32,568 nucleotides of DNA, taken from the NCBI GenBank assembly GCA_030167865.1, contig JALAGF010004044.1, forward strand, positions 1-32,568, read 5' to 3'. The notes below the pieces were generated by a model. The model was not told the DNA's origin. It worked only from the letters and a program-made list of their open reading frames with translations, and searched no databases. The DNA is from Craspedostauros australis (taxonomy: Eukaryota). The position numbers and the translations under genes were made by a program. Position 1 is the first letter of the stretch, and every line of letters starts with the position of its first letter. Below, piece after piece: positions 1 to 32,568 of this stretch.

Positions 1-2
1 GC

Positions 3-3000
3 GAAGACGGGAGTTGCGACGCATCCGTCACTTCCTCAATGGTGCAACAGGCTCAGGCTCCACAAATCTCATCCACGGAGACATCATGGAACCGCTTCCA
101 GTACACATTCACTCAATTCTTGTCCCTCATCTCCTCCAAGAATCATCCTGTGGTGATGGTATTGGATGATCTGCAATGGGCTTCCCAAGAATGCATGGAT
201 CTCATGTCCACCACCATGCATCAACCTCACTTTCTGTGGATTGGCACGATCCGGCAAGACACCAATCCGCACTCTCCCAACGAGCTGATGGAGTTCAATG
301 GAGATCTCCCCCTCATGCAGGTCCTGAACGAATTGCAACAACAATGCACGGAATCACCCTCCAATCCGGCAAAGACGCCCTACATCGACATCCATCTGCA
401 AGATTTCAGTAAGCAGGAGCTGCACGAGTGGGTGTCGCAATTGTTCGACCAGGACGATGACGTTGTGGATGAGGTGGCCGAGCTGTTTCATAAGCAGACT
501 GAGGGAAACATCTTCCACACCATCCAGCTTCTGCAAGACATGGAGCGCACGAAGGCCTTGACGTACAGCCGGATCACGTTCCAGTGGGAGCTCGATTCTT
601 CCCTGCTCAGTTCCAACCAGAGCGACCAAAACAACAGTGGCGGTGGTGATGGCAACGATGCAATGGGTGGTAGCAGTCATGCGGCAGCAAACAACGTGAT
701 CCAACTCATTTCATCTAAACTGCGATCTCTGCCTGCTCCGTTGCAGAAGGCCCTCATACTGGCATCGTACATTCGATCCTCGTTCGAGCTTGATACTCTG
801 CAGGCGGTCTGGGACTACGAAAAGCAGAACAACCCCACAGGAAGTGACATTCTTCCCACTCCTCCGCCTCACAGTAGCACAAGTACAACCGACAACGGTC
901 CAGGCAAAACCAACGAGGCGAAAACTGATAGGCCACTTGCAGAGTGGTTGGAACAGGCTGTTCTGGAGGGCCTCCTCGCAAACTCCATCGGCGGTGCAAG
1001 CTATCGCTTTGCGCATGACCGCATCCAACAGGCTGCGCGCAATCTTGTGCCGTTCGGAGAGGTTCGCACCAAGCTTCGCCTACGGATTGGCCAGTGCTTG
1101 TGGGATCTTTGCACACGCAGCGCCGAAGCGAACATCGCCGGTGATCGAGGCAGTGACAGCAGCGTGTTCTTCATCGCGGCTGATCATCTCAACTGCACCC
1201 CAACCAAGGACCACCTTGCAGCGACTCGACGGAATCTTCAGGTCGGCGAGTACGCGCTCCAGATCGCCGCATTGGTCCCTGCTGCAACGTATCTCCAACT
1301 CGCAAGCACTGCATTGCGGAAGGTGAGAGGTGACCCATGGCAGGATCAGTACGACTTGATGATTCGATTGGTGCGCGCTCGGTGCGACATCGAACTCACG
1401 CTGAATCGATTCGACTTGGGATATTCGTTGGGGAACGAGGTACTGGATCATGCTCGATCCATTCACGACAAGCTGCCTACGTATGGTGCGATGGCCAATG
1501 CTCTTGGCAAACAAAATGAGCACACAAAAGGCTTGCAGTTGGCTCAACAAGGTGCCCAAATGTGTGGCGACCATCCCAAGCGATGGTTTGTGTTGCATGC
1601 TGTTCCGCAGCTTCTTTCGACTCAAGCCTACTTGAAGAAGACGACCACGGAAGAGTTTTTGTACCAGAACCCCATCACAACAAATCCACAAACACTGATG
1701 TCAATGAATCTATTGCGTCAGATCACCATCCGAGCATTCTCGATCGGAGACATGCTGTCGTGGATATTGGCCACCATGCGCATGATCCAAATCACGAGGA
1801 GGTGTGGTAGCTCTGAGTATTCCGCTTTTGCTCTGAGTGGCTTTGCCATAGTCTTGGCAAGCATGGGCGATTTTGAGAATGCTCGCAAGCTGTCCGAGCT
1901 TGCAAAGGATGTGATACATAGGGTGGGTAGTGGCACGAAGGCGGAGGGATGGATATACTACACTGCGGTCATGATCGTCGATCCATACTTCAAGCCCCTG
2001 GATCAGCTGAGGCAAGATTTCCAGCATGCGTACAAGTCGGCGATGGCAGTTGGTGACATCGAGCTAAGCGTGCTCGTCCAGAATAGCAACATCACCTCCT
2101 TCTTCTTCGGCGGGCGCCCTCTCACAGAAGTGATCCCAGCCGTAAGCTCTCTCCTCGAGCACATCAAGGTATACAAAACAGACGCGCGCAGAGATACGGT
2201 CAATGAACTGACAAATACCGTCCAATACATGCGAGGCACCCTCCAGCTGGACTGGGAGGCATCTATGGATTTTGGCACTTACGATTATCCCGATCTACAC
2301 GATAGGTCTCTTGCCTATTGGTGCAGGCTCCACATCGCAGTGTACTTCGGAAAGTTGGACCATGCGGAGAAGATGGACCATCTACTGATGACCAATGGCG
2401 CTGACGACGAAAGTTTTGACCGCTTCACGTCGGTCGCCGTCCTCAATGGGATCGTAGCCTCTCACCGATACCGACAATCGAAGAAGCGCAAGTACTTGAA
2501 GATCCTGCGACAGCGAAAGCGGCAGCTGAAATACATCTGCGATAACAGAGGAAAGTGCGCGCTCCACCGATACTTGATTCTTCGCGCTGAATCGAAAGCA
2601 ATCAAGGTCGGAAGCACCAAGCCCGCCCTCGTGGAATCCTGCTACGACGACGCCATCAATCAAGCACGACAAGGAGACCACCTCCATGAAGCAGGCCTCG
2701 CGTGCGAGCTGGCAGGCAAGCAGATACTGAGGAGCGGCAACCAAGAGGATCCTCGTCTGCGCAGCTATTTTACAGAGGCATTGTGTTTCTACGAGAGGTG
2801 GGGCGCTATCCCCAAATGCAAGATGTTCCGTGAGGCGTACGGCGACTACATCGATGAAGATCGCGTGCGCGAGACGAAGATACAAAGTAGCCTCGCGAAT
2901 CAAGTCAAATCGCTTGCCTTCTCACAAGGGCGTCACGGACAGGCGAGCACCAACCATGACTTGATGTCGGAAGGAACACAAAGCCATGCGCCAGCCCATT

Positions 3001-3149
3001 CTGTTTCCGACGTGGCGTCGATGGGGAAGGCGGGCGATTCTCGAACAGTTAAGTCGTCCAAGGATGGTAAAATGGGCAGCAAAGGCGACATGGAACATGT
3101 CGTGAACGATGGTTGTTTGATATTGACAGATATTCGTACGGACCAGTAA
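3..3149 (+). CDS. STAND-class/AAA_16 'predicted ATPase' (COG3899-like) with winged-helix and TPR-like helical C-terminal region; 5' end lies upstream of the window
   Basis: The frame is open from nt 3, with no stop before the ATG at 39. Motifs: Walker B VMVLDDLQWAS; GxP-like TEGNIFH (usually GNPFF); YRFAHDRIQQAA; terminal YERWGAIPK. All are typical of the ATPase and helical region of bacterial kinase/ATPase/histidine-kinase multidomain proteins. No Walker A lies inside the window, so the gene is partial. Confidence 0.85.
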   Translation, partial: EDGSCDASVTSSMVQQAQAPQISSTETSWNRFQYTFTQFLSLISSKNHPVVMVLDDLQWASQECMDLMSTTMHQPHFLWIGTIRQDTNPHSPNELMEFNGDLPLMQVLNELQQQCTESPSNPAKTPYIDIHLQDFSKQELHEWVSQLFDQDDDVVDEVAELFHKQTEGNIFHTIQLLQDMERTKALTYSRITFQWELDSSLLSSNQSDQNNSGGGDGNDAMGGSSHAAANNVIQLISSKLRSLPAPLQKALILASYIRSSFELDTLQAVWDYEKQNNPTGSDILPTPPPHSSTSTTDNGPGKTNEAKTDRPLAEWLEQAVLEGLLANSIGGASYRFAHDRIQQAARNLVPFGEVRTKLRLRIGQCLWDLCTRSAEANIAGDRGSDSSVFFIAADHLNCTPTKDHLAATRRNLQVGEYALQIAALVPAATYLQLASTALRKVRGDPWQDQYDLMIRLVRARCDIELTLNRFDLGYSLGNEVLDHARSIHDKLPTYGAMANALGKQNEHTKGLQLAQQGAQMCGDHPKRWFVLHAVPQLLSTQAYLKKTTTEEFLYQNPITTNPQTLMSMNLLRQITIRAFSIGDMLSWILATMRMIQITRRCGSSEYSAFALSGFAIVLASMGDFENARKLSELAKDVIHRVGSGTKAEGWIYYTAVMIVDPYFKPLDQLRQDFQHAYKSAMAVGDIELSVLVQNSNITSFFFGGRPLTEVIPAVSSLLEHIKVYKTDARRDTVNELTNTVQYMRGTLQLDWEASMDFGTYDYPDLHDRSLAYWCRLHIAVYFGKLDHAEKMDHLLMTNGADDESFDRFTSVAVLNGIVASHRYRQSKKRKYLKILRQRKRQLKYICDNRGKCALHRYLILRAESKAIKVGSTKPALVESCYDDAINQARQGDHLHEAGLACELAGKQILRSGNQEDPRLRSYFTEALCFYERWGAIPKCKMFREAYGDYIDEDRVRETKIQSSLANQVKSLAFSQGRHGQASTNHDLMSEGTQSHAPAHSVSDVASMGKAGDSRTVKSSKDGKMGSKGDMEHVVNDGCLILTDIRTDQ

Positions 3150-3674
3150 ATTGGAGACGGATAGAAGAATGTATCATAAATGTACAATGCGTGTGCGGTA
3201 GCTGCGAAAGTTATATCAGGTCAACAACCGTTCCAGAATACTCTGACCATAAGCGCTATACACACTCCAGCATCGACAACGATTGGCAAGGCAGTGCAGC
3301 TTGCGGACGTTGCAGTGCTCTATCCTTCCTCGTAGTTGCTGGTCGTGTGCCGCGCATCATGACTTTCCTTTGCGTCTGAATGGCATGATGCAGACGCAGA
3401 AGTATCGCGCTCACGTATCCGCTTCATTTTCCATTCTTGACCAATGCCCGAGGTCCTGTATCCGTTCGCTGTAGTTGTTGGACTGCCGTCGCAGTAGACA
3501 GCAGCGGCTGCGGGATGAGTGTGCTGTTCGTCGCTGAGGTCTCGATTACGGTTCGGTATTGTGTGCCGACAGCGCTTGATGCGCTCCTCCTGGATTTGAT
3601 TCCGTCGCAGATTGATGATTCGGCCATCATGGATTGCATCGCTGTGTATGCTCAGGATGGCAACCTACGGCTGA

Positions 3675-4973
<1,299 letters not shown>

Positions 4974-5670
4974 TTCAAGAACTGGAGAGAGGGAGAGGGC
5001 GAGATACAGAGGCAATGGCAGGGGCAGGGGCAGGCCGAGATATGATTCACAACGGAAGAAGAAAAGGCAACGTCGAGCGACTTCTCTCGCGCTCCTATCC
5101 ACGCCAGCGTGCAGGTGAAGGGGGCATAGGGTTCAATGGAGAAATCTGGAGCCCACGCATGTTGTTTGCTTCGATGCAACTGTCTGGCACATGTGAGGGA
5201 GTGCATACAATAAATGTTTGCCGCTCAATGTAGCCCACCTACTCGTCAACAGGTTCGAGTAATGTGCAGCAATTGCGACATGGTTTGCTTGTTTGAAGAA
5301 AGATCTTACAAGAATAATAACTGATAGACGGTACCGAAAACTATTGTTGGAATTCAAGAAAGTGTTCTTCGCTCCAACGATACAAGTAGAGTGGTATCAA
5401 GACGTCACTCAAGCAATCAACAAATCCATCAACCGCGCGATGCGCACTTCACGATCTTCCAACCACATGATCACCTTTGCCGTCCCAAGGGGGAAGACCT
5501 TGCGCCAACATCGACATCACCATCAACCAGTGCGCTTGACATCGGTGACATCATCAAGATCATAACGGCATCGTCCTGTCGATTCACTCTTCATCCACAT
5601 TGCACTCGTGCCATACTCGTACAACATCAACGTCAATACTCGCATCAACCACCAGACAAAGAAACAAGCG

Positions 5671-7386
5671 ATGGCGGCAGATTCCCTTTCACAGCTGCGA
5701 CGCAACGCCGTCGTAATGGCGATGGCAGTGACGTGCTTGCTGCAGGTGTCAGCATTCCATCACATCAGCATCCCAGCACCGACGGGCAGTCGCAGGTCTG
5801 TTGGCACACCGCCCCGATCATATTCCTCTGCTACCACTCGCCAGCATGGCCGATCAACCCAACTGTTCAATGGATACCAACCGCCGATCGAACAAAAGAT
5901 CGTACCAAAGACACGCAAGCCGCTGCTGCCCAAAATTGGAGACGTCGTGCGTTGTTACGATCTGGACGGTGGAAAGGCCGATGGCGAGGTCATCGTCGGG
6001 AAGATCTCCTTCATCTCGTCCTCCTCCAAGAAGCAATGGATCGCGGACATCACGGAGCTCGAGGACGTCGGGGACGGATACTTCGCAGAGTACTCATCGC
6101 GCAAGCGCCTGTCCAAGAAGGTCGAGCGATCCCTGCGCGACATCAGCCCCATCTCTGCGAGCTTCGTGCGCAGCGAGAATGCCTACAAGGTCCCCTTCAA
6201 CGGCGTGCAACCTGCCGTGCGGCAAGAGCAGTACGATCTCGACGACTACGAAGGTCCCATCCTTTCCATGGAATCCGTCGATCAGTCCGTCGTCGCGCGC
6301 GATGCCGAAACCTACTCCACCCTCAAGGGCAACCTCTTCAAGTACTCCTTCCTGACGGGTCTCGCCGGCACCGTCGTCACGGAGTTTGTGAAAGGCACGG
6401 AGGACGCCATCATCTACGCGGCGGGCGTGGCGGCAAGCTTGGGATACCTCTACTTCCTCTCCGTCAAGACGGACACCATCGCCAGTCCGGAGCGCAAGCT
6501 CGGAAGCCGGGTCGCCAATCTGCGGTTCCTCATGCCGCTGCTCGTTCTGACCGGCATCGCTGGGTTCAATGCCGTGCAAGGCCGCTCCATTTCTACCAGC
6601 AGCGACAATCCGTTCCAATTGGTCACGTCCGAACAGTACGCCGCCGCCATCATCGGTTTCCTGACCTACCGCATTCCCCTCTTCCTCAATCAGCTGCAAG
6701 AATTTCTGAAGGAAGATGCCTCCAGCGACGATGAAATGAATGTCCCGGTGGGAAGCTTGGGCGTTGCCATGCGATTGGCATCGCAAGATGGCGATGATGC
6801 GCAGAGCGCATTGACAACGCAACCCAACATCAAACCGTTGCTGTTGGTGTCCGGCCCCAAGGCCACCAAGCGTTCGGAACTTGTCCAGCGTCTCATTCAG
6901 CAGCAGGCCAGTGAGGACGTGGTGTACACGGCGCCGGCCACGATCGATCGCATGCAAGATGAAGCGACGTACGAGCGCTTGGAGAAGCGCAATGAGATCA
7001 TCGTGTCGGACGAACGATTCGCGATCTCCAAGGAGTCCATTCTCAAATCCATCCTGGACACGACTTCGGACAAGAACACTATCACGGTGCTCGATGCCGA
7101 CGTCGATACGGCCAAGTTGATTGCCGATCAGCTGCCGCGAAACTACGTCATCGGCGTGTGGGTTGGTCTCAAGAGCTTGAAGGAATACGAACAGAATCTG
7201 CCGCCGCGCAGCGACGACGATGAGGACAGCGAGGAGAACTCCGTGCGTGGGCAGTTGAAGCAGGTTGTGAACGACATTGAATACGGCATCTCATCAGGGC
7301 AGTTCGATTTCACAATATTGAGCGATGATATGGAAGTGGCATCGAAGGAGTTGCGGGAAGCTGCGGCGTACTGCTTGAAGGAATGA
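5671..7386 (+). CDS. Probably plastid-targeted protein: N-terminal beta-rich domain + AtpI/CGL160-like 4-TM domain + degenerate guanylate kinase-like domain
   Basis: The ATG at 5671 is followed by a signal peptide ending QVSA-FH and a Ser/Thr/Arg-rich transit peptide. About 6313-6690 reads YSTLK..SLGYLYFL..RFLMPLLVL..IIGFLTYRI, matching the AtpI/CGL160 pattern (Y-x-x-L, RLLVP, GFFTYK). About 6832-7370 reads LLVSGPKATKRSELVQRL / FAISKESI / VLDADV / FDFTILSDDMEVASKEL, in guanylate-kinase motif order. Confidence 0.75.
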   Translation: MAADSLSQLRRNAVVMAMAVTCLLQVSAFHHISIPAPTGSRRSVGTPPRSYSSATTRQHGRSTQLFNGYQPPIEQKIVPKTRKPLLPKIGDVVRCYDLDGGKADGEVIVGKISFISSSSKKQWIADITELEDVGDGYFAEYSSRKRLSKKVERSLRDISPISASFVRSENAYKVPFNGVQPAVRQEQYDLDDYEGPILSMESVDQSVVARDAETYSTLKGNLFKYSFLTGLAGTVVTEFVKGTEDAIIYAAGVAASLGYLYFLSVKTDTIASPERKLGSRVANLRFLMPLLVLTGIAGFNAVQGRSISTSSDNPFQLVTSEQYAAAIIGFLTYRIPLFLNQLQEFLKEDASSDDEMNVPVGSLGVAMRLASQDGDDAQSALTTQPNIKPLLLVSGPKATKRSELVQRLIQQQASEDVVYTAPATIDRMQDEATYERLEKRNEIIVSDERFAISKESILKSILDTTSDKNTITVLDADVDTAKLIADQLPRNYVIGVWVGLKSLKEYEQNLPPRSDDDEDSEENSVRGQLKQVVNDIEYGISSGQFDFTILSDDMEVASKELREAAAYCLKE

Positions 7387-7683
7387 AGAGGGATCGACAA
7401 TAATCTGTTGGATTCAAAATACTCTGAAACAAGCATACAGGTAGAGTAATGCACTCCTCGTATTGTTGGTACGCAGCAAAAGCGGGTGGAGAGGATTAGA
7501 GTTCCTGCCATGCATCTTGTCTGCGACGAGATCGATTCGATTGCTTTGTATTGACCGTACTCTGTACGAGTGTACAACTTCTACGTTCCATTCTGTGCGG
7601 CAAGATTGTGGAAGCGGTACTGCAACAAAGTGCCACACGACATATTAGTACGAACGTAGCAGCTACTATTTGAGGCCTCACGA

Positions 7684-9711
7684 TTAGTACGACACCATCC
7701 TGGTCCCGATCGTGTTGGGGAATCTCTCCGCGAGTTTGGCCTCCTCGTGGCCATCCTCCGAAGACATGACCAGCGATTTGTACTCCTCCCACTCCTCGTC
7801 ATTCAACAAGCACTGATCCAACGTCTTGCAGATCAGGTCTTGAGACTTGGCATCCGCCAACGTCTTGCCGATGAAAACAATCTCCTGTCGTCGATCGCCG
7901 ACTGACACGTTCAGATCGGTGGAGGTGGTGGTGCTGTCATCAAAATCAGACAGCACGTAGTCCACGGCATCCTCCGGCCACTGATTCCGCGGCAGCGTCA
8001 CCCACCAACGTCCCAGACTGTTCATCTCGTAGGTCTTGCCAGCATGGCTCCAGTACAATGCGGTGGATGCCGAATTGGCGCACCAAGCAAAGCCCTTGCT
8101 GCGGAGGACGCAAGCCATGGTATCTTGGACGGTCTGCGAAATGTCGAGCTCCGTTGCTGCCGTCGCTGCTTGGGTGGGAGCGCCCACCTTGATGGGCATG
8201 CTTCGCAAGAAGGAGACCAACCGATCCGGATGGAACGGTCGTCGCGCTGTGTACACGAAGGACCCGATGCCGAGCTGGTCGGTTGATGTGCTGTGGGAAT
8301 GGCTGTGAGAATGGTCGTGCGAATCATCGGTGCAGTTGGGATCGACGCAGGCATCACCGGCAGCGTTGCTGGAATGACTGTGCGAATGGGCGTGAGAGTG
8401 ATCATGCGAGTCATCGCTGCACTCGGGATCCACGCAGTCTTCCGCAGGGGAATGAGCATGGCTGTGGGAATGATCATGCGATGTGTCTGTGTGTTCCGGA
8501 TCCTCGCAAGCTTCCTCAGGTGTGCTTGCTGCATGTCCATGCGAATGATCATGACTGGACGATGATGGTGTGGCGGCGGCGATCGTCGTTGGCGCAGCCG
8601 CCACGAAATCTCTGTGATCATCGACAACTCCCGCCTGCACGACGCCTCTGCCCTTGGCAACACCGAGAACGGATTTGAGCGGTACATCTCCAAAGGACGT
8701 GATGAAGGTCTTGGCGCGTGGATTGATGGCGGTGGTGATTTGTTGGACGGTCTCCAGTTCCCCCGGCTCCACCAAGTCCACCTTGTTGATGATGATCAAA
8801 TCCGCCGTCTCCGTTTGGCTGATTAGCAGCTCTGCCACAGGATCGCCCTCATCGTCCGTCGCGCCATTCTTCATCCCCGTCATGACGGCCGACAGCAGCG
8901 CGGGTGGCATATCCTTCATCCAGTCCTCGAGAACCATCTCATCGTCGCCGTCGTCTTCGGGTTGCTCTCCGTCGCGATAAAACAGCTCCGGCGTGTCCTT
9001 GCGCGAAGTGAGCATGGAGCTTTCGAGGTGGGATTGGAAGGCGGAGCTGTCCACCAACGTGACCATGGTGTCCAGCCGGACTCGCTCCATGAGGGGCATG
9101 TCCATGAGCTCGGCCTCTTGGAATTTGGAACGGATCAGCTTGGGATCGGCCACGCCGGACATCTCCACGACGATGTGATGAAACTGCTGGCCGTCAGCCT
9201 TGAGGTCGTTGATGGTGACCAGTTCCGAGATGGAGGTGATGAGCTCGTCGGAGAGGGAGCAGCAGGCGCAGCCATTCTGCAGCTGGATCATGGCATCGCT
9301 GGCACTCTCGAAGTCCTGCCGCGCCACGAGCTTGCCGTCGATGTTGACGGAGGCGACGTCATTGACGATGACGGCGATGCGAAGGCCCTCCTTGTTTTGC
9401 AGCATGTTCTGGAGGAGGGAGGTCTTGCCGCTTCCGAGGAATCCCGACAGGATGGTGATCGGGATTGGCGCGGCGGGTGATGGCGGCGGCGCAGATGAGC
9501 CATTGGCGAGCGACATGGCGGTTCTGCTGTTCGTGCTCGTGCCGGTCTTGCCGATGGGATTGCTGATTGTGCTGCCGATGCCACCGATCGCAACGAGGGA
9601 TGAGACGTGATGGTGGTATTGGTGGGGCTGGAACGACGTCGCGGCAGCGAAGAGGCAGGGTAGGATGGATACCCAAGATCGCATGATCGCTCTCATTCGC
9701 GCCACCAGCAT
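7684..9711 (-). CDS. CobW/COG0523 (G3E) zinc-metallochaperone GTPase with His/Cys-rich linker and CobW_C domain; probable plastid presequence
   Basis: Walker A ITILSGFLGSGKTS, IAVIVND, metal-binding GCACC (CxCC), Walker B VVEMSGVADP, G4 NKVD, a His-rich tract, and CobW_C motifs SFVYTARRPFHP, LRSKGFAW, GDRRQEIVFIG. The N-terminal signal peptide ends AATS-FQP. The start could be one of the next Met codons. Confidence 0.93.
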   Translation of the reverse strand: MLVARMRAIMRSWVSILPCLFAAATSFQPHQYHHHVSSLVAIGGIGSTISNPIGKTGTSTNSRTAMSLANGSSAPPPSPAAPIPITILSGFLGSGKTSLLQNMLQNKEGLRIAVIVNDVASVNIDGKLVARQDFESASDAMIQLQNGCACCSLSDELITSISELVTINDLKADGQQFHHIVVEMSGVADPKLIRSKFQEAELMDMPLMERVRLDTMVTLVDSSAFQSHLESSMLTSRKDTPELFYRDGEQPEDDGDDEMVLEDWMKDMPPALLSAVMTGMKNGATDDEGDPVAELLISQTETADLIIINKVDLVEPGELETVQQITTAINPRAKTFITSFGDVPLKSVLGVAKGRGVVQAGVVDDHRDFVAAAPTTIAAATPSSSSHDHSHGHAASTPEEACEDPEHTDTSHDHSHSHAHSPAEDCVDPECSDDSHDHSHAHSHSHSSNAAGDACVDPNCTDDSHDHSHSHSHSTSTDQLGIGSFVYTARRPFHPDRLVSFLRSMPIKVGAPTQAATAATELDISQTVQDTMACVLRSKGFAWCANSASTALYWSHAGKTYEMNSLGRWWVTLPRNQWPEDAVDYVLSDFDDSTTTSTDLNVSVGDRRQEIVFIGKTLADAKSQDLICKTLDQCLLNDEEWEEYKSLVMSSEDGHEEAKLAERFPNTIGTRMVSY

Positions 9712-10615
9712 GTTGCTCGTATCTTTTGTCTTCTTTTGTCTGTGATTGCGTCAACTTCTGTGCACTGTTCGTATGTGTTTGGTATGAGCTATGAACTTAT
9801 GAGCTATGAGCTAGTCGCATGAGTGCTTGTGCATCTTCCTTGAGACCTGGCAGAGTGGTGAATATTTGGATTGGAGTACGAGCTATTACTACTATACGTG
9901 TAGAGTAGGCCGTATAATACGACTATGTGCTCCGCAGAGTATCTCGCGATCTTTGCTTCGTCGTTGTGGTCGATTGGATGCTCTGCGCAGGTAGTTCTGT
10001 TGATGTCTGTGTGTGTTGATGTGCCGAGCAGGCTCCAAGGCTCCAACCGCCTGGGGCGTTGTTGATGTGTTGGCGGATCCTTGATGTGTTTTCTCACGAA
10101 CGCTTCAGGCCCTTTGTTGATTGGCAGGGCGAAGTGCGTGGTTGATGCGTTGATGGATGTTGTTCGTGGAATGGGTCTCACCAGACGACGTCATCATGAC
10201 ATCAGGTCCAAACCGACTGCCCTATCCCTGATTCACCAAACGAGAAGGACTTTGGTGGTACTGAGACCAAAACGTCCGTCCTTCAGCCGTCGATCTGTCT
10301 CAGAACGCCATCGAAAACTGCGCTTCGTGTTTGGGTTGTGAAGTGGCGGCAAACCTGCGACGCGGCATCTTTTGGTTTCGTCTCGTCGCCCTGAAAACCG
10401 TTCGTTCTTCGTCATCTCTTCTTGCCGCGTCACGCTCCACCGCATCAAACAACACGCCCAACACCAAGATCGCTGGACGAAGCGGAGCAGAGCACATCAC
10501 GTCCACCACAACTGAAAAGTGACTTCGAACTGATTGCAACAGCGGCTCTCTCAAACCACACACTTTGAAAAAGAAAAGCAAGAAGCAGAAGCAGAAGCAG
10601 ACGAAGAGAAGCAAG

Positions 10616-13659
<3,044 letters not shown>

Positions 13660-13937
13660 GTTTGACAAAGCACACACACGCACAAACCGGCACTACTCGT
13701 AGCATGATTGTAGGTAACGGCATCGTACGAGTATGACCAAAGCCACAGATCCCTGTAGTCGGTAAAGAAAACACGTTTTAGAAAAAAATCATCCGGAATA
13801 ACTTGAGCATTGCGCAGAGCTGCACTGCGGATGCTGTACGTATCTGTGTTTCACTACCCAACATAATACTTGTGTACTACTGCTCGTACCAGCAAGAGAG
13901 TCCAGCATTTAAATACTAGAATGAACGCATGGCACGC

Positions 13938-15473
13938 TCAATCGTATAGCTGGGGGAACCGTCTCTTCAATGTCTCCTGCGCTCGCTCCAGAGTAGCCAA
14001 TCGCCCCTGCAGGTACTGCTGCGCCAAAGGGTCGGTGGGGCTGGGATCATCTCCCCCCAGTCCCGACATCACCCTCACGCCCTCTGCCGCGTTGTCGATG
14101 GCAGCGTCTAGCTCACCCGTGATCAGCGCGTACATTTCCTCCTCCTCGTCTCCCATGCGGCTCAGCAACATCCTCAAGCTGGAGTCATTCTGCAGCGTAT
14201 CGATCTTGCATGCATTGCTGCCATCAAGGTCGCCATCCCCGCCGACAACCAACGTAATGGGCAACCGCCCGCCCGCCAACCGCACTGGGAACGTCTCAAA
14301 GTTGTACGGATTGTAGCCGCCATTATTTGCAACGAATCCATAGTTGCACAGCGTCTCCAGGTTGGGCAAAGGCCCGTACGAGATCTTGATCTCATCATTG
14401 CTACCGTCGTCGTCATCCTTGCCATTCCCGAACAACGATTGGAACATGCTTCCAAACATTGACGTCTCCTGTGTCGACGTTGGCAACGAGTCGTACGCAA
14501 CACGCAGATCAAGCACCTTGTCATCGTCCGCGTTCGCGCTGCCGCTGCTGTCCTCCCGTTCATGGACTCCAGCGCGCGTCTGAACGGTGCCGTCATGGTT
14601 GAACATGTCCAGCATGGGCGTCATGGCGTACCGACCATCGGGCAGGAAGTTGGAACGCGAATCCACGCAGGCTAGCGCCCACGGGTTGCCGGGAAAGAGT
14701 TTGTATCGCGACTCCTCCAATTCCAGATGCCGCTGCAGTTGCCGCCCATCGAATCGGGAGATGGTTTCGACTCGTTCGGGATTCCAGAACCGCGGCATGG
14801 TATGCTCAAAATTGGTCGGCAACAGATCGAACCATGGCTGGCGATTCACCGATGACTGTTGCGGATTGTCGGTGTATTCGTAGGCAAGACGTTCGGCCAA
14901 CGCCAAGGAGTCATCCTCGATGATGCAAGCGGTCAAAGGCACGTTCACGAGGCTGATGGTGCCATCGGTCTTGATGCTCAGCTTGCCGTTGCCGTTGCCA
15001 TCGTTGCCACTGGTGAGACCGGCCTTGTTGAGAGTCATGCAGCGGTACGATGATGTTTGGGTCAGCGAGATGGGCGTGTTGGCGCAGAAGGTCGGCACGT
15101 CGTTGGCTGTTGGTGAAATGATGTTGGCCTGTTTCACGATCAGATCGCGGGACGACAGCTCGACGAAGGATGGGACCTGAATGCCCTGCTCCGCGCTCCA
15201 TCGCAAGAACGACGTGAGCAACGGATCCGCCTTCATTCCAATGCAAACGACGGGATTGATGAATGTGCTAGTGAGCAGATGTGAAGATGGTGCGTGTTGA
15301 TACCGACTGCCGATGTAGTTTTGCGAGTCGGCGGGGGATCGGAGCTTGGGCTGTTCTTGTGTCAAGTCACAAAAGGAACGACTCGCGGTGGTGGCTGATA
15401 CACGATGAGTGGTGAGCGACAGGCGATGGGTGATGGGTGCGGCGGATCTTTCGTTCTCAAACGTCAGAACCAT
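13938..15473 (-). CDS. SET-domain protein-lysine methyltransferase, Rubisco LSMT/SETD3-like
   Basis: FLRWSAEQGI near the N-terminus, WALACVDSRS, AMTPMLDMFNHD (NH motif) and EIKISYGPLPNLETLCNYGFV. The start is uncertain (ATG 15473 or 15236), and the SET-N RG motif is poorly conserved. Confidence 0.85.
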   Translation of the reverse strand: MVLTFENERSAAPITHRLSLTTHRVSATTASRSFCDLTQEQPKLRSPADSQNYIGSRYQHAPSSHLLTSTFINPVVCIGMKADPLLTSFLRWSAEQGIQVPSFVELSSRDLIVKQANIISPTANDVPTFCANTPISLTQTSSYRCMTLNKAGLTSGNDGNGNGKLSIKTDGTISLVNVPLTACIIEDDSLALAERLAYEYTDNPQQSSVNRQPWFDLLPTNFEHTMPRFWNPERVETISRFDGRQLQRHLELEESRYKLFPGNPWALACVDSRSNFLPDGRYAMTPMLDMFNHDGTVQTRAGVHEREDSSGSANADDDKVLDLRVAYDSLPTSTQETSMFGSMFQSLFGNGKDDDDGSNDEIKISYGPLPNLETLCNYGFVANNGGYNPYNFETFPVRLAGGRLPITLVVGGDGDLDGSNACKIDTLQNDSSLRMLLSRMGDEEEEMYALITGELDAAIDNAAEGVRVMSGLGGDDPSPTDPLAQQYLQGRLATLERAQETLKRRFPQLYD

Positions 15474-15955
15474 GTCGGTGGATGGATGAATGAAATGGGT
15501 GCTCTATTCGTAGTATCGAATCACCCACCGCAGCGGCGTGCCCAGTAACGCGCAGTGACAAATGTTTTGTCATTTGGGTTCGATACCATGTTTTGACTCT
15601 ATCAACAAAACTAGATTGATAAGATTGTCCCAAGCAAAGATAGCTGTGAAGTTCTGCGCTGCTGAAAGTACACACAACTGGTACCGCACTGATTGGATCT
15701 TTCACTGGTGATTCCAAGCGCGCTCATCGTACTTGTAGTGTATTGTATTGAGTATTGTATGTATGTTTATTGGTTTGTGTTGGTTTGTTTGGCTTGAGCT
15801 GTCGGCAGCTGACTTCGTGCTGCGGGGCGCTTCTTGGCACGATCCAAGGCAGCAGGCGCTGGAGTGGTCGTCGCGTCACCATTGAGATCAGCTGAAGCTC
15901 GAGCCGCCTCAAACATCAACCCCAGGCACTGGGGTAGAGCATGTGCGCATTCTGC

Positions 15956-17668
15956 TTAGAACACAGGCTTCGGGCCACTGATCAGAGACTTACCTCTGAG
16001 GCGGCGAGAAGGGCAGTTGGTGGGTCTGTAACGCAGCTGGGCGATGCATCCAGAACCGTCGTATGTCACGCTGGTCTTTGCGATGTTCGTCCTTGTTACC
16101 CACAGGTCCGTGAGTCCATTGTGGCCGCTCTTCAGCGCAAGTTGTGCGAGCCCAGCGTCCGCTGACGCTGCCCCCACCGGCCAGAAGTTCATCTCGGGTC
16201 TGTCTTCGTTGTCGTCAATGTCGAGGAATCTTCCCATCTCAACTGTCACGCCTCCCAACTTCGCCGTGTCGAAGATGAAAGAAATGGTTCCACCTCCGCC
16301 AATGTCGTCAGCGCACGTCCTCTTGTTCTCTTGGATGATGAGGACCTTTCCGATCGGGACCTCTGGGCAGTTGGCGAATGGGTTTGCAGATCTGTCGCTC
16401 TTGAGCGGCGCGCCTCCAGCACCCACGCCTGGGCCTGGAACGGGGCAGCCTTCGTTGGGACTTCCCAGATCTGGATCGCCGTGATTTCCACTCTTGGCGG
16501 GGTCGCACATGGGGTTGTTGAATTGGAACTTGCTATGGTCGCTGGGATAGCCGGTTGGCTTGGATGTGTCGAAGACGCGGGCAGCTCCGGTGGATTCATT
16601 GCTGTTCCAACCGCTGCACGACATGGGGCTGGCAGGGTCAAAGTTGCAGTAGCAATTGAGCTGGCCAGTGGTGCACCCTTCCGATGGTCTCGGGGTGTAC
16701 TTGTTGCCAGCAGTACTCTCCGCCACGACCATGACTCCCTTCGAGGTCCACCATTCGTCGTAGATGAAGCCGGCGTCTGGAAGCTCGTTGAAATCGAGGA
16801 TTTCGATGGGGCAAACACCCGGAGGAAGGGTGCAGTTGGGCTTGCATCTGCTACCTGAGTTGTCGTTCCTGCCGCCTTCGTCGCATTCCTCACCAGGGTC
16901 GACGACTCCATCACCGCACGTCTCGGGAATGGGGATCTTGCACTCGTTGGTGCAGTTGTCGTTGTCGATCTTGTTGCCATCGTCGCACTCCTCGTCGCCC
17001 TGCATGATTCCGTCACCGCACTTGGCGTTCGTGCACAGGTTGGTGCAGGAATCATCGTTGATCTTGTTACCATCGTCGCATTCCTCGCCGGGATTTACTG
17101 TGCCGTCACCGCAGCTAGAGAATGGGGTGGGATCATCGCAGGTCGGGACGCACTTGAGCAAGTAGGTGAACTTGAGGACCGCGTATTCGAGGGAGAGGTC
17201 GGCATGACAACACTGCGGAACTTTGCCAGTTCCGATGGTCTTGTCGATGTCGGGATCACGCACGAAGAGGGTGACAACCGATTCAGGCTTGGTCTCGAAG
17301 CACTGTGCAGTGAGGGTTGCGCCCACGTCCTGGTTGGCCGCAATGTCGGCGAACATCTCACAGTTGACACCGCCGATACTGTTGTTCTCGGAGTACTCGG
17401 TGTAGATCTCGGCGGTGGAACTGCCGTCCTGTGACCACACGTTGTGGACCTTGAAGGAGACGGAGCTGGTGTCCTGGCTCACGATCTCGATTGGTGCTCC
17501 CGAGTATTGGAAGTCGCTGGAGTGGAGCAACTGATAGTCCAACGGGCATGGCTCCGAGTTGGATCCTCCGGTGTCAGAGATGGTGTCGAACATGCCAAGG
17601 ACGCCATTGCCGCCGATCTGGCTCAAAAGGAGCGACCCCAGAAGAGTCTTAGCCTTCATGCTGAGCAT
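15956..17668 (-). CDS. Secreted cysteine-rich mosaic protein with three Myxococcus cysteine-rich (DUF4215-like) repeats
   Basis: N-terminal hydrophobic signal (MKAKTLLGSLLLSQIGGNGVLG); Cys-rich domain containing VPQCCH..KCVPTC; three CGDG..GEECD(D/E)G..N..C repeats (17113-16832); Gly/Pro/Asp-rich C-terminal domain. A strong donor site (AG|GTAAGT) at 15993 means the last few residues may come from another exon. Confidence 0.82.
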   Translation of the reverse strand: MLSMKAKTLLGSLLLSQIGGNGVLGMFDTISDTGGSNSEPCPLDYQLLHSSDFQYSGAPIEIVSQDTSSVSFKVHNVWSQDGSSTAEIYTEYSENNSIGGVNCEMFADIAANQDVGATLTAQCFETKPESVVTLFVRDPDIDKTIGTGKVPQCCHADLSLEYAVLKFTYLLKCVPTCDDPTPFSSCGDGTVNPGEECDDGNKINDDSCTNLCTNAKCGDGIMQGDEECDDGNKIDNDNCTNECKIPIPETCGDGVVDPGEECDEGGRNDNSGSRCKPNCTLPPGVCPIEILDFNELPDAGFIYDEWWTSKGVMVVAESTAGNKYTPRPSEGCTTGQLNCYCNFDPASPMSCSGWNSNESTGAARVFDTSKPTGYPSDHSKFQFNNPMCDPAKSGNHGDPDLGSPNEGCPVPGPGVGAGGAPLKSDRSANPFANCPEVPIGKVLIIQENKRTCADDIGGGGTISFIFDTAKLGGVTVEMGRFLDIDDNEDRPEMNFWPVGAASADAGLAQLALKSGHNGLTDLWVTRTNIAKTSVTYDGSGCIAQLRYRPTNCPSRRLRGKSLISGPKPVF

Positions 17669-17675
17669 CGTGGTT

Positions 17676-17736
17676 GTTTGTTTGTTTGTTTGTTTGTTTG
17701 TTTGTTTGTTTGTTTGTTTGTTTGTTTGTTTGTTTG
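17676..17736. repeat. (GTTT)~15 microsatellite immediately 5' of the secreted-protein start codon
   Basis: Perfect tetranucleotide run, read directly from the sequence. Confidence 0.97.
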
Positions 17737-20697
17737 GTTAGCTGTGAAGTATTATGCAATATGTTGTTGTGTATAATGTGTCATAATACATTCGAGCGTT
17801 GCGCAGCGGTTTTGCATATTGCATGTGATGATAGAATGGAGTAGTCATTGCGTGGTGTGGCAGACAAGAAGTTGGGAGCGTGCTGCGTGAGGATGTTGCG
17901 GCAGGAACAGGTATGATGATACGAGACGAGCAGAGTACCTAGCGGCATCAGCACGAGCACAGTCGACACATTTCCGACCTGAAGCAACCTACATGCTGGA
18001 CGTCTCGTTTTATCTGTGTTGGGAGTATGCCGTTCGGTTGGGTTTTGAGTGTGGCTTCTGTGTGCGTTGTCGTTTGCTTGTTGTGAGCAGTTGCATTTTA
18101 TGAGCTGATGCCAAACAGAGGGTGGTTGCGCGTCTTCTCTCCCCTGCGGCGCTTCATTTATCACGCCGCATCGAACAGAATCGCAAACAGTAACGTGGTG
18201 CAGATGTGTTACCAAAGTGCCACGAACCACGGCCAAGGGGCAGAAGTCAACGCATGATGAGCTTCGGCGGACATGTCGCCTTTGGTGGTACTGCGCATCC
18301 AACACATATTGCGGTACTGAAATGAACGAAGCGCTCCACGCAAGTGTTGCCTACAACTATGGACCACGGGGAGAATGATACGAGGGTCGTTCATGAGGCT
18401 CTTGAATCGCGCCGCTTTCCCGGTCTGTTTGGTTGTGTGACCCAACCAAAATCAAACGAGACCAAACGACATTCAGCATTCAGGCGCGTATGTGAATCGT
18501 TGGATCGGCAATGAACGAACGCGACGATACCTTGCAGACTGCAACGATAAAACGCATGCAAGAAGAGGAAAGTCGCACCAGTCTCCTCCGCGCTCTTCTC
18601 TCACCGTCACATCGTCATCTGTTCCCCGCGATCAATTGTGCGAAACTCCTCAATTTGCACACTCATCTCACCCACGCTGTTTTCGTTCTCTCTCCGGTTC
18701 CAGGCGTCGGATCGTGCCCAACGGCGCTTTCGGTCATTGCGAACACGCATTCGTGAACAAAGAGAGGCGCTTGAGACGGCCATGGGCCACATTTGCTCTG
18801 ACGAATTGATGGGCAGCGGGCGCCAACACCCAGGGCTGCATACACGCGCGAACACTTACAAGGCAACCAGCCACAACACGACCGAACTGCACGTGCTCTG
18901 TCTTGGTCTTGGGTCTTTCCACCAAAGCCCCTGCCTAGTGTCCGTCTGTGGAACTCGACCCTTCTGTGAAAACATAGTCATGCGAGTCTGTGATCGTACA
19001 AGGTATACTGGGTACATCCATGCTCCTCTGGAGCTGCATGGGTTATTCTAAGTATAAGTACATACTCGTGTAGCTCGCAGAGTCGTAAGATGTATGGGCT
19101 CGAATGACCCCCCTCTGGTCAAATGCTGCGATAACGAGTAGATGGAAGGCCATTGTATCGAGCGATACGGTGACTGGTGCCACGGCATTCCATTCAGGCA
19201 CACCCCGTTGGATCAAGACGGACAATCGTTTGGGCCCTTGGCTTTCCCGTGAGGGCCACGGTTTTGGTGGAGTGCCAAATAACCCTCTATCCTTGACACC
19301 CTCCCAGGCACAAGAGGCAGATAAAGTACGAAAAGAGTAGAGCAGATCGCAGAAGCGTTTTGTACAGCGCGTAAATCAGGATGTGGCTCCACAACATGGT
19401 GTTCCATCATGGTTTGGGTGCTGCTACCGCCACCCTCGCTGATCGCGGAAAGGGGATGCTTTGGAATCGGGAAAAAGTGAGACAGGAAAATTGATCTTGC
19501 CAACTGAGCTGGTCAAAAAGTCATTTGCCAACACAACACGCAACGCTTCTCGCCCCATGGCAAAAGCCCTTGTTTTCTGCGAATGCGAATGAGGACTACG
19601 TTGCACTTCCTGTCAGAGCTACCTACTTTGCTATGATCCACAGTGTCTTCGTATTCAATGTCAGCGCGTCTTCGCTAATAAGTCCCAGGTGCAAAACAGC
19701 ATGTCCTTCAAGGCTCCAAAACGTACAAAGGGCGATCGTGAGACATGGGCGGATGTCGCGTATTCTGGATGCCCTTGTCGTTTTGGTGCATTGAACCTGA
19801 ATTAGTTAGCCGCGACCACGCTTGGCCACATCACAAGACACCTCCAGAGCAGTAGCTCCACAAGTCTCGGACATCACCATTGCACCGGTTTCATTTCGCA
19901 GGAACTTGCATCGTCGTCGAGTCTTGCGTTGAAGCCATAGGCACCTCCGAGCACGAACAGCGTACCCACCAGAAGAGAAGAAAGCGCGAGGAAGGAGCTG
20001 GTGGCCAAAGGCCTGCCTCCCGCGCGGTTTGTCCTTGTTCGCAGTTTCTTCAGCGGCGAGCAGAATTGGATCTTGGAATGGAAGGTGCGGTGAAATTATG
20101 TTCGAACGGCAAACATGAAATCAACCAGGTTGTATCGTGAATGGCTCTCACAGGATTCGACTTTGGAGTCACTTTGGAAGCCCTTTATCTAGGTTACTTT
20201 TTAGATTATGGAATTCCTTCGAGACACGAACAAGACACGAGTACGACACAGAGAAAAGTCACAGGATTCACGTTGGCTCGGACGGCGCAGGATTTCGCCC
20301 CCAAAAGAAGGTCGTCGATGATCTCCGACAGACACCAACACGGCACGGCAAAGCGACACGTTTCGGACCGTCGTCTCTGTCGCTGTTCGTGTTTTTGGTG
20401 GCTTGTTGTTGGTTGTTTGTGCCTGGGGTTTGTGCGTCTCTCCATCTGGTGGGGGCGTTCTTTGCTGCGCTGTGTCTGCGCTGCGAACTATTACGAGAAG
20501 CGCTCTCATCACGAACAAAGAACGCATCAAATCCCACCATCGACCGCCAAATCTGGATGAGCGCTTCTGTGCCACCGCGTGCTCTTCCTTCCTTCCTGCA
20601 ATCCAATCCAACCCAACCCAGCCCATTGACAGTCCATACCCATCACATTATAATCCCGTCCCGCCCCTCAGCAGCAGCGCTCATCGAGGCATGGACA

Positions 20698-23600
20698 ATG
20701 GCACCCTCCGCGGAATCATCATCGCCAACCACGATGTCGCCTGCATCCATCGAAGCAGAAGCGCAGGCGGCAAACAGAACATCGTCCACACCAGCACGTG
20801 AATTGCGTGAGACGAAATATCCTCACGCCTTGCCTGAGGAGCTGCGGAGAAATATCGCTCGAGCAATAAACTACGAACAATCGATGGTGGACCAATTCGC
20901 ACGATCAAGAAAAGGGAGCACGAGGTCCCCAGTAAACACCCTACCGCTTTCTACGCAAACGATTCCATCGGTGAATTTCGTCGCTGCTTCGAAATCCGTT
21001 CATTCATCCCTTCGCCTGGTCTCCCACCCATCATTCGCAGCCACAAGCAAATCATCCGAATCATCACTGCGCTTGTCGCAAATGCAATCGCTGCCACCTT
21101 CGCCTTCGCGATCAAACGTCACCACCGACACGACGACCAATACAAGCACGGCTTTGGCGATCGCAAAATCACCAGGGACAAGACCAAATCATGGTCTCAA
21201 TACCACCCAAGAAGACAATGCATCCCACCGAAATAGCGGCACCAGCGCCATGAAGGCGAATCCCGGCCCTCCTTGGACCCCACGAAAGGTGCTGCAGGCG
21301 AATTCAAGACCGCAGGTCCATTGTCACTCTTCCTTCGCATCTCCCATCACAGACACGAAGGTGGATCCAAAGCATCTCCATCCGATGTCCCCCTTGCCCA
21401 CCGGCTTCACAGCAACGCCCACAACTCCTGCGAAGAATGCTCAAGGAAAAATCATTGCCCCGCACTCTGACTCCAAATACCTGCAACCGCAGCAACAGCA
21501 GCAGCAGCAGCAGCAGCAATTATTGACGCCGAATGGACAACGTACTCGCAGATCGAGCCGTGGCCAGAAGAAAAAAGAGGCCCTCCGTGTGATCGCTCGT
21601 GTAAGGTACGACATGGAGCTGGTCCCGTACGTGAACATCAACAAGGCCTTGCTATGGGCAGTCTCTCCAGGACTTCCACACATCCCGACTCTCGGCGCTC
21701 CCTCCTTCGAACAACCTCCGTTCAGACAACAGCCACAAGCCGATGCGCTCGCAGACACACGCGCAGATGCGCTGCCAACGCCGCCAACAACGCCGAGGAG
21801 GATCACCCGAAGCTCAGCTGCCGCAACCCCCGCCCAAGCCGCACTTCGCGGATATGCTGGTGCGGACGCCGACGCCATGCACCTCCACCTGCAGACCATG
21901 CCGCTCGTCCAGACAACAGCACGAGACATCGACGGCCAATTGATCGATCATCATCAACAACAACAACAACAACAACACGTCAACGCTCTTGCACTGCAGC
22001 TCCTGGGTGACGAAAGCGTCGTCTGGGAACCCGCCAAGAGAAATGAGTGGGACGATTGCGTGTCGGAAATGACGTCGGTGTGCACGTCTGCAGTGATCCG
22101 CAAATTCAAGGGTGATAAGCCGTTCGTGCCACCCTTGTCGCAGGCATACATTCGGGATCGCGTGGACATTGACGATCCTTTGGAAGGATACCAGGTCCGG
22201 CACAAGGCAGGGGGCTGGTTGCAGGGATTTGTGACCTGGACCAACTTCACCACGTGGACGCACTTCTTCCGCTGGGACTCGCTGCATCCCGCGAGCGGTG
22301 TGCCTAGATCAGCGTCTGCTTCCTTCGACGGCAATGTGGAGAAGCACCAAGGTGCCTCCGACCTCGATGGCTCCCTCGCTCGCATGCTGGACCAGCAGCG
22401 CCGTTCAGGTGAGCCGTCCCACAAAGGCATCGTGTTCGAGAGCATCGCCGAGATCGGGTTGCTGGGCGGGCTTGGGTGCGGCGAGCTTCTGCTGCGGATG
22501 GCGCTGGCGTCGATCGCCCAGCATGAGCAGTACCGCTACGTCGTCCTGCAGGCCACCGATGGATCCAAAAAGTTCTACGAAAGGTTCGGATTCCGACGAG
22601 TTGGCGCTGTCTGCAGGTACGGCAAGCGAGACAAGGGCACGGAAATATTGCCGACCATCGACTCGCCCATCCAGGGCTACAGGCATTGGACCCACGCTAA
22701 CGAATCTCAAAAAAGCCTGGACTTGCATGGTGGCCCGAGCTACATGATGTGCCTGGATTTGACCATGAATTTGTCGGACGATGAGTCAAGACGCGTCTGG
22801 AGGCAAAGGCAGCTCGACTTTCTCCACATCACGATGAGCCAAGGCGCCGCAGAGAAGCCGACCATCGGACCGCTGGGACAAAGTGGCACATCCACGCCAA
22901 AGAAGAGACCCCGAGCACGCACATCGATATCCACGCCAACATCAGCGTCAGCGTCGCCATGGTCATCAAAGTTCCTGTCACCTTCCAAGAGGCGCCATCC
23001 CATGTCTTCCACCGCATCCTTGTTCCCCCAAGCGCCCAAACTCACATCCACGTCCGCATCTGTATCTGTATCCAGTCGGGATAGCGGCAGCACAGTTGGG
23101 AAAGAGAACGAAGAAGTCCGCCCTCCATCGCGGAAGCGCCGCAAGCTGCCCTCCGCTGTCACTGCGACTCGGACGCCCAGCATCCACACCGTCAGCATCG
23201 TTGCACCAACATTGCCACAGCCACAGCCACAGCCATATCCACAAACATCTTCAACTCCAATAGCGGCGAGAACAGCCGATACTGTGAGTAAGACCGGATC
23301 CAAGCGCCTGCCGGTCTTGCGTGGCGTCCGACGAAGTCCCCGATGCCTCAAGCAGATGTCCCAACTCACGCCCATTTCATCAGTGCAAGATGCCTCCTCC
23401 GAGCAACAACCCAAGAAGCGCGTAGCTACACTACGACTGCGGAAGACTGCCAAAGACACGAGTGCCACGACGAGCTGCAACAACAGCCGAAGTCGCAAGG
23501 CAAACGCTATGCCGTCATCTGGCGTTCGCGCAGATGCACCGACGGCCATGTCGAGCCCCAGCAAGGGGCATCGCAAGATCGACAAGCGGCATTTCATGAA

Positions 23601-23958
23601 GCAGAAGGTGAAGTCGTACCCACGGGACAGACCTCATTACTACAACAAGGTCGTGAAAGCAAAGAACGACAAGAGGGGCAGTTCGTCCGCCAGGAAGTCG
23701 ACCAGAAGCAGCAAGGCCAAGTACTTCTTCGTTGTGAATTACAACGAAGACGAGGAAGCGCTGCGACTCATCCCGATGGAAGCCAGAGGCAAATTGACTG
23801 GCAAGCGGTCAGGACGCCCACGCTACCAATGCGTAGTGGAGGACACCGACGAGAACTTCCTTCATGTCAAAGCCTCGGATTACGAGCCGGTCTCCGCTTT
23901 TATGGTTATGAAGACGCCGCTGGTGGCGCAGGAGGCTTGGGACATCCTCGGCAGGTGA
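20698..23958 (+). CDS. Large low-complexity protein with central GNAT-like acetyltransferase domain and C-terminal beta-rich domain; probably nuclear
   Basis: Part of ORF 20137..23958; likely start ATG 20698 (MAPSAESS), uncertain. GNAT motif A/B-like EIGLLGGLGCGELLLRMAL..YRYVVLQATDGSKKFYERFGFRRVG. Also poly-Q tracts, S/T/P-rich linkers and basic NLS-like clusters (PKKRPR, RKRRK). Confidence 0.75.
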   Translation: MAPSAESSSPTTMSPASIEAEAQAANRTSSTPARELRETKYPHALPEELRRNIARAINYEQSMVDQFARSRKGSTRSPVNTLPLSTQTIPSVNFVAASKSVHSSLRLVSHPSFAATSKSSESSLRLSQMQSLPPSPSRSNVTTDTTTNTSTALAIAKSPGTRPNHGLNTTQEDNASHRNSGTSAMKANPGPPWTPRKVLQANSRPQVHCHSSFASPITDTKVDPKHLHPMSPLPTGFTATPTTPAKNAQGKIIAPHSDSKYLQPQQQQQQQQQQLLTPNGQRTRRSSRGQKKKEALRVIARVRYDMELVPYVNINKALLWAVSPGLPHIPTLGAPSFEQPPFRQQPQADALADTRADALPTPPTTPRRITRSSAAATPAQAALRGYAGADADAMHLHLQTMPLVQTTARDIDGQLIDHHQQQQQQQHVNALALQLLGDESVVWEPAKRNEWDDCVSEMTSVCTSAVIRKFKGDKPFVPPLSQAYIRDRVDIDDPLEGYQVRHKAGGWLQGFVTWTNFTTWTHFFRWDSLHPASGVPRSASASFDGNVEKHQGASDLDGSLARMLDQQRRSGEPSHKGIVFESIAEIGLLGGLGCGELLLRMALASIAQHEQYRYVVLQATDGSKKFYERFGFRRVGAVCRYGKRDKGTEILPTIDSPIQGYRHWTHANESQKSLDLHGGPSYMMCLDLTMNLSDDESRRVWRQRQLDFLHITMSQGAAEKPTIGPLGQSGTSTPKKRPRARTSISTPTSASASPWSSKFLSPSKRRHPMSSTASLFPQAPKLTSTSASVSVSSRDSGSTVGKENEEVRPPSRKRRKLPSAVTATRTPSIHTVSIVAPTLPQPQPQPYPQTSSTPIAARTADTVSKTGSKRLPVLRGVRRSPRCLKQMSQLTPISSVQDASSEQQPKKRVATLRLRKTAKDTSATTSCNNSRSRKANAMPSSGVRADAPTAMSSPSKGHRKIDKRHFMKQKVKSYPRDRPHYYNKVVKAKNDKRGSSSARKSTRSSKAKYFFVVNYNEDEEALRLIPMEARGKLTGKRSGRPRYQCVVEDTDENFLHVKASDYEPVSAFMVMKTPLVAQEAWDILGR
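21490..21519 (+). repeat. Coding CAG/CAA run (poly-Q); a second CAA run at about 21955-21975
   Basis: Directly visible and in frame with the GNAT-like ORF. Confidence 0.9.
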
Positions 23959-24805
23959 TGCACGCCAAGTCATGCACGTCAGACTTCGTGGTGTGACAGG
24001 CGATGTCATGGTATTATGTCCGATGCAACTTTTCATGACATGTACCAACATTCACCATGCTGGCGCCAGGATGTTGCGAACAAACGCAGCGGATCAGCTC
24101 GTCACCGGCCAACCACCCCACTAAGAGGACTCCACTCTGCTCCACTCCACTGTTATTTCCCTTGCGGTCATCCCACTGTTGTACAAAGACAACGACGGAG
24201 GCAACAACGTCCACACATTTCAAAAGTCAACCACGGCATACCATACACATACAGTACACACAAATACCTACCACATATTTATATCATCTAGAACAGACAC
24301 CGCCACACCAATGCCGTCTTAACTCTTTTCGTGGTATAATATTCTATTCGCAAATGTACTCGCAAATGTGGCTCGTGGCGCACCATCTGGTCCTGTTGCG
24401 CTCTCACTCTCTTCGCTGTTTCTCGAGTTTGTGCGAGAGATGAAATGATGAATCGCGGAATCGACGGAGATGCCAAACTTCCAATCCGTCAGATGGCTGA
24501 CTGTAATCGTATTACTCCACGATGATGTGGGAAGACGAACAACAGGAAGTTATCGTGCATGCCTCCTTCTGCCACTGCCAAAGCCACTTCCCTCCGCAAC
24601 GGCATCCATCACCGTGGCTGGAGACGTTGGCACTCCTGGCAGCCTCAAAGAATACCGGCAGACTTGTCATCACAATGACGGAAGCGATCGCACCGCCAGC
24701 AATACTGCCAACATTGCTGCCATCACCAGCATCATCAGTCACGACAGTACGATATGGAGATGGACATCAGCAACAGGTCGCGGTGTACTTACTACTACTT
24801 CATAT

Positions 24806-24835
24806 GTACTCGTACTCGTACTCGTACTCGTACTC
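24806..24835. repeat. (GTACTC)5 hexanucleotide microsatellite downstream of the OSCA gene
   Basis: Directly visible, preceded by a short (TAC)n run. Confidence 0.9.
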
Positions 24836-24916
24836 GCGCATTATCGGCTAGCATAGAGCCTGGCGAATGCGCTGTTCCGCGTTTGTCGGCCTTGTTCGAC
24901 CAGCAGATGCAACCTA

Positions 24917-26308
24917 TCACACAAGCGATGATCTGGACATAGATGAGATTGATCGAACACGACGAAAGGTCGCCCCTCGTTGTGAGGCACGCAGATTGGT
25001 GGGCTGAAGTGGTGTGGATTCGTCTGATTCTGTCTGTGCGTCATTGAAACGAACCTTGCTGTCGCTGTCGGTCGGCAGGGGGATGACAGCTGCTGGTTCC
25101 GCTGTGAGGAAGTTGTCTGCTCCAGCCAAGCACACGGGGACGTAGCTCGCTTTGTGGCAATCCACCAGCCACTTGCGGTACTCCTCGCGCTTCTTAACGG
25201 AATCGAGCGCAGAGCTACCCCACCCGTCCAATTGGCTAGTTTGCAACAGCCCGGCATCTTGATAATAGCGCAGGAAGCGGTCGTACGCGTGCTGGCTGAA
25301 CCAGTACGTTGGCATGATACTCAGCGATGCCAATAGTCCAGGCCCATATGCCTGCTTGAGCAACATCATCGTCGTCATGAAGATCTGTGGGCAGAATGAC
25401 GATGGATGCGATTTCAGGGAAGCGGTGAGCAACAGCGATGTGTGTACCATACGTACCCATCGAGGCGTGTGCTTACGCGTGCAACAGTGCTGGCACCGCG
25501 TAATTCGCACGGAGCGTACCATACAACATGCCACAAGGCATGATCATACAAGGCCATATTATCAGAGCATTGGCAGCAATGGCAGGACAAGTGACAACGG
25601 CAGGACAAGTGGCAACGGCAATGCTCGGCCTTCTGACTTACCTGAGAAAGGATCATGGCGGAGATGAAAATCTCAAAGATGAGCGGCCAACGATTGCCTC
25701 CGCTGTCATAGTTCGGGCGGTAGACGAAGATCAACAGCCATCGGATCAAGGGGGATGCGATGATCATGTACGCCAGCGCAATCGGTGCGACCAGCGGGCT
25801 GACGGGCGACAGGGAAATGACGCAGAGAAACACGACGCCCGTGTCGACATAGAGCCTGAATGGCACCGGCATGCCCGCCCCTCCTCCACGCATGACCCGT
25901 GCCAGCCATTTGAAGCGCACCGAGCTGGCAACGAGGGCACCGATTTGCAGCAAGTAAAATAACGGATACACGTGGCAGAGCCGCACAATCATCCAGTTCA
26001 ACCAACTGAACCATCAAGTTTTGCGGGAGTATCAAAAAAAAAGAAGAAGAATAGGAAGGGCAATCAGTCAATCTCAATCAAATCTGATGGGTGAATAAAA
26101 GCGTCACCATCTTAGTCTGCTACCGCACAACATCAAAGGCGAATAGGGACCATAACGGAGACCATTCACTTGTACTTACGTGGCTGAGACTTGGGTTGGG
26201 ATGATCGCCGCCACATTGCGCAGAACGGTCTGGAATTCTCGTCCGATTGTGATCTCTTTGGTGCGCCGCAGCAGAATATGGTGTAGATACAAATGGTATG
26301 GAGATAGG

Positions 26309-26352
<44 letters not shown>

Positions 26353-29300
26353 ACGCGCGCACGAAAAAACGTGCCGTTTCATTGTGGGGACCAATTGACA
26401 GACGTGTAAGGGGCGAGCTTTGCTTTGCAACAAGCATGTCGCAGTGCGAAATGATGTACCGATCATACGCACTTGTGCGCCGTGGACTGTTCGTTGGCTC
26501 ACGGAACGCTGAGCGTGCGCAGCGTGATGAAGTGAACAGCAATCAAGTGCAACGTACCAGAACCGAGACCCTCCAGCACCATCGTCGCGAGGGATGTACC
26601 CGTGAAGGCTGTCATGAGACTAAAGTACCAATAATACTTCAGCGCCACGACTTCGGCTGCTCTCACGCTCGTTGCGCCACTTCCGAAATTTGCAATCGCC
26701 TTGAAAATGTGTGGGCAAATGGAGAAGAACAGAGTGTACAGCACTCCAGTCAAGAAACCAGAAATAGAATCTGCGTTGGTATTGCCCTGCATTCGATGGA
26801 GCTTTGGGAATAGCTCCGTCAGGTTCTCAGTGGAAAGCAACGAAGATGCGGCGCTGGAAAAGTGGTGCGTTTGAGGATGTATGTTTGAATGCATGCAGCG
26901 GATATCGACATTCAGTTGAACAAGTGATGACGATGATGACCACAGCGATGACGACGAAGATGTTGAAACAATGAATATAACAATCAAAGAGGAAGGAGAA
27001 CACAAGGCCGTGAGTAGTGGGATTGGCGTGTTGATTCAACGATCCTGGCGGTACCATCATGATGGACACGGTTCTGCAGAGAGTAGAACATCTTCATATG
27101 ACATGCTGAAGACTTACGCCAGAGGTATTGTGTACAGAAAGTACATCAGGAAGAGAAGAACATACGAGCTGTGGTGTCGGTTCCGCGAATCATGCACGAT
27201 TATCCGAGTACAAGACAGCACCAGCGATCCAGCGTAAGCGTTGCCGTCAAAGTAGAGATTGAAGTGCACACATATGTGAGTAAAAATGCCATTGTCGAAT
27301 GTGCAGATGGTGCGCTTGGCGTAGATGAAATAAATGGCAAGAGTTGGGAGCAGGTACCTGGGGTTGCACGTCGCGCATATCTGTAGCAGCGACAGAAGTC
27401 GTCGAAGCGTCACACATAGCCATCAAAGCACATCATTGACCAACGCAGAATGCAAAACTGCATTGGTACCGCACTCACATGAGCTTCCTGGTGAACTTTT
27501 GTCGATTGTTGATTGTCAAGGTCACTGGTTGGCAGAAGTTCCGACGATGCCAAAAGTTGTACGGAGCCGCATCAGCCAACGGCGGAACCGGAATATCTTC
27601 CACCTGCCTCCACATGCCCATTGCATTTCCGTCCATGGTGCACTGCCTTGCAGCCAGCGCAGCCTGGCGGCTTGTGAACGTCACGACGGCATACGTATTG
27701 GTTTTGATTGCGATGTCCACCAAATCCTTCGATGTGGATGCTGCACTTGTGAGGACCTTTTCGTTGATCTCTTGGAACCTCGCTCTCCAGTTTTTCGTTA
27801 GCGGGACTCGCAATTCCCCCGTATCAAGAAAACGATACTGTGGCTTCTTTTTCCTTCGCTTTCCACTTTGAACCGGCTGAGTGAGCAACTGAGCCTTTGT
27901 CCAGTTGTCTTCCGCTTCTGCAGCTTGCGTCATCACGATTGATTCGCGACGTCGCAAGGACGAAACACGCAGGGCGGGCTTGGTGGATGACATAGTGGCC
28001 ACGCTGGCACCATGGAGCAGCACCATGGCACGGGTCTCATGGACGGATTTCGCGTTGAGGTCATCTAGCTTCGCGTCCAATGTTGCTTCTTTCACTCTTG
28101 ATCTTGCCTTCAGCAGTCTTTCGTTCGCTGCCTCCAACACCTCCTTGGCATCCTCTTCCATCTCAATGAGACGTTCCATGTCGGCCATGCGGACCATCTC
28201 TTCGCAGCAACCGCGCATGCAACAACCTCCGCCGCTGCGGGCGAACTCAACCGCGTATGTGGACGTTTGTTCCGGCCCGTACGATTTCAAGAATCTGTCA
28301 AAGTACCAATCCTCGTCGAATCCAACCTCCCTTGCAAATTCTCTCCTCTCGTCTTCTGACATTTGATACATGCAGTAGAAGTCTTCGTCGTCGCCGTTGT
28401 CATCAGTGTGCTTGAATGCTTCAGCCCTCGGGTCTTTCCCAGGATAATCGTGCTGGAAAATATCTTGGAGTGTCATAGAGGATTTGCGGCTCCCCTTTGT
28501 CTTCACAAAATCTCTTTCTGCCGAATCCGGTCGCGAAGCTGGAAATTTAGGTTGACTCAGGCTGTCGAGAAATGAGGAAACTTCTTCGTCATCGTAGTTG
28601 TCGCCGTCGTCGTCGGCAGCGCAAGGACTATGGTGATCATCGTCGCTCGCGCCGTTATCAACATCGCCCACACGCGCATTTCCATCCTCTACCTCGCTTT
28701 CCTGTATTGGAGCCATTCCCCATGACTTGCCTTTGTCTTTGTCGTTGCCATTGTGCTGCGAGGCCTGTTCGTTTTTTGAGGGTGCAGATCGATGACCTTG
28801 CTGTCGTGCGGCCTCGGCGGCGGTGGTGGTAGCGCTGCTGCTGCTTCCACTTTGGCCGATATCCGCTGGACCCCCTTCCATTCCACCCTGTTGCTCGATG
28901 TCGCCAGTGTCACATTCTTCGCCGTTTTCACCACTATAGGTACTTTCGGCGTCTTCGAAATTGCCTATGTCCAAGAATGATTCAGTTCTTTGGTTCCTCA
29001 TCTGCCCCGGATCGGTTTGCTGCGGCAAGACAGCTTGCTCTGAGACAGCTTCTGAAGGCTGGTCTGCGCCATCCGCTCCAAACCGCGGCGGCGATGACTT
29101 GCCTTCCTCGGCACCATCATCGCTATTTCCATGTGGAACAGCTGCTCCTGCAGACGCCGCATCTGGCATGTGGCAGGATTCGAAGGCACTCGAATTGTGC
29201 TCTGTGCCATCATGCTCTGCATCGCTCTCCATGATTGCACTCATTTTGGATCTCGCTGAAGAACTGAGTGGTTCGAAGGATGAGATGGAATGACTTGCGT

Positions 29301-30450
29301 TGGCATTGGCATTGGCATTGGCGGTGTCGCTGGCGTTCCCGCTCGTAGCCGTGCTCTCTTCGTGCGCTGTGAAATAAAGAGACTCATCTTGGCTTGAGCC
29401 ACTGCGTTCTCGCAGCTTCGACATCCTCTGTCGTATATACCGCAAACGCCGGATCCTCCGGGCTGCCTTGTACCAGATGGACCATGCAGCGCTGAGTTCG
29501 TTGGCGTTCGGAAGGATCGTGACAGCGGCGACGGAGCTGGAGAAACCGGGTTGATTCGGGATGCATTGGTCGAAGAATTGAGTCGTCAGGTACAGCTGCC
29601 AGTCCTTGCTGGCGTTATTTTGCTGCTGCGACAAGTCGTCAGGCAGTCTGTACAGGACGCTCCACAATGCCACGTTTGGAACTGTGACGCGCAGCTCCGG
29701 GTGCGGAATGAACGACGGTATGTCTTGGGGGCTGACATCGCACGGTTCGTGGAGCAGATCCAGGCTCTCCTTCTCGTTCCGCCGGTCCTGCCAGTGATCG
29801 TACTCCATGTGGAAGACACGGCGCAGCGCCAGCAGGTCGATCCATTCTCGCCATAGCAATGACGCAGTGTAGATGTACAGCAGGTACGCGAAGAGCACCG
29901 TGGCGTACAGCCTTGCGACAATTCCTGAAGCATCGAGGGATTCCGTCGCGGCGGTCTCGAGGCTGGGGACGTTGGCCAACGTCGTTTTCTCGTAATCCGT
30001 CAGATTTCGGAGCTGCGTGCAGGTGTTCGTAACTTGCTTCGCCGCACCGCACGTCACCGTGAGGTTCATCGGCAAGATGAGCCCCATGCAGCCGAGCGTC
30101 GCCAGCAAGGCTATCTTGAAGCACAGCACGTGCATGCGAACCAGGACCAGCCCATCGAGGTTGCATCTGAGGAACTTCCCCATTTCGCCACCCTTACGCG
30201 TGCCTGTGCCTGGTATGCCCTTCAACATGTCTTGGTACGAAAGGTGGATGGACCAGGTGAACCAGCTCAGGCAGTATGGATACCGCAGGACGTTCTTGAT
30301 GACCTTGTCAGATCGTGCCCACGTCCTTGGTGCGATCACGTCGTTTATCTTTCCTGACTTCACGATCATGCCAAACACCAAGAAGGAACCGGTCATCACG
30401 CCGATCCCGATACCCAAATTCACCCCGATCAACCGCAGCGTCACCGTCAT
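24917..30450 (-). CDS. OSCA/TMEM63 (CSC1/ERD4, DUF221) calcium-permeable osmo/mechanosensitive channel; exons 30450-27479, 27168-27118, 26853-26558, 26255-26180, 26005-25642, 25384-24917
   Basis: N-terminal TM + APR; LDGLVLVR..LILPMN; LEKTTLANV-like YEKTTLANVP; cytosolic YAVVTFTSRQAALAARQ. The 7TM region includes YTIPLA, FFSICPHIFKAIANF, SPVSPLVAP, WLLIFVYRPNYDSGGNRWP and MLLKQAYGPG. Five GT..AG introns join with consistent phases (2,2,1,2,0); the acceptor of intron 3 is AAG. Confidence 0.9.
26309..26352. repeat. Compound microsatellite (GT)12(GA)10 in OSCA intron 3
   Basis: Directly visible. Confidence 0.96.
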
Positions 30451-31404
30451 GATGCCAGACTACTTTCGCCTTCAGGGGGAGTGCTATTGCGAGTTTGTAT
30501 TCTCCTCGTCTCCGGTACCCTGGATTCTATGGCTTCACTTCCTTGTTTGTGTCGATGGGAGAGTGACAACGAGGATGGCAGAACAGGAGCAGCAGGCACG
30601 AGAATGTATGAGTAAGTCGGCCTGGAAGGTCGGAGATCGATGCGTTCTCCTCCGAGTCGTACATGGCCCGTCGTTCGAGGTTCTGCGTCTTCCTCTTTCG
30701 CGGCCCGGCCATCGCATGGTGTGGAGGCGCCGCTCGACAGAGAAAGATGCTGAAGGAAAGAGAACATGACGGGCAACGCAGCTGTTGACACCGAGAATGC
30801 AAACCGACTAATCGAATGGGTCGATCCACGAACAAGTCAGAACTATGGCTGGCAGGCTAACTGCAGAGTACTCGTAGAGTGTAGAGCGGCGAGAGAGTTT
30901 GGCATATTGCACAGTAGAGCATGGGTATGGTGTGGTATGGTATGGTATGGTAACATAGAGAAACACATACAGAATACTCTACTCATGCTTGTAGAAGCGT
31001 TGGTGAAGGGCCTCGCATGTGTAGGACGAGATCACGAGAGTTCCATCTCATACTACCTCTCCAACTCCTACACCAGAGATCGTACAGACCCGTCGCACCC
31101 AGCAGATACCTGAGTGGATGCGTGAAAGTTTGGCAGGGCATCAGTGAAGCGGTAATGGCGGAGGATCTGTCCATGTCTTGGAAGTCGTGCGGTATGTATG
31201 GTTCTCCGCTAATATTCGTTCATTTTATCTGGCATGTGATGGTAATTTTACGGTACGAATATAGTTGAGTATTATATGGATCTGTGCTTCTGTAGAGATC
31301 CCGCAGAGCAAGCAGCCTGATGTGTCTTCCAAGGTTAGGCATCTCACCCAGAAGATGTCCAGCATCTGCCCCATCAACTGTCCAACAGCCACCAACCAAC
31401 GAAC

Positions 31405-32568
31405 CTACACCGAGAACAGCATCAAGGAAGATGCGATAGCAAATGCACCAAATAGGAAGGAGTAAGTCACAATCTTGCTGTCATCTGGACAGTACCGCTG
31501 TGCGGTTGGGAACAGCTCATCAATGGAGATGACGGTCATCATTCCGCTGACCAGCCCAAAGACGATTCCGTATGCGTTGCCAGAGAAGGTGCTGGAGAAG
31601 ATGCCCCATCCGATCAATGCGCCGATTGGTTCGGAGACGCCGGAAAGGATCCCCCATCCGAACGCGTACCAGCGGCGTCCAGTGGCATAGTAGATGGGCA
31701 TGGCAACACACAGACCTTCGGGGATGTTGTGGACAGCAATGCCGACGGCAAGAGCGATGCCGACGGTCGGATCATCCACGTAGGAGACGAAGGTCACAAG
31801 GCCTTCCGGGAAGTTGTGGATGGCTGTCGTCACATGTTAGATGTTGGTGAATGTTGAGTAGTAATGATTGATATTGGTACACATTGGTACACATTGATGC
31901 ACATTGATGCACATTGATACATATTGGTACAGGTTCGTACGCAATGGCGCAAATATTAGTAGATACACAGAGAAGGTGGAATGATACGGTGAGAATCGAT
32001 GAGTTGTCTTTTGGTGTGCACCACACAGTCAAGTCCAGATGATATTATACTTGCAGTTTGAGATCTGTTCCAACAAACACGAGCAGAGCAGAACAGAGCA
32101 GAACAGACCGTCACTGTTTGCGTACCGATTGCGAGGGCCATCACGAAGCCCATGTGCATCAATGGTCTTTGATCAGCCTTGATGGCGGCGAGAGCTGAAT
32201 CATCAGATGTATCTGACGAGCCATCGTCTTTCTCGACATCTTGCTTTCCATGGGTGGGGGATGAGGTTGGGTTGACACGGACCACACCTGGAGCAGCCTC
32301 ATTTCCATCACTTCTGTGATTGGCACCATCGGCAGAAACGACCTCCTCGGATTCTTCAGCATCCACCATCTCCTTTGCCATTTCATGGATGCGGTCGATC
32401 TCCTTGGCCGGATCAGGCTCCAGGTAGTGCATGGGACCAGCCGATGATAGGATGGGAGAAGGAGGTGCGTCCATGATTGGATCGTTGTGGCCAGCATGCA
32501 TGATCACGTCGGCGGCAGTGACCATTTGGCCATTCATCATCTTCTCGACAAGCCAATTGAGGAACTGA
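31405..32568 (-). CDS. zupT: ZIP-family (ZupT/GufA-type) zinc/divalent-metal transporter, 5'-truncated; exons >32568-32126 and 31823-31405
   Basis: Splicing ATC G|GTACG..ACAG|CC gives MALAIAIHNFPEGLVTF (TM4), then IAVHNIPEGLCVAMP (TM5), LSGVSEPIGA and GMMTVISIDELFPTA. An acidic cytosolic loop precedes TM4. Confidence 0.93.
31871..31930. repeat. Six imperfect 10-bp tandem units (A[C/T]ATTG[G/A]T[A/G]C) in the ZIP intron
   Basis: atattggtac acattggtac acattgatgc acattgatgc acattgatac atattggtac. Confidence 0.9.

Follow-up and report, generated by a model that had tools for sequence, protein, structure and literature searches.

CGL160 (Arabidopsis At2g31040; Chlamydomonas CGLD22) takes its name from the phrase 'conserved only in the green lineage'. 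In Reiter et al. (PMC9806626) it was reported to promote c-ring formation and was described as the only known chloroplast CFo assembly factor; its N-terminal CF1-binding domain was given there as green-lineage specific. According to the same study, Synechocystis Atp1 can substitute for the CGL160 membrane domain in Arabidopsis, despite great divergence (PMC9806626). The other systems relevant here are the guanylate kinases (EC 2.7.4.8; yeast 1gky, human GUK1) and the MAGUK proteins (Dlg, PSD-95, MPP/p55). In PMC3335814, MAGUK guanylate kinase (GK) domains were described as retaining the GMP-binding subdomain, with Arg and two Tyr phosphate contacts, and as using it for phosphopeptides.

The window analysed here, a 32,568-nucleotide stretch of Craspedostauros australis DNA, encodes a diatom protein in which a CGL160-type membrane module, a small barrel and a decayed guanylate kinase domain are combined. 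The following features were assigned.

5671..7386, forward strand: whole gene; uninterrupted 571-aa open reading frame, stop codon included in the coordinates (ORF listing and translation)
5671..5754, forward strand: signal peptide, aa 1-28, predicted cleavage VSA|F29; N-terminal half of a bipartite plastid presequence of the diatom type
5755..5880, forward strand: transit-peptide-like region, aa 29-70
5923..6255, forward strand: conserved beta domain near the N terminus, aa 85-195; an SH3/Tudor/BAH-like barrel that has a beta extension
6283..6723, forward strand: membrane domain of four helices (aa 205-351), homologous to the CGL160 C-terminal membrane domain and cyanobacterial Atp1
6724..6834, forward strand: acidic, poorly conserved linker, aa 352-388
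6835..7380, forward strand: guanylate kinase-fold domain, aa 389-570, apparently catalytically decayed (pseudo-kinase)
6850..6876, forward strand: Walker A remnant S394-GPKATKR-S402; the canonical GxxxxGK[ST] is GxxxxKRS here (alignments)
6949..6954, forward strand: junction R427|M428, at which 14 GMP-binding-loop residues are missing relative to red-algal copies (alignment of 17 selected family members)

Gene structure and predicted plastid targeting

A sequence-only reading of the locus had proposed a single, intronless-looking open reading frame at these coordinates. The ORF listing and translation were in agreement, giving an ATG start, no internal stop and a product of 571 aa, and an intronless gene structure fits the end-to-end alignment of the predicted protein with its full-length relatives. 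Homologues numbered 252 at E<=0.001, the best with 49% identity (E 3.2e-146). Transcripts of relatives in MMETSP ('type:complete', approximately 555-566 aa) held all of the modules in one reading frame, consistent with one gene rather than two. A sequencing-run contig that covered 6547-7700 and extended further was rejected as transcript evidence; because it spans both the stop codon and the intergenic sequence, it is probably DNA. The full-length AlphaFold2 model had a pLDDT of 83.2 and a pTM of 0.52, so the relative placement of the domains in this model is tentative.

The plastid-type presequence that had been proposed was also recovered, and was read as a signal peptide, F29 and, up to about aa 70, a Ser/Thr/Arg-rich stretch free of acidic residues. 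The hydrophobic core of the signal peptide comprises aa 13-24, and a hydropathy scan placed the peak centre at aa 20-27. Phenylalanine at the signal-peptide cleavage site is the motif rule of diatom plastid targeting. Among 121 relatives, aligned position 28 was Ala in 50-59% and position 29 was Phe in 70-79%. Ser, Thr, Arg and Pro are abundant in the region at aa 29-70, which contains neither Asp nor Glu and was modelled with pLDDT <50. Mean pairwise identity of the presequence was 21% across 121 diatom-type rows. Such a bipartite presequence would be expected to deliver the protein into the diatom plastid.

The CGL160-type membrane domain and the N-terminal barrel

A block of four transmembrane segments had been placed at about 6313-6690 (aa 215-340) and likened to AtpI/CGL160. 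Consistent with this placement, four long helices were modelled at aa 205-241, 243-268, 275-303 and 320-351, with pLDDT mostly >90, and the Pfam profile CGL160_C (PF24763) matched aa 208-341 (window 6292-6693) over profile positions 6-131 of 133. The match (E 1.4e-9) scored 38.8 bits, above the gathering cutoff of 34.2 bits, and therefore bore out the proposed likeness. The same profile was matched at E<=0.001 in 47 of 55 family members. At a strict threshold, a hydropathy scan picked up helices 2, 3 and 4 but not helix 1, which is less hydrophobic. Residues Y215, G252, Y259, D268 and G329 were invariant in 55 rows, and mean pairwise identity of the domain was 57% in the 121 diatom-type rows.

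Since the number of helices is even and the helix 2-3 loop is the most basic (four Lys/Arg residues, compared to one or two in the other loops), the barrel and the guanylate kinase-fold domain are both predicted to face the stroma. In this respect the extra soluble domains resemble AtCGL160N; in the CGL160 study, protease protection placed the AtCGL160 N terminus in the stroma (PMC9806626). The linker that follows the membrane domain had a mean pairwise identity of 36% in the 121 diatom-type rows and pLDDT <50 at aa 354-361 and 374-383.

The conserved beta domain at aa 85-195 was absent from the sequence-only reading. Modelled separately, it had a pLDDT of 90.8 and a pTM of 0.82; its mean pairwise identity was 58% in the diatom-type rows, and P87, G90, D91 and G110 were conserved in at least 90% of 55 red-lineage rows. 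Comparison of the model by VIA-align returned a Tudor domain as the best match, with a Z of 7.1, which lies within the tool's range for unassigned models; Tudor, BAH, chromo, KOW and CAP-Gly domains were among the best matches, and there were no chains at Z>=8. Foldseek of the barrel against the PDB gave no match at E<=0.001, a search of the ESM Atlas gave no usable match, and a Pfam scan of aa 1-207 gave no match, including none to the green-type N-terminal CF1-beta-binding domain. As modelled, the domain is best described as a generic SH3-like barrel without a family assignment.

The protein shares with CGL160 a four-helix domain that matches CGL160_C above threshold and nuclear encoding, and it has a putative plastid-type presequence. 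It differs in its soluble parts: where CGL160 carries the CF1-beta-binding N domain (AtCGL160 aa 29-105), Pfam and the structural models place a beta barrel in front of the membrane domain and a guanylate kinase fold behind it. Cyanobacterial Atp1/UncI, in contrast to both, is without any soluble domains.

The guanylate kinase-fold domain and its relatives

The C-terminal region had been read as a guanylate kinase domain with a degenerate active site. The fold was supported by Foldseek, in which the domain, modelled with pLDDT mostly >90, gave 127 matches at E<=0.001; every top match was a GMP kinase, with target TM-scores of 0.60-0.69 and a best E of 5.9e-10. When the window protein was used as a single query against the PDB, all four matches were guanylate kinases (best E 0.001). 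The Pfam profile Guanylate_kin (PF00625) matched aa 392-564 over nearly its whole length (positions 6-178 of 182; E 2.1e-5), its score of 24.7 bits falling just below the cutoff of 25.2 bits. The domain therefore has the fold and motif order of guanylate kinase, and its reading frame is intact across all 182 residues.

The window protein differs from these enzymes in the absence of the Walker A Gly-Lys pair, of 14 GMP-loop residues and of the canonical LID arginine pattern. The P-loop reads S394-G-P-K-A-T-K-R-S402, exactly as claimed previously, and both the Gly and the Lys of Walker A are substituted. A gapless replacement of TTRxxRxxE by ATIDRMQDE had also been suggested; the loss of the motif was upheld, but the gapless mapping was not, since alignment through intermediate relatives placed a 14-residue deletion between R427 and M428. 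The deletion takes out the second Arg and the Glu of TTR-xx-R-xx-E, and the Tyr of DY-x-F. The LID arginines are altered, as are the D-x-D-x-QG, PPS and R-x-x-RGTE segments of canonical copies. The score against TIGR03263 was 23.6 bits, which did not reach the cutoff of 160.45. Together, the Walker A substitutions, the loop deletion, the LID changes and this score support the pseudo-kinase reading, and we strongly infer from the sequence that the domain cannot act as a GMP kinase.

A non-catalytic guanylate kinase fold had previously been compared to that of the MAGUK proteins. The comparison holds in that a conserved, non-catalytic GK fold occurs in the same protein as an SH3-like barrel, and MAGUK chains were among the matches (p55, E 1.4e-23, with the family profile; 3ney by Foldseek). 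It is weak in respect of ligand binding, because the phosphate-contact subdomain described in PMC3335814 is partly deleted here: by sequence alignment, the first Tyr falls in the deleted segment, the second is Phe450, and only R427 is left. The SH3 and GK domains of MAGUK proteins pack as a single unit; in the window protein the membrane domain lies between the barrel and the GK domain, and at a full-length pTM of 0.52 their packing in the model is tentative. The relationship looks like independent decay, not common descent.

The fusion is not unique to this gene. The architecture runs across the red lineage. Full-length relatives were found in the diatoms Seminavis, Fistulifera, Cylindrotheca, Amphora, Mayamaea and Thalassiosira oceanica; beyond the diatoms in Aureoumbra, Pelagophyceae sp., Chrysoparadoxa, Discosporangium, Nannochloropsis/Microchloropsis and Phaeothamnion; and in the red algae Compsopogon and Porphyridium. 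These relatives take in diatoms of both the pennate and the centric type, along with pelagophytes, one eustigmatophyte, one brown alga and the two red algae. Only 215 clusters among 1.84 billion representatives were matched at E<=0.001. In diatoms, pelagophytes and brown algae, none of the full-length relatives examined had lost the GK domain. Short family members (237-405 aa) were rejected as evidence for GK-less forms; they are probably partial gene calls, because one 381-aa cluster also contains a 637-aa Thalassiosira oceanica protein.

The red-algal fusions (Compsopogon, Porphyridium) contain the same three modules, with a canonical GK domain where the window protein has a pseudo-kinase. 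Against TIGR03263, Compsopogon scored 211 bits, Porphyridium 187 and two further copies 202.5 and 195.2, all on the canonical side of the cutoff. On the decayed side were a brown alga (68.3), Nannochloropsis (62.8), a pelagophyte (28.7) and three diatoms, of which two scored 25.7 and 20.7 and the third gave no match. The red-algal copies thus score as true guanylate kinases, and the ochrophyte copies decay stepwise. In a tree built from the barrel and membrane-domain columns only and rooted on the two red algae, the canonical GK forms were basal and the decayed forms fell in one 46-row clade (SH-aLRT 97); at least three GMP-loop state changes and at least eight P-loop state changes were required. 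With the family profile, yeast and mammalian guanylate kinases were matched in the PDB at E 1e-38 to 1e-40 (yeast 1gky, E 6.6e-40), compared to approximately 1e-24 to 1e-28 for bacterial enzymes. The distribution shows that a genuine, eukaryote-type guanylate kinase was fused to the membrane module before the split between red algae and red-derived plastids. In the ochrophytes, the GMP loop was lost first, and then the P-loop lysine several times.

A search for conserved loss of the P-loop had been suggested. A census of 222 family members showed Arg in place of the catalytic Lys in 151 (GxxxxGR), and 48 kept GxxxxGK[ST]; of the remainder, 10 had GxxxxGK followed by another residue and 13 had other forms. 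The form in the window protein occurred once. Thirty of the 48 intact P-loops were in copies without the GMP loop, and some of the intact ones were diatom-type. Since 48 of the P-loops are intact, nucleotide binding or an altered activity is possible for the family.

Proposed function and alternative explanations

We favour, with fair but far from complete confidence, the explanation that the gene product corresponds, in the red lineage, to the thylakoid ATP-synthase assembly factor CGL160/Atp1, and that its GK domain is kept non-catalytically for ATP-synthase biogenesis. The Atp1/CGL160-type four-helix domain would be embedded in the thylakoid membrane and, like its homologues Arabidopsis CGL160 and Synechocystis Atp1, would aid CFo c-ring assembly. 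This putative assembly role is transferred by homology, through a CGL160_C match that is modest (38.8 bits). The barrel and the GK-fold domain would lie on the stromal side, in place of the unrelated-looking N domain with which green CGL160 recruits CF1. Mean pairwise identity of the GK-like domain among the 121 diatom-type copies was 57%, on par with the barrel (58%) and the membrane domain (57%); the dead domain is therefore probably kept for a non-catalytic job, most likely as a putative protein-binding or scaffolding surface for ATP-synthase biogenesis. A sensing role, as suggested earlier, may be considered for the domain as well.

Three other explanations were weighed against this proposal. 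In C. australis itself, the GK-like domain could be a functionless, decaying vestige, with the barrel and the CGL160-type membrane domain doing the work. Here the domain departs from the family at 18 of the 61 positions that are well conserved, against a median of 3, which makes it the most deviant of all (rank 121 of 121); the barrel and the membrane domain are ordinary, with departures at 2 of 39 and 4 of 46 positions, respectively. Its identity to relatives is 42%, compared to the family mean of 57%, and its P-loop form is unique among the 222. Such deviance could point to an ongoing loss of function of the domain in this lineage. Nevertheless, the frame is open over all 182 residues, the model of the domain is mostly of very high pLDDT (>90), roughly half of the 18 substitutions are conservative ones (L/I, V/I, E/D, F/Y), and the full-length relatives examined in diatoms, pelagophytes and brown algae have all retained the domain. 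We consider a vestige improbable. It also appears improbable, and slightly more so, that the membrane module in the red lineage serves something other than ATP-synthase assembly, such as another step of thylakoid biogenesis or the membrane placement of guanylate-nucleotide metabolism, its likeness to CGL160 reflecting descent only. The CGL160_C match, significant yet modest, is compatible with such a change of role; the soluble domains are wholly unlike the green CF1-binding N domain as described in PMC9806626, and the red-algal fusion with a functional GK suggests an ancestral tie to nucleotide metabolism. Against this, Atp1 was reported in that study to replace the Arabidopsis membrane domain despite great divergence, and the function of the module therefore looks stable.

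Least likely of the three, in our judgement, is that the GK-like domain has kept catalytic activity, on another substrate or by another mechanism, and that the protein is a thylakoid-anchored nucleotide or small-molecule kinase whose membrane module is mainly an anchor. The red-algal copies pass the guanylate kinase equivalog cutoff, so that the ancestor would have been an anchored enzyme; the 48 intact P-loops, 30 of them without a GMP loop, and the equal conservation of this domain and the other parts of the protein in diatom-type copies could be accommodated in the same way. In the window protein, however, Walker A reads GPKATKRS, with its Gly and Lys both replaced, the acceptor-binding loop is shorter by 14 residues, and the D-x-D-x-QG, PPS and R-x-x-RGTE segments are altered. 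Across the family, Arg stands for the catalytic Lys in 151 of 222 P-loops, and the invariant polar and aromatic residues Y215, Y259 and D268 of the membrane domain exceed the needs of a plain anchor.

The favoured explanation, a CGL160/Atp1 counterpart with a non-catalytic GK domain, can be extended to a broader and rather doubtful scenario. Red-lineage plastids may have inherited a thylakoid-anchored fusion of a working GK with Atp1/CGL160, which tied guanylate-nucleotide supply, and possibly its control by ppGpp, to CFoCF1 biogenesis. In ochrophytes, losing first the GMP loop and later the P-loop lysine would have turned the kinase into a non-catalytic stromal module that, with the SH3-like barrel, recruits CF1 or senses nucleotides. 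If true, the red lineage would have solved independently, for a second time, the task of the green-lineage-specific CGL160 N domain, and the MAGUKs would be joined by another independent case of a GK enzyme turned into a binding domain.

In diatoms, as in other members of the red lineage, the CGL160 membrane module is combined with entirely different soluble parts, and the protein is a candidate for ATP-synthase assembly in plastids that account for much of marine photosynthesis. Its family forms a graded natural series from enzyme to pseudo-enzyme (red algae; brown algae and eustigmatophytes; pelagophytes and diatoms), which could reveal what the dead kinase domain is kept for.

No published description of a CGL160/Atp1-guanylate kinase fusion was found in the literature searched, which lay outside subscription journals and supplements; the one paper there that came up for CGL160 together with guanylate kinase concerns the rice gene YL1. 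Automatic database names already exist for members of the fusion family.

Domain architecture of the protein

The protein encoded at window positions 5671-7386 (+) is best described as a red-lineage CGL160 that carries a barrel and a pseudo-kinase derived from guanylate kinase (GK). Its gene is a single ORF that starts with ATG and spans 571 codons. Judged by sequence comparison, this is not a chance ORF, since 252 database proteins matched its product at E≤0.001 (best 49% identity, E 3.2e-146), with alignments spanning 85-98% of its length.

Parts of the 571-aa protein (residues, strand, description)
aa 1-28, +, predicted signal peptide, hydrophobic, ending in VSA and followed by F29
aa 29-70, +, transit-peptide-like stretch, rich in Ser, Thr, Arg and Pro, no acidic residues
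aa 85-195, +, N-terminal beta-rich domain (the barrel), pLDDT 90.8 and pTM 0.82 in the structure model
aa 205-351, +, four long helices in the structure model, in the part that matches CGL160_C
aa 352-388, +, linker, acidic and variable
aa 389-570, +, alpha/beta GK-like domain, from Foldseek and PDB sequence matches

Plastid import in diatoms is marked by a Phe immediately after the signal-peptide cleavage site, and Phe occupied the position aligned with F29 in 70-79% of 121 relatives. The aa 29-70 stretch had 21% pairwise identity among relatives and was disordered in the structure model.

The sequence-only reading had placed a membrane block at about 6313-6690 (aa 215-340), which was borne out by the Pfam CGL160_C (PF24763) match to residues 208-341 (E 1.4e-9; 38.8 bits, where the gathering score is 34.2). 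Residues 392-564 matched Guanylate_kin (PF00625) over profile positions 6-178 of 182, with 24.7 bits against a gathering score of 25.2. When the PDB was searched with the 571-aa sequence, all four matches were GKs (best E 0.001). Foldseek with aa 389-570 returned 127 matches at E≤0.001 (best 5.9e-10), with GKs throughout the top of the list and target TM-scores of 0.60-0.69 against them.

The aa 85-195 domain was absent from the earlier account. Its pairwise identity (58%) was as high as that of any part of the protein, and P87, G90, D91 and G110 were conserved in 90% or more of the 55 rows of an alignment that included red algae. Foldseek found no match to this domain at E≤0.001. In VIA-align the highest score went to a Tudor domain (Z 7.1, with 57 residues aligned at rmsd 1.8); BAH, chromo, KOW and CAP-Gly domains came next. 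All of these scores were below Z 8, a range that the tool itself rates as background. In these fold searches the modelled domain resembles only generic SH3-like barrels.

The loop between helices 2 and 3 contained four Lys/Arg residues and the other loops one or two. Because there are four helices, both termini would lie on the side of the helix 2-3 loop. The N-terminal domain of Arabidopsis CGL160 is described as stromal on the basis of protease protection (PMC9806626). By analogy, and since the termini share the basic-loop side, a stromal orientation is expected for both the barrel and the GK-like domain.

Distribution of the family and possible origin of the kinase part

Among 1.84 billion representative proteins scanned, only 215 clusters matched at E≤0.001, many of them over the full length at 24-37% identity. 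The family is distributed across the red lineage, with full-length members in pennate diatoms (Seminavis, Fistulifera, Cylindrotheca, Amphora, Mayamaea), the centric diatom Thalassiosira oceanica, pelagophytes (Pelagophyceae sp. CCMP2097, Aureoumbra), Chrysoparadoxa, the brown alga Discosporangium, Phaeothamnion, Nannochloropsis/Microchloropsis and two red algae (Compsopogon caeruleus, Porphyridium purpureum). Several relatives were MMETSP transcripts of about 555-566 aa marked 'type:complete'; all modules therefore lie on one mRNA in these relatives. At E≤0.001, CGL160_C was matched in 47 of 55 aligned members and Guanylate_kin in 21 of 55 (best 2.5e-56). Automatic database names included 'CGL160/ATPI domain-containing protein', 'Guanylate kinase-like domain-containing protein' and, from JGI, 'guanylate kinase'. 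No description of a CGL160/Atp1-guanylate kinase fusion was found in searches of the literature outside subscription journals and supplements. One 780-aa protein from Bacillariaceae sp. (P0100) had a protein-kinase domain (PF00069) ahead of CGL160_C; this is an additional fusion or else the result of gene models being merged.

When the family profile was compared with the PDB, yeast and mammalian GKs were matched at E 6.6e-40 to 2.5e-38 and bacterial GKs at about 1e-28 to 1e-24. The family GK part scored 135-140 bits against yeast, mouse and human GUK1 and about 88-102 bits against bacterial Gmk. This preference for yeast and mammalian over bacterial GKs is a hint of a eukaryotic-host origin for the kinase part, which is joined to a membrane part of apparently cyanobacterial descent.

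Loss of catalytic motifs and retention of the domain

In the alignment, all canonical GK motifs (GPSGVGK[ST]T, S-x-TTR-xx-R-xx-E, DY-x-F, YGTS, D-x-D-x-QG, PPS and R-x-x-RGTE) were present in the red-algal and some further copies. Catalytic motifs have been lost from the window protein.

Scores against TIGR03263 (cutoff 160.45 bits)
Red algae and two further copies: 187-211 bits
Brown alga: 68.3 bits
Nannochloropsis: 62.8 bits
Pelagophyte: 28.7 bits
Diatom copies (three tested): 20.7 and 25.7 bits; the third without a match
Window protein: 23.6 bits

The GMP-binding loop was 14 residues shorter in the aligned diatom and pelagophyte copies; in the window protein the deletion junction is R427|M428. 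The P-loop, previously read as SGPKATKRS, does lie at aa 394-402. Among 282 family proteins the P-loop region was present in 222, in the form GxxxxGR in 151, GxxxxGK[ST] in 48 (of which only 14 also had a TTRxxRxxE-like loop), GxxxxGK plus another residue in 10 and other forms in 13. GPKATKRS, in which the second Gly and the Lys are both replaced, occurred once in the 222.

A tree was built from the barrel and membrane columns; GK columns were excluded because the trait's own columns should not shape it. It came from a fast IQ-TREE run in which SH-aLRT was the only support measure, and the root was placed by choice on the two red algae. Canonical GK forms were basal, and all decayed forms fell in one 46-row clade (SH-aLRT 97). 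Given this rooting, decay proceeded from enzyme to pseudo-enzyme. At least three changes of GMP-loop state and at least eight of P-loop state were counted, both rough figures because support was lacking for 19 of 52 inner branches and three rows sat on very long branches. The window protein was placed with Seminavis, Fistulifera and Cylindrotheca. A separate clade of six proteins (P0178, P0182, P0184, P0189, P0194, P0197; SH-aLRT 99) had the P-loop GP[RKY]AAGR and no GMP loop.

Across 121 diatom-type rows, mean pairwise identity was 57% for the GK-like domain, 58% for the barrel and 57% for the membrane domain, far above the linker (36%) and presequence (21%). This equality with the other two domains argues for constraint on the GK-like domain without catalysis. 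The window copy could nevertheless be a dying domain, being the most deviant of all: at positions common to at least 85% of the other rows, its GK-like domain was changed at 18 of 61 (median 3; rank 121 of 121), and the corresponding figures of 2 of 39 for its barrel and 4 of 46 for its membrane domain were ordinary. However, about half of the 18 changes were conservative, the frame was intact and the fold was modelled confidently, so we regard the window copy as a non-catalytic domain that has probably drifted further, and a dying domain as the less likely reading.

Putative function and genomic surroundings

CGL160 is reported to assist c-ring/CFo assembly in Arabidopsis, and Synechocystis Atp1 can substitute for its membrane domain (PMC9806626). 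By analogy with this work, the membrane module would assist c-ring and CFo assembly. The two domains predicted to be stromal may be binding surfaces, and might play the part of the green-specific N domain, namely CF1 recruitment via subunit beta.

The comparison with MAGUK proteins made in the sequence-only reading is a useful analogy for an enzyme turned binding domain; a shared mechanism is unlikely. According to PMC3335814, MAGUK GK domains retain the GMP-binding subdomain with its Arg and two Tyr phosphate contacts, whereas in the aligned window protein the deletion covers one Tyr and Phe450 takes the place of the other. As plant plastid GK is reportedly inhibited by ppGpp (review, PMC10107265), a nucleotide-signalling link can be imagined for the enzyme form of red algae.

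The region around the gene is dense and of nuclear type, and none of the neighbours in the window suggested a functional link to it.

Neighbouring genes in the window
Upstream: a 430-aa ORF without assignment and a large AAA_16 protein
7684-9711, -, CobW/COG0523-type GTPase, 675 aa (cobW E 1.1e-44, CobW_C E 7.9e-16)
11359-12588 and 12703-13659, +, HSP70 gene as two ORFs (profile positions 17-314 and 336-598 of 599)
15956-17668, -, 570-aa ORF with DUF7633 and DUF4215 matches

The GTPase gene is downstream and convergent, beginning 298 bases past the stop codon. Its product has a hydrophobic N terminus, and its two domains are separated by a long insert rich in His and Asp that contains repeated HDHSH-type runs; it resembles a metal-chaperone GTPase in which the insert would bind metal. 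The two HSP70 ORFs are about 114 bases apart, probably because of a short intron; introns would therefore occur in the window, though the studied gene appears to have none.
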